The translations under genes and the position numbers were made by a program. From contig JBHLLO010000001.1 of NCBI GenBank assembly GCA_048885535.1, forward strand, positions 3,721 through 67,720: a stretch of 64,000 nt of DNA. The letters are read 5' to 3'. Below the pieces are notes generated by a model. It saw nothing but the letters and a program-made list of their open reading frames with translations. It had not been told where the DNA came from and did not search any database. Below, one piece after another: positions 1 through 64,000 of the stretch. Origin of the DNA: Candidatus Hermodarchaeota archaeon. GTDB lineage: Archaea; Asgardarchaeota; Lokiarchaeia; Sigyniarchaeales; SOKP01. Position 1 is the first letter of the stretch; the number at the start of each line of letters is the position of its first letter.

Positions 1-2370
1 TGGAAGCAATGTAAATCCTTTACGCGGCTCTTCTTTCATTACATCAGGATCTGTAGGTGTTAAACCAAGGACCATAGCAGGTATACCATCAGTTGCAATG
101 TTAAGCCATAAAATTTGTATTGGAACCACTGGAATCGCTAAAAATACTAAAGGAAATAACTTCATAACTATATACGCTGTAAGTATCAAAAATATTTCAT
201 CAAAGTTAGTGCTTAGCATATAACGGAAAAATCCTTTGGTAGTTTCAAAGATCCCTCGACCCTCTTCAATAGCATTTACAATAGTAGCGTAATTATCATC
301 AATTAGTATCATGTCAGACGCCTCTTGAGTCACTTCTGTACCTTTAAGCCCCATAGCTACACCTACATGCGCCCCCTTAACTGCTGGTGCATCATTTACT
401 CCATCACCCGTCATTGAAACAATTAACCCTAAATCTTTTAGTCTTCTTAATATTCGTAATTTATGTGCAGAACTAACTCTTGCAAAAACATCTACTGTTT
501 TAACCTTCTCTAATAATTCGTCATCCCCCATTTCTTCTAATTCTGAACCTGTAATCGCTTCCTCTGTGTCTGTTAAACCTATTTGTTGAGCAATTGCCAT
601 TGCCGTAATTTTATGATCCCCAGTTATCATGATCGTTCTAATTCCTGCCATTCTCGCTTCCTCTATTGAATCTTTAACTTCATCTCGGGCTGGATCAATT
701 ATTCCCACTAAACCAAGATAGATATAATCTTGCTCTAAATCTTCTTCATTATATCCTTCATCTATTGGTTTATAAGCTACACCAAGTACTCTCAATGCAT
801 TCTTTGCAAACTCTTCATTTTTATCTAAAATCACATCTTTCACTTCATCAATTGGTTTTACTATTCCATCATAGAGCCCATGGCTCGCATTTTTTAATAA
901 AACATCAGGAGCACCTTTAATCAAAGAATAAAGTTTATTATCCATCCGTACTGCTACTGACATCATTTTCCTATCAGAATTGAAAGGTATTTCATCAATT
1001 TTCTCAGCCTTAGAATCTAAATTCATTTTTATTGCTAAGATTTTCATGGAGATTTCAGTAGGATCTCCAACGACATCAGTATTATTTGTTCCATCTTCTC
1101 TAAGAGAAACATTTGAATTATTACAAAATAAACAAACTTCTAAGAATCTCTTTAAGTTTTCAGTTAATTCAACTTCTTTATTCTCTTTATCAACAATCTT
1201 ACCTTCAATAGCATAACCAACACCCTCTACAGAATAAATCTCCCCTCCAAGAAATATTTTTACAACAGTCATTTCATTTTTGGTTAGAGTTCCTGTTTTA
1301 TCTGAACAGATTACGTTAACCCTGCCTAACGTTTCCACAGCAGTGAGTTTTCTTACTAGAGCATTTTTATCGGCCATCTTTCTCATACCAATACTCATAA
1401 CTACAGTAATTACAACTATAAGACCTTCAGGAACAGCAGATACTGCTAGACTAATCGCAATCTCAAATGCTTCAATTATTTCATTAATTTCAGCCTCTCC
1501 AAATGAAAAACCTTCAGTAGCAAGGATTATAATTAATTCAGTAACAAACACAGCTAAGCAAATGATGATTATTACTATTCCTAAAAGTTTTCCAAATCTA
1601 TTGACCTCTTGCTGGAAAGGACTAAGTTCCATTTCCTCTTCCTGTAAACTTTCTGCTATTCTGCCGATTTCAGTTTTCATTCCAGTTCCAATAACGATAC
1701 CTTCTCCATTTCCTCTTGTAATTATAGTATTCATGTATCCTAAATTTGTTCTATCAGCTAGTATCATTTTCTTTTCGACAGGTGTTATATGTTTTTTAAC
1801 TGGTTTTGATTCACCTGTTAATATTGCCTCATCCACATATAATGAAAATTCCTTATATATACGGATATCAGCTGGAAATTTATCACCTTCTTCTATTAAC
1901 ACAATATCTCCAGGTACTAAGTCTTCAACATCAATTTCCATTACTCTACCATTCCTTCTAACTTTAGCGATATGTGGTGCTAACTTCTTCAAACTTTCAA
2001 GAGCTTTTTCAGCTTGATACTCTTGATAAAATCCAAGTATAGCATTTACAATTAGTATAGCAACAATTACGACTGCATCAGTATATTCTGAGGGCCATGG
2101 TACACCGCTAGTAGAAGCTTCATAAATTCCTATAATGATTGAAATAATAATTGCAAAAATTAAGAGATAGATTAAGAAATCTTTAAACTGACTTATAAAA
2201 ATCTGCCAAGCAGTTTTTCCTCTCTCTTTAATCAATTCATTTCTACCATAAACTTCAAGTCTTTTTTGGGCTTCAGTTTCATTTAAACCATTATTAATTG
2301 ATGTTTGTAGTGATTTCTCTGTCTCTTCATAAGTAATAGCATGTGGGTAAAAATCCTTTAGTTCAAGCAT
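1..2370 (-). CDS. P-type cation-transporting ATPase (type II, Ca2+-ATPase-like); C-terminal end runs off the window start
   Basis: Absent from the ORF track because it is open at the window edge. My reverse-strand translation from ATG at 2368-2370 gives MLELKDFYPHAITYEETEKSLQ...GLNETEAQKRLEVYGRNEL (cation-ATPase N-terminal domain). Phosphorylation motif ICSDKTGTLT has its Asp codon at 1300-1302, hinge motif TGDGVNDAPA lies at 382-411, and PIQILWLNIATDGIPA lies near 60-140. All are in one frame. Confidence 0.9.
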   Translation of the reverse strand, partial: MLELKDFYPHAITYEETEKSLQTSINNGLNETEAQKRLEVYGRNELIKERGKTAWQIFISQFKDFLIYLLIFAIIISIIIGIYEASTSGVPWPSEYTDAVVIVAILIVNAILGFYQEYQAEKALESLKKLAPHIAKVRRNGRVMEIDVEDLVPGDIVLIEEGDKFPADIRIYKEFSLYVDEAILTGESKPVKKHITPVEKKMILADRTNLGYMNTIITRGNGEGIVIGTGMKTEIGRIAESLQEEEMELSPFQQEVNRFGKLLGIVIIIICLAVFVTELIIILATEGFSFGEAEINEIIEAFEIAISLAVSAVPEGLIVVITVVMSIGMRKMADKNALVRKLTAVETLGRVNVICSDKTGTLTKNEMTVVKIFLGGEIYSVEGVGYAIEGKIVDKENKEVELTENLKRFLEVCLFCNNSNVSLREDGTNNTDVVGDPTEISMKILAIKMNLDSKAEKIDEIPFNSDRKMMSVAVRMDNKLYSLIKGAPDVLLKNASHGLYDGIVKPIDEVKDVILDKNEEFAKNALRVLGVAYKPIDEGYNEEDLEQDYIYLGLVGIIDPARDEVKDSIEEARMAGIRTIMITGDHKITAMAIAQQIGLTDTEEAITGSELEEMGDDELLEKVKTVDVFARVSSAHKLRILRRLKDLGLIVSMTGDGVNDAPAVKGAHVGVAMGLKGTEVTQEASDMILIDDNYATIVNAIEEGRGIFETTKGFFRYMLSTNFDEIFLILTAYIVMKLFPLVFLAIPVVPIQILWLNIATDGIPAMVLGLTPTDPDVMKEEPRKGFTLLP

Positions 2371-2523
2371 TTTAAAATCATTCTTTTTATTTTTTTAAAA
2401 AAGTAATATTAGATTATAAAATAAATATTCTCAAAAAACTTTAGTTTTTTACTTATAACTTATAAAATAGATTACAAAAAAAAAATTCCCAAAGATAAAT
2501 ACATTTAGGATGTTTTGAAACGT

Positions 2524-3150
2524 CTATCTTTTAATTCTTAGTATTAACTCTGAAACTCTTTTTCCTAAGTCCTTTGCAATTAAACCAGCAGCTTCGTCAT
2601 TTTCCTCTTTCCCTAAAAACTCTTTTAAGGTGTATTTTTGTAAACTTGATATGGGAATGTTTCCCTCAATTATAGGAGAACCTAGGGTGTTCCCTACAAT
2701 AATCATACCTTGGATAAGAGCAAAATTAATCAAATCTGAAATCACTCCTTCTCCTCCATTTCTTAGACCAGTAGCTGCCAATGGAGCAAATATAACGTCT
2801 CTTAAAAGATAGTTTTTCATTTTCCATGGTCTTGACCTATCTATTAATGCTTTTATTTGGGAACTGACTGAACCAAAATAATTTGGAGCTGCGATTAATA
2901 GAGCGACTGATCCTAGAATAATATCTTCTAAAATTTTCATATCATCATTTTCAGTCAGTGGACAATCATTAGGAGGTCTTAAACACTGATCACATCCGTT
3001 ACAGGGAGTTATTCTGTAATCAGATATTTGAATTTTCTCAATCTGAAAACTCTGAGACACAGATTTAATTCCCTCTATAGCTTGATCAATTAAAAAATTA
3101 CAACTTTTCTTCTTTCTAGGGGATCCAACAATAAGAGTAATTTTTTCCAA
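2524..3150 (-). CDS. Iron-sulfur flavoprotein (Isf-like), NADPH-dependent FMN reductase fold
   Basis: 208-aa ORF with a flavodoxin-like N-terminus MEKITLIVGSPRKKKS. The compact cysteine cluster CNGCDQCLRPPNDC (C-x2-C-x2-C-x6-C) matches the Isf-type [4Fe-4S] motif. Confidence 0.7.
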   Translation of the reverse strand: MEKITLIVGSPRKKKSCNFLIDQAIEGIKSVSQSFQIEKIQISDYRITPCNGCDQCLRPPNDCPLTENDDMKILEDIILGSVALLIAAPNYFGSVSSQIKALIDRSRPWKMKNYLLRDVIFAPLAATGLRNGGEGVISDLINFALIQGMIIVGNTLGSPIIEGNIPISSLQKYTLKEFLGKEENDEAAGLIAKDLGKRVSELILRIKR

Positions 3151-3336
3151 CTTTTCTATTCTCTCTTGATATAGTTTATAATATCTAATGTGAATTCTAT
3201 AGTATTATTCACTTAGACTATAAATGTACAAAATATGGATTAAAATAAATATTTAATGTGTAATATCACATTTAAATTTGTAATCGCCCTAATTAAATAT
3301 AATAAGAATGTATTTCATCTTTTCGATAAAGATAAT

Positions 3337-4071
3337 ATGAGTTTTAAAGAAGACCTTGAAAAATATGAACTGAAAAATGATTTAATTGATGAACTTCAGT
3401 TGTACAAATCAATGGCTTCTAAAAAAATTGAAAATCATGAGTTCAAATATGCACTGGAGAAAATTGAATCAGCTATAACTTTGATTAAAGAAAATCAACA
3501 AATCTATGATTTAGATTCAGAACTTTCAGAATTTCACACTTTACGTGAAGAAGTAATTATCGAGATTGTTAATTATCAGAAATTTTATCATAGACGTTAT
3601 TATAATTTATTAAAAGAAACTCTGACAGAATCCAATATAGAAAATTTTTCAAGACTATTAGCAATGTTAAAAAATGAAGTAGATAGAAATATAAACAACT
3701 ACAATCTCAAGGAATTATCTAACGAAATAAACAAACACTTCGTCTACTTAAAAAAATTATATGCAATAATTAGTTCTTATAAGGTTTTACACTATAGAGG
3801 AGCTTTAGATAAAATATTAGAATTTGTTAAATTAATTAAAAATGATAATTGTCCAAATTTTAAGGCTTTGATTTTTAATATCTATCAAAATTTACTCAAT
3901 CGCCAATTCTATGCCTTTGCGAAACAATACCCCAAATTAACTCTTATAGAATTATCAGAAAGACTTGCTATTAACCAAGAAAGTCTAACTAATTTCTTAG
4001 ATATAATAATGAAAGATCCTAGTTGCCCAATAAAAAAATTTAATACTTATACTCAAGAAGTGATCTTTTAA
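3337..4071 (+). CDS. Hypothetical helical protein with C-terminal winged helix, PCI-domain-like (tentative)
   Basis: ORF track gives 3256..4071. I prefer ATG 3337 (MSFKEDLEKY) because the first 27 codons read like AT-rich promoter sequence. A helical body is followed by QYPKLTLIELSERLAINQESLTNFLDIIMKDPSCPIKKFNTYTQEVIF, which resembles the PCI winged-helix consensus pattern. Confidence 0.45.
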   Translation: MSFKEDLEKYELKNDLIDELQLYKSMASKKIENHEFKYALEKIESAITLIKENQQIYDLDSELSEFHTLREEVIIEIVNYQKFYHRRYYNLLKETLTESNIENFSRLLAMLKNEVDRNINNYNLKELSNEINKHFVYLKKLYAIISSYKVLHYRGALDKILEFVKLIKNDNCPNFKALIFNIYQNLLNRQFYAFAKQYPKLTLIELSERLAINQESLTNFLDIIMKDPSCPIKKFNTYTQEVIF

Positions 4072-4072
4072 T

Positions 4073-4996
4073 TCATAACCCTCGGTAAAATTCAGGTCTT
4101 AGGATTTCCGGATGAGTCAACCCATAATTTATTGTATCTAAAATAATTTCTTTATCTCTTTCAAGTTTACCTTTAATTGGCAAGAAATTTGAAGCATGAT
4201 TGCTCCTAAATACACAATTTGCATTTTTATTTTTGAAATTGATACTCTTTATGAATAGTTTTAATTCATGGAGGATTTCCATTGAGTCCATTTCTTTAAA
4301 ATCTCCCTTCTGTTGTTTCTCATATATCACAGTACCAAGAGGGATCATTAAAGTTAAAAATGCTATATACCATATCCTATCATCTGATGGGCAAATCTTA
4401 TTTACCAAATCAGCAGATTCAACTGCATGCTTTTCTGAAACCTCAGGATTACCGGATCCGCCGAGTCCATTTATGAAAGTGGCTGATAGCGTAATATTTG
4501 CTTTCATGAGTTTTTCTGATGCCTTAATATAATCTTCTTTGGTAGCATGCTTATTAACATCCTTCAATAAAGCATCATAACCTGACTCAAAACCTACATA
4601 AGCAATTTTTAGACCAGCATCAGATAATAATTTTAATTGGGTGTCTGATTTCTTTATTATATCAATTGCATGAGCATAAACGCCCACTCTTTCTAGGTTT
4701 GGAAAAATTTCCATTGCATATTTAGTTAGCTCAAGTAACTTCTCTGTTGGAGTAACCATAGCATTCCCATCTAGAAAGAAAATTTTATCTATGGAGGAAC
4801 TATATTGTTTCCACGCAATACGAAGATCCATTTTAACATCTTCAACCTTTCTAATTTTGAAGTTTTTTCGAAGATTTGAAACGCAAAAATCGCATTTAAA
4901 AGTGCAACCTTCCGTTAATTGGATTAATAAAGAATTTGCTTCACTAGGAGGCCGAAAAACGGGATGACAATAATATATGTTTTCCTTTCTATTCAT
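4073..4996 (-). CDS. Radical SAM domain protein
   Basis: 307 aa. CxxxCxxC cluster motif in LIQLTEGCTFKCDFCVS; further matches YVGFESG and GLGG. Clear paralog of the ORF at 13643..14572. Confidence 0.8.
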   Translation of the reverse strand: MNRKENIYYCHPVFRPPSEANSLLIQLTEGCTFKCDFCVSNLRKNFKIRKVEDVKMDLRIAWKQYSSSIDKIFFLDGNAMVTPTEKLLELTKYAMEIFPNLERVGVYAHAIDIIKKSDTQLKLLSDAGLKIAYVGFESGYDALLKDVNKHATKEDYIKASEKLMKANITLSATFINGLGGSGNPEVSEKHAVESADLVNKICPSDDRIWYIAFLTLMIPLGTVIYEKQQKGDFKEMDSMEILHELKLFIKSINFKNKNANCVFRSNHASNFLPIKGKLERDKEIILDTINYGLTHPEILRPEFYRGL

Positions 4997-5045
4997 AATT
5001 TACAAAATGATAATAAAGTTCTTAATATCGTCAAGTAGTTTTATT

Positions 5046-5747
5046 TTAATCTTGATCTTCTTCCTCTATTTCTTCATCCTCTTGCGGTCTCTTAGGGCAT
5101 GAATTAAGGTGTCTTCCTAATCTAACAAATTCTTTACCACAATAAGGGCATATCTTCTTATCTTTTCCCTCATCTGCTTCAGACTTAGATTGTTTGGCTT
5201 TAAGTTTTTTTTTCTTCTTTTTGCGAGGTAGTATGTCGTCAATACTAACATCATCAGGGGCAAGTTCGCAAGATGGAATATGTGCTCTTAAATCATCAAA
5301 AATTTCCCCACAAAAAGGACATTCTAAATCACCAAATTCCTGAGAAACACTTACTTCATCTTTTCCAACTTTACGTTTTTCAAATTTTAAGGGTTCTTCC
5401 TCCTCTTCTTCCTCAAATTCATCACTAGTTAAATCAATTTCATCTTCTCCAGTTAGTTCTTTGTATTCAAAGTCTTCTAACTCAATCTTTTTTTCTAAAA
5501 TCTTTTTTTCTGCGATCTTTCTACTTTCTTCATAAATTTCTTGTGTCTTTCGGTTAGATTTAGCTGGTTCATAAATCTCACATACTTGGCACACATAAGC
5601 TCTTTTGCCAAGAACTAAATCTCTTGTTGGGCAAAAACACAAAGGTTGAAGGCTATTAGAAATATTACCTAATGGTTCTAAGTGTTTACAAACCAATTTT
5701 CTAGAATATTTAATTTTTTGCTTTCGACGTGGTATAATAATCACCAA
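5046..5747 (-). CDS. Acidic/lysine-rich zinc-finger protein: N-terminal Cys cluster plus two CCHC (UBZ4-like) fingers
   Basis: 233 aa with no internal Met, so the start must be TTG 5745-5747 or GTG 5742-5744. The two fingers are ECPFCGEIFDDLRAHIPSC (nt 5268-5321) and ICPYCGKEFVRLGRHLNSC (nt 5097-5150), both C-x2-C-x9-H-x3-C. Poly-E and poly-K linkers separate them. Confidence 0.55.
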   Translation of the reverse strand: MVIIIPRRKQKIKYSRKLVCKHLEPLGNISNSLQPLCFCPTRDLVLGKRAYVCQVCEIYEPAKSNRKTQEIYEESRKIAEKKILEKKIELEDFEYKELTGEDEIDLTSDEFEEEEEEEPLKFEKRKVGKDEVSVSQEFGDLECPFCGEIFDDLRAHIPSCELAPDDVSIDDILPRKKKKKKLKAKQSKSEADEGKDKKICPYCGKEFVRLGRHLNSCPKRPQEDEEIEEEDQD

Positions 5748-5824
5748 AAGAAGTGATTATAATAATATACCTTAAAATTTATTCTTTTTTATTCTAAAAA
5801 GGTGAAAATATCTTAAAGTTAAGA

Positions 5825-7417
5825 TTAATAATTATAATGTATAGAGTTAAGGTCATTTATTACTTTTTCTCTTATTTTACTATGTTCTATATGTGGTAAA
5901 AGCTCATCTACCAGATCTCGCAATTCAATTATCTTCTCAATAAGTAATTCACGTTTACTCCAGAGAGATTTTCTTAAAGGGTGGCTTTTAACTAATGCTC
6001 TATTATAATTTTCAATAGCTTCTTTATAGAAAAGACAAGCACTATCATAATTTTTTAGTCGTGTTTGGTATATTGTAGCAATCTTATTATAACTCATGCC
6101 AGCTCCAGCATAGTCTTTTTCTTTTTCAAAATATATAGCTGAATTTTCTATTTTTTTTAATGCATCTTTTAATATCTGCCTATCACCAGTTTTTAGGGAG
6201 ATATAGCCTATTATGTAATTTGCTACACCTAAATAGAATCGATAATCTTGTTGTTTAGAAAATTCATATAATTCATTTGCAAAACCTTCTGCTAAAACTA
6301 AATGATTATTTGACACACATAATTTAGCTACACTTCTTAGTAAATCCAAAACTCGTTCTATATTGCCCAGTTCTCTATACTTTTCAATGCCTTGTCGGTA
6401 TTTTTCTACTCCTGTAAATGTATCTTTACGTTGAAAGGCTTTATTGCCTTCATATATCAAAACTTCAGCATGTTCTTTTACTTTAGACGAGAGAGAATTA
6501 TCCTCTTCTTGGGTTGTGTCATAAAAAAGATTTTTGAAACCAAAAGACAAATCTTCATCAATGGGTATCTCAACTAAATCTTTTGGTTCTGTTCTGATAT
6601 CTATCTCGGAGATATAATTTGAATCTTGATTTTCAAAATTTTCAGAATCTTTATAGTTTGAATCTAATTTAAAATCCTCTTTATAAGCTGATTGTAACGG
6701 TTTGCCAGAAGAAACTAATGCCGATAATTCTGATAGAACATTTGCAAAGAAGTACTTGTTCAATCCTTTAACCATATAATCAACCTTATGAAAATTATTT
6801 TCAAATTCTGGAGCATTCGGATCCATATTTACATCTGTTAATCTATATATTTCAAACCCAGTATCATATTTGGTAAGAATGTTATCACCGATCTTTTCTT
6901 CCTTCTTTTTCCCTAATAATGTATGATCGAACACTAATCCAATAGCATCATTATATTTTGCTTGAAATCCTAGTTGATTTATTAAATCAACATAAGAAAA
7001 AAATAAAGACAAACCAGGATGAGAATGGAACCATCCTACAATAAAATGTGCCTGACCTTCACGATCTAATTGTTGTTGTATTTCATCAATGAAAATATAA
7101 TGTCTTTCATCCAAACTTACATCAGTATCGTGACCAAAAGTTAAAGCATAAGCATTTTCTACGTAAACAAAATCCTGATCAGAATAACCTGTTAAAATAC
7201 CATATATTTCTTTCCAATCTTTAGATGGTATTGCTTGATTTGAATACCTGCTTGCGTATAATATTATTGTTTTATAAGCTTCCGCTTTAATAATTACAGG
7301 TTTACCAACACTTTCTTTTTCTAATTCTCCGTCCCTTAAATCATTATCCAAATCATCCATTAAATCTTTAGGTGATTCTTGATTTTCTTTATTTTCCCTT
7401 TCAAACTCTTCTGACAT
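5825..7417 (-). CDS. MPN+/JAMM metalloprotease (Rpn11/CSN5/AMSH-like) fused to C-terminal TPR-like helical repeats
   Basis: 530 aa. Complete JAMM motif: upstream Glu in KEIYGILTG, then GWFHSHPGLSLFFSYVD (H-x-H-x7-S-x2-D) at nt 6986-7027. The C-terminal ~200 aa have a TPR/SNAP-like pattern (KDYAGAGMSYNKIATIYQTRLKNYDSACLFYKEAIENY). Confidence 0.85.
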   Translation of the reverse strand: MSEEFERENKENQESPKDLMDDLDNDLRDGELEKESVGKPVIIKAEAYKTIILYASRYSNQAIPSKDWKEIYGILTGYSDQDFVYVENAYALTFGHDTDVSLDERHYIFIDEIQQQLDREGQAHFIVGWFHSHPGLSLFFSYVDLINQLGFQAKYNDAIGLVFDHTLLGKKKEEKIGDNILTKYDTGFEIYRLTDVNMDPNAPEFENNFHKVDYMVKGLNKYFFANVLSELSALVSSGKPLQSAYKEDFKLDSNYKDSENFENQDSNYISEIDIRTEPKDLVEIPIDEDLSFGFKNLFYDTTQEEDNSLSSKVKEHAEVLIYEGNKAFQRKDTFTGVEKYRQGIEKYRELGNIERVLDLLRSVAKLCVSNNHLVLAEGFANELYEFSKQQDYRFYLGVANYIIGYISLKTGDRQILKDALKKIENSAIYFEKEKDYAGAGMSYNKIATIYQTRLKNYDSACLFYKEAIENYNRALVKSHPLRKSLWSKRELLIEKIIELRDLVDELLPHIEHSKIREKVINDLNSIHYNY

Positions 7418-7615
7418 TTTAAAATAATAAATCCTTAATTAAAACGGATAAATAATCCTTAAATTATAATAAAAGAATTATTAAATAAAATTATGTGTTA
7501 ACAAATTCAATATTTTTCCTCTTTTTTTCTTTAGCCTTTAGTGCCCAATTAAGTAACCTTTTTTTAGAGGACTTTAATCTTTGATACTTTTTGGAATTAG
7601 ATTTACTGCTTCTTT

Positions 7616-8173
7616 CTATTTTTCTAAAATTGATTTTATAAATCTACTCTTAATTTGCATTGGAAGTAAGGGGATATTATCTAACTCAGCATTTCCTGCT
7701 TCCACTTTAATTAAAACAAAATGACAACCTTCATCTAAACTCATCATGATGTTTTGGATATTTTTCTCTTCTTTTATTTTCACTACTGATTTAAAACCAG
7801 CTCCTTCTGCGATAATATCCAATCTAGTATTTTTACTTGTATAGGTTAACTGATCTCCTGTAGATCCATAAGATTCATTATCAATTACAATTAAAGTCAG
7901 ATTAGTTGGATTTACATTCGCAATAGTGCTTAAAGTGCCAAGATTCATAAGCAATGAACCATCTCCTTCGATACACCATACTTTTTTTTCAGGTTGAGAA
8001 ATAGCTAATCCAAGAGCAATTGATGAAGCTAAACCCATTGAACCCATCATATAGAAATTTTTCGCTCGATCTTTAAGATGATACAATTCTTTAGATGGAA
8101 TACCAATATTACATATTATAAATTCATCTTCCAAAATTTCCACAATCTTCTTTATTACATCAAATCTTTTCAT
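7616..8173 (-). CDS. comE: TPP-dependent decarboxylase beta subunit (sulfopyruvate/phosphonopyruvate decarboxylase ComE-like)
   Basis: 185 aa. TPP-binding motif GDGSLLMNLGTLSTI...NL; GSMGLASSIALGLA. Its start overlaps the upstream alpha subunit by 4 bp (8170-8173). Substrate assignment is uncertain. Confidence 0.7.
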   Translation of the reverse strand: MKRFDVIKKIVEILEDEFIICNIGIPSKELYHLKDRAKNFYMMGSMGLASSIALGLAISQPEKKVWCIEGDGSLLMNLGTLSTIANVNPTNLTLIVIDNESYGSTGDQLTYTSKNTRLDIIAEGAGFKSVVKIKEEKNIQNIMMSLDEGCHFVLIKVEAGNAELDNIPLLPMQIKSRFIKSILEK

Positions 8174-8670
8174 GTACTATCACTCCATAAAGATTTTTGC
8201 AGAAGTACACTAACTGAACTACAATGATTTTGACTATAGGAAATTGCTTCGTTTAACTTATAGATTTCATTTCTAGATTTTATAGACCAAGTCTTCATTC
8301 CAATGACTTTAAGTAGGTTCTGAGTAATTTCTCCCATTGGTTTCTGCGCTAAGATTTCTTCGTCTTTACCACCTCTATGACTTATTATGAAAATTACTGG
8401 AATATCATATAATTCCAAAAGAGATTTGATAGCATTAACTGAATTTCCCAAACCTGAATTCTGCATTAATATTACTGGAAATTTTCCTCCCATGTAAGCA
8501 CCCGCCGCAATACCGACCCCCTCTTCTTCACGTGTCAAAGAAATATGCAATATTTCGTTTCTTTCATTTATCAAATTTAAGAGTCCCTTTAATAAAATAC
8601 AAGGTAATGATAAAATTAGATTTATTCCTGATTCTTTTATACAATTATATAATTCTAAATCAATTTTCAT
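8170..8670 (-). CDS. comD: TPP-dependent decarboxylase alpha subunit (ComD-like)
   Basis: 166 aa. REEEGVGIAAGAYMGGKFPVILMQNSGLGNSVNAI is typical of the sulfopyruvate decarboxylase alpha subunit (pyrimidine-binding half). Translationally coupled to the beta subunit. Confidence 0.7.
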   Translation of the reverse strand: MKIDLELYNCIKESGINLILSLPCILLKGLLNLINERNEILHISLTREEEGVGIAAGAYMGGKFPVILMQNSGLGNSVNAIKSLLELYDIPVIFIISHRGGKDEEILAQKPMGEITQNLLKVIGMKTWSIKSRNEIYKLNEAISYSQNHCSSVSVLLQKSLWSDST

Positions 8671-8767
8671 AAAGTTGAGGAATTTAGTTTCATTGAACTA
8701 TATTCATTAGTAAATAAACAACTAAAAATTTTAACATCTAAATTTTACAAGCACAAATAAGAACATA

Positions 8768-9604
8768 CTATACTTTCTTTTTTTTTTTTCGTGAGCCGCC
8801 TCCTATTCCAAGGTCTCCAAGGCTAACGTTAGTATCACCACAAATGATAGCTAATACGATAATAATAAGAATGACGACTACAATAACCACTGCGATTATT
8901 AGTGCTAATAATAATATACCTTCAACTTTATAAAGAATAAATATCCATGGTTTAGTTTCATTTTTTTGCACAGCTTTAGCTCCATAAAACATTATTACTA
9001 AAGAAGCAGTTAATAAATATGCTAGAGTAATCGGGATTGTTAATAAGAAATTCTGTATATCAAAAATAATTATAAATAATATTTCAAATACGGCAAGCCC
9101 TATAAGAAAGATAATTATATGTGCCCATAAATATCCCTTGGCAAAATATTTGTCTCTCAAACTATAGGCTACTAAAGATACTAAAATTGTAGCTCCAACT
9201 GTTAAAGTGAGGAACATATGAACTTGAAGTAAAAACCCTGTCAACATTATTATAGGAAGACTAATAATTCCTGCTATAAAACAAAATATAAAGAAAATAC
9301 TCAGCCCTAAATAAGTTTTGTTAGCTTTAGACACGAAATAAAACAATAAAAATAAAACCCCCTCAAGAATAATAGCAAAAATGTAAATAGTCAAAAATAT
9401 CACTGTAAATTCAAATTCTATAAAGACAAAGCTGAAGATTATTTCACCGGATAACCAAATAAGTGAACCTATTAATAAAATAGGTAATATTTTTAGCTGG
9501 AATATTTTACGTTGTGATAAAGTCAGAAGATATTTCGATTCTCTTTTAGAAATACTTTTATCTATCACCTGTAGATTGGAATCTTTTTCAGCTTCTTGCT
9601 CCAT
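8768..9604 (-). CDS. Seven-TM membrane protein with polybasic C-terminus (BI-1/YccA-like topology, tentative); possible N-terminal zinc-ribbon extension to 9700
   Basis: 278 aa with about 7 predicted hydrophobic helices, ending GGSRKKKKKV. In-frame sequence upstream of the ATG (9605-9700) encodes LECGEIPIKKLCTFCGTPLKKENRYCTNCGKP with no ATG/GTG/TTG. Confidence 0.5.
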   Translation of the reverse strand: MEQEAEKDSNLQVIDKSISKRESKYLLTLSQRKIFQLKILPILLIGSLIWLSGEIIFSFVFIEFEFTVIFLTIYIFAIILEGVLFLLFYFVSKANKTYLGLSIFFIFCFIAGIISLPIIMLTGFLLQVHMFLTLTVGATILVSLVAYSLRDKYFAKGYLWAHIIIFLIGLAVFEILFIIIFDIQNFLLTIPITLAYLLTASLVIMFYGAKAVQKNETKPWIFILYKVEGILLLALIIAVVIVVVILIIIVLAIICGDTNVSLGDLGIGGGSRKKKKKV

Positions 9605-9856
9605 AGGTTTACCGCAATTAGTACAATATCGATTTTCTTTTTTTAAAGGAGTACCACAAAATGTACATAATTTCTTAATAGGGATTTCACCACATTCTAG
9701 TCATTTAGTAAAAATTTACAAAATTATAAATTAAATATCAATAATCTTAATAAATATTTATAGATATTTCATCTTCTATACAAAATAACCTTTTAAAATT
9801 GATTTCTCTAAAAGATAGATTAAGATATAATCAACTTAATTTTTATTAATGGGTTT

Positions 9857-11074
9857 CTATATTACACCTGCTTTTTTAAACTTTTTAACATCTTCGTCAG
9901 TGTAATCTAAATTTTTTAATATTTCTATTGTATCCTGACCAATCTTAGGAGCTAGGCTTCTTATAGTTAATGGAGTCCTTGAGTATTTAATTGGGGATGC
10001 AACATTTTGAATTTTTCCAAATTTAGGATGATCAAGTTCAACTATCATTTTCCTTTCCTTTATTTGTGGATCATTACAAGCCTCATTGAAACTTTTTACT
10101 GGCATAACACAAGCGTCTCTATTAATAAAAATTTTCATCCACTCATCTTGAGTTTTTTTTAAAAACTCTTTTTGCATTTCTTGAAAAGTTTCTTCTTTTT
10201 CGTCATCTAAAGCATTACCTTTAGGAATTAAATCTTCTCTACCAATACCCTTACAGATCTCGCGCCAAAACTTAATTTCAATCGCTCCAATAGATAAATA
10301 TTTGTCATCTTTAGTTTTAAAAACTGTATAAAAAGGAAAATCCCCATGAAGTGGATTTTTAGGTTGAATATTACTATCATTTATATATTTTGAAAATTCG
10401 AAAGCTGCTGCCATTGGCATAAAAGAAAAAACACAATCCGTCATAGAAATATCAATATATTGTCCTTTTTTACCTTTATTTTTATCTCTCTCGATTATTG
10501 CTGCTAAAATACTAATTACTGACACTAATCCACCTCCAATATCTGCTGCTTGTATTCCTGGCACAATTGGTTTTCTTTCTTGATCGTTCTTGCCGAAAAA
10601 TTCACGCTCTTTATTTAGATCTAGAATTCCACATATTCCAATATAATTTAAGTCATGCCCAGCAATTTGTTCATATGGACCATATTGACCATATCCAGTT
10701 AGTGAACAATAAATGATAGATGGATTTATTTCAGATACGGTATCATAATCAATTTTTAAGTTTTTAGTCACCTTTGGACGAAATGTTTCTAAAATAATAT
10801 CTGCTTTCTGTACTAATTTATAAAAAATTTTTATAGCACCCTCCTTTTTTAGATTAAGCGAAATTGATTTCTTATTCCGCATTAAAATTGAATTAAAAGC
10901 ACTTTCTCTATAACGCCCTTTCTGAAAAAAGGGAGGGGGATTTCCATATGGAAATCTTGGATCATTGATATGAATAACTTGGGCCCCTAAATCTGCTAAT
11001 ATCATAGAACAGTAAGGTCCAGGAAGCAGACGACTCAAATCTAATACTAAAATATTCTCTAAAGGCAAAACCAT
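9857..11074 (-). CDS. CoA-transferase family III (CaiB/BaiF, alpha-methylacyl-CoA racemase-like)
   Basis: 405 aa. The N-terminus VLDLSRLLPGPYCSMILADLGAQVI is the family III CoA-transferase signature. Length is typical. Confidence 0.8.
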   Translation of the reverse strand: MVLPLENILVLDLSRLLPGPYCSMILADLGAQVIHINDPRFPYGNPPPFFQKGRYRESAFNSILMRNKKSISLNLKKEGAIKIFYKLVQKADIILETFRPKVTKNLKIDYDTVSEINPSIIYCSLTGYGQYGPYEQIAGHDLNYIGICGILDLNKEREFFGKNDQERKPIVPGIQAADIGGGLVSVISILAAIIERDKNKGKKGQYIDISMTDCVFSFMPMAAAFEFSKYINDSNIQPKNPLHGDFPFYTVFKTKDDKYLSIGAIEIKFWREICKGIGREDLIPKGNALDDEKEETFQEMQKEFLKKTQDEWMKIFINRDACVMPVKSFNEACNDPQIKERKMIVELDHPKFGKIQNVASPIKYSRTPLTIRSLAPKIGQDTIEILKNLDYTDEDVKKFKKAGVI

Positions 11075-11130
11075 AATAAAGATAAATGGAAAATTATTAA
11101 AAAAGCCTTTTTAAATTTTAAAAAATAAAA

Positions 11131-11643
11131 TTATAGATATATAATTTCAGTTTCTAATTTCTGTGTATCTATTAATGCAAAAGAGCCTTGTCCTGTTAAA
11201 TAACCACACAACTCTCCAGGATTGACTATTAAAACTTCATTACTATACTTCTCATTTACAATTGAATGAGTATGACCTGATAGTATAATATTAAAGTTTC
11301 CAGAACTAGCTAAAGCTTCGATAGTTTCTTTTTTTGGCATATGGGACGCAAAAATTTTTTTTCCATCAAAATCTTTAATTAGTTCATGTCCATTCTCAGC
11401 AAATTTGCATATATCACCAAGATTTTTTTTCAAAAATACATGATCACCGTCGTTATTTCCAAATACACCATAGAAATTTTCCTTTATTGGCTGATTTAAG
11501 TTATTGAACCATTTTCTTGTAAAAGGGGAGCAATAATCACCGCAATGAATTAATAAATCTGCTTTTCTTTCATTCATGATTGAAACTGCCTTTAAAATGT
11601 TATTTTGATGGTCATGGGTATCTGAAATTACTGCTAACTTCAA
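11131..11643 (-). CDS. Metallophosphoesterase, YfcE/MJ0936 family
   Basis: 170 aa with motifs ISDTHDH, HCGDY, GNNDGD and GHTH. Confidence 0.8.
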   Translation of the reverse strand: MKLAVISDTHDHQNNILKAVSIMNERKADLLIHCGDYCSPFTRKWFNNLNQPIKENFYGVFGNNDGDHVFLKKNLGDICKFAENGHELIKDFDGKKIFASHMPKKETIEALASSGNFNIILSGHTHSIVNEKYSNEVLIVNPGELCGYLTGQGSFALIDTQKLETEIIYL

Positions 11644-11781
11644 CTCAACAACACCTCAATTCGATTTATTTGAATTAATTATTTATTGTAATAAAAACCA
11701 TAAAAATATTGTTTAGGTAAAAAGTTATATTGTAAGGTTTAATATATTTATAGCATAAAACATGAAAAAGTTGTATGCTCA

Positions 11782-12858
11782 ATGATTGAAGAATTCCTTA
11801 ATAGAGAAAAATTAGCTATTGATGCTGAATTGGAGAAATACTTCAATGGTCTTAATGAAATGGAACAAGAAATTCTCCTAAAAGATTTTATTTCTCAATT
11901 AAAGGAATTTATATTTAATAAGAAAGCAAAAAGATTACATCCCATATTATTAATTGCTAGTTTTATAGGAATTATAAATCCTAATTATTTGAGTGAGCAG
12001 ATTGACCAAATTAGGTATGTTTCCTTAGCAATGGAATTATTACATAGCGGACATCTAATCCATGATGATCTTATAGATGAAGAGGAACTGAGGAGATCTA
12101 AACCAACTTTCCATATTCAACTGAAAAAAGAATTAGAAAGCGTATATAAAAATCTTGATTTTCCCCATAAGGATGATTTGATTAATATGTATGGAAGGGA
12201 TATGAGTATCTTAGGTGGAACTCATGGATATCTACTAGGACTTAATGTAATTAAAAATTCAAAATTTCCTAATAATTTAAAGCTATTTGCAATAAATGAA
12301 TATACTGAAGCAATGGATTTTTTAATTAAGGGGCATATAATTGAAGAATATATGCATTATCATAATTTAACAATGACATTAGAACAATATCTCAATATTG
12401 CTGAAATGCAAAGAGCAAGACTTTTTGAAAAGTCAGCTAAAATAGGAGCAATTCTAGCAAAGGGGAATTTGCATTATCAAATAAAGCCATTAAGTGAGGC
12501 TCTGTTGAGAATTGGACAAGCTTCTGCTATTAGGGATGATATTCTTGATGTGAAAAATGATATAAAGAGGAAAATAAAGAAGAATTTCGTTTACATTTTA
12601 GCAATTCAGAATTCAAATGAGGACCAATCAAAAAAGTTGAATGAGATTTATCACAAAGATAATTTAACAAATGATGATATAAAACATGTAGAAAACATTT
12701 TTGCTCAGACAAATTCTGTAATTACAGCAGAGCATTTTTCAAAAAACTTGGTTTCCCAAGCAAAAAATTACTTGAAAGACATTTATCCTGATTTAAATAA
12801 AGAACAGAAAGTTTTTTTTAATGAATTCTCTGATTACATATACATGAGAGAATTTTAG
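11782..12858 (+). CDS. Polyprenyl (geranylgeranyl-type) diphosphate synthase
   Basis: 358 aa. First Asp-rich motif LIHDDLIDEEELRRSKPT and second Asp-rich motif IRDDILD. Confidence 0.8.
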   Translation: MIEEFLNREKLAIDAELEKYFNGLNEMEQEILLKDFISQLKEFIFNKKAKRLHPILLIASFIGIINPNYLSEQIDQIRYVSLAMELLHSGHLIHDDLIDEEELRRSKPTFHIQLKKELESVYKNLDFPHKDDLINMYGRDMSILGGTHGYLLGLNVIKNSKFPNNLKLFAINEYTEAMDFLIKGHIIEEYMHYHNLTMTLEQYLNIAEMQRARLFEKSAKIGAILAKGNLHYQIKPLSEALLRIGQASAIRDDILDVKNDIKRKIKKNFVYILAIQNSNEDQSKKLNEIYHKDNLTNDDIKHVENIFAQTNSVITAEHFSKNLVSQAKNYLKDIYPDLNKEQKVFFNEFSDYIYMREF

Positions 12859-12872
12859 GGTTATCTTATATT

Positions 12873-13475
12873 TTAAAATACTATAAAATTGGAGCTCTGC
12901 TTTTTAAGCATTAAATTACTTAACTTCTTAAATACTTCTACAACATTATAGTTTTCTAAGGAAGATGTTTTATAAAACCCATCCAATTCTTCCTTTTCAG
13001 CAAAATCATTAATTAAATTATCATCAACAATTTCTTCTAAGGAAGAATTTTCAACTAAGTCGAATTTACTCCCAACTAAAATTTTTGGAATTTGAGAACC
13101 ATTGGCATATTTTTTCAACTGATCACACCAAAAATCTAATTGTGTAAATGAATTCTTATTTACTAAATCAAAGACTAATAGTGCCCCATTAGCACCTCCT
13201 AGAAATTTTGGAATTAATGGTTTGAATCTATCTTGACCTCCAAAATCAAAAATTGAGTTAACAATATAGTTTTCCCCAAACATATCAATTCGATCCTGAT
13301 GGTTTATTTTTAAGTTTATAGAATGAAAATTGATACCAATAGTCATTGATGTGTCAAAATTAAATGAGTTAAAACAAAATCTATTGAACAGACATGTTTT
13401 ACCAACAGAAGGCCCTCCTATAATTACTGTTTTAAAATTAAAAATTATTCTTTTTTCTTGTTCCTGGGTTCTCAT
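12873..13475 (-). CDS. Ras-superfamily small GTPase (Rab/Ras-like)
   Basis: 200 aa. G1 GGPSVGKT; switch I Thr in DTSMTIGINF; G3 DFGGQDRF (DxxGQ); G4 GSKFDL (SKxD variant of NKxD). No C-terminal Cys prenylation motif. Confidence 0.8.
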   Translation of the reverse strand: MRTQEQEKRIIFNFKTVIIGGPSVGKTCLFNRFCFNSFNFDTSMTIGINFHSINLKINHQDRIDMFGENYIVNSIFDFGGQDRFKPLIPKFLGGANGALLVFDLVNKNSFTQLDFWCDQLKKYANGSQIPKILVGSKFDLVENSSLEEIVDDNLINDFAEKEELDGFYKTSSLENYNVVEVFKKLSNLMLKKQSSNFIVF

Positions 13476-13642
13476 AGAATTAAAATCCTACTATAATGAA
13501 GCTCTTAATTTTAAAAAATGATTCTCTTAAAAAACTAAATTTTACTTTTAAAAAAAAATTAATTAAATTTCTTTTTCATTATAATACTTAATTCTTAATT
13601 GGAAGATGGTTTAATTACATTAATATATTAATTAATATATAA

Positions 13643-14572
13643 ATGGAAGATACAGAGTTAAAAGTAGTCCCTACAGAATATATTGTTATTCGCCCTCCAA
13701 TTGAAGGTAGTTCACATTCAGTTCTAATCCCTGTCACTGGTGGTTGCTCATGGAATCGTTGCGCTTTCTGTGGGACCTATAAAGGAATGTATAATGGGAT
13801 AGTACAGAAATATGCCATACGTCCATTAGAAGAAGTATTACACGATATTGATTACTACGCAGAACATAACTATCATAACTTTCCTGTATTTTTAGCAGGA
13901 GGAAACCCTACTTCTGCTCCTACAGATTATCTTGTTAAAATTATAAAATATATAAGAATGAAAATTAGAGATGTTCCTAGGGTAAGTTGTTATGCTAAAG
14001 CCTTAGATATTCTACGAAAATCTGATGATGAACTTAAAGAATTAGCAGAAGCAGGATTAGATATCGTTTACATGGGATTAGAAAGTGGGAGTAGTATTAT
14101 ATTAAAGAAGATGAAAAAGGGAACTAACGCTGAGTCAATGATTAAAGCAGGGAAACGTGTTCTCAATGCTGGAATAAAACTAAGTCTATATATAATTCTA
14201 GGGTTAGGAGGAAAAAAACTGTCAAAAGAGCATGTGAAAGAAACAGCTAGAGTTATAACAGAAATAAATCCCACTATTTTTAGGTTCCGAACTTTAAATA
14301 TTGTTCCATTTTCAGATCTTTTTAAGGAATATAACAACGGTGAATTCGAGTTATTGAGTCCTGTCGAAAATCTCATTGAAGAGAGAGAGATTATTGCAAA
14401 TTTAGGTGAAAACGTGACTTCTGAGGTATATAATGATCATTTTATAAATTATTGTGATTTCGAATCTCAAAATATAAAAAATGATAGAAAACTCTTTCTT
14501 AAGGCTCTTGATGCTCTAATTGAAAATCCTAAAATTCAATCATTACCAAGAATAAACTATACAAGATTGTAA
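13643..14572 (+). CDS. Radical SAM domain protein (paralog of 4073..4996)
   Basis: 309 aa. GGCSWNRCAFCG is a C-x4-C-x2-C variant of the cluster motif. YMGLESG and GLGG align with the paralog. Confidence 0.75.
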   Translation: MEDTELKVVPTEYIVIRPPIEGSSHSVLIPVTGGCSWNRCAFCGTYKGMYNGIVQKYAIRPLEEVLHDIDYYAEHNYHNFPVFLAGGNPTSAPTDYLVKIIKYIRMKIRDVPRVSCYAKALDILRKSDDELKELAEAGLDIVYMGLESGSSIILKKMKKGTNAESMIKAGKRVLNAGIKLSLYIILGLGGKKLSKEHVKETARVITEINPTIFRFRTLNIVPFSDLFKEYNNGEFELLSPVENLIEEREIIANLGENVTSEVYNDHFINYCDFESQNIKNDRKLFLKALDALIENPKIQSLPRINYTRL

Positions 14573-14708
14573 TCTACAATTGATGAAAACTATATATTTA
14601 TCATATTATAAATTGATAAAGTTTTATAATATGTTGCTTCTTTATTAATAATATTTAAATCTTAAATCAAATTGAATCAAATCTTTAAAATCATTCAGAA
14701 GGATAAAA

Positions 14709-16175
14709 ATGTCAGATTACTATCGAAAAAAAGTCCATTCGGACAATATCGTGGCAACATTTGATGATATACTTATTCAACCAGGCTATACAAATTTTGA
14801 GCCAAATGAAATAGATATAACCTCGAATTTAGGCCTCTATCATTTTAATCTACCTATTATGTCAGCGGCTATGGATACTGTAACTGAGGAAGTAATGGCC
14901 ATTAAAATGGCTTTACTTGGGGGATTAGGGGTTCTTCATCGAAATTGTTCATATGAAAAACAACTACAAATGGTCAGAATTGTAAAGAGAGCTAGATCGT
15001 TCATTATTGATGATGTTGCAACTATAAATCCTAATGATCCGATGACTAAAGCAAAATATATAATGGACAATTATAATATCAGCGGACTCGTTGTGACTAA
15101 CGAAGAAAAAAAAGTATGTGGTATTCTAACAAAAAGAGATTTGCCATTTCTAGATACAGATATTAAAAAAGGTAAAGTAAAGGACTATATGTCTAAAGAT
15201 GTAATATCAATTCCACCTGGGGCATCAAGGGAAGAGGCATTAAATATGCTTTTTAAATATAGAATTGAAAAACTACCTGTAATTGAGAATGGGTATTTAA
15301 AAGGTTTAATTACTAAAAAGGATTTAGCTCCAGAATTCCCTTTAGCTTCAATGGATAACGAAGGACATTTAATTTGTGCCTTAGCTTTATCCCCAAAATT
15401 TCCTGAATCGACACAAACCCAAAATATGTTAAAGGAGATTGATAAGTATGTAGATATTTTCTTTATTGATGTAGCAGACTTTTACAAAATTGCAGATATT
15501 AACGGTACAAAAAAATTAATGGATTTTTTGGAGTCTAATTTTGTTTTGGGTAATATTGGAACTTATGAAGCCGCTGAACATATAATCTCAAAATGCGATT
15601 TAATTGAGGATAGATTTATTGGATTAAAGGTTGGAATGGGCTCGGGTTCAATTTGCACAACTTCAATACAAACAGGAGTAGGTGCTCCGACATTATACGC
15701 AACAGCTCAAGTCGCGGATGCTATTAATGATTATAGACCAAACCTTTCATTAATCGCTGATGGGGGTTTCAAAAATCCAGGGGATATCCCAAAAGCTTTC
15801 ACTGCAGGGGCAGATTTAATTATGTCTGGACATTTATTTGCAGGCTGTACAGAAAGTCCTGGCTATATTGATACTATTCAAGGGCAAAAAGTAAAAGTAT
15901 ATAGAGGAATGGGAAGTAAAGAAGCCAGAACCTCTGGTTACATATCAGATCGTTATATAGAAGGTTCCAAGGTGCTCGCTGAAGGAATTTCAGCATACAT
16001 ACCTTATGTTGGAGATTTGAGTGGTGTTGTTATGTCATTAAAGGAAGGATTAATTAATGGAATGGTATATGCTGGAGCAAAAGAAATTAAAGATTTGAAA
16101 AAAGTGAAAGTAGGAATAATTACTTCCTTTGGACGTCAAGAAGTAAGAACACACGATTTAATTGGAAAGTATTGA
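14709..16175 (+). CDS. guaB: IMP dehydrogenase with CBS pair
   Basis: 488 aa. N-terminal FDDILIQPGYTNF, an internal CBS pair, catalytic loop GLKVGMGSGSICTT, and GGFKNPGDIPKAF. Confidence 0.9.
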   Translation: MSDYYRKKVHSDNIVATFDDILIQPGYTNFEPNEIDITSNLGLYHFNLPIMSAAMDTVTEEVMAIKMALLGGLGVLHRNCSYEKQLQMVRIVKRARSFIIDDVATINPNDPMTKAKYIMDNYNISGLVVTNEEKKVCGILTKRDLPFLDTDIKKGKVKDYMSKDVISIPPGASREEALNMLFKYRIEKLPVIENGYLKGLITKKDLAPEFPLASMDNEGHLICALALSPKFPESTQTQNMLKEIDKYVDIFFIDVADFYKIADINGTKKLMDFLESNFVLGNIGTYEAAEHIISKCDLIEDRFIGLKVGMGSGSICTTSIQTGVGAPTLYATAQVADAINDYRPNLSLIADGGFKNPGDIPKAFTAGADLIMSGHLFAGCTESPGYIDTIQGQKVKVYRGMGSKEARTSGYISDRYIEGSKVLAEGISAYIPYVGDLSGVVMSLKEGLINGMVYAGAKEIKDLKKVKVGIITSFGRQEVRTHDLIGKY

Positions 16176-16331
16176 AGATGTTGATCAGTTTCTAAGGAAT
16201 TTTTCTAGTAGAGATTATAATTACTAAAACTACTTTAATTTTAATTTATTTTTAATAAATTTATATAGATATAGTTTAAAATCATCGCGAAATTTGCTTA
16301 ATTAAGATAAGTACGAATTAGATGATCTATT

Positions 16332-17936
16332 ATGAAAAAAATTGAAAGGGCAATAATAAGTGTTTTTGATAAAAAAGGACTGATTCCTTTTGTAAAGGTA
16401 TTAGTTAATGAGTTTAAAATTGAAATAATGTCTACAGGTGGTACTGGGGACTTATTGGAAAAAAATGGAATTAAATACAAAAAAATTTCAGACTATACAG
16501 AAAGCCCAGAAATGTTTAATGGTAGAGTTAAAACACTACATCCAAAAATCGAAGGAGGTATTTTATATCGTAGAAATCTACAGAGGGATATTGAAGATGC
16601 AACTAAATATAATATAAAGTCAATAGATATGGTTGTTTGCAATCTATATCAGTTTAAAGAGGCGATAGAGCAACCTGGAATGCCAATTGAAGACGCATTA
16701 GAGTTAATCGATATTGGAGGACCTACAATGATTCGAGCAGCAGCAAAAAATTTTCCTGATGTAATTGTTATTCCTAGCCCAGATTATTATTCAGATATTA
16801 TTGAAGAATTAAGAAAGTATAAGGGTGCAATAACTGAACAAACAAGATTAATATTAGCACAAGATGTTTTTGCTATTATGGCAGATTATAATGCAGCTAT
16901 TGCTAATTACCTTCAGAAGTATTATAATCCTAACGCTAGACTGCCAAATAATTTAATAAAAACTTATGAAAAAGTCCAAGATTGTAGATATGGGGAAAAT
17001 CAAGATCAAGTTGCTGCTTATTATAAAGATTTATCAACTGAATTTGGATTGTATAATTTTAAACAACTAAGTGGAAAACAAATCTCTTTTAATAATTATT
17101 TGGATATTGACTCTTGCATTCAAATGCTTTTGGATTTTAATAAAGATGAGTATGTAACTGCAATTCTTAAGCATACTTCTCCAAATGGAGTCGCTATTGA
17201 TAATAATAGCTTATTAAGATCAGTAAAAATGGCTTATTCTTGTGATCCACTCTCTGCATTTGGAGGAATTTGGGGCGTAAATAAAATACTCACCAAGGAT
17301 GTAGCAGATTTTATTGTTAATCAAGAAAAAATCTTCGTAGAGGTTATTTTAGCTCCTAGTTATGAAGAAGAGGCTTTAAAAGTGTTGAAACAAAAAGCTA
17401 ACATGATAATTCTTGAATTTGGAAACTTTCTCGATAAAAAGGATGAGATTTATAAACAGTTAGATATCAGAACAACTCTAGGAGGTGCAATCATTCAGGA
17501 ATATGATTACAAGCCTCTGATTAAGGAATGGAAGGTTGTGAGCAAAAGAAATGTAAACGATATTGAAAAGAAGGCATTGATTTTTGCGTATAGAGTTTCT
17601 AAATGGGCAAAATCGAATTCTGCTTGCTTTGCACAGCTTTATGATGGTGGAATTTATACTATAGGTATTGGTGCTGGACAACAGTCTAGAGTTCATGTCG
17701 TAAGACTTGCTGCTCAAAAAGCGATTGAGTTCGGTCATGAAAGTGAGTTAAAAGATTCTTTTATGGGAACTGATTCTTTTTTTCCATTTCCAGATGGATT
17801 AGAAGCAGCTGTAAATGCAGGTGCTAAGGCTATAATCAACCCTGGCGGTTCTATTAGAGATCCCCAAGTAATTCAAAAGGCTGATGAATTGAATTGTGCC
17901 TTAGTTTTTTGTGGTAAGAGAGTTTTTCGGCATTAG
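16332..17936 (+). CDS. purH: Bifunctional AICAR transformylase / IMP cyclohydrolase
   Basis: 534 aa. MGS-like N-terminus RAIISVFDKKGL...STGGTGDLL, VKTLHPKIEGGIL, and C-terminal AICARFT domain ending INPGGSIRD...ALVFCGKRVFRH. Confidence 0.9.
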   Translation: MKKIERAIISVFDKKGLIPFVKVLVNEFKIEIMSTGGTGDLLEKNGIKYKKISDYTESPEMFNGRVKTLHPKIEGGILYRRNLQRDIEDATKYNIKSIDMVVCNLYQFKEAIEQPGMPIEDALELIDIGGPTMIRAAAKNFPDVIVIPSPDYYSDIIEELRKYKGAITEQTRLILAQDVFAIMADYNAAIANYLQKYYNPNARLPNNLIKTYEKVQDCRYGENQDQVAAYYKDLSTEFGLYNFKQLSGKQISFNNYLDIDSCIQMLLDFNKDEYVTAILKHTSPNGVAIDNNSLLRSVKMAYSCDPLSAFGGIWGVNKILTKDVADFIVNQEKIFVEVILAPSYEEEALKVLKQKANMIILEFGNFLDKKDEIYKQLDIRTTLGGAIIQEYDYKPLIKEWKVVSKRNVNDIEKKALIFAYRVSKWAKSNSACFAQLYDGGIYTIGIGAGQQSRVHVVRLAAQKAIEFGHESELKDSFMGTDSFFPFPDGLEAAVNAGAKAIINPGGSIRDPQVIQKADELNCALVFCGKRVFRH

Positions 17937-18099
17937 GGTTTTGATTGATTAAACCTTGGAATTCCTTAATTTATCTCCAATTTTTAAAGAGATACCATTT
18001 TTATATAATTTTTAGGTAGAAGAAAAAAACTTTATAAACATCTGAGTATAACTAAATATACGAATTATTAAATAACAAATAATCCTAACCGACGATTTT

Positions 18100-18384
18100 A
18101 TGGACTTTTTCTTAAAAAATTTACGGGAAACTCTTCAAGCTATTAATAAGTTAATTGATAATAACGTAAATATTGTGAATACAAAAAGAATAAGAAGATG
18201 TAACAACATAAAGTCATCTAATCGCTCAAAAATTAACTTTATCTGGCGCTCGTTAGATTTCCTTGAAAAAGAAGGTATTTTAGAGATTAATGGCTCTTAT
18301 AGTCCAAAAACTTATAAGATTAAATTAAACGAAAAAATAAATATTGATAAGTTAATGACTCAGATTGAACAAGAAAGAGTTTAG
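18100..18384 (+). CDS. Small hypothetical protein, possible winged-helix fold
   Basis: 94-aa basic ORF. FIWRSLDFLEKEGILEINGSYSPKTYKI resembles a wHTH recognition helix plus wing. No stronger support. Confidence 0.35.
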   Translation: MDFFLKNLRETLQAINKLIDNNVNIVNTKRIRRCNNIKSSNRSKINFIWRSLDFLEKEGILEINGSYSPKTYKIKLNEKINIDKLMTQIEQERV

Positions 18385-18388
18385 TACA

Positions 18389-21115
18389 CTAATATAAGTT
18401 TAATTGATGTAATAAATCATCTAATATCTTCTTATTTTCGCTATTATTTGGATCTTTTATTAATCTTTTTTGATAGAAGATAACATTACCATATCTTAAC
18501 TCAATATTATTAAATCTTTTGATCCAAGACATAAATTGATTTAAATAGTCTTGTACTTCCGGGTCGTCTTCGAATAATCTTACGTCTTCTTTTCTTTGGG
18601 GGGAAAGGATCATATTTTTATATTTTTTCATGGTATATCCTTGTTTTTTTAATAATTGAATATTGGCTTTACGTATAAAAGCTTCTAAACCGCTTCTCCA
18701 TCTAACATATTGTTCATTAATTCTGTCGATTGATTCTTGAACCTCTTTTATTTCTTGTGGAAATATTGTAGTGTTGTCTTTAGTCAAAATCTTTTTAATC
18801 AATTGAAATTCTGAATCAAAAAGCCTATTATAATTTTTTACCATTCTTTCAAACTCATCTAATACAACGTTATAATCTTGATTGAATAAAACGCCAAAAC
18901 TAGAAAATGTAAGAGATTCTTTATCAAATGTTCCCTTTAACTTTCCTTTACTTATCAAATTCTCTGTAATTGAACATAATAGTTCAAGATCCTTTTCTGA
19001 TAATTCTTTACCATAAAAAAGATCTTTGAATGAAAAATTATAACTATTTTGGAGTATTAATTTTTCAATTCCATTTTTGGTATAAAATTTAACTTCATCA
19101 TCATCATCATAAAATATCCCTTTAATTTCTTCATTATCCTGCATCTCACTAAGTAAATTTTTTGCTGAACTTGATGTTGTATCAATATCTCCCAAAAGAA
19201 TATAGTCTTGTGTTTCTGATTTCTCCATTAACATATTCCTTATTTCTTTTTCAGCTTCTTTAATTTTATACTCATTAAAAATTAAAGTATCTCCTTTCTT
19301 TAGGTATTTAAGCTCCAAATTATTTATAAAATTAAAAAAGGCAGATTCATCCATGCCAGTCTTTTCAAGGTATTCTCTAATATTTATTTGATCTTGATTT
19401 TTTATTTCATCCCCAATAAGATTAAGGTTTTCATCTATTTTCCTTAAAATAATTTCCTTTTGAATATTTAATTCTCTTGTTAATTCAATTACTTTTACTT
19501 CTTTTTCTTTAATATCATTGACTTGATTTATGTTTTCTATCTTTTCATTTATGTATCTTGAATAATAAAATATCTCTTTATCATTGTTAAACAAACCACT
19601 TCGTGGATCAACAAACTTATCTAAAACGTCAACCAATAAAACTTTATCAATATCTAATTTTTCAGAAATTTTTGGAATAGACAAATAACCCAAAATTTTA
19701 GAATTTTTAATTTCATTTTCGATTTTCAATAAACCTAAATTTGTTAATAAAATAGTTCCCTTGCGATAATTAGTTAGATAATCTTTGGGAAGATTTTTAA
19801 TTAAGTTAATAAAACTTTTTTCAGTTAAGGTTTCACGATATGATTTTAAATCAACAGTAATATGTTTTGCCGCATTGGAGTTAATTTCTTTGGTAATTGT
19901 TTTTAAAGAATAAAATATTGAACGAGTTTTCCCTACTAAGAATTTCTTCTTTGTAGAAAAGGATATCTCTTTCAATATTTTTTTTAATAGATTTATAGGT
20001 AAATAATCAAATTTCTGAATATTTAAGATTCCATCTTTCTTAATTACTTTTTCAAACTGATCTCTTAGATAATTATAAGGGTAGAAATATCCTAATTCTG
20101 AAAAGTAACCATTTATTATATTTAATTTTATCAATGTTTTGATTACAAGTTCTAATTCGTGATCTGATTCAATGATATATAGAAAATCTTTTATTAACTG
20201 CCTTGAAATCTTTTTATTTTGCTCAAAGAAATTTATTAATTTTATCTTCTCAAATTCATAAATATAGACTTCATCATTTTCCTTATTTTTTGTATAAAAG
20301 TACACTTCTTCATCTTTAAAGCGGGATCTTCTTATCTTATCGATGAGTGTTTTTAATCGAATATTACTTTGCTTCCTTAAACCTGTTAAGTTATATTTTT
20401 TTAAGATCACAATACTATCGATTAACTCATATAATTTATTTAAATCCTCTTTTTCATAGTTAACATCTTTTAAAGGGTCAAAAAATTTCCTACATAGCTC
20501 AAATAATTTATTATAGAGAATTGCTTCACATTTTCCTCTTAAATTTAAAGAAATTCTTTTTATTATTTGTTTAAACCAAAATATATCACTGAAATAAAAG
20601 TTTTCACAATTACTTAGGAAATCTAACAGGGAATATAAATTAGCATTACTTTCTTCAATTAAGAGAGCATTTAGTATGTTTTCTTTATAAGTGCATAGTA
20701 TTTGGGGGTTAACTTTTACTATTTCTTGGAGAAAATAATGGACATTGCTTCTTATATCTGAATTTTTCTCAGTTAAAGCTTGGATAAAAAAACACAAATA
20801 TTTTTCAAGATAAATAGAATTGTATATCATTCCAAATCCTAATATGATTAAAGAGTTCAACTTTAATTCAGGTGAATTCAAAAATTCTTGGACTTTTTCC
20901 AATAAATCATCAGAAATATATTTAAAATTATTTTCCGCTAAGACACTAAAAATATAAGTTATTAGAATTTGATTATCTTCTTCTTCTAATAGAATTTTTA
21001 AATCATTTATGATTTTGTTGATTTTTTCGTCCTTATTTTTGTTTAAATACTTATTTAACTTCCCAACGACACTCTCAAGAACTTGATTATCTTTAAAATC
21101 TTCCAAATTAAACAT
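18389..21115 (-). CDS. Large hypothetical protein: N-terminal ARM/HEAT-like helical region followed by several winged-helix-like modules
   Basis: 908-aa uninterrupted ORF in an AT-rich genome. Recurrent modules look like WH domains, e.g. GYLSIPKISEKLDIDKVLLVDVLDKFVDPRSGLFNNDKEIFYYSRYI, REYLEKTGMDESAFFNFINNLELKYLKKGDTLIF and ENLISKGKLKGTFDKESLTFSS. Confidence 0.5.
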   Translation of the reverse strand: MFNLEDFKDNQVLESVVGKLNKYLNKNKDEKINKIINDLKILLEEEDNQILITYIFSVLAENNFKYISDDLLEKVQEFLNSPELKLNSLIILGFGMIYNSIYLEKYLCFFIQALTEKNSDIRSNVHYFLQEIVKVNPQILCTYKENILNALLIEESNANLYSLLDFLSNCENFYFSDIFWFKQIIKRISLNLRGKCEAILYNKLFELCRKFFDPLKDVNYEKEDLNKLYELIDSIVILKKYNLTGLRKQSNIRLKTLIDKIRRSRFKDEEVYFYTKNKENDEVYIYEFEKIKLINFFEQNKKISRQLIKDFLYIIESDHELELVIKTLIKLNIINGYFSELGYFYPYNYLRDQFEKVIKKDGILNIQKFDYLPINLLKKILKEISFSTKKKFLVGKTRSIFYSLKTITKEINSNAAKHITVDLKSYRETLTEKSFINLIKNLPKDYLTNYRKGTILLTNLGLLKIENEIKNSKILGYLSIPKISEKLDIDKVLLVDVLDKFVDPRSGLFNNDKEIFYYSRYINEKIENINQVNDIKEKEVKVIELTRELNIQKEIILRKIDENLNLIGDEIKNQDQINIREYLEKTGMDESAFFNFINNLELKYLKKGDTLIFNEYKIKEAEKEIRNMLMEKSETQDYILLGDIDTTSSSAKNLLSEMQDNEEIKGIFYDDDDEVKFYTKNGIEKLILQNSYNFSFKDLFYGKELSEKDLELLCSITENLISKGKLKGTFDKESLTFSSFGVLFNQDYNVVLDEFERMVKNYNRLFDSEFQLIKKILTKDNTTIFPQEIKEVQESIDRINEQYVRWRSGLEAFIRKANIQLLKKQGYTMKKYKNMILSPQRKEDVRLFEDDPEVQDYLNQFMSWIKRFNNIELRYGNVIFYQKRLIKDPNNSENKKILDDLLHQLNLY

Positions 21116-21134
21116 TATTACTGTACTTCAATGT

Positions 21135-21362
21135 TCAGTTCAATAAGAATTTTTTGATTGGTTCAAATTCTAAAAGAGCTTCAATATTCGGAAGAATAAT
21201 CGTTGGGCTGGTTTTTTCCAAATCCCCTTTAACTCCATGACCACTTAATAATGCAATACTTCTAATTCCTGCATTCTTAGCAGTTTCAATATCAGTTGGA
21301 GGGTCCCCTCCAAAATAAACTACTTAAGAATTTACTTTGGTCTTAAATCTAATGAAAAAAGG
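21135..21362 (-). pseudogene. Remnant of a HAD-superfamily hydrolase (C-terminal third only, internal TAA)
   Basis: My reverse translation gives PFFIRFKTKVNS*VVYFGGDPPTDIETAKNAGIRSIALLSGHGVKGDLEKTSPTIILPNIEALLEFEPIKKFLLN*. It carries HAD motif-III/IV-like GD..D...AKNAGI. Stops lie at 21363-21365, 21324-21326 and 21135-21137. There is no start codon and no N-terminal DxD region. Confidence 0.5.
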
Positions 21363-21501
21363 TTACATGGATTTAATCTTGAGGTTTTTTAAATGTTATA
21401 TTATTCTGTGTATAAGAAGGTTTTTTAAATAGCATTTCTACATATATTGTTAATAACTCGTTTATTTATTAAAAAAATATAAAGATTGCTAGAACAAGTA
21501 A

Positions 21502-22188
21502 GTGATAATTATGCCTGAAAATAAAGTAAAATCTATAACTGAAATTAAATTACGATCTTATCCAAAGGTTATTTTCTTTTACCCTCTGCTTATTGCAAGT
21601 TTTATTTTATGGATTTGGCAGTGGGTTCTTACAGCTTCTGGGGCTCCAGAACCAGAAGCTTGGTTGGGTAATATTTGGGTTATTATCTTTTTTGTGAATC
21701 TCTTTATAATAGCTTTTGACTTCTCATCTACTAAATTCTTCCTTCTTCTTCTTGCTGTCGTAATTATTGTGTTGGTAATCATATTTTTGATCCCAGGTGG
21801 TATTATACCCACTACTACATTAACATTTAATTTGAAATTAACAGCAGAATTTTATTTTGTTGCTATGATCATATTAATTTTTATTTTGGGATTAGTTGTT
21901 CTTAGTGCTCAATTTGACTATTGGAAGATTGAAAGAAATGAAATCTATCACAAAAGAGGTATTTTTACTTCAGCAGAACGAATTCCAACTAAAAGTTTAA
22001 GAATTAAAAAGGAAATTCCAGATGTATTTGAATTCTTTGTATTAAGAGCTGGTTCTATTACACTTATGCCAGGACACGGTGATGTAATTCCTTTAACTAC
22101 CGTTTTAAATGTAAACAAAAAATCAGAACAAATTGATTGGCTCCTAAGTCATATTAGTATGGAACCTGATGAATTAGACTCAGTCTAA
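21502..22188 (+). CDS. Membrane protein (about 4 TM) with C-terminal soluble domain, possibly bacterial-PH-like
   Basis: 228 aa. GTG at 21502 or ATG at 21511 (MPENKV). Hydrophobic helices are followed by WKIERNEIYHKRGIFTSAERIPTKSLRIKKE. Confidence 0.5.
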   Translation: MIIMPENKVKSITEIKLRSYPKVIFFYPLLIASFILWIWQWVLTASGAPEPEAWLGNIWVIIFFVNLFIIAFDFSSTKFFLLLLAVVIIVLVIIFLIPGGIIPTTTLTFNLKLTAEFYFVAMIILIFILGLVVLSAQFDYWKIERNEIYHKRGIFTSAERIPTKSLRIKKEIPDVFEFFVLRAGSITLMPGHGDVIPLTTVLNVNKKSEQIDWLLSHISMEPDELDSV

Positions 22189-22263
22189 AACATAAAAACA
22201 ATTTGATAAATATCATTATTTTTTATTTTTTTATCATCATAACTTTAAAGTAATTTTTAGTAC

Positions 22264-23016
22264 TTAGAAATAATCTCTAATAGATTTTATCATTCTGTAA
22301 GAATATTCAATTTGCTTATTTCCTTGATTGCTTATCCCCATATGACCAGGAAGTAGATATTTTACATCTAAGTTGGAAACAAATTTAATAGAATCGGTCA
22401 AAACTTTTAAAGATCCACCAGGAAAATCATAACGACCAAAGCTTCCTCCTGTAAACACTAAATCTCCGGGAATTAAGATTTTTTTTTTAGGTTCATAGTA
22501 TGTTATTGATCCTGTAGAATGCCCTGGAGTATGAAATATCTGAAAATTAAAATTTTCATTTACTTTAATAGATTTTTTATCGCTTAACTCCTCCACTTCT
22601 AAGGGAATGATACGAACACCAAACATACTAGGTGTAATTCCGAGATTACCAGGGAAAATACTTGATTCATCTCCATCTAGTAAAATTTTGGCAGTGTTTC
22701 CATATGCATAAATTTTGGGTGCCTTTTCATTTAATAGATTCATTAATGGATAAAGGCCAAGAACGTGATCAACATGTTCATGAGTAATATAGATTTTTGT
22801 TAAATTCTCATAATCTAGATCAACTTCTTTCATTCCTTCTATTAATCCTTTTAAGGATATGCCATTTCCTGCGTCAAAAAGTGCCAATTCATTGGAATAA
22901 GAATCTTTAATTATATATTGATTGCAATCTAGCATAGGATTTTCGTTAAAGTAATAAAGATTTTTAATTACTTCTTGACTTTTCTTTTTTGAACTACTAA
23001 TTCCTGAAAAAAACAT
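22264..23016 (-). CDS. MBL-fold metallo-hydrolase
   Basis: 250 aa. HxHxDH motif in YITHEHVDHVLG, later HTPGHSTGS and LPGH. Confidence 0.8.
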   Translation of the reverse strand: MFFSGISSSKKKSQEVIKNLYYFNENPMLDCNQYIIKDSYSNELALFDAGNGISLKGLIEGMKEVDLDYENLTKIYITHEHVDHVLGLYPLMNLLNEKAPKIYAYGNTAKILLDGDESSIFPGNLGITPSMFGVRIIPLEVEELSDKKSIKVNENFNFQIFHTPGHSTGSITYYEPKKKILIPGDLVFTGGSFGRYDFPGGSLKVLTDSIKFVSNLDVKYLLPGHMGISNQGNKQIEYSYRMIKSIRDYF

Positions 23017-23113
23017 GATTTAAACCTTACAAAAATAAAAATTACTATATTTTAATGTTTTTCTATTCAAAAAAATAAAAAATAATTAATTTTAAAAAAA
23101 TGATCTATTTACT

Positions 23114-23524
23114 ATGAGAGCAGTCCCACCAAATAATAAAAATATTGAAAACTTGAAAAATAAAATAGGATTCGGAATAAAATTTTGGTTAGAATTCCAA
23201 AATGATAAACAAAAGAACATTTTAGGTTCAGGCTGGGCAAGATTGTTAGAAAGTATAGATGTATCACAAAAAGAAGAGAATAAGTCTTTAACATTAGCCG
23301 CAAAAGAATGTGGCTATTCATATAAATATGCATGGAATATTCTAAAAAGAATTGAAAAAAGAACTGGCATGTCTCCTGTCATAACAGGGAAAGGTGGAGC
23401 TGGTGGTGGAGGGTATGTAAAATTGAATGAATGGGGTAAATATTTATTAAAAACATATAAAAACTTATTATTTGAATTAAAGGAAATTGAGAAAAGACTT
23501 GAAAAATCCTTTAAAATAGCCTAG
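23114..23524 (+). CDS. ModE-N-terminal-like winged-helix regulator
   Basis: 136 aa. SLTLAAKECGYSYKYAWNILKRIEKRTG...GKGGAGGGGYVKLNEWGKYLL matches the ModE/LysR-type wHTH with its Gly-rich loop. It has no TOBE domains. Confidence 0.6.
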   Translation: MRAVPPNNKNIENLKNKIGFGIKFWLEFQNDKQKNILGSGWARLLESIDVSQKEENKSLTLAAKECGYSYKYAWNILKRIEKRTGMSPVITGKGGAGGGGYVKLNEWGKYLLKTYKNLLFELKEIEKRLEKSFKIA

Positions 23525-23618
23525 TAATTAGATTTTAATTTTATCTCACATTATTAAATTTAAAAAACTCATTAAAATTTCATTCTTTAATTTAATTACA
23601 TAAAAATAGGGTGTTTTT

Positions 23619-24044
23619 TTGGAAAAGAAAATTCGGATGTTCAATGAAATTAAGGTATCTGAATTTATGATAAAGAATCCTATTTTTATAACTCCTAATG
23701 AGAAAGTTAGTACTACTGAACTTTTAATGTTAAGAAAAAATATAGGTAGTCTTCCAGTCGTTAATAATTCTAAAGACAAAAAAGTAATTGGTATCATTAG
23801 TCAAAGAGATATTAGATTAGCTCGATTTGCTATGGATTTAGAAACACCTAATACAAGAGTAAAAGATTTAATGACTCCAGATCCAATTGTTGCCAACAAA
23901 ACAGATTCATTAATTCAAGTTTTAGAAAAATTAGTAAAGAATGATATTGAACGCTTACCTGTAATAGATACCAACCAAGATTTAATAGGATATATAACTA
24001 AACAGTCTATTATAGAAACGATTTATAAATGCATAAATGTCTAG
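23619..24044 (+). CDS. CBS-domain pair protein
   Basis: 141 aa. TTG at 23619 or ATG at 23637. Two CBS repeats: VSEFMIKNPIFITPN...GSLPVVN...GIISQRDI and VKDLMTPDPIVAN...RLPVID...GYITKQSI. Confidence 0.75.
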   Translation: MEKKIRMFNEIKVSEFMIKNPIFITPNEKVSTTELLMLRKNIGSLPVVNNSKDKKVIGIISQRDIRLARFAMDLETPNTRVKDLMTPDPIVANKTDSLIQVLEKLVKNDIERLPVIDTNQDLIGYITKQSIIETIYKCINV

Positions 24045-24250
24045 AAAAGAGATTTAATAATATCCTCCAATGATTGATGAAATACAGGCTTTTAAGTTAT
24101 TAGTAAGGAAGTTAAATATATCATATTAAGACAATTTACTAAATTTGTACATGTTTTTAAAAAAAACACATACATATTTTTATTACTATCAATACTTTAT
24201 GTTTATAGATATTATTGTTCATAAAAATCAAAAATTTAAAATGAAATAAC

Positions 24251-25777
24251 ATGGCTTTACCTTTACCGGGAACACCAATTATTCTTGACATAGGATCAGC
24301 GTATACAAAAGTAGGATTTGCTGGTGAACCTAGTCCTCGATTTGTGTTTCCCACTATAACTGGCACTGAAAAGTATAAAGCTGTAATGGTTGATGTGAGT
24401 GCAAGGAACATCTATGTGGGAAATGATGCTGCAAAGATGAGAGGCGTATTAAAGATTAAACGTCCTATAGAGAGAGGAGCAATAATGGATTGGAATGATT
24501 ATTACGAACTTTTAAATTATTGCTTTTATTCTCTGTTAAGAATACCTGATCTTTCTCAATATCCTGTTTTATATACAGAACCTCCTTTTTTACAAAAAGA
24601 AACTAAAGAATATATAGCTCAGGTGTTATTTGAAACACACCGTGTAAAACAGTTAATAATGGTTCCGACCCCTATCTTATCTATATTTAGTGTAGGATTA
24701 ACGAATGGTTTAGTTATTGAGAGTGGAGATGGTCTTACTTGGGTTTGTCCGATTATAAATGGTCAAATTATTGATCAAACAGTGCAAAAGTTAACTTTAG
24801 CAGGCACCGATGTTAATCAATATCTGAAAAATCTACTAATGCGAGAAGGGATACATATTGAATCTAGTGCTGTAGACGAGATTGTTAAGGATATGAAAGA
24901 ACGAAATTGTTATTTTGTAATTGATCCAAAAAACCCTCCAAAAAAGGATGAAAAATTTAGTACTGCCATGCCAGATGGTTCCACCTTAAGCGTTCCACAC
25001 TATATCTTTCATGAAGCTCCTGAAGTATTATTTCAACCTAGCCTAATAGGATATCCAATTAATAATATCCCTCAAGCTGTTATAGGAAGTTTAAACGGAA
25101 TAGACAAATACTATTGGAGTGAATTACTATCTCATGTTGTATTATCAGGTGGTAATTTATCTTATTCGGGTTTTGAAGAACGGTTAAAGTTAGAATTATC
25201 AAATTTACTCCCACAATTAGGCAAAATTCCTAAACCAAAACGAGATAAATCTAAAGAGAAAGAAAAGCCACAACTTAAGTCGGTTGAGGGATCAAAGAAA
25301 AAGCAAGATACTTGTCCACATTGTGGTTATAGAGTAGATTTATCAGATGGTAAAGAATTATGTCCCTCTTGTGGCGGCAGAATTGTTTTACCAGAACTTA
25401 CGATTAGTTTAGATAAATCCAGTAAAGGAGCCCCTATTATTGATGGAAGGCTCTTCTGTCCTAATTGTGAAAAAGAAATATCTGATTTTTCATCTATTTT
25501 TTGCCCATATTGTGGAAAGAGTGTTGAAACTCCCGAAATTAAAAACAGTGCAAAAAAGGGTATTGATTCGCCACCTCCTGCTAAAGAATTTGCTGGCTTT
25601 TACGATTCATCAGAAGAAGTTTTGAACTTCTTTGTCCCTGATAATCTAATATACGCAATATTTAATGGAGCTGCGATTTTAGGAACACTCCCCTCGTTTC
25701 TAAGACTATTTGTCACTTATGAGCAATTTCTTTCGAATAAGGACCTTTTATATAAAGATATAAGCGAAATTTTTTAA
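24251..25777 (+). CDS. Actin-family ATPase (actin/Arp-like) with internal double zinc-ribbon insertion
   Basis: 508 aa. Phosphate-1 ILDIGSAYTKVGFAGEPSPRFVFPTITG, phosphate-2 VIESGDGLTWVCPIINGQ, adenosine motif VVLSGGNLSYSGFEERL, C-terminal LIYAIFNGAAILGTL. The insert at nt ~25220-25620 contains CPHC...CPSC and CPNC...CPYC. Confidence 0.85.
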   Translation: MALPLPGTPIILDIGSAYTKVGFAGEPSPRFVFPTITGTEKYKAVMVDVSARNIYVGNDAAKMRGVLKIKRPIERGAIMDWNDYYELLNYCFYSLLRIPDLSQYPVLYTEPPFLQKETKEYIAQVLFETHRVKQLIMVPTPILSIFSVGLTNGLVIESGDGLTWVCPIINGQIIDQTVQKLTLAGTDVNQYLKNLLMREGIHIESSAVDEIVKDMKERNCYFVIDPKNPPKKDEKFSTAMPDGSTLSVPHYIFHEAPEVLFQPSLIGYPINNIPQAVIGSLNGIDKYYWSELLSHVVLSGGNLSYSGFEERLKLELSNLLPQLGKIPKPKRDKSKEKEKPQLKSVEGSKKKQDTCPHCGYRVDLSDGKELCPSCGGRIVLPELTISLDKSSKGAPIIDGRLFCPNCEKEISDFSSIFCPYCGKSVETPEIKNSAKKGIDSPPPAKEFAGFYDSSEEVLNFFVPDNLIYAIFNGAAILGTLPSFLRLFVTYEQFLSNKDLLYKDISEIF

Positions 25778-25911
25778 TTATCTTTTTTAATCTATCTACT
25801 TCTATTGTTTCCAAAAATTATAATTTATATCTTTTAATATAGTTAATTTTTAATTCCAAGCTATATTAAAAAAATTAAAATTTATTTTCGAGCACATTGA
25901 GGTTTTTTTAA

Positions 25912-27012
25912 TTGAAAAATAAACTACGGAGCTTAATTACAATAACCGTAATATTTTCACTATTTCTAATTTTGCTTCCAACAGTTGCAGCTAAATCAAG
26001 GCAGAGCTATTTAGTAGATTTTTTATATCAAAATTATGATGAAAATAGAAGATTTGGTAATTCTTATGAGGATACATTCTATGCCTTGGAAATAATTGAT
26101 TACTATAATTTATATTCAATACCAGGCTTATTCGGAGATGAAGTTAAAATCGATAAGACTACTTTTATTGATTATTTAGAAACCAAGGTAGAAGAAATGT
26201 TCGATGATGAAGAAATTAACCTCTACGATTTATTCTATATATTAAGTTCGCTGGATATCTTAAATGGATTAGAATCATTAGACTCCAATTACAAATTCAA
26301 GATTTACAAGTATTTAAACCAGACTATAAGCCCGTTAGGAGGATTTTCAATTACAAATTCATCAACTGTAGTTAATTTAATATCAACCTATTTTGTGTAT
26401 AATATATATTCTTTAATTGAGGAACCTATAGTTAATCAAACACGCCATATAGACTGGATTCTTTCATGTAATAATACAGATGGTGGGTATGGAGGGAATA
26501 AAACTTTACCCTCAACTATTTTGACTACATTTTATGCAATCCATTTAATCAATGAATTTTCAACTACACTTGTCAATGAATCTGCTACGTTAAATTATTT
26601 AACTTCATTCTTTGGTAGTGACTCATATGATAAAGTTAATTATGGTGGATATTATCCAACCCTAATATCTAGCAATACCCTATTAAGTAGCACTTATTAT
26701 TGTGTCAAAGTAATAGACTCAATTGATAATAATGAATTGCATTATAGCATAACAACAAATTGGATATTGGCACGTCAAAATTTTCAAGATGGTGGATTTA
26801 TTGATGAACTTTTTGCCCTAGGGCAAGGAATTTCCTCAATTGGCGCATCGTATAACGCATTTAAAGCATTACAGGTTTTAAACGCACTCAGTTATCTCAA
26901 TCAAGATGTGTTTATGGTAGAATTCAACTACATAGTGTTAATAATTTTACTTTCAGTAATAGGAATTATTGCTATAATCATTGTATTTGTTTGGAAAAAA
27001 AGAAAAATATAA
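25912..27012 (+). CDS. Secreted, C-terminally membrane-anchored protein with prenyltransferase/terpene-cyclase-like alpha/alpha-toroid repeats (tentative)
   Basis: 366 aa with a TTG start. Signal-like N-terminus KNKLRSLITITVIFSLFLILLPTVAAKS. Spaced repeats PLGGFSIT, TDGGYGGN and QDGGFID. C-terminal TM helix followed by KKRKI. Confidence 0.45.
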   Translation: MKNKLRSLITITVIFSLFLILLPTVAAKSRQSYLVDFLYQNYDENRRFGNSYEDTFYALEIIDYYNLYSIPGLFGDEVKIDKTTFIDYLETKVEEMFDDEEINLYDLFYILSSLDILNGLESLDSNYKFKIYKYLNQTISPLGGFSITNSSTVVNLISTYFVYNIYSLIEEPIVNQTRHIDWILSCNNTDGGYGGNKTLPSTILTTFYAIHLINEFSTTLVNESATLNYLTSFFGSDSYDKVNYGGYYPTLISSNTLLSSTYYCVKVIDSIDNNELHYSITTNWILARQNFQDGGFIDELFALGQGISSIGASYNAFKALQVLNALSYLNQDVFMVEFNYIVLIILLSVIGIIAIIIVFVWKKRKI

Positions 27013-27122
27013 CTATTATCTTATTTTTAATAATCATCTAATAATATTTAATTAAATTTTTGGTTTACAATCTTATATATTGATTTTTTTATTCTTTGAA
27101 TAATTTTATTGCTTGATTAATC

Positions 27123-27980
27123 ATGGAAAAAATCCTTGATGGTAAAAAGTTAGCAGAAAAGCTTAATTCTGAATTAAAAGTAAATATAATTGATATATAT
27201 AAAAAAACTGGAATTAAGCCAAAACTGGCAGCCATACTAGTAGGTGAGGATCCTGCTTCAGAAATTTATGTTAATATGAAGAGAAAAAGATGCGAACAAG
27301 TGGGTATCCAATCAATTTTAATGAAGTTAAATGAACAAGTTACAGCAGAGAAAATATTAAAAGAGATAGATAAATTAAATAATGATGAGACAGTTCATGG
27401 CATTCTATTACAGATCCCTTTACCGAATAAATTCACAGAGATTAAACAAAAAATATTAAAAAGGATATCTCCCCTTAAAGACGTTGATGGTTTTAATCCT
27501 ATAAATAAGGGAAGGCTTTTCGATTATGAAGAAGAATTAGCTCCCTGCACTCCTAAAGGTATTATTGCTTTACTAGAATATTATAACATCAACATTAACG
27601 GAAAAGATGCGGTAATTATAAACCGTTCTAATCTTGTAGGGAAACCTCTCATTTTTATGCTTTTAAAACGCAATGCAACAATTACAGTTTGTCATACTTC
27701 AACTAAGAGAATTGAAGATCACATGAGAAGAGCAGATATTTTAATTGTAGCGGTTGGTAAACCAAAATTCATAAAAAAAAATCATATTAAAGAAGGCGTT
27801 ATCATTATTGATGTTGGACAGAGTAGAGTTGAAGGTAAACTGTACGGGGATGTTGATTTTGAAGATGTATTAGATAAATGCGGGGCAATAACACCTACTC
27901 CTGGAGGAATTGGACCTTTAACTGTAGCTTTCTTACTCCAAAATACTTTTATAGCGTATAAAAAACAATTAAAAATTTAA
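27123..27980 (+). CDS. folD: Bifunctional methylene-THF dehydrogenase / methenyl-THF cyclohydrolase
   Basis: 285 aa. ILDGKKLAEKL, AAILVGEDPASEIYVNMKRKRCEQVGI, GILLQIPLP, TPTPGGIGPLTVAFLL. Confidence 0.9.
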   Translation: MEKILDGKKLAEKLNSELKVNIIDIYKKTGIKPKLAAILVGEDPASEIYVNMKRKRCEQVGIQSILMKLNEQVTAEKILKEIDKLNNDETVHGILLQIPLPNKFTEIKQKILKRISPLKDVDGFNPINKGRLFDYEEELAPCTPKGIIALLEYYNININGKDAVIINRSNLVGKPLIFMLLKRNATITVCHTSTKRIEDHMRRADILIVAVGKPKFIKKNHIKEGVIIIDVGQSRVEGKLYGDVDFEDVLDKCGAITPTPGGIGPLTVAFLLQNTFIAYKKQLKI

Positions 27981-28069
27981 AAAATAACACTTTAGAAGAA
28001 ATAGAAATAAATATATTTAATACAAGACATATAGAGGACTATCAATAAAATTAAATACTTTTTGAAAAT

Positions 28070-28522
28070 ATGGCAATTCTTGAGTGCGGAATAAATCTAG
28101 GAATAAGAAATTTAATCGAAATTCGTTATTATTCTTCCTCAGATAATTTACTCGATCCAAATTTAAGAGCTGGATTTCTTTCCGCCCTTGAATCTTTTAC
28201 TAGTGAGGTTTTTGGAGATGATATTAATGTTATCTCATTAGCCTCATTTAAACTTGTATGTTATTGTGATTTAGTTGCCTTACCTAATGATGAATCAAAT
28301 AAGCAAGCTCTTTTATCATATGCGATTATTGAAAAAGAGACAGATGCTGAACTAGTAAAAAAGCTTCTAGAGAAAATTAATTCACATTTCCTAAATAGAT
28401 ATTCTCTTAATGATATTTTTTCAAAAAATGAAAATTATTTTAAAGTTTTTGTTGATAGAATTAATGAAATTCTTGGAGATTTGAAATTAAAAACAGAAGA
28501 TCGATTTAGATCTATCTTTTAA
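28070..28522 (+). CDS. Longin-like domain protein (tentative)
   Basis: 150 aa. The residue pattern suggests beta-beta-alpha-beta-beta-beta-alpha-alpha order: ILECGINL, NLIEIRYY, DPNLRAGFLSALESFTSEVFG, INVISLASFKLVCYCD, ALLSYAIIEKE, DAELVKKLLEKINSHFLNRY. This is a by-eye inference only. Confidence 0.4.
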   Translation: MAILECGINLGIRNLIEIRYYSSSDNLLDPNLRAGFLSALESFTSEVFGDDINVISLASFKLVCYCDLVALPNDESNKQALLSYAIIEKETDAELVKKLLEKINSHFLNRYSLNDIFSKNENYFKVFVDRINEILGDLKLKTEDRFRSIF

Positions 28523-28590
28523 GTTAATAAGTCCCAAAGATAAGGTAATTGTGGAATTATTAGCACAAATTTTTCGGGTGTTATTGGTTT

Positions 28591-29793
28591 ATGAGCTCAA
28601 ATATCGGACCAGAAGCACAAGCAGCTTATCAGAAATATTTGGATGCTAATACTATAGAGGAGAAGATCAAAAGACTTGAGGAATTTATCTCTTTAGTTCC
28701 CAAACATAAAGCTACTGAAAAAATCGTAGCCCTAAATCGATCTCGTCTCGCCAAATTAAAAAGAGAACAAGAAGAACAAAAAATCAGACAAAAATCAACT
28801 TCTAAATTGATAAGTCCATTTTCAATTAAAAAAGAAGGTATTCAACTAATCTTAATAAGCGATTATTATGCTCCAGGTGTAGGTAAAACATCATTATTAA
28901 ACTTTTTAACGGGAGCAGCAACAGAAAAAGTAGGGAAATTTACTCCTTTACCTGAAATTGGTATTTATGAGTTTGACAAAATCCGATATCAAATTGTTGA
29001 TATGCCTTCAATAATGAAAGGTGCTTCTAATGGAATAGGTAATGGTAAGGAAATACTTTCTCAATTAAGATCATGTGATTTAATATGTTTTTGTATTGAT
29101 CTATCTCGTGATTATGATTCCCAAATACAATTATTATTAACTGAATTAAACAAATCAAATATTCGTATAAATATTTCCCCACCGCCAATAACAATTGAGA
29201 AGACTGGTGCAAATAAAATACAAATATTTTTTCTTACCCCTGAAGCAAAAGAAACTGAAGAATTTGTGGAATTAACAAATAGAATAAAGGAAATTATAAC
29301 TGAGAATGGTATTAGAAACGCTATTGTCAAAGTTTTTGGCGAAATAACTCTTAATCAAGTTGTTGATGCATTGAATCCTTCTGTAGTATACAAAAAAGCA
29401 ATAATTATTGGAACAAAAGGAGATCTACCAGGTACAAGGAAAAAGTTTGAAAAAATGAGGAGATTATATTTGACTCAATTCCCTATAATAATTGGATCCA
29501 GTGTAAATAAAAAGGAATTCCCTGATAATTTTGGAGAAATAATTTTAAAATTTCTGGACAAAATCAAAATTTATACAATGCATAAAGGAGTGATTGCTGA
29601 AAAGCCATTAGTGGTAGATTCTGAGCCAAATATGCCAAAAATAAAAGATATAGCATTAAGAATACATAAAAGCTTCTTTGACCAGTTTGATTACGCAATA
29701 GTTCTTAGGGAGTCAGAACGTCAAAAACGTAAGAAAGTTGGTTTAGATTATGAATTAAAGGACAATGATATTATAGAGTTGTTTACTAAGTAG
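28591..29793 (+). CDS. DRG-family (Obg-like) GTPase with C-terminal TGS domain; divergent G2/G3 motifs
   Basis: 400 aa. DRG N-terminal helix HKATEKIVALNRSRLAKLKRE; G1 APGVGKTSLLNFLTG; RINISPPPITIEKTG; G4 GTKGDL; TGS-like end VGLDYELKDNDIIELF. G2 reads FTPL where DRG has FTTL, and G3 reads DMPS where DRG has DLPG. Confidence 0.8.
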   Translation: MSSNIGPEAQAAYQKYLDANTIEEKIKRLEEFISLVPKHKATEKIVALNRSRLAKLKREQEEQKIRQKSTSKLISPFSIKKEGIQLILISDYYAPGVGKTSLLNFLTGAATEKVGKFTPLPEIGIYEFDKIRYQIVDMPSIMKGASNGIGNGKEILSQLRSCDLICFCIDLSRDYDSQIQLLLTELNKSNIRINISPPPITIEKTGANKIQIFFLTPEAKETEEFVELTNRIKEIITENGIRNAIVKVFGEITLNQVVDALNPSVVYKKAIIIGTKGDLPGTRKKFEKMRRLYLTQFPIIIGSSVNKKEFPDNFGEIILKFLDKIKIYTMHKGVIAEKPLVVDSEPNMPKIKDIALRIHKSFFDQFDYAIVLRESERQKRKKVGLDYELKDNDIIELFTK

Positions 29794-32476
29794 AGAGAGG
29801 ATTTTTTATTTTTTCTATAATATTCGGTATCTCATTTATTTCATCTTTATATATTGAATATACTTCCGGAATTCCATTCAAAATGTTTAGGATGCTCTCA
29901 AATGAATAGATTAAATTTTCTAAATAATCTATTATATCGCCTTTAAAAATCAAAATTTTATAGTCTTCTTCAAAAACTCTACTTATTTCTTCAATTGAGA
30001 GGTTTTCCTTTATCCTGAATGATAATAACATTCTTTCTATACTTTTCCTCCCACACTCACAATAAGGGTTATCTTCACAGCCACAGTTAAAAATATCATT
30101 TACCCATTTTGTTATATACTCAATAAATTCGTTTGAAAATTTCTTTCTTTTTCTCACATAATCAGCATTCATTAAAGATAAGACGCTTGCACTAAAAAAA
30201 TTATTACTGAAATATTTCATATTGATGTTTTTTGATAAATCTGATATTACTTTCTTTGATAAATATACATTCTTCAATGGTTTTAATTCTAGTACTATAT
30301 TTATAATATTTTCAGCTTTTAATTTTAAAATATCAATAATCTCCATGCTTTTCTCAACAGTTAAAAAAGACTTTGAGACTGCACGTCCTAAATTACTGAC
30401 TTTATAACTTGAATTATCATTTAATATAACCAATTTCATTTTTATTAGTTTTCTCAATAATAAGTCTATTTCATAATTAGCATTTATTAACTTTTTATTA
30501 AATTCATAGATATTTCGTATATCTATTCCCTCATTGAACATCGAAATAAATCCAAGTAATTCTGTCACAGATTTATCTTCATCTGGATCCAATTCAAAAT
30601 CTTTTATTTTTCCATTCAATAAATTAATGGCAATATTTTCTTCAGTAATTTTCATTTTAGGTACATAAATTTTTTCAGGTTCAACAAGTAGATATGCATA
30701 ACCGACATCATGTTTTCCTAATCTTCCTGCTCGACCTAACATTTGTTCAAATTCTGCCACTGTCAGCACTTTTATCCCCATTGCTAATGATTCGAAAATT
30801 ACTTGTTTTGCAGGAAAATCTACGCCAGCCGCTAAAGCGGCAGTAGCGACTACCGCTGAAATTTTTTGGTTTTGGAACTCCATCTCGATTAACTTTCTTT
30901 CTTCATTTGTTAACCCTGAGTGGTAAGCTCTTACGCTTATTCCCCTTTTATCGAGGAGGGTTGATAGAGCTTCACATTTTTTTCGTGAATTAGTAAAAAT
31001 GATTGATTGACCTCTGAATCCATAACTTGATTTTTCAAGAAAGGCTGATTGAATTAGCTTGATCATGAATTTTTGTTTTAGGGTTTCGTTTAAACATAGA
31101 ATTAAATGACGTTCAATTGGCACTGGTCTATTATTGTAATTAATTAAAGTCCCACCTAATTTTCTAGCTAAAACTTCTGGAGCTCCAATTGTGGCACTTA
31201 AATATAGGTATTGTACTTCTTTATAATTAACTTTTAATCTAGCTATTAATCCATCTAATAAATATCCTCTATCTATATCTGTTAAAGTTTGAATCTCATC
31301 AACGATTATTGTTCCTATATTGCCTAATGATTCCTTGCTACCATTTCTTAATATATAATCAATAGCTTCGTAGGTTGCAACGATAATGTCCGCATCGACT
31401 AGGTCATCTAAATTAGGGGGTTCATTTTTATCTAAAAGCGATTCTCCTATTTTCTTTACTATTTTTAGATCTAATTCTTTATACTTTTTTTCGAATTCTT
31501 CTGTTCTTACATTTGCTAGAGCTACAATTGGTACTAAATACAACATCTTAAGATTTCTAGTTAGTATTTTTGAAATTCCTGCTACTTCACCGATTAAAGT
31601 TTTACCTGATGATGTAGGCGCCATAATTATTTGATTTTCATCATGACTCAATAATCTTTGATCGATGGAAATTGCTTGAATGGGTAATAGCTTCTCAATT
31701 CCTTGATTTTTCAGTGCACTCTTCAGCTCTTTCGGTATTGAGATTTTATCAATGGAAATATTTAAGTAACGCTCAGAAAGAGGAGGGCTCTTCTCAATAT
31801 CATATAGTGTAACTTCTTTATTTTTCACTGGATTGAAATTTGCTTTAAAAGAATTCAAAACCTTATCAATATTTTTAAATTTTAGAATCATGTGGTTAAA
31901 GAAATTTTTCAGTTTTGGATTTATTCTTTCGGTTGAAATTAATCCAATAATTTTTGCTCGATTTAAGACAATTTCTAAAGCACAATCAGAACATAAAATT
32001 TGATTTTGAAAAGATCTGATTTGGTGATTTTTATTTAAAATATTAAATTCTTTTTTGTCTAAACAGGCTTTGCAAAAAGTTAAATTAATTATTTTGTCTT
32101 CAGGGATTTGGAAACTTTTCAACATTTTGTGAACTTTTAGAAAGTCATTAGGGTTAGTTTGGCTCGAAAAAGCCACAAACTGACTTTTTTCAGAAACAAG
32201 AAACCTTTTAAAAATTTTTGGATCAACGGGTTCTCTATTTCCGTCCCTTAATATCTTTAAGAAAGATAAAGGGCGAAATTTATTTTTAAAGTCTAAACCA
32301 AAAAGTAGGATTCCCTTGAAAAAAGGCTCTTTTACATAAGTTATTGATTGCGTTTTTTTATTGAAAGATTTCAGGTAAAAAAAGTTGATATTAAAACAAT
32401 TTTCTTTTTTGCTTTCTAAATTTTTATCTAATACAATAAAGAATTTTCTTTTAATAACACTCAATAGAATCTTCAC
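29786..32476 (-). CDS. Superfamily-2 helicase, Ski2/Hel308-like, with N-terminal zinc-ribbon extension and C-terminal Cys cluster
   Basis: 896 aa. Motif I MAPTSSGKT, motif II IIVDEIQT, motif III LSAT, motif VI QMLGRAGRLG. WH-like YKVSNLGRAVSKSFL. N-terminal CKAC...CSDC and C-terminal NCGCEDNPYCECG. Confidence 0.8.
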   Translation of the reverse strand: MKILLSVIKRKFFIVLDKNLESKKENCFNINFFYLKSFNKKTQSITYVKEPFFKGILLFGLDFKNKFRPLSFLKILRDGNREPVDPKIFKRFLVSEKSQFVAFSSQTNPNDFLKVHKMLKSFQIPEDKIINLTFCKACLDKKEFNILNKNHQIRSFQNQILCSDCALEIVLNRAKIIGLISTERINPKLKNFFNHMILKFKNIDKVLNSFKANFNPVKNKEVTLYDIEKSPPLSERYLNISIDKISIPKELKSALKNQGIEKLLPIQAISIDQRLLSHDENQIIMAPTSSGKTLIGEVAGISKILTRNLKMLYLVPIVALANVRTEEFEKKYKELDLKIVKKIGESLLDKNEPPNLDDLVDADIIVATYEAIDYILRNGSKESLGNIGTIIVDEIQTLTDIDRGYLLDGLIARLKVNYKEVQYLYLSATIGAPEVLARKLGGTLINYNNRPVPIERHLILCLNETLKQKFMIKLIQSAFLEKSSYGFRGQSIIFTNSRKKCEALSTLLDKRGISVRAYHSGLTNEERKLIEMEFQNQKISAVVATAALAAGVDFPAKQVIFESLAMGIKVLTVAEFEQMLGRAGRLGKHDVGYAYLLVEPEKIYVPKMKITEENIAINLLNGKIKDFELDPDEDKSVTELLGFISMFNEGIDIRNIYEFNKKLINANYEIDLLLRKLIKMKLVILNDNSSYKVSNLGRAVSKSFLTVEKSMEIIDILKLKAENIINIVLELKPLKNVYLSKKVISDLSKNINMKYFSNNFFSASVLSLMNADYVRKRKKFSNEFIEYITKWVNDIFNCGCEDNPYCECGRKSIERMLLSFRIKENLSIEEISRVFEEDYKILIFKGDIIDYLENLIYSFESILNILNGIPEVYSIYKDEINEIPNIIEKIKNPLST

Positions 32477-32626
32477 TTAACTTTTAACTTCAAAAAAAAG
32501 AAATGAAATTAACTAAATCAATTTTTCTGTTAATCCCTTTTGATTGGCATTAATGAATCTAACTTAAAAAGATTAGGTATAAAATAAAATCTTAAGTAAA
32601 ATCAAGAAATGTAAAAGAAATAAAAA

Positions 32627-32788
32627 TTAGAACCCAAAAATTTGTTTAATTTTATCATAGATCTCCTTAATTTGTCTAAGTTTTGTCTCATCCCCTTGGT
32701 TCAGAAAGTGCTCAATCCACTGAGCAAGTCCGTTTGATTCAATCCATTGTTTGAAATATTCAACAGCTTGACGATCTTCAGCAGACAT
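32627..32788 (-). CDS. Small hypothetical ORF (53 aa)
   Basis: Below the ORF-track size cut-off. My translation is MSAEDRQAVEYFKQWIESNGLAQWIEHFLNQGDETKLRQIKEIYDKIKQIFGF*. It has non-low-complexity, helix-like composition and sits in an otherwise empty 426-bp gap. Confidence 0.35.
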   Translation of the reverse strand: MSAEDRQAVEYFKQWIESNGLAQWIEHFLNQGDETKLRQIKEIYDKIKQIFGF

Positions 32789-32902
32789 TTTTTTCCATAC
32801 TTTTTTTTATTTCTATATAAAATTATAAATTATTCTATTTTATATTTTTATAATTTTATTTTACTTAGATAAAATTAATATAAAAACAAAAGTGAAAATT
32901 TA

Positions 32903-33862
32903 ATGCCAGATGTGAGAATTAAAACCCCTAATTTAGATGATATATTTGAAAAATGGAAACAAAGTTCTGTAAGGAAAGATCGAAAAAGAATGGAAAAACA
33001 ATTTGGTACAAAAGGAGCAGTTTTTTCTCTTGATGTCATATCTGCTGCTGAATATGTTAAAGATACAATGAAAGAAGCAGCAATTTATTTTGCTGTTAAA
33101 AAAACTCTTGGACCATCAACTAAAGACAAAGAAGAACATATAGTATTAGCCCCAAAATTAGTTCGAGAATATTTCTATTCATTTAAAGGATCAGAAAAGG
33201 TCAATAAAGATAATTGGAAGGGAGATGAATTGGTACCAACATATGAATCAATTCAACCAGTCTCTTGCAAAAAATGTGGAGGAAAAGGGTATCTTGATGA
33301 AAAATGTAAAACCTGCAATGGTAATGGTAAAATTGAAGAAAATATTGTTGTTTTAATAGGAGAAGACCAGAAAAAAGAGAAGAAACCTTTCTCATATCCT
33401 TGTGGCACTTGTTACGGCACTGGTAGTCGACGAGAATCATGTAAAGAGTGTGGAGGTCATAAAAGTTTATATAAATATGAGAATCTACCTGTTCCTTTTA
33501 AAACATTAATTACGGGGATTCCAATACTTCATAGTAGTGCTCAAACGAGATATGAAAAAGAAATGGGAGAAGATCTTCATAAAATGCTCGAAGATGTTGA
33601 AGGAATTAAATTTAATGATTTCAAAGAATTAGAATCTAAATCAGAAGCTTCTTTGGGTTATTGGAATAAAAATATAAAGAAAACTATTAGTTCCGCTGGA
33701 AGTGACTATAAAACTTACCAGAAGGATAAAGACACTCAAATAACTACGCAAATTTATCTCTTTCCCCTTATTCAAATGTTCTGTGAAACAAAAAAAGGGA
33801 AAAAATTCGAAATCTATAGTCTAGGTTCAGCAAACAAATTCATGATTTATTCGAATTTCTAA
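32903..33862 (+). CDS. Hypothetical protein with DnaJ-type cysteine-rich (CxxCxGxG x4) zinc-finger domain, no J domain
   Basis: 319 aa. CKKCGGKG, CKTCNGNG, CGTCYGTG and CKECGGHK occur in DnaJ CR-domain order and spacing. Confidence 0.6.
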   Translation: MPDVRIKTPNLDDIFEKWKQSSVRKDRKRMEKQFGTKGAVFSLDVISAAEYVKDTMKEAAIYFAVKKTLGPSTKDKEEHIVLAPKLVREYFYSFKGSEKVNKDNWKGDELVPTYESIQPVSCKKCGGKGYLDEKCKTCNGNGKIEENIVVLIGEDQKKEKKPFSYPCGTCYGTGSRRESCKECGGHKSLYKYENLPVPFKTLITGIPILHSSAQTRYEKEMGEDLHKMLEDVEGIKFNDFKELESKSEASLGYWNKNIKKTISSAGSDYKTYQKDKDTQITTQIYLFPLIQMFCETKKGKKFEIYSLGSANKFMIYSNF

Positions 33863-33903
33863 TACTTATTTTTTTCTAATTATATTCATGTTTTAAGCTG
33901 ATA

Positions 33904-36498
33904 TTATTCAATTATATCATAACGATTTAATAATCTGGCAAAGATTTTTATTAACCAAAATAACTTTTTAGGTGCTCTAGAAACCCAATAATTAAAGTTT
34001 GCTGTAAAATCGTTTTCTTTTGAGCGTAACCCATTCAAAAAATTAGGATAATTTAATCCTCCTGTAATTTTTGGGACCTTTCCTAGACTTTTCACACCTC
34101 GCCAGCTGTCTTCGGACTTTCTTCGCCCTAACCATGATTTATCAGTTTTTACTTGAATTAAATTCCCAGATACGGTATTAATTTGACCGTAAATATTAAT
34201 TAATCCAATTCCTCCGATATAATCAGTGTTTTCAACACTAATTACATTCTCTCCCGTTCGTAAAAATTTCTTTATCTCAAGAAGTTGAATGTTATTTTCT
34301 AAGGTAACAAAATTAAGTGAAAATCTTGTAATCACATGACCAACAAATTGATCATTTATATATATTTTAGCATATGTTCCTGCAATAACTTGAATATTAG
34401 CATTGATTACACGATCTTCGATTTCTATAACTTTTTTATAATAAGTTTTATGGGTTTTATGTATCTGTTTAGAATCATAATATATGAATTCACTTGGAAT
34501 ATTGGGATTTACCCATTTACGATTATTTTCAATTTCAGAAATTTTCTCCTTGTAGAATTCTATTAACCAAAGATATCTTTTCTCTATACCTTGAAATCCA
34601 TCTTCTTTTGCGCAATTAAACCATAGAGCTTTGTATTCAGCTAATAAATTCGTTAGATCTTCTATTAAAACATTTATTTCTTCAATATATTGCCCTTTCA
34701 ATTTACTTTTAGCTCTTTCTGAGTAAAAATTAACAAGTTTTTTAGAATTTTTTCTCTTCTGACAATACAATTTCAATTGTTTTGCTATAAAACCAAGATT
34801 TCTAATATTTATTCCATTTTTTAAAACTTTTTTTTCTAAATTTCCACAGATTTCGATAATTGTATTTAAATCTTCGATTAGTTTATCAAATCTTGTAATC
34901 CTAATGTTTCTTTTGTACAATGAACTTTTCTTATTATAGGGATGGCTGAAGAAATGATTATAATAAGAAGAATCTCGAGTATGTAGTTTATTATTGTCCT
35001 GAATTGCTCTTAAAGAGTAAAAAACTTTTTTCAGCTTAGGATCAATTAATCCAAAAAAATGTAAAAATAAACCCTCCCAAAATCTAATCTTATCAACTAT
35101 TTTATCAGGATTCCATCCAACTTCCGCAGAAAATATGAAACCATATATTCGGTTTTCTCTTATTTCTTTATTTTTAAAATCACCCCAACTTGAGGTTACT
35201 TCCCCAATTATGTTCCGATAGTATCCATATTTAATTAAATTCATAATGTTCTCTTCTGATTTTGCAAATGAGGGATATAAGCGATTATAATCCATAATCG
35301 AAGGACTCACAATTATTGGATAGCCAAAAGACTTAATCTCATCTAAAAAGGGATGCTTTTCTTTTGTATTGTATTTCCAATACATAATAATCATATCTTT
35401 CGGTAACCTGAGTAAGACTTTTTTGTATTTATAAAGAATATCGTGATAGATTATTACTTTTTTATATCCATGTTTTTTAACAATATCATATATTCTTTGA
35501 TAATGCTTTAAGTAAGCATTTTCAATTCCAATTTCTTCGATATAAGCGTGTGAAGCATATTTACCAACATCGGAACTCTCGTCAGCAGCTATATGAAAAA
35601 AATCTGTTTTAAAAACTTGAGCTAACTCCCCAATCATCTTATCTAGTAATGTATAAATATCTTCATTGGCGAGATTTAAACTATTTGAACCAGGAAACTC
35701 ACCATAGCTCCAATATTCCTGACGATTTAGAATATTATCCCAATGACCAGTAGTTTGAAATATAGGGATTAATTCAACAAAATGTTTTTCTGCAAATTCG
35801 ACTAATTCTTTTATTTCCTCCTTTGAATAAGCACCTCTTCCTTCTGAAATCTTAGGATGGTCTTGAAACTTGAACATATCTTGCATATAGACCAAATAAT
35901 AATGATTAACCTTAAAATGACTCAATTCTTTTATGAATTTCTTTAAGTTTTCAATTGTTGCAGCTTGACCCCTTGAAATATCATCAGATACACCTCTTAC
36001 TTCTAGTAAAGGAAAATCAATTATTATTACCTCATTTAAAGAATCTCTATTTGGGCTTGAATTAATTAACTGGAGCATAGTTTGAACTCCATAGAAGATA
36101 CCCTGTGGAGAATCTGCTAATATAATTACCCTAGTATCTTCGGATAATATAATATAGCCTTGTTTAATTTTTAGATTGTTATTTAAAATACTTTCAATAT
36201 CAGATTGAGGAAAGGCTTCTACACATTCCTTAATAATTTCATTTTCATCTAGTAAACCTTCTGCTTTCGTTTGCTTCTTAATTTGAATATTATCAATCTT
36301 ATTGAGATTTCTTAGCTCATTGTGAAATTGTTCAATGATAAAATCAAACTCGTCTGGTAAATCAGTTGAGATAATAAGTTGACTATTAAGATTCAATAAT
36401 AAATCGCTTTTTAATTTAAAATATTGAACCTCAGGGAGAAGATATATATCAGTGGATATTTGATTTGTTTTAGTTAAATTTTCTAGATATAAAAACAT
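33904..36498 (-). CDS. Glycoside hydrolase family 20-like (hexosaminidase-like) protein with C-terminal beta-sandwich-like region
   Basis: 864 aa. GH20b-like GYIILSED...[13 protein letters not shown]. Catalytic-domain pattern [12 protein letters not shown]...[23 protein letters not shown] and FFHIAADE (compare HxGGDE). No obvious signal peptide. Confidence 0.55.
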
Positions 36499-36784
36499 AT
36501 TATTAAATCATTTAATACCCTAAAAAAAATTATTTAAAACCAAGAAAACAAAATCTATGAAAGATATTAGAAGATAATTTGGATGAAATCAAATAAAGCC
36601 ATTCTTAATACACGAGATTAGTAGAATCAAAATGTTATTTTAATTTAAGCTGGAAGGTTATTAACTGACTTGCTTAATTCAAAACTCAAGTATTATTCTT
36701 ATAGAGATTTAAATAAAAAACTTGTTAATAAATTTAAGTCTGATAGATGACCATAAGATTTATAAAGTAATAAAAAATATCTAG

Positions 36785-36816
36785 GTTTGAACTTATATAA
36801 GTTTGAACTTATATAA
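36785..36816 (+). promoter_or_regulatory. Perfect tandem duplication of a 16-bp unit containing a TATA-box-like element upstream of the ECF S-component gene
   Basis: gtttgaacttatataa occurs at 36785-36800 and again at 36801-36816, followed by a partial third tttgaaa at 36819-36825. The second TTATATAA ends 21 nt before the ATG at 36837, consistent with a leaderless or near-leaderless archaeal promoter. Confidence 0.45.
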
Positions 36817-36836
36817 AATTTGAAAGGTGTATAAAA

Positions 36837-37466
36837 ATGGAGAATGAGGTTAGAGCACCAGAAAAGAAATACGATACATCATATAAATCACTTAAGGGTT
36901 ATGTTTTGTTTACTAACTCATTGAGTGTTGCCATAGCCGGAATATTTTCTGCTTTTACTTGTGGACTGACACTTCTATTTCCACTTCTTTTTCCGCAAGG
37001 ATTTATTAATATAGGTGATCTAGCAGTCATGATAACTGCAGTACTTTTTGGGCCTATTATTGGATTTGTAGCAGGAGGTATTGGTCCTATGTTAGCGGAT
37101 TTTATATTAGGATATCCCCAAACTGCTCTCTTCACATTTATAATAAAAGCTTGCGAAGGATTTGTAGTAGGATTTATTTCTAACCCAAGAAGAAATTACA
37201 AAAAAATTCATTATCAGGACATAGTTGGATTAATTATTGGAGGTTTGATAATGGTTTTTGGATACTTTTTTGTAGAATTATATATTTTTAGAGATCCCGG
37301 ATGGGCTTTTGGAGAATTACCTCTAAATTTTGGAGTCCAATTTAGTGTAGGAGTTATCGGGACAATACTCTTTATAACAGCTTCACGTAAGAATATTATA
37401 CTTAACTTCCCTAATATATTTGAAAAAATATTCATAATAGAATCTTTGGAAACCAAATCAAAATAA
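36837..37466 (+). CDS. ECF-transporter S-component-like membrane protein (substrate unknown)
   Basis: 209 aa, about 5-6 TM. GDLAVMITAVLFGPIIGFVAGGIGPMLADFILGYPQTALFTFIIKACEGFVVGF is typical of ECF substrate-capture subunits. Confidence 0.5.
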   Translation: MENEVRAPEKKYDTSYKSLKGYVLFTNSLSVAIAGIFSAFTCGLTLLFPLLFPQGFINIGDLAVMITAVLFGPIIGFVAGGIGPMLADFILGYPQTALFTFIIKACEGFVVGFISNPRRNYKKIHYQDIVGLIIGGLIMVFGYFFVELYIFRDPGWAFGELPLNFGVQFSVGVIGTILFITASRKNIILNFPNIFEKIFIIESLETKSK

Positions 37467-38870
37467 GCTAATGAGAGTTTCTAGAGCTTCTAATACTTTT
37501 TTTCCATTTTCGGTAATACTATAATACACATTTTTTCCACTTTTTTCCCTTGAAATCAATTGCTTTTCCTCTAATTCTTTTAAATGTTGATAAACTGCAG
37601 CCACACTAATAGATCCTAACATTTCCTTTATTTTTATTCCATATATACCCCTATTACCTGCTAATGAAACTTGAGTTAATATTTTCAGTTTAGTGCTTAA
37701 TAAACTTCCCATTCCAGCAGTTTTCGTTCGAGAGGATAACGCTTCTAATACATAAGGTGCTTTTAACCCACTTCCTGTAATAATGCAAACTACTTTTTCT
37801 TTAGGATCAAACAAATCTCGTTGATTTAAGATTTGAACTGCTGCTAAGGTCAAAGCAGATGATGGTTCAGCGAAAATACCTTCATTTCTAATTAACTCAT
37901 CAATTGAGCTTAAAATTAAGTTTTCAGGAACCGCTAATGAGGTACCATTGCTTTCTTTTATACACCTAATTGCTAAATCTTTAAAAATAGGCTTCTTCAC
38001 AAAAATACCCATAGCTAATGATTTTGTTATATCACCTTCTTTACTAATTTGATCGTTCTGTTGAAAAAATCCATTTACTATAGGAGAGGATACTTGAGAT
38101 TGAACCCCGATTAATTTTGGGAAATCTTGGATAACTTTTGCTTCTCGAATCTCATAATAACTTTTCCATAAGCTCACTAATAATTCACCACTCCCCATTG
38201 GAATCACAATCCAATCAGGAAGTCCTAATTGTTGATAAACCTCAAAACCAATTGTTTTTTGAGCTTCAATTGTAAGAGGGTTAAACTCACTAGTACATTG
38301 ATAATAATCGTTGTATTTTTTATCTAAAGCCAATTCGATTGCATCATCAATTAACTCCCCATTTACAATTATTTCCGAATTATAAGCAATCATTTGAGCT
38401 TTTTTACCAATGTCTATTTCCCTTGGTATAATATTTATACATTTTATACCTTCTAATGAAGTATAGGCGGCAATTGAAGCACCTTGGTTTCCACTAGAAG
38501 CGCATACTACCTTATTATATCCCCAACTACGTGCGTGGGAAATTAACAGTGCCGCAGATCTGTCTTTAAATGAATTCGTAGGATTTTGAGTTTCATCTTT
38601 GAAATATAAGTTTTTAAGTCCTAAAATTTGTCCTATTTTTTCAGATTCTTTACACGGAGTGCCGCCTTCTCTTTTATCCAAACTAACAAGAAATTCTTTC
38701 TCAATCTCTGGAAAGGTGAAATAAAAGTCCCAAAAAGTCTTAAATGGCTTACCAAAATTTTCCTTATAATTTTCTAATTTTGGTTTGAACCATAACAAAC
38801 TTCCACAATTAGTGCATTTATATTCAACTTTATTAAACTTATAATCCGTTTTACAGTTACTGCAGTTCAA
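37458..38870 (-). CDS. Threonine-synthase-family PLP enzyme with N-terminal zinc ribbon and C-terminal winged helix-turn-helix
   Basis: 470 aa. CSNC...CTNC ribbon. PLP-lysine motif NPTNSFKDRSAALL and SSGNQGASIAAY. The C-terminal ~65 aa GIKIKEMLGSISVAAVYQHLKELEEKQLISREKSGKNVYYSITENGKKVLE resemble ArsR/PadR-type wHTH. Confidence 0.75.
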   Translation of the reverse strand: MNCSNCKTDYKFNKVEYKCTNCGSLLWFKPKLENYKENFGKPFKTFWDFYFTFPEIEKEFLVSLDKREGGTPCKESEKIGQILGLKNLYFKDETQNPTNSFKDRSAALLISHARSWGYNKVVCASSGNQGASIAAYTSLEGIKCINIIPREIDIGKKAQMIAYNSEIIVNGELIDDAIELALDKKYNDYYQCTSEFNPLTIEAQKTIGFEVYQQLGLPDWIVIPMGSGELLVSLWKSYYEIREAKVIQDFPKLIGVQSQVSSPIVNGFFQQNDQISKEGDITKSLAMGIFVKKPIFKDLAIRCIKESNGTSLAVPENLILSSIDELIRNEGIFAEPSSALTLAAVQILNQRDLFDPKEKVVCIITGSGLKAPYVLEALSSRTKTAGMGSLLSTKLKILTQVSLAGNRGIYGIKIKEMLGSISVAAVYQHLKELEEKQLISREKSGKNVYYSITENGKKVLEALETLISLF

Positions 38871-39007
38871 AAGAATAGGTTTTTGAATAATAATCTAACC
38901 TCTATGTTGTAAAATTGCTAGAAGTAAGTTATTTTGTTTAATTTTAGGTAAATCAGCTTACTAATACTCAAAATTAATATTAAATTAGAAAAAATAATTT
39001 ATATTTA

Positions 39008-39496
39008 TTACTTTTTCAAAATTTCATTGGACGCATATACAGCAAGAATTTCCCCGAAAAATAAATGATGACTTGCTATATTACCTGATTTGCATGAATG
39101 AAGTATCCTACATTCATAATTTAATATACAATTTTTTATTGTTGGAACTTTTACCATACTTCCTTCTATTAATTCTAATCCTGCTTTTTTGAATTTATCA
39201 ACATTCCTACCAGAATATGAACCAGTTATATTAATTGCATTTTCAATTTTTACAGAAGGAATATTCACAGTAAATTCATGCCTTCCTTCAGTCAGCAATT
39301 TAAAAGTGTAACGCGATGGAGATACCGCAACAGTTATAATCGGTATTCCCCATAGTTCTCCAATAGTTTTCCATAATAATGCCATAACATTTGCTTTTCC
39401 TTCTTTACTCATTGACACAAGAAGAGCAGCTTTGGACATAAAATAATTCATATATTCATATGGAGAAATTTCATACCTTTCTGACATTTTAATCAA
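39008..39496 (-). CDS. Flavin reductase-like FMN-binding (split-barrel) protein
   Basis: 162 aa. ANVMALLWKTIGELWGIPIITVAVSPSRYTFKLL...FTVNI pattern of the flavin reductase domain family. Confidence 0.6.
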   Translation of the reverse strand: MIKMSERYEISPYEYMNYFMSKAALLVSMSKEGKANVMALLWKTIGELWGIPIITVAVSPSRYTFKLLTEGRHEFTVNIPSVKIENAINITGSYSGRNVDKFKKAGLELIEGSMVKVPTIKNCILNYECRILHSCKSGNIASHHLFFGEILAVYASNEILKK

Positions 39497-39523
39497 CTCA
39501 CTTAGAATTCGAAATAAATTTTC

Positions 39524-39763
39524 TTATGGTTCAAAAGGTTCATCATGGATAACTTTATCAATAGCATCCATGCAAGCATCTTCCCAATCACCATTAGGGT
39601 TAACATTTCTACAACAATCCGGACACCAATCATCTGAATAACCAGGATCCCAGTCCTCCTCTTCTAAATCTCCATTTAACATGCTCCCACAGTAAAAGCA
39701 AACACGCTCATCATATCTATCTAAAATTTCAGAAATTAATTTTATTTTTTTTTTAGAATTCAT
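39524..39763 (-). CDS. Small acidic Cys-rich (putative zinc-binding) protein
   Basis: 79 aa. CFYCGS...CPDCC. Sits between the NMO-like and flavin-reductase genes on the same strand. Confidence 0.45.
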   Translation of the reverse strand: MNSKKKIKLISEILDRYDERVCFYCGSMLNGDLEEEDWDPGYSDDWCPDCCRNVNPNGDWEDACMDAIDKVIHDEPFEP

Positions 39764-39842
39764 CTTCTTTTCAACTTACTAAAATAATTATAATCTTATA
39801 ATTATTAGATTATAAATTAATAAAAAAAAGGAATTATCGTCC

Positions 39843-40877
39843 TTATTTGATTAAACCACTTGTTTCAATTAACAATTTTTCAGCCTTTTTCATAATATTA
39901 TCAATTATATCTTTTACACTATCTATTGAATTTATAAGTCCAATGCTTTGACCCAGAAGAACTGCTCCCTGCTTGATATCACCATCATAAACCATCTCAT
40001 AGTGTTTTTGATCCTCCATGGCCTTTTCTGCTGTTAACTCTACTTCTAAAGCTAGTTTTTCCTCTTTACTTGACACTGGTTTATGCGAAAGAGCATATTG
40101 GTTTCGCCATAACCTAATTGGTCCGAGAACACCTAAACAATAAGCAGTATCACTTGCTTTAGCAGGTGGTATAACATTCTTATAATTATCATGAAATTCA
40201 CTATCCTTAGAAGCAATAAAACGTGAGCCCATTGCTATTGCTCCAGCTCCCATTGCTAAAGCTCCAGTTAATCCTTCACCAGTAGCAAAACCTCCACATG
40301 CAATTAATGGTATTTGAGGATACTTTTCTTTAATTTGCTGTAGCAGTACTAGTGTGCTTACTTTTTCATAAGATTGGTGACCTCCTCCTTCCCACCCAGT
40401 AGCAACTATCCCATCTACTCCCGCATTAATACATTTATCTGCCAGCCATAATGCAGGAGCTACATGAAAGTGTTTTATTTGAGAACCGCTTTCTTTTAAT
40501 TTCTGAAATGAATTATTATGAATCATTTTTGGTGTTCCAGCACTAGTTACTACATATATGCATTGTTCTCGCAGTTTTGGATTATTCCTTATAAACTTAA
40601 GAATCACACGGCATAATGTTGGCGCATCAACTTGTAATCTAGCAGTTCTTATGTTAAATCCAAAAGGTTTATCTGTGTGTTCAATTACATATTCCATATT
40701 TTCTTTCATTTCTTGGACACTGCTTTTTCCAAAAAGATTGGTATGACTTAACACTCCTAAACCGCCTGCTTCAGAAACCGCAACTGTCAGTTCAGTTGTA
40801 TAAAAAGGACCCATAGGAGCTGCTATAATTGGATACTTAATCCCAAACATTTTTGTTATATTTGTTTCAATTACCAC
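39843..40877 (-). CDS. Nitronate monooxygenase / FabK-like FMN-dependent oxidoreductase (NPD family)
   Basis: 344 aa. MFGIKYPIIAAPMGPF, GWEGGGH, ACGGFATGEGLTGALAMGAGAIAMGSRF. Confidence 0.75.
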   Translation of the reverse strand: MVIETNITKMFGIKYPIIAAPMGPFYTTELTVAVSEAGGLGVLSHTNLFGKSSVQEMKENMEYVIEHTDKPFGFNIRTARLQVDAPTLCRVILKFIRNNPKLREQCIYVVTSAGTPKMIHNNSFQKLKESGSQIKHFHVAPALWLADKCINAGVDGIVATGWEGGGHQSYEKVSTLVLLQQIKEKYPQIPLIACGGFATGEGLTGALAMGAGAIAMGSRFIASKDSEFHDNYKNVIPPAKASDTAYCLGVLGPIRLWRNQYALSHKPVSSKEEKLALEVELTAEKAMEDQKHYEMVYDGDIKQGAVLLGQSIGLINSIDSVKDIIDNIMKKAEKLLIETSGLIK

Positions 40878-41075
40878 ATTTCTTACCTAATTTAGCCTTT
40901 TTTAATTAATTATATAATTAAATGTAGTAGAATATAAATCTTTAATAGAATAAAATCTGTCAAGTAGAATAAAATAACCTAATTCAAAAATATTGAAATA
41001 TGACTATATCTTAAAATCATATGATAACTTTATTAAAAATTATCAAAATTAAAATCAGTAAAAAATTTATTTCGG

Positions 41076-41492
41076 GTGAAATTTATGGGAAAGGCTGGAC
41101 CAATTGTTGGTTTAGTTGGCGGGACTCTGATGCTGGTTGCTGCTGTCATTCAAATTCAATACAACCTAACATATATGTTAATGGGATCTCCTATTTCTAG
41201 ACCATTAATACCAACAATTATAAGCATAATAATAACAGTAGTTTGGGCTTCTCTTGGAATATCAGGAGCGTTTCTTGGCTTGCGAGATAAAAAATTGGGT
41301 AATGTTTTAATGATAATTGCTGGTGCAGGAAGTCTCGTTGGAGGATTTACTCCAATTAGTATATTTACAATAGATACTTATTATAGAGGTTTTATTTTTC
41401 TTAATGCTACATTGATGTCTATTGATCCAATATTAATGTTAATTGGAGGTATCTTATCAATAGCTTTATGGCCAAAACCAGAAAGGCATTAA
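41076..41492 (+). CDS. Small integral membrane protein (about 4 TM), unknown function
   Basis: 138 aa. GTG at 41076 or ATG at 41085. Strongly hydrophobic segments throughout. Confidence 0.5.
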   Translation: MKFMGKAGPIVGLVGGTLMLVAAVIQIQYNLTYMLMGSPISRPLIPTIISIIITVVWASLGISGAFLGLRDKKLGNVLMIIAGAGSLVGGFTPISIFTIDTYYRGFIFLNATLMSIDPILMLIGGILSIALWPKPERH

Positions 41493-41670
41493 AAGAACCC
41501 AAATATACTATTAAGGTATACGACAATAATCATAGCAGCTATTATTTAAATGGTTGTTGAAAATATTAATACTAATTTGTATTTTTTTGAAAAAAATTTA
41601 CTACATATTTTTAATGTTATCAGAGCTTATTTCTTAATAATCTTCTAATATTTAATTTTATTAAATCCTC

Positions 41671-42627
41671 ATGTGTCCAGATATAATAAGTCTAGGGGAA
41701 TTATTAGTTGAAATTATGCGAGAACAAGTTGATATTCATCATGGAGAAATTGGGTCCAACTATAAAGGACCATACCCTAGTGGTGCACCTGCGATTTTTA
41801 TTGATTCAGCTGCTCGTATGTCTAAGCCATTCAATTTATCAACTGGATTTTTCGGTGCTATAGGAAATGATGAGTTTGGAGAGTGTATTATTAATAAACT
41901 TAAATTTGATGGAGTAGATATTTCACAAATTAGGATTTTGGATAATAAAACAACAGGGATAGCATTTAATCAATATAATTCAGATGGGTCTCGCAAGTTT
42001 ATATTTGCGGGTGGTGCGGCTGGTAATATTTTTCCAGAAAATATTAATGAAAAATACTTCCAAAATGTAAAATCTTTGCATATTATGGGTAGCGCCCTTT
42101 CGATTAGTAAGTCTTCGAGAGATTCATGCTATAAAGCGATATCAGTGGCCAAAGAAGCGAATCCGAATCTTGTTATTTCATTCGATCCGAATTTGCGTCC
42201 GGAAATGCTAGATCTGGAAAAAATATTAGAGATATGTAACCCTGTATTAAAGGATACATTAATTTTAATGCCTAGTGATAAGGAAGCCGAAATGTTGGCA
42301 GGAGTAGTTGGTGCCAGTGATGCATGTAGAAAATTATTACAGAAAGGCCCTGAAATTATAATATTGAAATTAAGAGAAGCAGGTTGCATAATCTTTACTC
42401 GCAAGAATCAAGAAGGAATAAAGGTTCCCGGTTTTAAAGTTAAAGAAGTAGATCCTACTGGTGCAGGAGATTCATTTGGAGGAGCATTTATTGTAGGATA
42501 TCTTGCAGGATGGAATTTAACTAAGTCAGCACAATTTGCTAACGCTGTAGGTGCGCTTAAAGTTCAAAGTTTTGGTCCTATGCCAGATACAACATATGAA
42601 GATGTTATACTCTTTATGAGACGCTAG
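41671..42627 (+). CDS. PfkB-family carbohydrate kinase
   Basis: 318 aa. N-terminal ISLGELLVE, GGAAGN, and C-terminal signature DPTGAGDSFGGAFIVGYL. Confidence 0.8.
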   Translation: MCPDIISLGELLVEIMREQVDIHHGEIGSNYKGPYPSGAPAIFIDSAARMSKPFNLSTGFFGAIGNDEFGECIINKLKFDGVDISQIRILDNKTTGIAFNQYNSDGSRKFIFAGGAAGNIFPENINEKYFQNVKSLHIMGSALSISKSSRDSCYKAISVAKEANPNLVISFDPNLRPEMLDLEKILEICNPVLKDTLILMPSDKEAEMLAGVVGASDACRKLLQKGPEIIILKLREAGCIIFTRKNQEGIKVPGFKVKEVDPTGAGDSFGGAFIVGYLAGWNLTKSAQFANAVGALKVQSFGPMPDTTYEDVILFMRR

Positions 42628-44620
42628 GACCTTTTAAATGCAAAGAAAAAACCTTTACTTGCTCAATTTGATCATTTTTGATTGAATATAATCTAAACCC
42701 AGGTGGTTTATACTTATAAAGATTGGAGATTGGACCCATCGCTTGAACTTGAAATATAAATGGTTTATTAACATCAAACCAAATTTTTAAATCAGAAGGA
42801 CTAACATATGATTTAAATTGTTCTCGATAAATTGATGTATATACCTCACAAGGAACCTCAATATAAATTGGAAAAAACCAAAAACCAAAATTTATACGTT
42901 CAGTTTTGCGCGCTTCTTTCAATCGGTATTCTTTTAATGTATGAGTGTGGCCACATAAAATCAAGTCTACTTTTCTTCTTATCTCTTTGTCAGAACCAGT
43001 CACGATTCTTAATAGAGTTGCCCAATTATACATTATTGTTTCATATTTTAAATTTAAAACAGTATCTAATCTACCAGTATTATTTATTTTTTTTAAATTA
43101 TCCTCATGGAAATCTGACCATTCTATTTCTCTTTTCTCAATACCAAATTTCTTTTTGTATTTTCTTATTTTTCTAGAGTTTAAATTAGGAGAGATTGGTG
43201 GAGTATGCATGACTATAATAATTTTTCGATCATGAGACAATTTAATATATGCCCGAAGTAAATCTACTTGTTCATCTTTTATTCCTTTAGTACTTGGTCC
43301 TCCTGTTAATAAATCATGAAGATCTGCGATTGAGTCTTCCCCAGTATCAAGAAAAATGAAATTGTAATTCTCTCCAATTTTTAAATTATAGTTAAGGTTT
43401 GGATTAAAATATCTAAAATAATCCTTTATGTATTTCACATGGGATTTAAGTGCTGTGAAATAATTAAAAAATTTAGTATCATAATAACCTTTTATGTCAT
43501 GATTAGTTAAACCGAATATTTTATGAATTTGACCAAATCTTAAGCCATAGTGCTCCTTTCGATAATCATGATTTCCAATAGTAGTAAAAATGGGTACAAT
43601 AATCTCTTTTTTATTTATAAATTCTGAATCTTTACCCAATTGAGGCGGTTTTTCTAAGCCTCTATTTAATCCAAGTAAAATGTCAATTAGAACGTAAAAG
43701 TTATTCTCATACTGATAATTTCCCTTAGCGATATTCAGATAATCAATTAAATCTCCTGTCATTAAAATAAAATCTAATTTATTCTGTTTTGCTCTCTCAT
43801 TCACAAAATCTATAAATAATCTTAAATTATAATTAAAATTATATTTTGCATATCTTAGTTCTTCATATTTGGCTATCTGGAAATTTTCCTTATATTCAAA
43901 ATCTCGTGTTAGAACGAAATCATCAATTTTCTTTAGTTTTTTCTCTTTCTGTTCATAGTACTTCATTTGTGCTTTTACTTTTTCCTTGATAAAATTTAAT
44001 ATAAAATCGTTTCTTCTAGCAACATGAAAATCTGAAGCATGAATAAATTCAAAATTGTCCCAATCTTTATTATAAATTGCTATACTATGGAAATTTATCT
44101 TATTATCAGTTCTATTTGGAATATCATGCACTAAATCGAATAATAAAAAATTTCTACCTAATTCACTTAGTAATTTTTCAATTTTTTTAACTATCGGCAA
44201 CTCAATTTTAAAATTTATTTCATATAATTCAGTCCTTTTTCCAAATACATTTTCTAATTGTAAAGCAGAGTTATATAAATCCCAAATAATACAATTTTTA
44301 TCTTCTAATATTGTTTGATCCTTAAAATCAAGTTTTTCAATTTTTGAAATTTCAATCAAAGAAATTGGAAACAGCTCTCCCCTTCTTTGCTGAAATTCTC
44401 CCTCCTCTTTCAAGATAGGCTGAATATATATATTTAAATGGAAATACTCAAGAATTCTTTTGAGAGAATGGGATTGATTGGCTAAGATTAAGGTGTTGAA
44501 CATAACTGGTTTATGATATTCTTCTAACCTATCCTTAAAATCTTTTAAATTAAGTAAAATAGGCTGTCCTAAATTTGGTTTTAATATTATTGGAAAACTT
44601 CCTACTGATAAATCCAACAT
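42614..44620 (-). CDS. Large calcineurin-like metallophosphoesterase with about 185-aa N-terminal extension
   Basis: 668 aa. HASDFHVA, MTGDLIDY, IGNHDY, VMHTPP, CGHTHT. Its 3' end overlaps the convergent PfkB gene by 14 bp. Confidence 0.75.
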   Translation of the reverse strand: MLDLSVGSFPIILKPNLGQPILLNLKDFKDRLEEYHKPVMFNTLILANQSHSLKRILEYFHLNIYIQPILKEEGEFQQRRGELFPISLIEISKIEKLDFKDQTILEDKNCIIWDLYNSALQLENVFGKRTELYEINFKIELPIVKKIEKLLSELGRNFLLFDLVHDIPNRTDNKINFHSIAIYNKDWDNFEFIHASDFHVARRNDFILNFIKEKVKAQMKYYEQKEKKLKKIDDFVLTRDFEYKENFQIAKYEELRYAKYNFNYNLRLFIDFVNERAKQNKLDFILMTGDLIDYLNIAKGNYQYENNFYVLIDILLGLNRGLEKPPQLGKDSEFINKKEIIVPIFTTIGNHDYRKEHYGLRFGQIHKIFGLTNHDIKGYYDTKFFNYFTALKSHVKYIKDYFRYFNPNLNYNLKIGENYNFIFLDTGEDSIADLHDLLTGGPSTKGIKDEQVDLLRAYIKLSHDRKIIIVMHTPPISPNLNSRKIRKYKKKFGIEKREIEWSDFHEDNLKKINNTGRLDTVLNLKYETIMYNWATLLRIVTGSDKEIRRKVDLILCGHTHTLKEYRLKEARKTERINFGFWFFPIYIEVPCEVYTSIYREQFKSYVSPSDLKIWFDVNKPFIFQVQAMGPISNLYKYKPPGFRLYSIKNDQIEQVKVFSLHLKGPSVS

Positions 44621-44978
44621 GTCTAGAGTAGCTCTAAATTAAATTGTCATTCTTTATAATAATTATTTGATTTTTGTTCATAATTAATTTTTTTAATATT
44701 TTCTTTTCTTTTGATTTTAAATGATATATAAATTTATCTATCTAGGTCTGTAATTTCTAATCAAAAAATTAAATATGGTTAAATTTTAAATAGATAAAAA
44801 TTGTATATTTTATAAGCGTCTTAATTTAGATGTCGAAAATGCAAAATTATTTAATTAAAAGCCTATTTGACCAAATAGAAATTTGTTTTTCATATTTAAA
44901 TAAGAATTAAATTTTAAATTACAATTTCTACTTTTATCTTAATAACGATAATAAAATCTAATAATCAAAATTCGCACT

Positions 44979-46472
44979 ATGACAGATGAACTAAGAGAAG
45001 AAGATAAGGAAAATAAGACTGAAAGTAAATCTGAAAAAGATGATGACAGGGTAGATAAAGAATTCCTAAGTAAAGCAAAAGAGTCAAGAGATTTAATAGA
45101 CAAAAAATTGAGGACCTTTGAAGACAGTATTGAAGATATATCTGACACAATCAAAAATAATGATACTTTAGAGGAACAGAAGGAAAAAGAAGAAATTCGA
45201 ACTGAAGAATTAAGCGAAGAAATAAAGAAAGAACAAGAAAAACTTGACTCTATAAAGAAAAAAGTTGATGATAAAGAGGAATACCTTACTGCTCTTGAAG
45301 AAACTATAAAAGAGTTAACAGAACGATATAATAGAAAAAATGAAGAAATGCAGAACCTGGAGGAAAGACTAAAGATTATTCAAGAAAGTAAAGAAAACCT
45401 TGAAGAAGAATATAAAGAACTTATAAAAAACAATGAGCAGCTAATAAAAACCTATGAAACTCGACAAGTGGATCTAATTGTACTAACAGATAGTGTAAAA
45501 GAAAAAGTTACAACTCAAGATGAATTGAGAAACAAAATCTCTAAGATTAATCAAGAAGTTCAAGAAAAGGAAGAAATTCTGCAAAAACAAAAAGAGGAAG
45601 CAGAAGCTTTAGAAAAAAAAATTAAAAGCTTAAGCGCGGAAAATGAGACCTTAAAGGTTTCAATTGGTAAAAATAGATTTGAATTAGACCACACAAATAA
45701 AGAAATTGAAGCAAAAGAGGAGGAGAAGAAGCTTTTAACAGAACAATTAGAGAAAAGAGAACAACGAATAAAAACAATTGAACAACAAATTGAAGATTAT
45801 AAACAAGGATTTCCAGAAATGGAGAAACAAAGACAAACATATGAAGAACTATTTGCTAAATACAAAGTTCAATTAACTGAAAAACAGCAGCAATTAATTG
45901 ATTCTGAATCAAAAATTCAAGACTTGACTGAATCTATGGCTTCATTTGACGAACAAATATCAAAAAAGGAGGAGCTAATAGAAGCTAATGAAAAAAGGTT
46001 AGATGACTTAAAAAAGAATATTGATGCGACTAATACGGAATATATTGAACGAGAAGAAAGATTAAACTCACTTACTGAAAAATTAGATTTTATGCAAGCC
46101 GAGCACGATAAGTTAAGTAAAGCAAAAGAAGTTATAGAAAAAAGTACAAATGAATCTAAAGCTTTACTTCAAAAACTTAAGATTGAATTAGAAAATCAAG
46201 AAGAAGAAATAAGAGATAAGGAAAGTAGAATCCACAGATTAGAAACTCTTTCATTTATATATAGGCTCTCAAAATTCTTTGGGGGGATATTAATTGGAGT
46301 TGGGATCTTTTTTATTATTCTTGTGATAGGAGATATATTTAACTTTATTAATTTTGGGGATGTTCAGATTATAAACCTTGGAGATTTAAGTTTCGGGGTT
46401 GTAAGTTTATTACTATTTATAAGCGCTTTATTTTCGATAATCTCTGGAATTTTTCATCTAGAAAAGTCCTAG
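44979..46472 (+). CDS. Long coiled-coil protein with C-terminal double-TM anchor
   Basis: 497 aa. About 420 aa of E/K/Q/L-rich heptad-like sequence, then FGGILIGVGIFFIILVIGDIF and FGVVSLLLFISALFSIISGIFHL. Confidence 0.6.
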   Translation: MTDELREEDKENKTESKSEKDDDRVDKEFLSKAKESRDLIDKKLRTFEDSIEDISDTIKNNDTLEEQKEKEEIRTEELSEEIKKEQEKLDSIKKKVDDKEEYLTALEETIKELTERYNRKNEEMQNLEERLKIIQESKENLEEEYKELIKNNEQLIKTYETRQVDLIVLTDSVKEKVTTQDELRNKISKINQEVQEKEEILQKQKEEAEALEKKIKSLSAENETLKVSIGKNRFELDHTNKEIEAKEEEKKLLTEQLEKREQRIKTIEQQIEDYKQGFPEMEKQRQTYEELFAKYKVQLTEKQQQLIDSESKIQDLTESMASFDEQISKKEELIEANEKRLDDLKKNIDATNTEYIEREERLNSLTEKLDFMQAEHDKLSKAKEVIEKSTNESKALLQKLKIELENQEEEIRDKESRIHRLETLSFIYRLSKFFGGILIGVGIFFIILVIGDIFNFINFGDVQIINLGDLSFGVVSLLLFISALFSIISGIFHLEKS

Positions 46473-46524
46473 ATTTAAAGCTTTTTAAAAAAATGTTCTA
46501 ATTAATATTATTCATTGATAAAAA

Positions 46525-48396
46525 TTGAGTGATAGTAAAAAAGAAGAAGCCATACCAAAAAGAACCCTTAGCTTATCTAAAGGAATTATTTATGGTGTTG
46601 GTTGTGGAATAGGAGGATCAATATTCGTTCTTCTAGGTATAGGAATTGATACTGCCGGTCCTGGAATTTTAATAAGTATAATTTTAGCTGGGATTCTTAT
46701 CTTTTTTACTGGTCTTAATTATGCAGAGTTATCTACCAGTTTACCTATAGCAGGTGGTGCTTATAATTTTACAAAAGAAGGATTAGGAGGTTTTCTTGCA
46801 TTTATAATTGGCTTTTTTTTATGGATAGCTAATACTGCAGCCTGCTCTTTTTCTGCCCAAACATTTGCTTTTGTAATTAACGAAGTACTAAAGGCTAATA
46901 ATATTGTAATGTCCACTCCTATCATAATCATTATAGGCATTTTACCAGTATTGTTAACAAGCTTAGTAATATTCAGGACTCAGAAAATTGCTGCTAGAGT
47001 TCTATTAATTTTTACGTTTATTCTTATAGGGATGTTTGGCTTTTTTATAATCTCAGCATTAATACTGCCATTATTTCAAATATCAGACGGATACTCAAAT
47101 TTTATATTTTCAGGTACTAGCATTTTTGGAATAATTTCAGCATTCTCTCTATTATTTATTTTATATACATCAATTACATCCAATTTAGCATATTTAAACG
47201 CAGACCTAAAGAATCCATCAAAAAATATTCCAAAAACAAACATATATGCCATAATAATAACTATTGGTATATATCTATCAATAACATTGGCAGTTCTACT
47301 TAATCTAGAATCTGGATCTACTGATTTAAGAGGAACACCCGTCTTATTAGCCGAAATTTTAGAAAGTATAATGGGCCCATTTGGATTTTATTTTATGGCT
47401 GCTGCAGCTTTACTATCTACACTTATAGCAATAAACGCTGCATTAGGGTCAGCAGTAAGCGTTATAGCTGCTTTAGCAAGAGATAGATATATTCCTAAAA
47501 AAATAAAAGCAATTAAAAAAAGACCTGATATGCCTGCTTTAGCTTTAATGATTACTGCTTTTCTAGCAATGGTTTTTACAATATTTGCAGGAATAGGTTT
47601 AACAGCAGAAACTACAAACCTTATCTATTTCATCGCTTTAGCTTCTATTAATTATGCTGCTTTCAAACTAAGACGAAAAAGGAAAGAATTAGATCGCCCC
47701 TTTAAGGCCCCTTTCTTTCCATACCTTCAAATTCTACTATTTATTTGTTTTCTTACTTTTGCTGTCATATTTGGAATTGTTTTTTCAATTGGAGCTCTTA
47801 TATTAGGTATAATTATTTCTATAATAGGTGTGACATATTACTTGTTAACAATTGCAGACAAACCATCAATTTCTTTAACCGTGGCTGGAATTAAGTTTAT
47901 TATTGTACTCGGAGTTGGTTTTGTAATATGGATGGTAAACAATTTTTCTATTATAAATTCATTTACTGTCTTAATAAACCGAATTTTAATAGTAATATCC
48001 ATCTTTACGATTATAACTGTAATTTTCGATCTTTTTCCTCTTCGTGAGGTAATTTATTACTTTATTAAAAAAGTGGATAAGAAAAAGGTTGCGATAAGAT
48101 TTGGGGATGCCCAAATAATAGAATTAGGAAAAAGGAGGCTAAAAGTTATACATATAATAAATATAGTAATTATTTTCTTTCAATTTGTATCTGTAGTTTT
48201 AATTTTTTCTATTGTTTATCTATTGATAAATAATATATTGATTATTGAAGACATAAATCTAGGAACTATGGTGATCTCTCAAGAAGCAGGAAGTTTTTTC
48301 TTTGTTTCGATTTTGATTTTTTTTGGTATTATTCTATTTTTCAGTGGTGCTATATTATGGTATAGAGATAGAGAACTGAAGGGACTTGGAATTTAA
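46525..48396 (+). CDS. APC-superfamily amino acid/polyamine permease with extra C-terminal TM region
   Basis: 623 aa, TTG start. LSKGIIYGVGCGIGGSIFVLLG and NYAELSTSLPIAGGAYNF are typical of APC transporters. About 150 extra hydrophobic residues lie at the C-terminus. Confidence 0.7.
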   Translation: MSDSKKEEAIPKRTLSLSKGIIYGVGCGIGGSIFVLLGIGIDTAGPGILISIILAGILIFFTGLNYAELSTSLPIAGGAYNFTKEGLGGFLAFIIGFFLWIANTAACSFSAQTFAFVINEVLKANNIVMSTPIIIIIGILPVLLTSLVIFRTQKIAARVLLIFTFILIGMFGFFIISALILPLFQISDGYSNFIFSGTSIFGIISAFSLLFILYTSITSNLAYLNADLKNPSKNIPKTNIYAIIITIGIYLSITLAVLLNLESGSTDLRGTPVLLAEILESIMGPFGFYFMAAAALLSTLIAINAALGSAVSVIAALARDRYIPKKIKAIKKRPDMPALALMITAFLAMVFTIFAGIGLTAETTNLIYFIALASINYAAFKLRRKRKELDRPFKAPFFPYLQILLFICFLTFAVIFGIVFSIGALILGIIISIIGVTYYLLTIADKPSISLTVAGIKFIIVLGVGFVIWMVNNFSIINSFTVLINRILIVISIFTIITVIFDLFPLREVIYYFIKKVDKKKVAIRFGDAQIIELGKRRLKVIHIINIVIIFFQFVSVVLIFSIVYLLINNILIIEDINLGTMVISQEAGSFFFVSILIFFGIILFFSGAILWYRDRELKGLGI

Positions 48397-48404
48397 ATTA
48401 AATT

Positions 48405-49136
48405 TTGCCTGAAAAAATGGTAATTCCCAAAATTAATTTGCATGTTCATTCCACTTACTCCGATGGAAGAAATACTATTGAACAAATAGTTAAGAAAGCA
48501 ATAGATTATGAATTAAAATATATAGCTATAACAGATCATTTCACAAATTCATGGAAAGCAAAGATAATTCCCAATTTAGATTCTAAAGTTAAGATTGACA
48601 ACTATTTAGAAGATATCTCAGAACAGCAACACTATCTAAAGCAAAAAAATACTAACTTAAGATTATTGAAAGGTATAGAAATTGATATTAGTAGTTCAGA
48701 GAATTATATTCTAAACCTAATTGATCCTTATAAATTTGATATTCTGCTTTTTGAATATCTTGAAAACCCTGAAGGAATCGCATTCATAAAGAATGTAATT
48801 CTAAATTGGAATAAACTTTATAAATCTGAGAAAAAATTTCCTATCCTGGGTTTAGCTCATTTCGATCCATCGTTTTTTATATATGGCTCTCTGAATATCT
48901 TGATAAGTTTTTTAAAAGAATTTAATATCTATTTTGAATTTAATTCTAGCTATCCTCAATATTATTCTGTCAAATTCCGAGACTTTTTCGTTGAATTAGG
49001 TCGAAATAACATTATGGTAGCTATCGGATGTGATTCTCATAATTTAGTTAATCTAAATAATATCAAAGAACTTGTCAGTACAATAAGAAATTATGGACTT
49101 ATAAACAACTTATTTTCTCTAATTAATAAGCTTTAA
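48405..49136 (+). CDS. PHP-domain phosphoesterase (histidinol-phosphatase-like)
   Basis: 243 aa. TTG at 48405 or ATG at 48417. INLHVHSTYSDGRNTIEQIV, YIAITDH, GCDSH. Confidence 0.7.
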   Translation: MPEKMVIPKINLHVHSTYSDGRNTIEQIVKKAIDYELKYIAITDHFTNSWKAKIIPNLDSKVKIDNYLEDISEQQHYLKQKNTNLRLLKGIEIDISSSENYILNLIDPYKFDILLFEYLENPEGIAFIKNVILNWNKLYKSEKKFPILGLAHFDPSFFIYGSLNILISFLKEFNIYFEFNSSYPQYYSVKFRDFFVELGRNNIMVAIGCDSHNLVNLNNIKELVSTIRNYGLINNLFSLINKL

Positions 49137-49168
49137 ATTAAAGGGATTGAACTATAGAATAAAAAAGG

Positions 49169-49513
49169 TTATCTTCGGATTCTATTTACATAATTCATAT
49201 AATACCTAAAAGCTTTTTCAAATATAATATCAAGTAATTGTTCATTTTGATCTACTGGCTCGGTTATTATAGCCTTTAACTTTCCTTTTGCTATATCAAA
49301 AATCTCTTTAGCAGCAATAAGATTTTCATTTAGAGGTAAATCCATTATCTCTGAAATAGTTTTCTTATTCTTAATCTGCCATTGATTTAGTGCACGCCAA
49401 ATCATTCCTCTCATGGCTAAAAGAGGAACATTCATCAGTTCGCATAAACCATTAGAAATGTCTCGAATGACTTTTAATTGAATAGGATCAACTTTTAGTT
49501 TAATATATTCCAT
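49169..49513 (-). CDS. Hypothetical protein
   Basis: 114-aa ORF with non-repetitive helical-looking composition. No recognisable motif. Confidence 0.4.
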   Translation of the reverse strand: MEYIKLKVDPIQLKVIRDISNGLCELMNVPLLAMRGMIWRALNQWQIKNKKTISEIMDLPLNENLIAAKEIFDIAKGKLKAIITEPVDQNEQLLDIIFEKAFRYYMNYVNRIRR

Positions 49514-49739
49514 TTCAGTATTTCTAAGAGCTGTATCATCAAAATTGACTAAAAAAGTAATACAAACCTCAACCCACTTGTTTTATTATTACTTCGCTAA
49601 AATAATATTTAAAAATTTAGGAATTTTTAAAACTAATTAGATATTAATTTTCAATCTATTTAAAATACTCTAGTTTAGTCAAAAGAATTAAAAAAAAAAT
49701 AAAAATATCTTTTTATTAATTCATCCTTAATTTATATAT

Positions 49740-50498
49740 ATGGATTTAGATGAAAGGATTGATTTAGCAGCGAAATGGATTGCTGAATCAAAGCGATTGG
49801 TTGTATTTACTGGAGCGGGAATATCAACTGATTCTGGATTACCTGATTATCGTGGTCCTGATGGTGTATGGACAAGGCGAGATAAAGGGTTGCCTCCACC
49901 TAAGTCCCCACCTTGGGACCAAGTTAAACCAAATCCCAATCATTATGCGATAGTAGAATTATTAGAATTGGGAAAGCTAGATTTTCTTATATCCCAAAAT
50001 GTAGATGGATTACATGCAAAATCTGGAATCCCTTTTGACAAACTAGCAGAATTACATGGCAATAGGTATTTTATGAAGTGTTTAGATTGCAATAAAAAAA
50101 TGACATTTGAAGATGCAGGATGGGATAAGGCTATATGGGGACCTGGATATCGGACTGATAGAGTTCGTAGAAACCAACCAACATGCCCCCACTGTAGTGG
50201 CAGAATAATTTCAAGTATAGTTAATTTTGGAGATCAGTTGCCTTATGACGAATTAGAAGAATCTAAAAAGCGTTCTGAAGATGCAGATGTATTTTTTGTA
50301 ATTGGTTCGTCTTTAGTAGTTACACCCGCAGCTAATATGCCTGGTTATGCCAAAAATAATGGCGCAAAGTTGATTATTCTAAATAAAGGTGATACTCCTT
50401 ATGATTATATAGCCGATATAAGATTTGATAATTTAATTGAAGAAGTTTTACCTCCAATAATAGAAAAAGTGAGAGAAATTATAAAAAGGAGTATGTAA
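49740..50498 (+). CDS. Sir2-family NAD-dependent protein deacylase
   Basis: 252 aa. FTGAGISTDSGLPDYRGPDG, SQNVDGLH, HGN, zinc motif CLDC...CPHC, VIGSSLVVTPA. Confidence 0.9.
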   Translation: MDLDERIDLAAKWIAESKRLVVFTGAGISTDSGLPDYRGPDGVWTRRDKGLPPPKSPPWDQVKPNPNHYAIVELLELGKLDFLISQNVDGLHAKSGIPFDKLAELHGNRYFMKCLDCNKKMTFEDAGWDKAIWGPGYRTDRVRRNQPTCPHCSGRIISSIVNFGDQLPYDELEESKKRSEDADVFFVIGSSLVVTPAANMPGYAKNNGAKLIILNKGDTPYDYIADIRFDNLIEEVLPPIIEKVREIIKRSM

Positions 50499-50523
50499 TT
50501 TCTTAGGAACCTTTTTAAAAATA

Positions 50524-52191
50524 CTATTGCTTTAATTTCCCATATATATTTTTCTTTGCATTATATTCTTTTAGAACTTTTTTTCCTTCTTTATTGGTTA
50601 AGGATAATGAAATTTCACTATTACGGCTTAATGAACCCGTAAAAATTTGTTGATTATTAGCATAAACTATTATATTACTGCTTGCATATTCTTGATCTGC
50701 TCTTAATACTAATCTATTTCTTAGGATTTCTATGTCTAAGTCTATTTTGTCTTCAATTGTCTTTTTTCCTACAGTAAATTCCTCTAATCGCCTATATTTC
50801 TTAGATTTTATTGGGCTAATTGGATTTATAACTATATCTTGTCCAAAAGAATAAATTTCATATTCTAATTGTTTAGTCTTATAATCTCTTACTTCCACAA
50901 CAGGTCGAGCGAGATCCTTATCTCTAAAACCGTGTGGTACTTTTACGGTCATCTTTATGGCTAAAACCCTGGAGATATCTCCATCTTCAATAAATATTAT
51001 AGTATCTATTATTGAGGGAAGCATACCGAGCTCGATTCTACCAATAAACCTTTGAAGACCATCAATTGCAGAGGATGAGTGAACTACCCCAACCATTCCT
51101 ACTCCAGATAATCGAAAGTCGGCATAGACTTGAAAATCGTTGGTAGTTCTTACTTCATCAAATATAGTAAAATCAGGTCTTACTAAAAGGAGTATATCTG
51201 CTGAATTTTCAAGACTTCCTTCTAGCTTAGTGTATTGTGTAATTTCTGGGTCAACTTGCAAATCTCTTACACTCTCAAGTGTTTTTACTACTTTATTTTG
51301 CTGTAAATAGAAGTTTGCTAACGCTGCTGAAAAAGTACTCTTACCAGCACCGGGTGGTCCCGCAACTAAGATTCCCTCTGCTTTCTCCAAGCGACTACGC
51401 AATCTAGAGTCAATAGAATAATCTGACAATTTTAAATTAACAAGTGGACGTACAGCAGTTATTTCTAGATCATTTGAAAAAGGAGGGCGAGTAATTACAA
51501 TTCTAAATTCTCTTAATTGAGCTACAAGAGCACCAAACTTTTCAATTTCAATGAAAGAATGAGTATCCTCTCGAGTAAATTCTACAATCTCCATAGCTAT
51601 CTCTTCAAGCTGGTTTTTAGATATTGATTCCTCCATTACTTTCTCTAAATACCAGTTACCTGGACTGCCCTTCTTGGCATATGGTGGTAATTCTTGCTTC
51701 AAATGGATACTCATCGTATTTTTATCAAAAAATTTAATTAATGTAAGCGAGGAAGAATCAATTTTTTTTGGTGGTATTTTTTCTTTTACAGGTATTACTT
51801 CAATTCCTTCGAAAATTCCTACATCTCCCTGTATTTTATCTGAAGTGATTAAAACAGCTTTATTTTCACGAGCAGTTTCCCTAATTAAGGCATCTAATTC
51901 TCCTCCTGGAGCCATCTTAATTTCCTCACGAGTTGGCCTTTTTCCAATTATATGTAATTTAATTTTATTCTTATTATGATATTCTCTGAGTTTTTTTAAA
52001 ACATTTAAACCCAAAAAGCCAATTTCCTTTTGGATGTTTGTTCTATACTCTACTTCAGCCACAACAATATTCGGAATAAAAATTTCTGGATATTCACCTA
52101 ATTCTTCATCTTCAATCAAATCTAAAATAAGCCCGTTAAAAATAACTGAAGTATCACACACAAATTTATCTGGCATATTCTTCTTCATCAA
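50524..52191 (-). CDS. PIN-domain plus PilT-like P-loop ATPase (archaeal PINc-ATPase family)
   Basis: 555 aa. N-terminal PIN pattern FVCDTSVIFNG...LITSD, Walker A VAGPPGAGKST, Walker B-like TIFDEVR. The start may be the ATG at 52174-52176 (MPDKF). Confidence 0.7.
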   Translation of the reverse strand: MMKKNMPDKFVCDTSVIFNGLILDLIEDEELGEYPEIFIPNIVVAEVEYRTNIQKEIGFLGLNVLKKLREYHNKNKIKLHIIGKRPTREEIKMAPGGELDALIRETARENKAVLITSDKIQGDVGIFEGIEVIPVKEKIPPKKIDSSSLTLIKFFDKNTMSIHLKQELPPYAKKGSPGNWYLEKVMEESISKNQLEEIAMEIVEFTREDTHSFIEIEKFGALVAQLREFRIVITRPPFSNDLEITAVRPLVNLKLSDYSIDSRLRSRLEKAEGILVAGPPGAGKSTFSAALANFYLQQNKVVKTLESVRDLQVDPEITQYTKLEGSLENSADILLLVRPDFTIFDEVRTTNDFQVYADFRLSGVGMVGVVHSSSAIDGLQRFIGRIELGMLPSIIDTIIFIEDGDISRVLAIKMTVKVPHGFRDKDLARPVVEVRDYKTKQLEYEIYSFGQDIVINPISPIKSKKYRRLEEFTVGKKTIEDKIDLDIEILRNRLVLRADQEYASSNIIVYANNQQIFTGSLSRNSEISLSLTNKEGKKVLKEYNAKKNIYGKLKQ

Positions 52192-52783
52192 TATCTATTT
52201 TAGTTATTATTTCAAACTTATTTACACTATAATAAATTGGCTTACTTAACCGGTCTACAGTGGCAACTATTAATGCCTTTCGAGAGCTCATTGCCACGCG
52301 AGACATTTTATCTAAGTCTTTTAATTCGATCGGATATCCTTCAAATACGGGATATATTAAATATTTTGCTGCATCTGTGTTGATATCTGCTCCCCTTTTA
52401 TAAACTCGAAAATCAATTCCATCACCATATCCAGCTCTAACAATATAACCCCGTTTGCGCAAATCCATATAAATGATATACTTTTGCCACAATCTAGGGT
52501 CATACTGTGTGAATTCTATTAATAAATCTTCAAAACTATACATTTGGTTAGTTTTGTTATTGTCTTTCCATAACAATAACCTGTTTCGTTCACATAAAAG
52601 CAATACTTCAATAGGTTCTAAAATTAGTGATTGTTCACCAGTATCTTTCTCTTCTAAAGTTCCAATATAGGAATTATTATAAAATTCATCTATTGCTTTT
52701 TCATCAAAAATATATACTTTATCTTCCTTGATAATTGCTTCAAACTGAGCTTTCTCTACCTTTTCATCAGCTTTTTCTGTCAT
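52166..52783 (-). CDS. endA: tRNA-intron (splicing) endonuclease family protein, catalytic His apparently absent
   Basis: 205 aa. YMDLRKRGYIVRAGYGDGIDFRVYKRG and SRVAMSSRKALIVATVD match the EndA C-terminal catalytic domain. Tyr128 and Lys169 are present, but the position expected for His reads Ala (DAAKYLIY). Confidence 0.75.
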   Translation of the reverse strand: MTEKADEKVEKAQFEAIIKEDKVYIFDEKAIDEFYNNSYIGTLEEKDTGEQSLILEPIEVLLLCERNRLLLWKDNNKTNQMYSFEDLLIEFTQYDPRLWQKYIIYMDLRKRGYIVRAGYGDGIDFRVYKRGADINTDAAKYLIYPVFEGYPIELKDLDKMSRVAMSSRKALIVATVDRLSKPIYYSVNKFEIITKIDIDEEEYAR

Positions 52784-52927
52784 TTTCCTATTTATTATAG
52801 AGTTTTATATTTAATGAACTTAATCATAATAAGGAGATAATAATTATCATAAATTACATAAAATAAACTGTATTTTTATCTCTATCATCAGTTGATCTAT
52901 TATAGAATAAATAATTAAGAAAAAATT

Positions 52928-53812
52928 CTATTTATTTGATCTAGATATTATAAAATCTATGAATTTACCGACATCTTTGACATTTTCATAGACTTTTGGA
53001 GCCTTTTCTTCTAAATAACCTTTAAAAACATCCCAATTTTCCTTCTTACCTATAGGCGCTTCTGTTAATAACTTTTTAGCTTCAAAAATGTCATAACTGA
53101 AGATTAGAGCATTATCGACTCTATTAGCATCGCTACTTAATAAAAAGATGTAAAACTCATTTAAATCCCAAGGATTTAATACATGAGCAGGTTTATTTCC
53201 ATCCCCCGCTTTCTTACCTCTTAATGCACGTGTATCTACCTGTGTTGGTAACACCATATTAAAAGTTATATTCTCTCGCTTATATTCTAAAGCCATAGCT
53301 TTTTGCATTCCTACAATAGCATATTTACTTGCAGCATATGCAGTAAATTTTGGTGGAGCGTTCGGATATGCTTCACTTCCAGTTATTATGAATCTTGCTT
53401 TATTATTTTTATCTTCTTTATACATATAAGGATATGCTGCTTTAAACGTGAAAAATACCCCTAATACGTTAGTATTTAAAATTTGAGAGAACTTTTCATT
53501 ATCAAATTCATGAGTAGCCCACATTCGAGAATAACCCGCATTAGCAACAACGCCATTTAACGGACCAAGTTCTTCAAAAAAGGTTTTAAATGTAACTTCA
53601 ACTTCATCATACTTGCTGATATCTGCTGTTTTGACAACTACTTTCACATTAATCCCAAGAGAAATTATTTCTTGTTTAGTGTTGTTTAATTCTTCTAATG
53701 TACGAGACATTAAACCAATATTTGCGCCCTCCTTAGCGCAAGCTATAGCAACAGCTTTACCTATGCCTCTCCCGGAGCCAGTTATCACAATATTTTTACC
53801 TTTTAATAACAT
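52928..53812 (-). CDS. Short-chain dehydrogenase/reductase (SDR)
   Basis: 294 aa. ITGSGRGIGKA cofactor motif, NAG, YAASK catalytic motif. Confidence 0.85.
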   Translation of the reverse strand: MLLKGKNIVITGSGRGIGKAVAIACAKEGANIGLMSRTLEELNNTKQEIISLGINVKVVVKTADISKYDEVEVTFKTFFEELGPLNGVVANAGYSRMWATHEFDNEKFSQILNTNVLGVFFTFKAAYPYMYKEDKNNKARFIITGSEAYPNAPPKFTAYAASKYAIVGMQKAMALEYKRENITFNMVLPTQVDTRALRGKKAGDGNKPAHVLNPWDLNEFYIFLLSSDANRVDNALIFSYDIFEAKKLLTEAPIGKKENWDVFKGYLEEKAPKVYENVKDVGKFIDFIISRSNK

Positions 53813-53897
53813 AATTGAATCAAAAATTATTGAAATAAAAGATTTACTTTAATTGATAATAAATAATTAATACATCTTCTACTTTTTTTCCTTAATA

Positions 53898-54491
53898 ATG
53901 AATGAGTCGTTTGAAAAGTTTAAGGATTATTTTAAGGATTCATCCAAAGTGGTATTTATGGGTATTGGGGAAGAAAAATTAAGAGATGATGGAGTGGGTC
54001 CTTATATTATTGGTGAACTCTTAAAACATTATAATATGAGAAATCCCTTAAACGACATGTTTTTATTTATAAATGCTGGAACTGACCCCATGTCAAGAGT
54101 GGACGAAATAGTTAAATTCAACCCTTCGCATCTAATCATCGTTGATACCTGTACATTAAATAAACCCCCTGGAACAGTTGCAATTCTAGAACGTGAAAAT
54201 ATAGGTGAATATGTGCCAATTTCCTCTCATACAGTCCCTATACATATTGTTATTGATTTTCTTCTAAACAGGATTCCACAGTTAGAAGTATTTATGATTG
54301 GATTTGTTCCAGAAAGTCTCGAAGGCTTTGAAGATTTAGAATTCTATAAGGGAGATAGAATTAATTTTGAAGAGTTAGATAAGAATATCGATTTACCCTT
54401 TTTTAAAATTAATTTGACTAGCAAAATAGAAAAAGCAGCACTAAAAGTTATAGAATTCATAAAAAATGTAATTGAAGAATTGAGAAAATGA
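53898..54491 (+). CDS. Hydrogenase maturation endopeptidase-like (HycI/HybD family)
   Basis: 197 aa. VVFMGIGEEKLRDDGVGPYI, LIIVDTCTLNKPPGTV, SSHTVP. These are the three conserved blocks of the family in the correct order. Confidence 0.6.
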   Translation: MNESFEKFKDYFKDSSKVVFMGIGEEKLRDDGVGPYIIGELLKHYNMRNPLNDMFLFINAGTDPMSRVDEIVKFNPSHLIIVDTCTLNKPPGTVAILERENIGEYVPISSHTVPIHIVIDFLLNRIPQLEVFMIGFVPESLEGFEDLEFYKGDRINFEELDKNIDLPFFKINLTSKIEKAALKVIEFIKNVIEELRK

Positions 54492-54505
54492 ATACCCTTT
54501 CTTTT

Positions 54506-55726
54506 TTAGAATATCCAAATTAAGAGTAAAATTATGGATATAAGTCCTACCAAAAAGGTAATACATCCCCAGGAGGTTAAAGCATTTTTAATATAATTTA
54601 TTCTAAAGTCAACAGCCTCGTAAGGACATAACTCTACACAGCAATAGCACATTATACATTTCTCTTTAATCCATCTAGGTACATTTCCTTTCTTTAATTC
54701 TTCTGGTGGAATGATTGCCTTTCCAGGGCAATTACTCCAACAAGTTGAGCATAGTTTACAGTTTTCTTGTTTAAACCTAACTCTAGCTTTAAATATAGTT
54801 CTACCAACATAATCTGCAAGCCATCTGGGTAATGGCATTGAAATTGGTCGCTTAGTGGGACGTTTAAAATCTCTTCTTATAGTCTGAATATCTTCACCTA
54901 ATAATTCAGTCTTTGTTAAATTTGTTGTTCCTAAACCTTTCTGCTCTGCTTTGGTTAAATAGAAAACATCCTTGGGATCAAAACCAATTATTTTACATAC
55001 AGTTGTATCTAAAGCAACACCATCAAAACCAGCTAAAATCAAATCTAATTTCACGACATCTCCTTGGGAGGGTCCTTTACCTTCCTGACATAAATATCCA
55101 TCTATAACTGTTAATTGCGGATTCGAAACAGAATAAATATCTGCCAATGCTGAACTAAATCTATCTAATGTTGGAAATTGAGCATGGGTTTTAGCTTTAT
55201 TCCCTAGTAACATAGTGCCAAACATATTTTTAATACAGCAAGTAAGAAGACACTGCCAATGTGTCTTTATTTTTGGAATATTAATAATTAAATCTGCTTT
55301 TTTAATCAAATCTGAGCTTACAAATTCTTTTAATTCTAAAGGATTATTAACTTAATAATGTTCTCTCTCCGTTTTTTCAAAATGTATACATTCTACTCCC
55401 TCTTCTTGACAAACAGAGAGAATCCCGCTTTCTTTCATCGCTAATTCAGTAATTCCTGGTTTTTGGCCCCCTGCTGAATCACATACATATACTTCTAAAG
55501 GATTAAACGATTTTACCCACTGAATTACTGATCTTACTACTTCTGGATGAGTATTTACAGCTCTTTCCGTTGGCTTTCCTATAAGCAAGTTTGGTTTTAT
55601 TAAAATAACCATGTCCTTTTTTATCATTAATTCCTGAGCATTTATTAGTTTAAGGGCGTTAAAAACAGCAGTTTTTATATCATCATTGCTTATCTTCTGA
55701 ATAGCAATTTTAGTCCTACTAATCAT
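54506..55726 (-). pseudogene. DUF362 plus 2x[4Fe-4S] ferredoxin-domain gene interrupted by a single in-frame TAA (split gene or pseudogene)
   Basis: ORFs 55352..55726 (DUF362 N-terminal part, VILIKPNLL...HPEVV) and 54506..55309 (ADLIINIPKIKTH..., CKLCSTCWSNCP, CIMCYCCVELCP) are in the same frame (offset 846 = 3x282). They are separated only by TAA at 55352-55354 plus 14 sense codons (VNNPLELKEFVSSD). The second ORF has only a TTG start. Confidence 0.6.
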
Positions 55727-55857
55727 TTTTGTAACCCAATCCTACATAATAAATGAGCCTTTTATTAAATTTATGGACTGATATTTTAATTTTGAAAATA
55801 TTTCAATCGGATAATTTTAAAAAAAGAAAAAGTAAAAAATAAAAAAAGAAAATTTAT

Positions 55858-56112
55858 TTAAATGCCACCTGCTTGTGTAGCCATGACGGTTATAACATCC
55901 TTTTTTGGATGAATCCCTACTTTTGCGAATTTAAGATCATCTGGAAGTACTTTTCCTTTAAAAATGAACTGAATTGCTAAGATTGGGTTTAACTTATATT
56001 CTCTCTGAACTGTCTTTTTGATATCTGCGATAGACTGATTTGGATCAACTTCAATTAATTTTATAGCTTGATCTGGTGGCACCCCAGTAAGTCTAAATCT
56101 ATATTGAGTCAT
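55858..56112 (-). CDS. Ubiquitin-like beta-grasp protein with C-terminal GG followed by one residue (precursor-like)
   Basis: 84 aa. IEVDPNQSIADIKKTVQREYKLNPILAIQFIFKGKVLPDDLKFAKVGI...VITVMATQAGGI aligns by eye with ubiquitin ([47 protein letters not shown]...LHLVLRLRGG). Confidence 0.7.
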   Translation of the reverse strand: MTQYRFRLTGVPPDQAIKLIEVDPNQSIADIKKTVQREYKLNPILAIQFIFKGKVLPDDLKFAKVGIHPKKDVITVMATQAGGI

Positions 56113-56263
56113 TTTTTTTAACCTACTCTTTACTTTATATATATATTTATTAAATTGTAGATTAACTATAATAAAAGGTCAGCGGTATTGTTAACTTAAC
56201 TTTAGTCCATTTTTAATCTTTTTAACAGACAAAAATCAAATTTGTTTATTTAAGTAATCTTAT

Positions 56264-56461
56264 TTAGAACTTAAATGGTTCTGGAGGTGGACCTGGGGGG
56301 CTAGGTCGATCTGGTGGTGGGAATGGGCTAGGTTGAGGTGATGGTTGAATAGGTAACCGACTTAATCTATTTTCAATTAATGAAATACGATTTTCTAGCT
56401 CGTTTAGTCTTTTTTCAATTTTAACAATTCTTTCCAATAAATTTGGGTTTTCTCTCGACAT
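56264..56461 (-). CDS. Small coiled-coil protein with proline-rich C-terminus
   Basis: 65 aa. LLERIVKIEKRLNELENRISLIENRLSRL followed by PIQPSPQPSPFPPPDRPSPPGPPPEPFKF. This is a local GC-rich island caused by Pro codons. Confidence 0.5.
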   Translation of the reverse strand: MSRENPNLLERIVKIEKRLNELENRISLIENRLSRLPIQPSPQPSPFPPPDRPSPPGPPPEPFKF

Positions 56462-56629
56462 TTACTATCAAAATAAAAATTCAATATTTAGATATTTATT
56501 CTTAACTATAACTTAAAAAAGAAAAAAAATAAGTATACCATATTTGCATTAATTAGTATTTTATAATTTTTTAGTTCGAGTTTAGTAAAAAAGTATAATT
56601 TTATATTTTCTGGTTCTTTCATTATTATT

Positions 56630-57730
56630 ATGGAAAGTTGGAACATCTCGAAAAAGTTAAAGAGTGAGTTACTTAAAAAATCCAGTAGTATTGAGGATAA
56701 TAGTAGGAGAATATTGTATATTCTTAGAAACTTAGGTCCACAAAGATTCACTAATATTATAAAATATTCAAATTTAAGTAGGTCAACAGTATCTAAGTAT
56801 CTTAATTATCATCGAAAGGAAAAAAATATTGAGCAAAGATTAATTACAGATAAAGATACCAATAAACAATATCAGGGTTATGTTATTACTGAAAAGGGCA
56901 TAGAAATTTTGGGAGAATTTCCTTTAAAGTTAAAAGATGAGTTATATGTTATTAATGAATTAAAAGAGAATGTCCGAAAGCTAGAAAGCTTAATCGACTT
57001 TTACAAAAAGATAAATCTTGAGGATCCCTTTATAATCCATATAGTACGTATCATCTCTAAAATTGGAGATAACTTCTTTAAATTACACCAAGATAGAGAT
57101 CTATATTTATCTCTTTTTTATATATTTTATAACTCAATTTTAGGACAAGGAGCCTTAGCACGAAAATATTGGCATTTTGAAGATTCTAGTTCTCAAAAAT
57201 TTGTTGGTTATAAATTGAATTTAGACCAATTTTGTGAATTATATCATGTTTCTAAAGAAGCGATAAGTTATTTAGCACGAATTAAACTAATTACTCCTGA
57301 TTTCGGATTTTATCTTATTAAACGTGAAGCGAATGATTTTTTTTTCCATGAGGAAGATTTGTTGGGCACTACTACAATTAGATTGATTAAAGATAGATTA
57401 ATAGATGAAATTATTAATCTTCAAGAGGGTATTTATGATATGATTTATGATCTAGATATCATAGCTGAAGATTTAACAAACCAGTTGAAAGAAATGGGCT
57501 TGATTTGGGATGCTATAAGAGAACATTTCCAAATGTTGGTTCTAAATCTTTTTATTAAGAATGCTATTGAAATGGGGTTCTTGGATATAGAACGCGATAA
57601 ATTAATGGAAGGAATTGCTCAATCAAAAAAATTTTCAATGTCAGAAGAAGGAAAAATACTTCAAAAGTCAATATTAAAAGGCTTGAAATTGGAAGTAAAT
57701 CTGAATATCCTTACACTAATCATGGATTGA
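56630..57730 (+). CDS. Hypothetical protein with N-terminal MarR/ArsR-like winged helix-turn-helix
   Basis: 366 aa. RRILYILRNLGPQRFTNIIKYSNLSRSTVSKYLNYH...YQGYVITEKGIEIL. The C-terminal ~260 aa are helical and unassigned. Confidence 0.5.
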   Translation: MESWNISKKLKSELLKKSSSIEDNSRRILYILRNLGPQRFTNIIKYSNLSRSTVSKYLNYHRKEKNIEQRLITDKDTNKQYQGYVITEKGIEILGEFPLKLKDELYVINELKENVRKLESLIDFYKKINLEDPFIIHIVRIISKIGDNFFKLHQDRDLYLSLFYIFYNSILGQGALARKYWHFEDSSSQKFVGYKLNLDQFCELYHVSKEAISYLARIKLITPDFGFYLIKREANDFFFHEEDLLGTTTIRLIKDRLIDEIINLQEGIYDMIYDLDIIAEDLTNQLKEMGLIWDAIREHFQMLVLNLFIKNAIEMGFLDIERDKLMEGIAQSKKFSMSEEGKILQKSILKGLKLEVNLNILTLIMD

Positions 57731-57904
57731 GAAGAGTTGGTTGTTAAGTTTAATACAAATTAAGAAGGGGTATTTCTATATAATTTTCATTTTTTCACTA
57801 AATTCAAAAAGACTAGAGTTTTTAATACCTAATTTAACATAAATGCTATAGAGTTAGCAAATCTCTATTAAATTTCTTCACTGACAAAAATCCTTACTGA
57901 AAAA

Positions 57905-59569
57905 ATGATAATTGTAAGCTTAATTTTATTCACAATTTTATCTATTGGGGTATGCACCTTCATACATTCTAATCATCATCCAGTAAAAGAGTTTAAAGTC
58001 AACGAATTTTTAAAACTAAAATTAGAAAATGGAAAAACAAATATTTATGTAAAAAACCGGGTATTTAGACAGTGTATGTATTTACTCTTGAACATTCCTA
58101 AGGATAAAATTCATAAGTATGATCATATTGAATCAATTGATGAAGCTGCAGAATCATTAGATAGATCAATGGAGAGAGATTTTAGAGTTAGAAGTCAAAT
58201 TACACCTGAGGAAGAATTTTTAGGACATTGTTCCAATATTCAAGCTTGGGCTGATAATGACTACGATACTCGCATATTACATAGAAATCTAGCATTCCCT
58301 CTCTTAAAAAGGCTAGCCGATATTGGAGACCCCCTTGCTATGAAAAGATTTAAAGAAGAGGTTGCAATTAGATATGCTAGTGGTTATCCCTCAGTAATGC
58401 AGTATTTAACTCAACGTGGTTATTTAAATTACCTTACTAGTGAAGAGTTTGAAAGTATTATTAATGATATAGAATCTCCTTTAATTACTGATATCAGTAA
58501 GAAAATAAATTTATACTTAAATCAATCTGATAATGCAAATGTAATTAAGGAAATATCTTATTCTATAGGGGGTTTATTAAAGACTCTTAAATTTAAGCAT
58601 AGTTATCTATTATTAACTCGAGTTTTAAAAGAAATACCAGAAGAAGCTAGACAAAAATTTATAGAAATTATTTGTTATAATTTTCAAAGTAGTAAGAGTT
58701 TTCCAATGCTAGACTTTGTAAAATCCATCGAAAATCATTATAATAATATAAAATTAAATTACATCTGTTATGAAAGTAAGTTTATTGGATTTTTAACAGG
58801 AAATAAATTAAATTTGAGACAAAGGGGAATAACTGAGTTCGAAAAAGTTGAAGGAATTCGAAAAAATGCCAATGAGGTTGAAGAAATTGATTTAAGCAAA
58901 AATCACATATCAAAAGTTAAAGGTTTTGAGGAATTCTTAAATTTACATACTTTAAAGTTAAATTACAACAATATAAGAGAAATTAATGGATTGGAGCTAT
59001 GTGAAAAACTTAGAATTTTAGAACTTAATAATAATCAAATTTCATCTTTAGATAGTCTAAATAAGTTAAAATATTTAGAAAAGCTGTCAATTAGGAATAA
59101 TTCAATTGAGGAAATTAGTGAAATAAGTAGCCTTAAACACTTAGAGTTTCTTGATCTTTCAGGAAATATTGGTATTAGTAAGATACCAGAAATGTTAAAA
59201 GATCATCCTTCATTAAAGATATTAAAATTATCTGGGTGCCCCCTAAGCAAGTATACTGAATCAACATCAAAATTCTTCTGGATGGAAGCTAATTATAGTT
59301 ATTATTCAAATTTTTCCTCAAAGGATATCCTCCAATATCAACATACCTTTAATAAAAATGCTCTTTATGGTAATAGATTATATAAACATTTTGTGAAGTG
59401 GTTACTAAATATTCAATCAATCAAAATGAAATTTAAATGTGGTTATAAAACTATTAATCAATATGAGATTGAAAGTAATAAGAGTGCAATTTGGAACGGT
59501 AAACCAACAAAAGCATTTATAACTTGGTTAGAAAACAAGAAACAAACTAGAATTACTGACTTTTTATAA
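57905..59569 (+). CDS. Leucine-rich repeat protein (SDS22-like 22-residue LRRs) with N-terminal TM or signal anchor
   Basis: 554 aa. N-terminal IIVSLILFTILSIGVCTFI. At least five consecutive LRRs: IDLSKNHISKVKGFEEFLNLHTLKLNYNNIREINGLELCEKLRILELNNNQISSLDSLNKLKYLEKLSIRNNSIEEISEISSLKHLEFLDLSGN. Confidence 0.8.
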   Translation: MIIVSLILFTILSIGVCTFIHSNHHPVKEFKVNEFLKLKLENGKTNIYVKNRVFRQCMYLLLNIPKDKIHKYDHIESIDEAAESLDRSMERDFRVRSQITPEEEFLGHCSNIQAWADNDYDTRILHRNLAFPLLKRLADIGDPLAMKRFKEEVAIRYASGYPSVMQYLTQRGYLNYLTSEEFESIINDIESPLITDISKKINLYLNQSDNANVIKEISYSIGGLLKTLKFKHSYLLLTRVLKEIPEEARQKFIEIICYNFQSSKSFPMLDFVKSIENHYNNIKLNYICYESKFIGFLTGNKLNLRQRGITEFEKVEGIRKNANEVEEIDLSKNHISKVKGFEEFLNLHTLKLNYNNIREINGLELCEKLRILELNNNQISSLDSLNKLKYLEKLSIRNNSIEEISEISSLKHLEFLDLSGNIGISKIPEMLKDHPSLKILKLSGCPLSKYTESTSKFFWMEANYSYYSNFSSKDILQYQHTFNKNALYGNRLYKHFVKWLLNIQSIKMKFKCGYKTINQYEIESNKSAIWNGKPTKAFITWLENKKQTRITDFL

Positions 59570-59580
59570 ATTAATCTTTA

Positions 59581-60537
59581 TTATGAATAATCTAACATTT
59601 TTTCAATCGGTTCTAGGGCTCTTTTAGCTATTTCAGAAGGGACCTTCACTTCAAAAGGATTCTCGGCTAGATTTTCCAAAATATATTTAATTAATTCAAG
59701 ATTATGCTTTTTCATATTGTAACAAATCAATTTATCTTTAGCTAGATATAACTTTTGACTTGGAAAATCTTCCTGCAAACGATTTAATAATCCAACTTCG
59801 GTTCCTATTATGAATTCATCAAATTTTGAAGAATTCTCCTTAACAAAATTATACATACGCGTTGTAGAACCTACAAAATCTGCTAGTTCTCTTACTTTTC
59901 TTATACATTCTGGATGAACAAGAACTTTTGCTTGAGGATATTTAGCTTTGATAATAATAATGTCATTTTCAGTTATTTGTGAATGTACATAACAATGTCC
60001 ATTCTCAGGCATTTTTATAGTTTTAACGTTAGATAACTGTTCAGCATAGTCTGCTAAGTTTGCATCCGGCCCAAATAACACAGAATTAACATCATATTCT
60101 CTACTAATCTCTTCAACGACCTTTACAGCATTAGATGATGTACAACAGACATCTGACTCTGCTTTCACTGCAGCAGTTGAGTTTACATACATTACTACAG
60201 GGTGATCAGGAAATTTCCTTTTGAAATCTATAACTTTTTCAGGAGTTAGAAAAGCTGCCATAGGACAGCAAGATTCTGGATTTGGGATTAAAACATGCTT
60301 ATCTTGGTTTAGAATTGATGCTGTTTCTGCCATGAAGTCCACTCCTGCAAAGATAATATATTTCGTATCAACCTTATCCTTAGCTATACGAGATAAACCA
60401 AGGGAGTCACCTAAATAATCTGCTATTTGTTGTATTTCAATAGGTTGATAATAGTGTCCTAAAATAGTCACATCATTTACTTTTTTTAATCTTAAAATCT
60501 CTTCTTGGAGTTCATTCACTTTCAATTCTTTCATCAC
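59581..60537 (-). CDS. nadA: Quinolinate synthase
   Basis: 318 aa. ILGHYYQPIEIQQIADYLGDSL, GVDFMAETA, VMYVNSTAAVKAESDVCCTSSNAV, VHPEC, GSTT. Confidence 0.9.
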   Translation of the reverse strand: MMKELKVNELQEEILRLKKVNDVTILGHYYQPIEIQQIADYLGDSLGLSRIAKDKVDTKYIIFAGVDFMAETASILNQDKHVLIPNPESCCPMAAFLTPEKVIDFKRKFPDHPVVMYVNSTAAVKAESDVCCTSSNAVKVVEEISREYDVNSVLFGPDANLADYAEQLSNVKTIKMPENGHCYVHSQITENDIIIIKAKYPQAKVLVHPECIRKVRELADFVGSTTRMYNFVKENSSKFDEFIIGTEVGLLNRLQEDFPSQKLYLAKDKLICYNMKKHNLELIKYILENLAENPFEVKVPSEIAKRALEPIEKMLDYS

Positions 60538-60538
60538 C

Positions 60539-61759
60539 TCACAAAATTAGATTGAATTTTTTAGCAATTTCAAGGAATGAGTTTGCGAAGTGTTTTACTT
60601 GTTCCCATGTTAGACCGTATATGTTAAATTTCAGTTCTTTGGAAATCCCTGGGGCCAATCCTATAATTCCCCTCTCTTTAAATTCTTGTCTAACAAAAAA
60701 GCCTTTTCGTGGATGAGTTTTAGCAACTTCAGCGAATGAATCTGTTTTAATATTTGTTAAAGGATGAATTTTTGGTAATTTACCTTGAACTTCAATACCT
60801 CTTACTTTTTTGATGTTTTCAATTACAAAATTTGCCTTCTTGGATTCTTGAATGATATTTTCTCTTTTAGTTCGTTTTACAATTGTAGGAAAACTTGCCA
60901 TTAAAGTAATTAGAGGTGCTCCATAAACGGGAGGGCATCCCATTAAGGTACAAATTTTGTTTGGAAATGATTTACTTGTTAAATTTCCTTGGATCTGGGA
61001 ACTTACCATAATATCATTATAATATTCATTACTAAATCCAAGAAGTCCGATTGGACCAGAAGCTGCCATAGATTTATGACCACTACATGCGATAAAGTCT
61101 ATATTATTAGTTTTACAATCAATTGGTAAAACTCCTGCTGAATAAGCCGCATTCAAAAGAAAGGGTACTTCGTAATCTCGGCATATATCACCTATCGGTT
61201 TGGGATCGTTAAAATTTCCGTACTTATAATCAACATGGGTTAATATAACTAATAATGGTAATTGTCCCGTTTCTTTCTTAACAGCATCGATTGTCTCTTT
61301 ATAATCAGTACTATTAATTATAAACTCTGGTTCTCCAGAATTAGGAACTTCTCTGACTTCTAAATTATTTGACTCGATTGCTAAATAAGTTGTATAGTGA
61401 GCTAGACTATCTATAATTATCACTTTTCTTTTTGGATATCTTTTTGATAAAGATTCTATTATAAGTCGTTTTGATTCTCTTGCGGCTGCGGTTGGAATTA
61501 CTTTATCAATGTTTAAAAAATTAGCCATATCAACTAAAAAATCAATAACTGGTGGATTTTCAATTTCGTCGATTCTACCTTTAAGGCAATTATCACAAAT
61601 TGAATAGCCATCTCCAAATTTTATTAACGCTTTAAACGCTTCTTTTGTTAATAGACCTCCTCTCTGAATAGGATGAACATTTATGAACTCTTCATTAACA
61701 AATCGAGAAAGATTAGAATATTTTTGAACGAGAGAATTATTATATTCGATTTTATTCAT
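60539..61759 (-). CDS. pscS: O-phosphoseryl-tRNA(Cys):Cys-tRNA synthase (SepCysS)
   Basis: 406 aa. INVHPIQRGGLLTKEAFKALIKFGDGYSICDNCLKGRIDEIENPPVIDF, CSGHKSMAASGPIGLLG (PLP Lys) and ITLMASFP closely follow the Archaeoglobus/methanogen SepCysS sequences as I recall them. Confidence 0.85.
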   Translation of the reverse strand: MNKIEYNNSLVQKYSNLSRFVNEEFINVHPIQRGGLLTKEAFKALIKFGDGYSICDNCLKGRIDEIENPPVIDFLVDMANFLNIDKVIPTAAARESKRLIIESLSKRYPKRKVIIIDSLAHYTTYLAIESNNLEVREVPNSGEPEFIINSTDYKETIDAVKKETGQLPLLVILTHVDYKYGNFNDPKPIGDICRDYEVPFLLNAAYSAGVLPIDCKTNNIDFIACSGHKSMAASGPIGLLGFSNEYYNDIMVSSQIQGNLTSKSFPNKICTLMGCPPVYGAPLITLMASFPTIVKRTKRENIIQESKKANFVIENIKKVRGIEVQGKLPKIHPLTNIKTDSFAEVAKTHPRKGFFVRQEFKERGIIGLAPGISKELKFNIYGLTWEQVKHFANSFLEIAKKFNLIL

Positions 61760-61906
61760 CTTCCTAATTATTAATTTATTAAAACATATTCTTTGATTAG
61801 AAATAGTGTTTTACTTTATAAAAATTAAAACATTATACCTCATCACAAAATTATATTATTTGTTGTTAACTCTTATTCAAAAAGCAGAACTTTTAAGTGA
61901 TAAAAT

Positions 61907-62455
61907 TTGCCAATTATAATGCCAAGTCCTCAAACAGGTAAAACTCCCCAAATACATGAAACTGTATATATTGCACCTACAGCTATTATAATAGGTGATG
62001 TTACTATAGATAAAGGGAGTAATATTTGGTTTGGGGCTGTACTCAGAGGAGATTGGGGTACAATTATTATCGGAAAGAACACTAGTGTGCAAGAAAACGT
62101 TACAATCCATAATGAAATGGGCTCAACAGTTAAAATTGGTGATAATTGCATAATTGGTCATCATGCTATGGTTCATGGACCATGTACAATTGAAAATGGA
62201 TGTGTAGTAGGTATTGGATCTAACGTTTTACACAGATCCAGGATGGGAGAAGGCTCCCAAATTGGTGCTGGAGCAGTATTAGTTAATAAAGAGATTCCAC
62301 CAAGAGTTTTAGCTGTTGGGGTTCCTGCAGAAATCAAGAAAGAATTACCACAAACAGGTAAACTAGTTGGAGAAAAAACATCTGATGAATATGCTAAAAA
62401 TGGAAAAAATTTCAAGGAGTTTTATAGGAAAAATCCTCAGTATCTCAAATGGTAA
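61907..62455 (+). CDS. Gamma-class carbonic anhydrase-like hexapeptide-repeat protein (YrdA/PaaY/CaiE family)
   Basis: 182 aa. PQIHETVYIAPTAIIIGDVTIDKGSNIWFGAVLRGD, IGDNCIIGHHAMVHG. Confidence 0.85.
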   Translation: MPIIMPSPQTGKTPQIHETVYIAPTAIIIGDVTIDKGSNIWFGAVLRGDWGTIIIGKNTSVQENVTIHNEMGSTVKIGDNCIIGHHAMVHGPCTIENGCVVGIGSNVLHRSRMGEGSQIGAGAVLVNKEIPPRVLAVGVPAEIKKELPQTGKLVGEKTSDEYAKNGKNFKEFYRKNPQYLKW

Positions 62456-62658
62456 TCTTTTCTCTTTTTTTTAAAAGTCATCTTAGTATAAAATATCTCT
62501 GTATTATCATTGCTTTTAAGGAAATTTAACCTACTAAATTCAAAAATCTAAAAAAAATAAATTAAATTCCTCTAAAATATTTATATATTTAAAAGGATTA
62601 AGTTATAATTATAGAAATCTAGAACTCTAATAAATTAAAAAAACTAGGTTAGGTTTTA

Positions 62659-63228
62659 ATGAATTTTATAAAAACATTTCTCGTATCGTTATTAATTTAT
62701 CTAGGATTGAATCTGGTCTTCGCTTTTATAATGGTATATACCAATCCAATATTAGCTGCCCAACCAGATGCAGGGCTTCTTATAATAGCGATGATGTTTG
62801 GTCCTATTACAATATCTCCAGTGAATGCTTGGGTACATTTTCCTCTCCCTCTTGGTTATCCTTATAATTCTGGAATCGTTGGTATTATAGAAACAATCTC
62901 TCTTGGAGGAGATTATTTGGCAGCTATAATAATGTTTCTTTACTTGGTAATTCCTCCATTAATGTCAGTTATAATCGGAGGAGTCGTAGCAGATAGTACC
63001 ACTATTGCTTTTGGATCTTGGTTTCTTATCGCAATTATCTCCACAGCAGCTTTTGCTATACTAATCGGTACTATGGGAACTAGTCCATCCATCTTTATTA
63101 TGTTTACTAATCACCTAATATGGCTAAACGGGCCAACAGATTTATATATTGCACTGGTTTTAACAGGTTTAATTAATGCTTTCGTGTATGGGTGTATTTC
63201 ATTCCTAGTTACTAGAAAAAAGCTTTAA
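62659..63228 (+). CDS. Integral membrane protein, unknown function
   Basis: 189 aa with about 5 hydrophobic helices and no recognisable motif. Confidence 0.5.
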   Translation: MNFIKTFLVSLLIYLGLNLVFAFIMVYTNPILAAQPDAGLLIIAMMFGPITISPVNAWVHFPLPLGYPYNSGIVGIIETISLGGDYLAAIIMFLYLVIPPLMSVIIGGVVADSTTIAFGSWFLIAIISTAAFAILIGTMGTSPSIFIMFTNHLIWLNGPTDLYIALVLTGLINAFVYGCISFLVTRKKL

Positions 63229-63270
63229 ATTATGAAATAAATTAAAAATTTTCTTTTTTTCCTTTATACT

Positions 63271-64000
63271 TCATTGGTTCGAGCAAAGGCATTGTTCACT
63301 TTTAACAAGATCTATTTTATCAAACGTAAGATTAATTAGATTAACCATAAGTAACTTGTTTTCTAAATTGGGAAGTCCTAATGTTGTTTTGATAACCTCA
63401 AGAGCTTCTAAAGTACCTAAAACACCCGGGGTTACTCCAATTACTGGTAAAGGGTCTGATTCTTGAGGTAATATTTCTGGTTCACTGAAAACGCATTGGT
63501 AGCATGCTGTTCTTTTTGGATTGATTGTCATTATTTGACCATAGAAATCTTTAATTCCAGCTATTACACATTTTAAGTTTGCTTCAATCGCGATTTTATT
63601 TACTAAAAATTTAGTTTTAAAATTATCACTACAATCTACAATAAAATCTTTATTATCAATATATTTTTTAATTGTTTTTTCCTCTACATAATCTTTATTT
63701 ACAATAATTTTTACCTCAGAATTAAAATTCAATAGGACTTTTTCAGCAGCATCAACCTTATCCTTGCCAATTTGAGTCTCATTATAGAGAATCTGACGTT
63801 GTAAATTCGAAATTGAAACGATATCATTATCTATTATTGTAAGTTCTCCTATACCTGCTGCAACTAAGTAATAAGCAAATGGTGATCCCAAACCTCCAGC
63901 CCCAATTTGGAGTACTCTAATCTTTGATAATTTTTCTTGACCTTCTTCACCAATAGAAGGAGACAAAATTTGTCTTGAATATCTTTCTTTTTGCTTCTTA
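63271..64000 (-). CDS. MoeB/ThiF/UbaA-type E1-like adenylyltransferase; N-terminus runs off the window end
   Basis: The ORF track starts it at TTG 63964-63966, but the frame stays open to the window edge and reads KKQKERYSRQILSPSIGEEGQEKL (the RYSRQI hallmark). Also VLQIGAGGLGSPFAYYLVAAGIGELTIIDNDIVSISNLQRQILY, and zinc CxxC pairs CYQC and CLC. Confidence 0.85.
   Translation of the reverse strand, partial: KKQKERYSRQILSPSIGEEGQEKLSKIRVLQIGAGGLGSPFAYYLVAAGIGELTIIDNDIVSISNLQRQILYNETQIGKDKVDAAEKVLLNFNSEVKIIVNKDYVEEKTIKKYIDNKDFIVDCSDNFKTKFLVNKIAIEANLKCVIAGIKDFYGQIMTINPKRTACYQCVFSEPEILPQESDPLPVIGVTPGVLGTLEALEVIKTTLGLPNLENKLLMVNLINLTFDKIDLVKSEQCLCSNQ

Follow-up and report, generated by a model that had tools for sequence, protein, structure and literature searches.

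In a low-GC lokiarchaeial MAG, a 150-residue protein with a predicted longin fold is encoded directly upstream of a 400-residue GTPase of the DRG/Rbg family. We propose that the two genes form a functional two-gene unit of Lokiarchaeia and one divergent sister lineage, in which the longin protein would act as a dedicated regulator or adaptor of the GTPase, a reading that we hold tentatively and place just short of probable. The longin-DRG pairing has not been described before: a search of a literature library found no paper combining longin with DRG, TGS or Obg, nor Asgard with DRG, in agreement with the first-pass annotation of this DNA, which had called the pair an undescribed module.

Results

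Gene arrangement at the locus

The window, that is, the whole stretch of DNA analysed, spans 64,000 nucleotides, and both genes lie on its forward strand (Table 1). The ORF list confirmed the coordinates, the strand, the lengths of 150 and 400 residues and the 68-bp gap given in the first-pass annotation. Considering that database searches returned 540 homologues of the small protein and 619 of the GTPase at cross-species identities of 63-92%, both genes stand far beyond chance, and purifying selection on both ORFs is strong. Most related species have a spacer of 20-25 bp, with a mode of 21-24 bp, which leaves scant room for a separate promoter, and we infer that the longin and GTPase genes are co-transcribed. 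G-rich Shine-Dalgarno-like elements were seen 5' of many orthologous GTPase starts, although a strict motif scan recovered only 17 of 93. Scanning the window for Rfam families and tRNAs gave no matches, and no second, canonical DRG is encoded within its 64 kb. Most archaea carry one DRG (arCOG/COG1163), which would presumably make the window GTPase the sole orthologue.

Table 1. Features of the longin-GTPase locus, in window coordinates.
Feature	Position	Strand	Evidence
Longin-fold protein gene, 150 aa	28070..28522	+	ORF list
Predicted longin core, residues about 3-110, β1-β2-α1-β3-β4-β5-α2	28076..28399	+	DSSP on AlphaFold2 model
C-terminal motif GDLxLKxEDRF(R/K)S(I/L)F	28475..28519	+	C-termini of 119 cluster representatives; at the very end in most members listed
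Spacer between longin and GTPase genes, 68 bp	28523..28590	+	Sequence
GGGTG Shine-Dalgarno-like element	28576-28580	+	11-15 nt 5' of the GTPase ATG
DRG/Rbg-family GTPase gene, 400 aa, lokiarchaeial	28591..29793	+	Pfam MMR_HSR1, MMR_HSR1_Xtn, TGS; Rbg1 and Rbg2 matched full-length
Remodelled G1/P-loop S-D-Y-Y-A-P-G-V-G-K-T, residues 90-100	28858..28890	+	Homologue alignments
Retained G2 (switch I) threonine, T118	28942..28944	+	Column of the second T of Rbg1 FTT
G3 variant DMPS for DxxG, residues 137-140	28999..29010	+	Alignments
S5D2L-type insertion including PPPITIEK block	29137..29388	+	Rbg1 alignment; domain defined in PMC3510508
G4 variant TKGD, residues 275-278	29413..29424	+	Alignments
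C-terminal TGS domain	29551..29787	+	Pfam TGS E 5.3e-9; aligned to 2eki and Rbg1 C-terminus

Predicted fold of the small protein

The 150-residue window protein matched no family in Pfam or NCBIfam, and a PDB profile search gave noise at E > 0.07 together with weak matches to VAMP7 and synaptobrevin-like proteins. An earlier AlphaFold2 run on a shallow alignment of 31 close homologues reached a pLDDT of 53.7 and was set aside; a diverse alignment of 54 sequences yielded a model with a pLDDT of 86.5 and a pTM of 0.81. In this model, DSSP assigned strands at residues 3-10 and 13-19, a helix at 30-46, strands at 53-56, 60-71 and 74-88, and a helix at 93-110, followed by further C-terminal helices. 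This reproduces the β-β-α-β-β-β-α-α order of longin domains that the first-pass annotation had predicted; the model has no N-terminal helix, and its C-terminal helices pack against the sheet. The roadblock/LC7 (MglB-like) topology is α-β-β-α-β-β-β and begins with a helix, which is the feature telling roadblock from longin (PMC10933270), whereas the model opens with a β-hairpin at residue 3.

Among solved structures, the closest to the model by Foldseek were longin domains, namely those of VAMP7, Nprl2/Npr2, AP sigma, TRAPP, Sec22b and Ykt6. Longin-type proteins from five eukaryotic systems occupied ranks 1-11 and 13-21, rank 12 being an Asgard Rag-like GTPase, while roadblock/Ragulator structures appeared from rank 19 (a chain of the GATOR1-Gtr-Lam complex) and then from rank 22 on (Ego3), with mostly lower TM-scores. 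The TM-scores of the model were moderate, at 0.5-0.7, with identities of 11-13%. A profilin identity was also considered and rejected, as no profilin occurs among the 50 Foldseek matches listed. At the sequence level, 8 of the 54 family members matched Pfam Longin (PF13774; best E 4.7e-4) and 4 of 54 matched Fuz_longin_1 (PF19036; best E 5.2e-5), all sub-threshold, and the family consensus matched Fuz_longin_1 over residues 34-124 with an E-value of 0.0021 and a sub-threshold 18.7 bits (cut-off 26.1); the gathering threshold of PF13774 or PF19036 was reached neither by the window protein nor by its family. Judged by the model and its structural neighbours, the small protein is a standalone longin-fold protein, as first proposed, and not a roadblock or profilin.

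The longin family and its paralogues

The protein belongs to an Asgard-specific longin family with several paralogues. Identity is 75-100% among the best 120 of the 540 homologues, and clustering at 50% identity divides the homologues into 119 groups. R145 is conserved at 90% or more in the alignment of 54 family members. The C-terminal motif also occurs in paralogues that have no GTPase neighbour, and is therefore a feature of the family and not of the pair. The genes next to paralogues encode membrane proteins (a polytopic family of ~230-260 aa), gelsolin (Lokiarchaeum ossiferum NEF87_002568) or Vps4/ESCRT-II/actin-Zn-ribbon proteins. Since the motif is common to all paralogues and their neighbours differ, the small protein has no feature that is demonstrably GTPase-specific. 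Some paralogues carry a TIR or PRTase effector domain as a fusion; a defence-system reading of the pair, prompted by these fusions, was rejected, as PADLOC finds nothing for the pair.

Family and architecture of the GTPase

Eukaryotic DRG/Rbg proteins are ribosome-associated OBG-type GTPases. The best solved relative of the 400-residue protein is yeast Rbg1 (4a9a), to residues 9-374 of which its residues 20-398 align with an E-value of 2.9e-33; Rbg2 and the TGS domain of human DRG1 (2eki) also match. The protein has the whole DRG/Rbg architecture, with an N-terminal HTH, a G domain carrying the Pfam MMR_HSR1 and MMR_HSR1_Xtn matches, an S5D2L insertion between G3 and G4, and a C-terminal TGS domain. 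This bears out the first-pass annotation, which had called it DRG-like from a KATE...LAKLKRE helix, the PPPITIEK block and a TGS end. [quoted passage not shown] An N-terminal extension, M(P/S)xN..PEA...PKHK(A/G)TEK, is common to the window GTPase and pan-archaeal DRG homologues. On sequence grounds, the protein is a full-length DRG/Rbg homologue of the OBG-HflX superfamily and the lokiarchaeial member of a pan-archaeal family.

Nucleotide-binding motifs

Motif columns were taken from an L-INS-i alignment of 158 DRG homologues, including 93 of Loki type and 63 from other archaea (Bathyarchaeia, Thermococcus, Theionarchaea, Ignisphaera, Heimdall/Hod, Baldr and Hel). The canonical G1 pattern GxxxxGK(S/T) is not found in the Loki-type proteins, in which the first Gly is gone and three residues are inserted relative to Rbg1 and the 63 other archaeal homologues. 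Their P-loop follows the pattern S-[D-Y-Y/H]-x-P-G-V-G-K-T, ending in GKT and not GKS, and P95, G96, G98, K99 and T100 are invariant across 33 homologues. In the L081 lineage, the insertion has five residues. The remodelling of the P-loop had been overlooked in the first reading of this DNA.

The Loki G2 motif is KFT, not FTT. The first-pass annotation had read FTTL as FTPL and taken G2 to be degenerate, but this reading is one register off because a pairwise HMMER alignment places T118 one residue off; T118 stands in the invariant switch-I Thr column, which holds Thr in 90 of 93 Loki-type and 61 of 63 other archaeal homologues. The replacement of DxxG by DMPS at G3, also noted at first reading, is real and conserved. 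Across the 93 Loki-type proteins, the Gly position holds Ser (83), Ala (7) or Pro (2), and never Gly, while the Walker-B position in the Loki clade holds Asp in 73 and Glu in 19. The OBG-type GAxxGxGxG after G3 is intact at residues 144-152; the L081 relative has VEQPAL and a deletion of GAxxGxGxG. At G4, TKGD is invariant in the 93 Loki-type proteins, and the first position in the other archaea is Asn (50) or Thr (11), with the guanine-specifying Asp kept.

In the other archaeal DRG homologues, the DxxG Gly is replaced by Ala, Ser or Pro in 59 of 63, the Walker-B Asp by Glu in 53 of 63 and the P-loop Lys by Arg in 28 of 63. Loss of the G3 Gly, often together with the Asp-to-Glu change, is thus common among archaeal DRG homologues and no peculiarity of Loki. 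The label "atypical" in the first-pass annotation was right about the G3 deviation but, with these changes so widespread, fits much of the archaeal family. What is specific to Loki is the three-residue P-loop insertion together with GKT. The Loki clade shows little or no variation at the P-loop Lys and Thr, the G2 Thr, the Walker-B Asp and the G4 Asp, which argues for retained nucleotide binding. As far as the alignments indicate, the Loki GTPase keeps the residues for binding guanine nucleotide and Mg2+, and altered switching is plausible.

Linkage and co-variation of the two genes

The longin gene lies directly upstream of the GTPase gene, on the same strand, in 77 of 77 informative GTDB species loci and in 14 of 14 metagenome loci, all of Loki type. 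Synteny had been named as a check in the first-pass annotation, and the adjacency does hold, but it is weak evidence because a whole block of ~10 kb (CBS / actin-Zn-ribbon / prenyltransferase-like / FolD / longin / GTPase / helicase / DnaJ-like) is collinear across the same loci. The adjacency in Lokiarchaeia may reflect inherited gene order rather than selection. The longin protein is the slowest-evolving and most conserved of the block. Six neighbouring genes from 60 loci were compared in a mirror-tree analysis; the partial correlation of longin and GTPase was 0.33 (raw r 0.80), compared with 0.45-0.60 for unrelated neighbour pairs, and so was not above background; that of longin and actin-Zn-ribbon was 0.40 (raw r 0.86).

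The divergent L081/L169 lineage also keeps the pair, with a longin protein 43% identical and a GTPase 38-40% identical. Its flanking genes differ, with a metallo-β-lactamase upstream and an Arf-like GTPase downstream, and it is the sole independent lineage that keeps the pair in another context. Its pair and the Loki pair probably have a single shared origin. No longin ORF was found within about 4 kb of the DRG homologues of Hel, Heimdall/Hod, Baldr and non-Asgard archaea, and the P-loop insertion is likewise absent from these homologues, occurring only in the two lineages with an adjacent longin gene.

Discussion

A functional partnership of the longin protein and the GTPase is plausible. Longin and roadblock platforms bind and regulate small GTPases, as in MglB, TRAPP, Mon1-Ccz1, GATOR1 and FLCN, although their known partners belong to the Ras superfamily and not to the OBG family. 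By analogy, the longin protein may bind the window GTPase as its dedicated regulator or adaptor. Substitution of the G3 Gly in Ras and G-alpha (Ras G60A, G-alpha-s G226A) blocks the GTP-driven change in switch II, so the Loki GTPase may depend on a partner, either for its nucleotide cycle or for the coupling of that cycle to the ribosome. In eukaryotes, DFRP proteins stabilise DRGs, stimulate their hydrolysis and recruit them to polysomes (PMC8629797, PMC3510508). For archaea, no homologue of DFRP has been established (PMC8629797), so a longin partner would fill a known gap. The narrower proposal, that in Lokiarchaeia the longin protein is the dedicated partner of a ribosome-associated OBG/DRG GTPase and acts either as a stabiliser like DFRP or as a platform of the GAP/GEF type, seems to us rather unlikely. 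No partners have been assigned to the longins of Asgard archaea, and in MK-D1 the small GTPase genes generally do not share operons with genes for longin or roadblock proteins (PMC10933270).

The two genes could instead be neighbours by inheritance, perhaps co-transcribed but not cooperating, with the GTPase acting alone on the ribosome and the longin protein in membrane or cytoskeleton roles like its paralogues. We lean against this, while granting it a real chance of being right. It would account for the collinearity of the whole block in all Loki-type loci, including the actin-Zn-ribbon gene 2.3 kb upstream, whose distances the longin protein tracks at least as well as those of the GTPase. 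Paralogues that adjoin gelsolin, Vps4/ESCRT-II/actin-Zn-ribbon or membrane-protein genes fit it too, as do the DRG homologues of Hel, Heimdall/Hod, Baldr, Bathy and Thermococcus, which have no longin neighbour and presumably act alone. It explains less well why most species keep the genes co-oriented across a very short spacer of about 21-24 bp, why the pair persists between other flanks in L081/L169 at about 40% identity, and why the P-loop insertion is confined to lineages with a longin neighbour.

Two other readings concern the proteins themselves. The GTPase might be a pseudo-GTPase or nucleotide-locked scaffold that binds without switching or hydrolysis, in a constitutive longin complex with a new, non-translational platform role. 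The lost first P-loop Gly, the three-residue insertion and the lost G3 Gly point that way, the further decay in the L081 relative (VEQPAL, with GAxxGxGxG deleted) extends the trend, and the same kind of G3 substitution blocks the switch in Ras G60A and G-alpha-s G226A. [quoted passage not shown] Finally, the small protein might be no true longin homologue but a roadblock/profilin-like protein or a convergent α/β sandwich, the longin label being a modelling artefact. The lack of a Pfam or NCBIfam match for the window protein, longin signals that all stay below the gathering threshold, the poor shallow-alignment model, and the moderate TM-scores and low identities are what such a protein would give. 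Against it stand the confident second model, the absence of an N-terminal helix, the longin-type proteins of five eukaryotic systems at the top Foldseek ranks with roadblock structures lower, and independent sub-threshold Pfam matches that all fall in longin families, and this makes an artefact very improbable.

If the proposed longin-GTPase unit is real, longin regulation of GTPases would reach beyond the trafficking GTPases of the Ras superfamily, and the pair would be the first longin-GTPase pair to be defined among Asgard archaea. It would connect a regulatory fold of the trafficking type with a GTPase of the translation type in the archaeal lineage nearest to eukaryotes. Dozens of longin/roadblock proteins and many GTPases are encoded in Asgard genomes, and among them the tightly spaced longin-DRG pair offers one concrete partner hypothesis. 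If the pair is mere inherited gene order, the finding comes down to a new longin subfamily of Asgard archaea and a DRG variant specific to one lineage. In addition, many archaeal DRG homologues are without the DxxG Gly, the Walker-B Asp or even the P-loop Lys, which calls for caution wherever "archaeal Drg" is taken to be a canonical GTPase.

Comparison with known systems

The eukaryotic DRG-DFRP complexes (Rbg1-Tma46, Rbg2-Gir2 and DRG1-DFRP1) likewise join a DRG GTPase composed of HTH, G, S5D2L and TGS domains to a small partner, which here is a candidate. In contrast with the globular longin fold predicted for the 150-residue protein, DFRP wraps around the G and TGS domains, binds as an extended, largely unstructured helical segment (Tma46; PMC3510508) and resembles the 150-residue protein in neither sequence nor fold. 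The eukaryotic genes are also not operonic, and G1 and G3 are canonical in eukaryotic DRGs.

The longin/roadblock-GTPase modules (MglB-MglA, TRAPP Bet5/Trs23-Ypt1, Mon1-Ccz1-Rab7, GATOR1 Nprl2/3-RagA, FLCN-FNIP-RagC and SR-alpha SRX-SR-beta) resemble the window pair in associating such a fold with a P-loop GTPase, and MglB-MglA shares with it the adjacent, co-oriented genes for regulator and GTPase. Their GTPases belong to the Ras superfamily (Rab, Rag, Arf, MglA), whereas the window GTPase is a 400-residue multidomain protein of the OBG/DRG translation type, whose partnership with the longin protein is proposed from gene order.

Pan-archaeal DRG/Rbg proteins (COG1163-type), annotated as "ribosome-interacting GTPase 1", "OBG GTPase family GTP-binding protein" or "TGS domain-containing protein", have the same architecture and an MPANxxPE...PKHKGTEK N-terminal extension, and are 30-38% identical to the window GTPase (Heimdall/Hod, Baldr, Hel, Bathy, Thermococcus, Theionarchaea, Ignisphaera). 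The P-loop insertion, GKT in place of GKS, KFT in place of (F/Y)TT, the invariance of TKGD and the longin neighbour set Loki apart, none of them being found in the other lineages sampled. Among Asgard longins, standalone longin-fold proteins are known from Lokiarchaeia, some longins being fused to other domains; Lokiarchaeum has 41 predicted longin-domain proteins, and a TRAPPC1-like longin of MK-D1 has been modelled (PMC10933270). That survey leaves OBG/DRG GTPases out of consideration (PMC10933270). The window family differs from these longins in being missed by the Pfam longin models and in its distinctive C-terminal EDRFxS(I/L)F motif.

The GTPase gene and its genomic setting

The window has a GC content of ~29% and contains Asgard hallmark genes, among them one for an actin homologue that carries zinc ribbons. 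Gene calling agreed exactly with the first-pass annotation on the positions, shared strand and 68-bp gap of the longin-fold gene and the GTPase gene, and no ORF resembling either product was found elsewhere in the 64-kb window. Neither tRNA genes nor Rfam families at the gathering threshold were detected in the whole window (1-64000). Identical copies of both proteins are encoded on a 116,697-bp MAG contig, and near-identical copies occur in many 'Promethearchaeota' (Lokiarchaeia) MAGs. In NCBI, the JBHL* MAG series carries the labels Hodarchaeota, Hermodarchaeota, Thorarchaeota, Odinarchaeota and Heimdallarchaeota among the genome loci L001-L080; the proteins so labelled are 65-90% identical to Promethearchaeota/Lokiarchaeia ones and belong to the same collinear block, and one contig is labelled 'Nanopelagicaceae bacterium'. 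These labels look unreliable.

Features of the locus and of related loci (window positions unless a locus is named)
Feature	Position	Strand	Remarks
Actin homologue with C-terminal double zinc ribbons	24251-25777	+	508 aa; Pfam Actin E 2.6e-65
Prenyltransferase-like alpha-alpha toroid protein	25912-27012	+	366 aa; hydrophobic N- and C-termini
Longin-fold gene	28070..28522	+	150 aa ORF
G-rich SD-like element GGGTG	28576-28580	+	precedes GTPase start
DRG-family GTPase gene	28591..29793	+	400 aa ORF
DEAD/Helicase_C protein with C-terminal DUF5814	29786-32476	-	896 aa
Protein with weak DnaJ-type CXXCXGXG zinc-finger match	32903-33862	+	319 aa
GH20-family glycoside hydrolase-like protein	33904-36498	-	864 aa
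Arf/Ras-like small GTPase	L169:3778-4344	+	188 aa; directly downstream of longin/DRG-like pair
Longin-adjacent membrane-protein genes	L176:3637-4320, L170:5869-6630, L171:696-1385, L172:696-1475, L175:5466-6203

The GTPase contains the Pfam domains MMR_HSR1, MMR_HSR1_Xtn and TGS, the last matching the TGS end proposed earlier. When PDB sequences were searched with phmmer, the best match was yeast Rbg1 (4a9a; E 2.9e-33, residues 20-398 against 9-374), followed by Rbg2 and the human DRG1 TGS domain, while Obg proteins aligned over the G domain only. The Rbg1 alignment confirmed two features that had suggested a DRG-like protein, the KATE...LAKLKRE helix and, within the S5D2L-type insert (domain nomenclature of PMC3510508), the PPPITIEK block. 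Conserved N-terminal peptides of the GTPase served as seeds for a metagenome scan, which yielded 14 further Loki-type genes and 66 more distant homologues, which have an N-terminal 'MPANxxPE...PKHKGTEK' extension in common. Exact-sequence look-up placed these in Heimdall/Hod, Baldr, Hel, Bathyarchaeia, Thermococcus, Theionarchaea and Ignisphaera, under source annotations such as 'ribosome-interacting GTPase 1', 'OBG GTPase family' and 'TGS domain-containing'. Considering the shared extension and their identity to the window GTPase (30-38%; 25-36% to Rbg1), sequence comparison assigns this GTPase to a pan-archaeal DRG/Rbg family.

In 33 close homologues, P95, G96, G98, K99, T100, F117, T118, D137, M138, P139 and T275-K-G-D278 are invariant, and the position after DMP is S, A or T, never G. 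The G-motif columns were read from a 158-sequence L-INS-i alignment (including 93 Loki-type and 63 other archaeal homologues). T118 lines up with the invariant Thr of switch I, equivalent to the second T in the FTT of Rbg1; this position is T in 90/93 Loki-type and 61/63 other archaeal sequences, so the first-pass reading of FTTL as FTPL was off by one residue and the G2 Thr is retained. The loss of the DxxG Gly at G3 (DMPS) held, with S, A or P at that column in the Loki clade. Gly is also absent there in 59 of the 63 non-Loki homologues (A 41, S 13, P 5, G 4), of which 53 have Glu for the Walker-B Asp and 28 have Arg for the P-loop Lys. The Loki-specific changes in this alignment are, in the P-loop, a 3-residue insertion, loss of the first Gly and GKT in place of GKS, and, at G4, a TKGD that is invariant. 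Since the nucleotide- and Mg2+-binding residues are conserved, we read the GTPase as a remodelled enzyme rather than a dead one. In Ras and G-alpha, replacing this G3 Gly blocks the switch, so altered switch-II behaviour is plausible by analogy. Many archaeal DRG-family proteins look strongly degenerate, most clearly those of Bathyarchaeia (GRS for GKS, Walker-B Glu, 'EAPAL' at G3), and degenerate-looking metagenome homologues include L104, L111 and others within L103-L168. Judged from these motifs, much of the 'archaeal Drg' family may fall outside the conventional GTPases.

The small protein and its family

The 150-aa protein had no Pfam or NCBIfam match. Its conservation is extreme: identity is 75-100% among the best 120 of 540 matches, and 68 columns of a 31-sequence alignment are invariant. 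Searching 1.84 billion cluster representatives with a profile returned a family of 119 clusters, mostly ~145-160 aa, most of which end in a GDLxLKxEDRF(R/K)S(I/L)F motif. AlphaFold2 gave a pLDDT of 53.7 with close homologues only and of 86.5 (pTM 0.81) with a diverse 54-sequence alignment; the modelled topology is beta-beta-alpha-beta-beta-beta-alpha, followed by more helices. Foldseek against the PDB ranked longin domains at the top (VAMP7, E 2.7e-4; TM up to 0.64-0.70), with Npr2/Nprl2/Nprl3 (SEAC/GATOR1), AP sigma, TRAPP Bet5/Trs23, Sec22b and Ykt6 among the other leading matches; roadblock proteins ranked lower, and no profilin was among the 50 matches listed. Family members and the family consensus gave sub-threshold Pfam matches to Longin, Fuz_longin_1 and Intu_longin_1. 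Based on the confident model, the Foldseek ranking and these matches, the longin fold suspected earlier is well supported; the same does not hold for membership in a curated sequence family of longins. Several top matches are structures of the VAMP7 longin domain in which either a peptide is bound or the SNARE motif is folded back, so it is conceivable, as speculation, that the conserved C-terminal helices fill the longin groove. Asgard archaea encode many longin proteins, which have no assigned partners (PMC10933270).

Other family members, including ones from Lokiarchaeum ossiferum and Hodarchaeales, occupy quite different gene contexts, among them a position after primase and GINS genes. 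At locus L085, the gene for the paralogue P0263 (Lokiarchaeum ossiferum NEF87_002568) converges with one for gelsolin, and P0323 (L088:5001-10495; Promethearchaeota MAG JBQSIB010000219.1) is followed by a 211-aa gene, Vps4 (MIT-AAA), ESCRT-II and an actin-zinc-ribbon gene of the same type as the one at 24251-25777 in the window. Polytopic membrane proteins of ~230-260 aa that are homologous to one another (phmmer E 1e-17 to 1e-5; weak HisKA_7TM-like match) are repeated neighbours; they adjoin three paralogue groups in mixed orientation, some co-oriented and some convergent, and the pairing may be recurrent. As an N-terminal module, the longin-like domain is fused in P0242 (683 aa), P0244 (445 aa), P0356 (558 aa) and P0261 (299 aa) to TPR plus PRTase-CE (PADLOC PRTase_III-A, E 1.6e-26) or to TIR (Pfam TIR_2, E 3.7e-11), effector domains typical of defence/conflict systems. 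Given these varied neighbours and fusions, the family looks like a versatile adaptor domain, and members linked to the GTPase form just one of its branches.

Linkage of the two genes

Taking one genome per GTDB species, we obtained 80 Loki-type loci. The longin gene lies directly upstream of the GTPase gene, co-oriented, in 77, the other three ending at a contig edge, and the pair is present in 14/14 Loki-type metagenome loci. The spacer is most commonly 21-24 bp in the species loci, and part of the orthologues also have the G-rich element ahead of the GTPase start, although a strict motif scan scored only 17/93. The pair proposed in the first-pass annotation is therefore conserved, but the surrounding block (CBS / actin-Zn-ribbon / prenyltransferase-like / FolD / longin / GTPase / helicase / DnaJ-like) is collinear in the same loci, so that conservation within Lokiarchaeia is no independent evidence of a functional link. 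Within the block, the actin-zinc-ribbon gene keeps its position in nearly all Loki-type loci, the prenyltransferase-like gene evolves by far the fastest (35-50% identity vs 60-80% for neighbours), the helicase gene is convergent with the GTPase gene and overlaps its stop region by 8 nt at the 3' end, and the DnaJ-like and GH20-like genes are conserved neighbours in many loci.

The main alternative, only slightly less probable than the preferred reading, is that the adjacency was simply inherited and the two proteins do not interact; the collinearity of the whole neighbourhood, not of this pair alone, favours it. Mirror-tree analysis detected no specific co-evolution, the longin-GTPase partial r being 0.33 against 0.45-0.60 for some unrelated neighbour pairs. 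More informative than gene order within Lokiarchaeia is a divergent lineage (L081/L169) that keeps a longin gene (protein identity 43%) ahead of one for a DRG-like GTPase (38-40%) between different flanks, the upstream neighbour being a metallo-beta-lactamase gene and the downstream one an Arf-like GTPase gene. The DRG-like GTPase of this lineage has a P-loop insertion of 5 residues, reads VEQPAL at G3 and lacks GAxxGxGxG. DRG homologues of Helarchaeota, Heimdall/Hod, Baldr and non-Asgard archaea had neither the P-loop insertion nor a longin-like ORF within ~4 kb.

The best-supported reading, which we hold tentatively and at somewhat below an even chance, is that the longin and GTPase genes are transcribed together and that the longin protein would serve the lokiarchaeial DRG as a partner or regulator particular to this lineage. 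Within the literature library searched, no paper linked longin with DRG, TGS or Obg proteins, in line with the earlier view that the pair is not a described module. Descriptions of archaeal DRGs usually have them as single-copy proteins for which no DFRP, the partner protein of eukaryotic DRGs, is established (PMC8629797). The role of the longin protein could be analogous to that of a DFRP, or to that of longin/roadblock GTPase platforms.

Follow-up and report, generated by a model that had tools for sequence, protein, structure and literature searches.

The gene at 55858..56112 on the reverse strand of our window (the whole stretch of 64,000 nucleotides that was analysed) very probably encodes the Lokiarchaeial ubiquitin, orthologous to Lokiarch_37670, as a precursor that a JAMM protease would trim and an E1-E2-E3 route would conjugate. 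Judged by its sequence, it is the ubiquitin already described for Lokiarchaeia and hence already known. The encoded protein shares 79/84 residues (94%), in a gapless alignment, with Lokiarch_37670|Ub of Lokiarchaeum sp. GC14_75, which is given in Supplementary Data 1 of Hatano et al. (2022; PMC9192718). Since this orthologue has been named and is in experimental use, the gene does not extend the system by a novel type of component. Asgard ubiquitin systems bear on the origins of eukaryotic protein tagging, ESCRT sorting and proteasomal targeting, and two of the observations presented below, the ubiquitin-like proteins (UBLs) of a conjugation operon and the candidate introns of orthologous genes, are leads worth following.

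Ubiquitin gene, fold and precursor tail

The gene comprises 84 codons, counted from its ATG, and is closed by a TAA stop. Translation of 55858..56112 on the reverse strand gives MTQYRFRLTGVPPDQAIKLIEVDPNQSIADIKKTVQREYKLNPILAIQFIFKGKVLPDDLKFAKVGIHPKKDVITVMATQAGGI, which starts with MTQYRF and ends with VMATQAGGI; both the QFIFKGKVL stretch and the ATQAGG-I end, which the initial annotation had reported for an 84-aa ORF at this position, are present in it. The predicted mature protein consists of residues 1-83 and ends with G82-G83 (codons at 55864..55869, reverse strand), while codon 84 (Ile, 55861..55863, reverse strand) encodes the residue predicted to be trimmed. Reading of the upstream region (56113..56155, reverse strand) showed an A/T-rich TATA-like element, AATAAATATATATATAAAG, approximately 21-40 nt ahead of the ATG, which may be an archaeal promoter, and an AGGT closer to the start codon (about 9-12 nt ahead of it) that could serve as ribosome-binding site. 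Right behind the stop codon, four oligo-T runs (T7, T6, T5 and T7 on the coding strand) were read at 55819..55857 (reverse strand), and T-runs behind the stop codon also occur at orthologous loci. They may represent an archaeal terminator, in which case the ubiquitin gene would be monocistronic. The window has a G+C content of about 29% and carries typical Asgard genes, namely those for actin, a small Arf/Ras-type GTPase, a Roadblock protein and a leucine-rich-repeat protein. No tRNA was detected in it by ARAGORN.

The protein matched the Pfam ubiquitin family (PF00240) with 39.5 bits (E-value = 4.7e-10, profile positions 11-71 of 72), above the curated cut-off of 25.4 bits, and in the HMMER alignment residues 20-74 lie in register with residues 15-68 of ubiquitin. 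The BLASTP alignment with human ubiquitin, which paired GVPPDQ with GIPPDQ, was set aside as off-register, a fault that the HMMER and Foldseek alignments do not share. At E-value ≤ 10 the only Pfam families matched were ubiquitin, Rad60-SLD and TUG-UBL1, all of them ubiquitin-type, and no match to the ThiS, MoaD or Urm1 families was obtained at the same level. Homology searches returned 189 homologues at E-value ≤ 1e-3, nearly all from Lokiarchaeia/Promethearchaeota. A profile built from 47 orthologues retrieved 296 proteins from 1.8 billion representative proteins, including multi-repeat proteins patterned like eukaryotic polyubiquitins. Fusion partners of ubiquitin-domain proteins in this wider family matched no Pfam family.

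The AlphaFold model based on the 47-sequence alignment (pLDDT 91.5, pTM 0.80) is a beta-grasp fold; a single-sequence model (pLDDT 56.6) was discarded. Its elements follow the order strand-strand-helix-strand-strand-strand, as in ubiquitin, with a short additional helix in the first loop. The strands span residues 2-8, 17-22, 46-51 and 73-79, along with a two-residue strand at 54-55 (DSSP), and the helix spans residues 28-38, while residues 82-84 are disordered. A comparison of the model with ubiquitin, Urm1 and SAMP had been proposed in the initial annotation. The top 50 Foldseek matches in the PDB were ubiquitin, NEDD8, SUMO and the Caldiarchaeum ubiquitin (6fnn_C), with no Urm1, SAMP or MoaD among them; the TM-scores were 0.76/0.83 to 1ubq (rmsd 2.1) and 0.75 to 6fnn_C. 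According to HMMER and the family alignment, ubiquitin L8, K27, I44, G47 and K48 correspond to L8, K32, I50, G53 and K54 of the window protein; the family alignment shows no variation at these five positions or at G82 and G83. Family score, register and modelled fold uphold the earlier by-eye recognition of the protein as ubiquitin-like.

Concerning the C-terminus, VMATQAGG is nearly invariant among 120 homologues (VMATQ is at least 90% conserved), whereas the residues behind it are not. Nothing follows the Gly-Gly in 26/120 homologues, a single residue (of nine kinds) follows in 54/120 and longer, unrelated tails in 34/120, and in the remaining 6/120 the pair is missing through truncation or interruptions. 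Conservation therefore stops exactly at the Gly-Gly, and the absent, variable or unrelated tails support the prediction that the protein is made as a precursor whose residue or residues behind the Gly-Gly are dispensable and trimmed off. A conserved C-terminal glycine or Gly-Gly, exposed directly or by trimming, is what marks a type 1 UBL. The initial annotation had already suggested a precursor with a tail to be trimmed, and had named orthologues without a C-terminal Gly-Gly as evidence that would speak against it; in the 47/47 aligned orthologues, both G82 and G83 were kept.

It could also be argued that the protein works solely by binding partners non-covalently, UEV domains or proteasome receptors for example, without ever being conjugated to a target. 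The published interaction of the Loki ubiquitin, namely its binding to the UEV domain of Vps23 in a yeast two-hybrid assay (PMC9192718), is indeed non-covalent only. We consider this reading highly improbable, since an invariant, exposed and disordered Gly-Gly combined with freely varying tails is predicted for a conjugated and processed modifier and is not needed for binding. Covalent attachment, which we prefer, also has a consequence for its own detection. The last lysine of the protein is K71, so that the remnant left by trypsin on a target lysine would be DVITVMATQAGG (approximately +1143.56 Da by our own arithmetic) and not GG. The mass spectrometry for a GG remnant that had been proposed for this protein would thus fail with trypsin, and trypsin-based diGly proteomics in general cannot detect the Lokiarchaeial ubiquitin modifier.

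The gene is strongly constrained. A related metagenome-assembled genome (MAG) carries the orthologue in a syntenic locus (L002, JBHLON010000030.1) whose flanks are 79-82% identical to the window in DNA, and it encodes an identical ubiquitin. All of the nucleotide differences between the two ubiquitin genes (26/26) are synonymous (dS ~0.75, dN 0), although the locus as a whole is only about 80% identical, and on this comparison the gene is under extreme purifying selection.

Enzymes in the window and a conjugation operon in the lineage

Two further genes of the window bear on the processing and activation of the ubiquitin. The first one, at 5825..7417 on the reverse strand, encodes a 530-aa protein with an Rpn11-type JAMM/MPN+ metalloprotease domain (residues ~39-170; PF01398 JAB, 52.3 bits) and a C-terminal TPR-like domain. 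It harbors GWFHSHPGLSLFFSYVD, an intact HxHx7Sx2D motif (HSHPx7SxxD), and its closest solved relatives are yeast Rpn11 (E-value = 6e-11) and the Caldiarchaeum Rpn11-like protease 6fjv (E-value = 1e-10). The JAMM protease that had been annotated here was thus rightly named. Located 48 kb from the ubiquitin gene and unlinked to it, this JAMM-TPR protein is a candidate for precursor trimming or deconjugation.

The second gene, at 63271..64000 on the reverse strand, encodes a ThiF/MoeB/Uba4-type adenylyltransferase (PF00899, 215.7 bits) with a full length of 248 aa; its first 6 codons lie past the window end and its start is 17 nt outside. The NCBIfam models for MoeB (245 bits), ThiF (200 bits) and UbaA (191 bits) matched it, all below their equivalog cut-offs, and Ube1 gave only 52 bits; the best PDB relatives are E. 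coli ThiF, MoeB and Uba4. The gene overlaps a Roadblock/LC7 gene, is preceded by LSm and L37e genes and lies 7 kb from the ubiquitin gene, to which it is not adjacent, and in L. ossiferum the two genes are not linked. The encoded adenylyltransferase shares only 32% identity with the ubiquitin-type E1 of the lineage (see below). Sequence comparison and gene context thus indicate that this enzyme most probably does not activate the window ubiquitin, and the earlier label of an E1-like enzyme should be replaced by that of a ThiF/MoeB/Uba4-type protein. Regarding E2 and RING E3 proteins, which had not been seen in the window before either, no UQ_con or RING domain was matched among window ORFs of at least 100 aa, and the E2, RING-like protein and operon UBLs of the lineage gave no tblastn match in the window.

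Elsewhere in the lineage, a dedicated set of enzymes was found. We used the Lokiarchaeum E2-like protein from the source data of PMC9192718 as a query and scanned one genome per species. An E2 was detected in 80 Promethearchaeota species genomes, with 81-92% identity to the query in 79/80 and 77% in one. Around it lies a conserved operon of UBL genes, an E1, the E2, a JAMM and a membrane RING-like protein. The E1 is 411-419 aa long and its closest solved relatives are UBA3 (the NEDD8 E1 subunit), SAE2 (the SUMO E1 subunit) and UBA1. The E2 is a 175-aa UBC protein (PF00179, 90.7 bits), and the JAMM (267-277 aa) is Rpn11-type with an intact active-site motif and is 31% identical to the window JAMM. 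The membrane protein (~375-390 aa) has a C-terminal Cys/His-rich, RING-like finger, assigned as RING by eye only. A true ubiquitin-type E1, encoded in this operon, can now be told apart from the sulfur-carrier ThiF of the window.

These enzymes bear directly on the choice of route, which had been left open between a SAMP/Urm1-like and a ubiquitin-like one. SAMPs in Haloferax and Urm1 in eukaryotes act as protein modifiers, sulfur carriers or both. In a SAMP/Urm1-like route, the ThiF/MoeB/UbaA-type enzyme of the window would activate the protein without E2 or E3, for use as a modifier, a sulfur carrier or both. Such a route would agree with a beta-grasp protein ending in Gly-Gly, with a ThiF-family gene that scores 191 bits against the UbaA model only 7 kb away and with a window lacking E2 and RING. 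We regard it as unlikely, however, because the Pfam and fold matches described above are to the ubiquitin type (ubiquitin, NEDD8 and SUMO in the case of the fold), the ThiF gene belongs to an LSm-L37e-Roadblock-ThiF string that does not adjoin the ubiquitin gene, whose neighbours differ in L. ossiferum, and the lineage possesses a dedicated eukaryote-type E1 and E2. The binding of the orthologue to a UEV domain (PMC9192718) also argues against it. No other credible small ORF ending in GG, which could be a SAMP/MoaD partner for the ThiF, was found anywhere in the window. The question is less open than it had seemed, given the E1/E2/JAMM/RING-like operon of the relatives, the ubiquitin fold match and the publication of the orthologue as a ubiquitin (PMC9192718). 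The E1-E2-E3 route is favoured over the SAMP/Urm1 one due to the operon of UBA3-like E1, UBC E2, JAMM and membrane RING-like protein in 80 related genomes, and it is the most likely of those considered; a partly separate system is its main alternative.

That alternative arises from the UBLs of the operon itself. There are one or two of them, whose conserved LLIPAS[T/I/V]AG either ends the protein or is extended by a short variable tail, and a further, third UBL at the operon locus is divergently transcribed and has no terminal glycine. The operon UBL is 19% identical to the window ubiquitin and ends one Gly earlier. A ubiquitin of the window type was absent from 80/80 E2-operon loci (up to 10 kb on each side of the E2, as the contig allowed). 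The ubiquitin gene stands alone in the window, in its relatives and in L. ossiferum, where the neighbours are unrelated; the Caldiarchaeum-type arrangement, with ubiquitin in one operon with E1, E2, RING E3 and JAMM, was not found. Both loci can occur in one genome, as MAG JBHLON carries an identical ubiquitin in the synteny of the window (L002) as well as the operon (L069, JBHLON010000076.1). In MAG GCA_048886785.1, which holds the window on its contig JBHLKJ010000001.1 in reversed orientation, the operon was not found; two matches of the E2 search belong to other assemblies. Lokiarchaeal ubiquitin-system and ESCRT genes have been reported to form two separate genomic regions (PMC9192718). 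The Loki ubiquitin of the literature is thus not the UBL beside the E1 and E2, so that those enzymes may serve either kind of modifier, and the AG-ending UBLs of the operon are more obvious substrates for them than the window ubiquitin.

Consequently, the solitary GG-ubiquitin and the AG-UBLs of the operon might be distinct modifiers with at least partly different enzymes, those of the operon not acting on the former. The operon always has its own UBLs and never a window-type ubiquitin within 10 kb, the two proteins differ in sequence and in the terminal Gly, and the window contributes a second Rpn11-like JAMM, a paralogue that carries a TPR domain. We nevertheless judge such a separation very unlikely, because no second E1/E2 pair was seen and the single UBC E2 is highly conserved across the lineage, as is the window ubiquitin, which fits the two working together. 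A eukaryotic precedent points the same way, since one E1 can serve several related UBLs there.

The genes for E1, E2 and E3 all lie outside the window. For the E1-E2-E3 route, our preferred reading, we infer the cascade by analogy with Caldiarchaeum and with the Helarchaeial system, both of which have been rebuilt in vitro. An Rpn11-type JAMM, either the one of the operon or the JAMM-TPR at 5825..7417, would cut off Ile84 and bare Gly83, which the ~415-aa UBA3-like E1 would then adenylate and convert to a thioester. The 175-aa UBC E2 would receive the ubiquitin from the E1, and the RING-like E3 would help to join it to lysines of the targets. The attached ubiquitin would finally be recognised by the UEV of Vps23 (ESCRT-I) and similar readers. 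A broader and more tentative reading, possible although doubtful, is that Lokiarchaeia have two or more distinct modifiers, the solitary GG-ubiquitin and the AG-UBLs of the operon, with specificities of maturation and conjugation that may be separate. For instance, the JAMM-TPR of the window could serve the GG-ubiquitin and the operon JAMM the AG-UBLs. If this were true, a split comparable to that between ubiquitin and NEDD8/SUMO would have arisen in archaea before eukaryotes.

Candidate mini-introns in orthologous genes

Some orthologues show a hypervariable insert of 10 residues in the middle of the last strand. At the DNA level the insert measures 30-31 nt and always interrupts the gene at the same point, with ...GAYGTNATAA on one side and CCGTNATGG... 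on the other. Scanning metagenome contigs for such a pattern yielded 12 insert loci and, with the loci already collected, 12 distinct variants. An in-frame TAG is present in four variants, one variant is 31 nt long and the TVMATQAGG frame is intact after removal of the insert. When the pairing register is held constant, all variants conform to the archaeal bulge-helix-bulge splicing motif: the exons pair with each other in an outer helix, the end of exon 1 pairs with the intron over 4 bp, a bulge of 3 nt lies on either side of this central helix, and the innermost part is a hairpin. In an ungapped alignment of 10 sequences, 88.8% of the cells were paired compared to 77.4% in shuffles (0/500 reached the observed value), nine pairs changed on both sides, and registers slid by 1-3 columns paired only 35-54%. 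Covariation also links the Val codon of exon 1 to the intron, its wobble base and the intron base opposite forming C:G or U:A pairs, and A:U in the 31-nt variant. Minimum-free-energy folding of the insert regions gave no bulge-helix-bulge and unremarkable z-scores, so that the motif was revealed by fixed-register pairing and covariation counts alone.

Two loci (L099 and L111) have three inserts in one ubiquitin gene, the further ones being located at D14/Q15 (31 nt, canonical motif) and at Q80/A81 (30 and 32 nt, looser motif). The ubiquitin gene of the window has no insert at any of the three sites. From their sequences we regard the inserts of the orthologues as candidate bulge-helix-bulge mini-introns of about 30 nt, up to three per gene. 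Translational bypassing or a translated loop was considered less likely in view of the canonical motif, the in-frame TAG and the lengths of 31-32 nt. The literature reports tRNA introns in Asgard archaea and an intron in the crenarchaeal cbf5 mRNA, while no report of bulge-helix-bulge introns in Asgard protein-coding genes was found in the literature searched. If the inserts are spliced, archaeal mRNA splicing would extend from crenarchaeal cbf5 to Asgard archaea. Separately, an intron or a Sec codon was considered for a split DUF362 gene and rejected, as the split is a plain GAA-to-TAA change.

Comparison with known ubiquitin systems

The window protein shares with eukaryotic ubiquitin the beta-grasp, the counterparts of L8, K27, I44, G47 and K48 and the terminal GG, although the identity is only about 22%. 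It has 5 additional residues with a short helix in the loop between strands 1 and 2 (VPPDQ), and its tail is ATQAGG instead of LRLRGG, so that Arg72 and Arg74 are missing. Furthermore, its gene is single, being neither a polyubiquitin nor a ribosomal-protein fusion. SAMP1-3, Urm1, MoaD and ThiS, together with UbaA, Uba4, MoeB and ThiF, resemble the case presented here in the small beta-grasp, the C-terminal Gly-Gly and a ThiF/MoeB-type gene nearby, but differ in that the window protein has no match to their families, none among the top 50 folds, and a gene that does not adjoin the ThiF gene.

Closer parallels are offered by two archaeal systems. Caldiarchaeum subterraneum possesses Ub, E1, E2, a small RING E3 and an Rpn11-type JAMM (PMC5654768, PMC6043591; PDB 6fnn), and its CsRpn11 processes the ubiquitin precursor (PMC6043591). 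Like the window, it encodes a ubiquitin precursor with residues beyond the Gly-Gly and an Rpn11-like JAMM. The two ubiquitins are only about 20% identical in sequence, and all genes form one operon in Caldiarchaeum, whereas the window ubiquitin is solitary and the operon of its lineage holds other UBLs. The Helarchaeial pro-ubiquitin carries a 4-residue tail (SPKN) and, once this is removed, is conjugated to Vps23 in vitro by E1, E2 and RING E3 (bioRxiv 10.1101/2023.07.25.550441). It is likewise an Asgard precursor with a short tail behind the Gly-Gly, but its gene sits in an ESCRT/ubiquitin cluster, while the window gene is solitary. Lastly, Lokiarch_37670 likewise reads VMATQAGG before a tail whose first residue is Ile, and differs from the window protein in the length of this tail (ISIIH instead of I) and in five conservative substitutions (V22L, Q26N, S27A, D59Q and V65I).

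Inserts interrupting orthologous ubiquitin genes

Orthologues of the ubiquitin gene outside the window carry an insert of 30-31 nt at one fixed site, between the codons I74 and T75 (equivalent to 55884/55885 of the window). It is found in L090 (3001-3285), L093 (1501-1785) and L095 (1501-1790), as well as in the loci L099, L104, L107, L110, L111, L114, L120, L122 and L123. The insert matches a canonical bulge-helix-bulge (BHB) intron, with 88.8% of the cells paired in the covariation analysis, a level reached by none of 500 shuffles, and with changes on both sides in nine of the pairs. Four variants contain an in-frame TAG and one variant is 31 nt long; despite this, excision leaves the downstream frame intact. 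The covariation supports the insert as a candidate BHB intron. In a literature search, we found no report of BHB introns in protein-coding genes of Asgard archaea.

Two of these loci, L099 (SDBU01060717.1) and L111 (SDBS01002127.1), present three interruptions within a single ubiquitin gene. The first, of 31 nt at D14|Q15, is a canonical BHB, the second is the 30-nt insert at I74|T75 and the third, of 30 or 32 nt at Q80|A81, has a looser motif. Removal of all three gives an ORF that ends in VMATQAGG and is followed at once by a stop codon. The homologous proteins P0008 and P0014 depart from the family beyond VMATQ, which is probably the third insert being read through.

Neighbours of the ubiquitin, ThiF/MoeB-type and JAMM-TPR genes

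Directly downstream of the ubiquitin gene lies a DUF362/4Fe-4S gene (54506..55726, minus strand), which is broken by one in-frame TAA at 55352..55354. A related MAG has GAA (Glu) at that position and, the TAA aside, the two products share 82% identity across 395 residues. The TAA reflects either a nonsense mutation or an error in the consensus; an intron or a recoded codon was rejected, as a single GAA codon of the related MAG stands against a single TAA. Just upstream, a gene at 56264..56461 (minus strand) encodes a 65-aa coiled-coil and proline-rich protein, and a divergent winged-helix gene (56630..57730, plus strand) adjoins it. Both occur in this arrangement in the close relatives L001-L004. 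The more distant L095 has a similarly short ORF (62 aa) upstream of its ubiquitin gene. At the winged-helix position it encodes a protein of 454 aa that matches HxlR weakly, and L090 has there an unannotated protein of 454 aa. A leucine-rich-repeat gene is also located upstream in L001-L004 and L090, and is not seen in L095, whose locus is short. L. ossiferum has none of these neighbours.

At a distance of 3 kb from the ubiquitin gene, 52166..52783 (minus strand) encodes a tRNA-splicing endonuclease of 205 aa with tRNA_int_endo domains. BHB introns are cleaved by enzymes of this family, but the proximity of the two genes is probably coincidental.

The ThiF/MoeB-type gene (63271..64000 of the window, minus strand, and beyond; L001:1105-2842) shares 8 nt with an overlapping Roadblock/LC7 gene and comes after the LSm and ribosomal protein L37e genes on the same strand, an unusual setting for an enzyme activating sulfur carriers. 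Just downstream of the JAMM-TPR gene, an acidic, lysine-rich protein of 233 aa (5046..5747, minus strand) bears several CxxC zinc-ribbon or C2H2-like motifs, with no Pfam match reaching its cut-off, and may be a partner of the JAMM-TPR protease.

Other ubiquitin-like proteins and the extra loop

In 80 Promethearchaeota genomes (L008-L087), the E1-E2-JAMM-RING-like operon contains two ubiquitin-like genes (for instance L033:5959-6408 and L033:8246-8578). Their products are extended at the N-terminus by acidic or low-complexity sequence. The conserved end, LLIPAS[T/I/V]AG, has Ala-Gly in place of Gly-Gly and is followed by a short, variable tail or by none. A third such gene on the opposite, minus strand (L033:6440-6700) ends in ALIPSRKEKN, without a terminal glycine.

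The same domain as that of the window's ubiquitin is also joined to large uncharacterised regions, often with GG or near-GG still following it (P0129, P0133, P0136, P0137, P0152, P0156, P0160, P0169, P0174, P0189, P0205, P0215 and P0225). It is N-terminal in some fusions (370-880 aa) and embedded in others (800-2200 aa). Ten of these proteins were scanned and their partner regions had no Pfam match; a YEYLVIGLD block recurs at the C-terminus of several, and two are rich in Cys.

Residues 10-20 of the ubiquitin (56083..56053) form an extra loop, GVPPDQAIKLI, whose likeness to residues 35-45 of eukaryotic ubiquitin is responsible for an off-register BLASTP alignment. The two segments differ in structural position, and their likeness is probably a coincidence.
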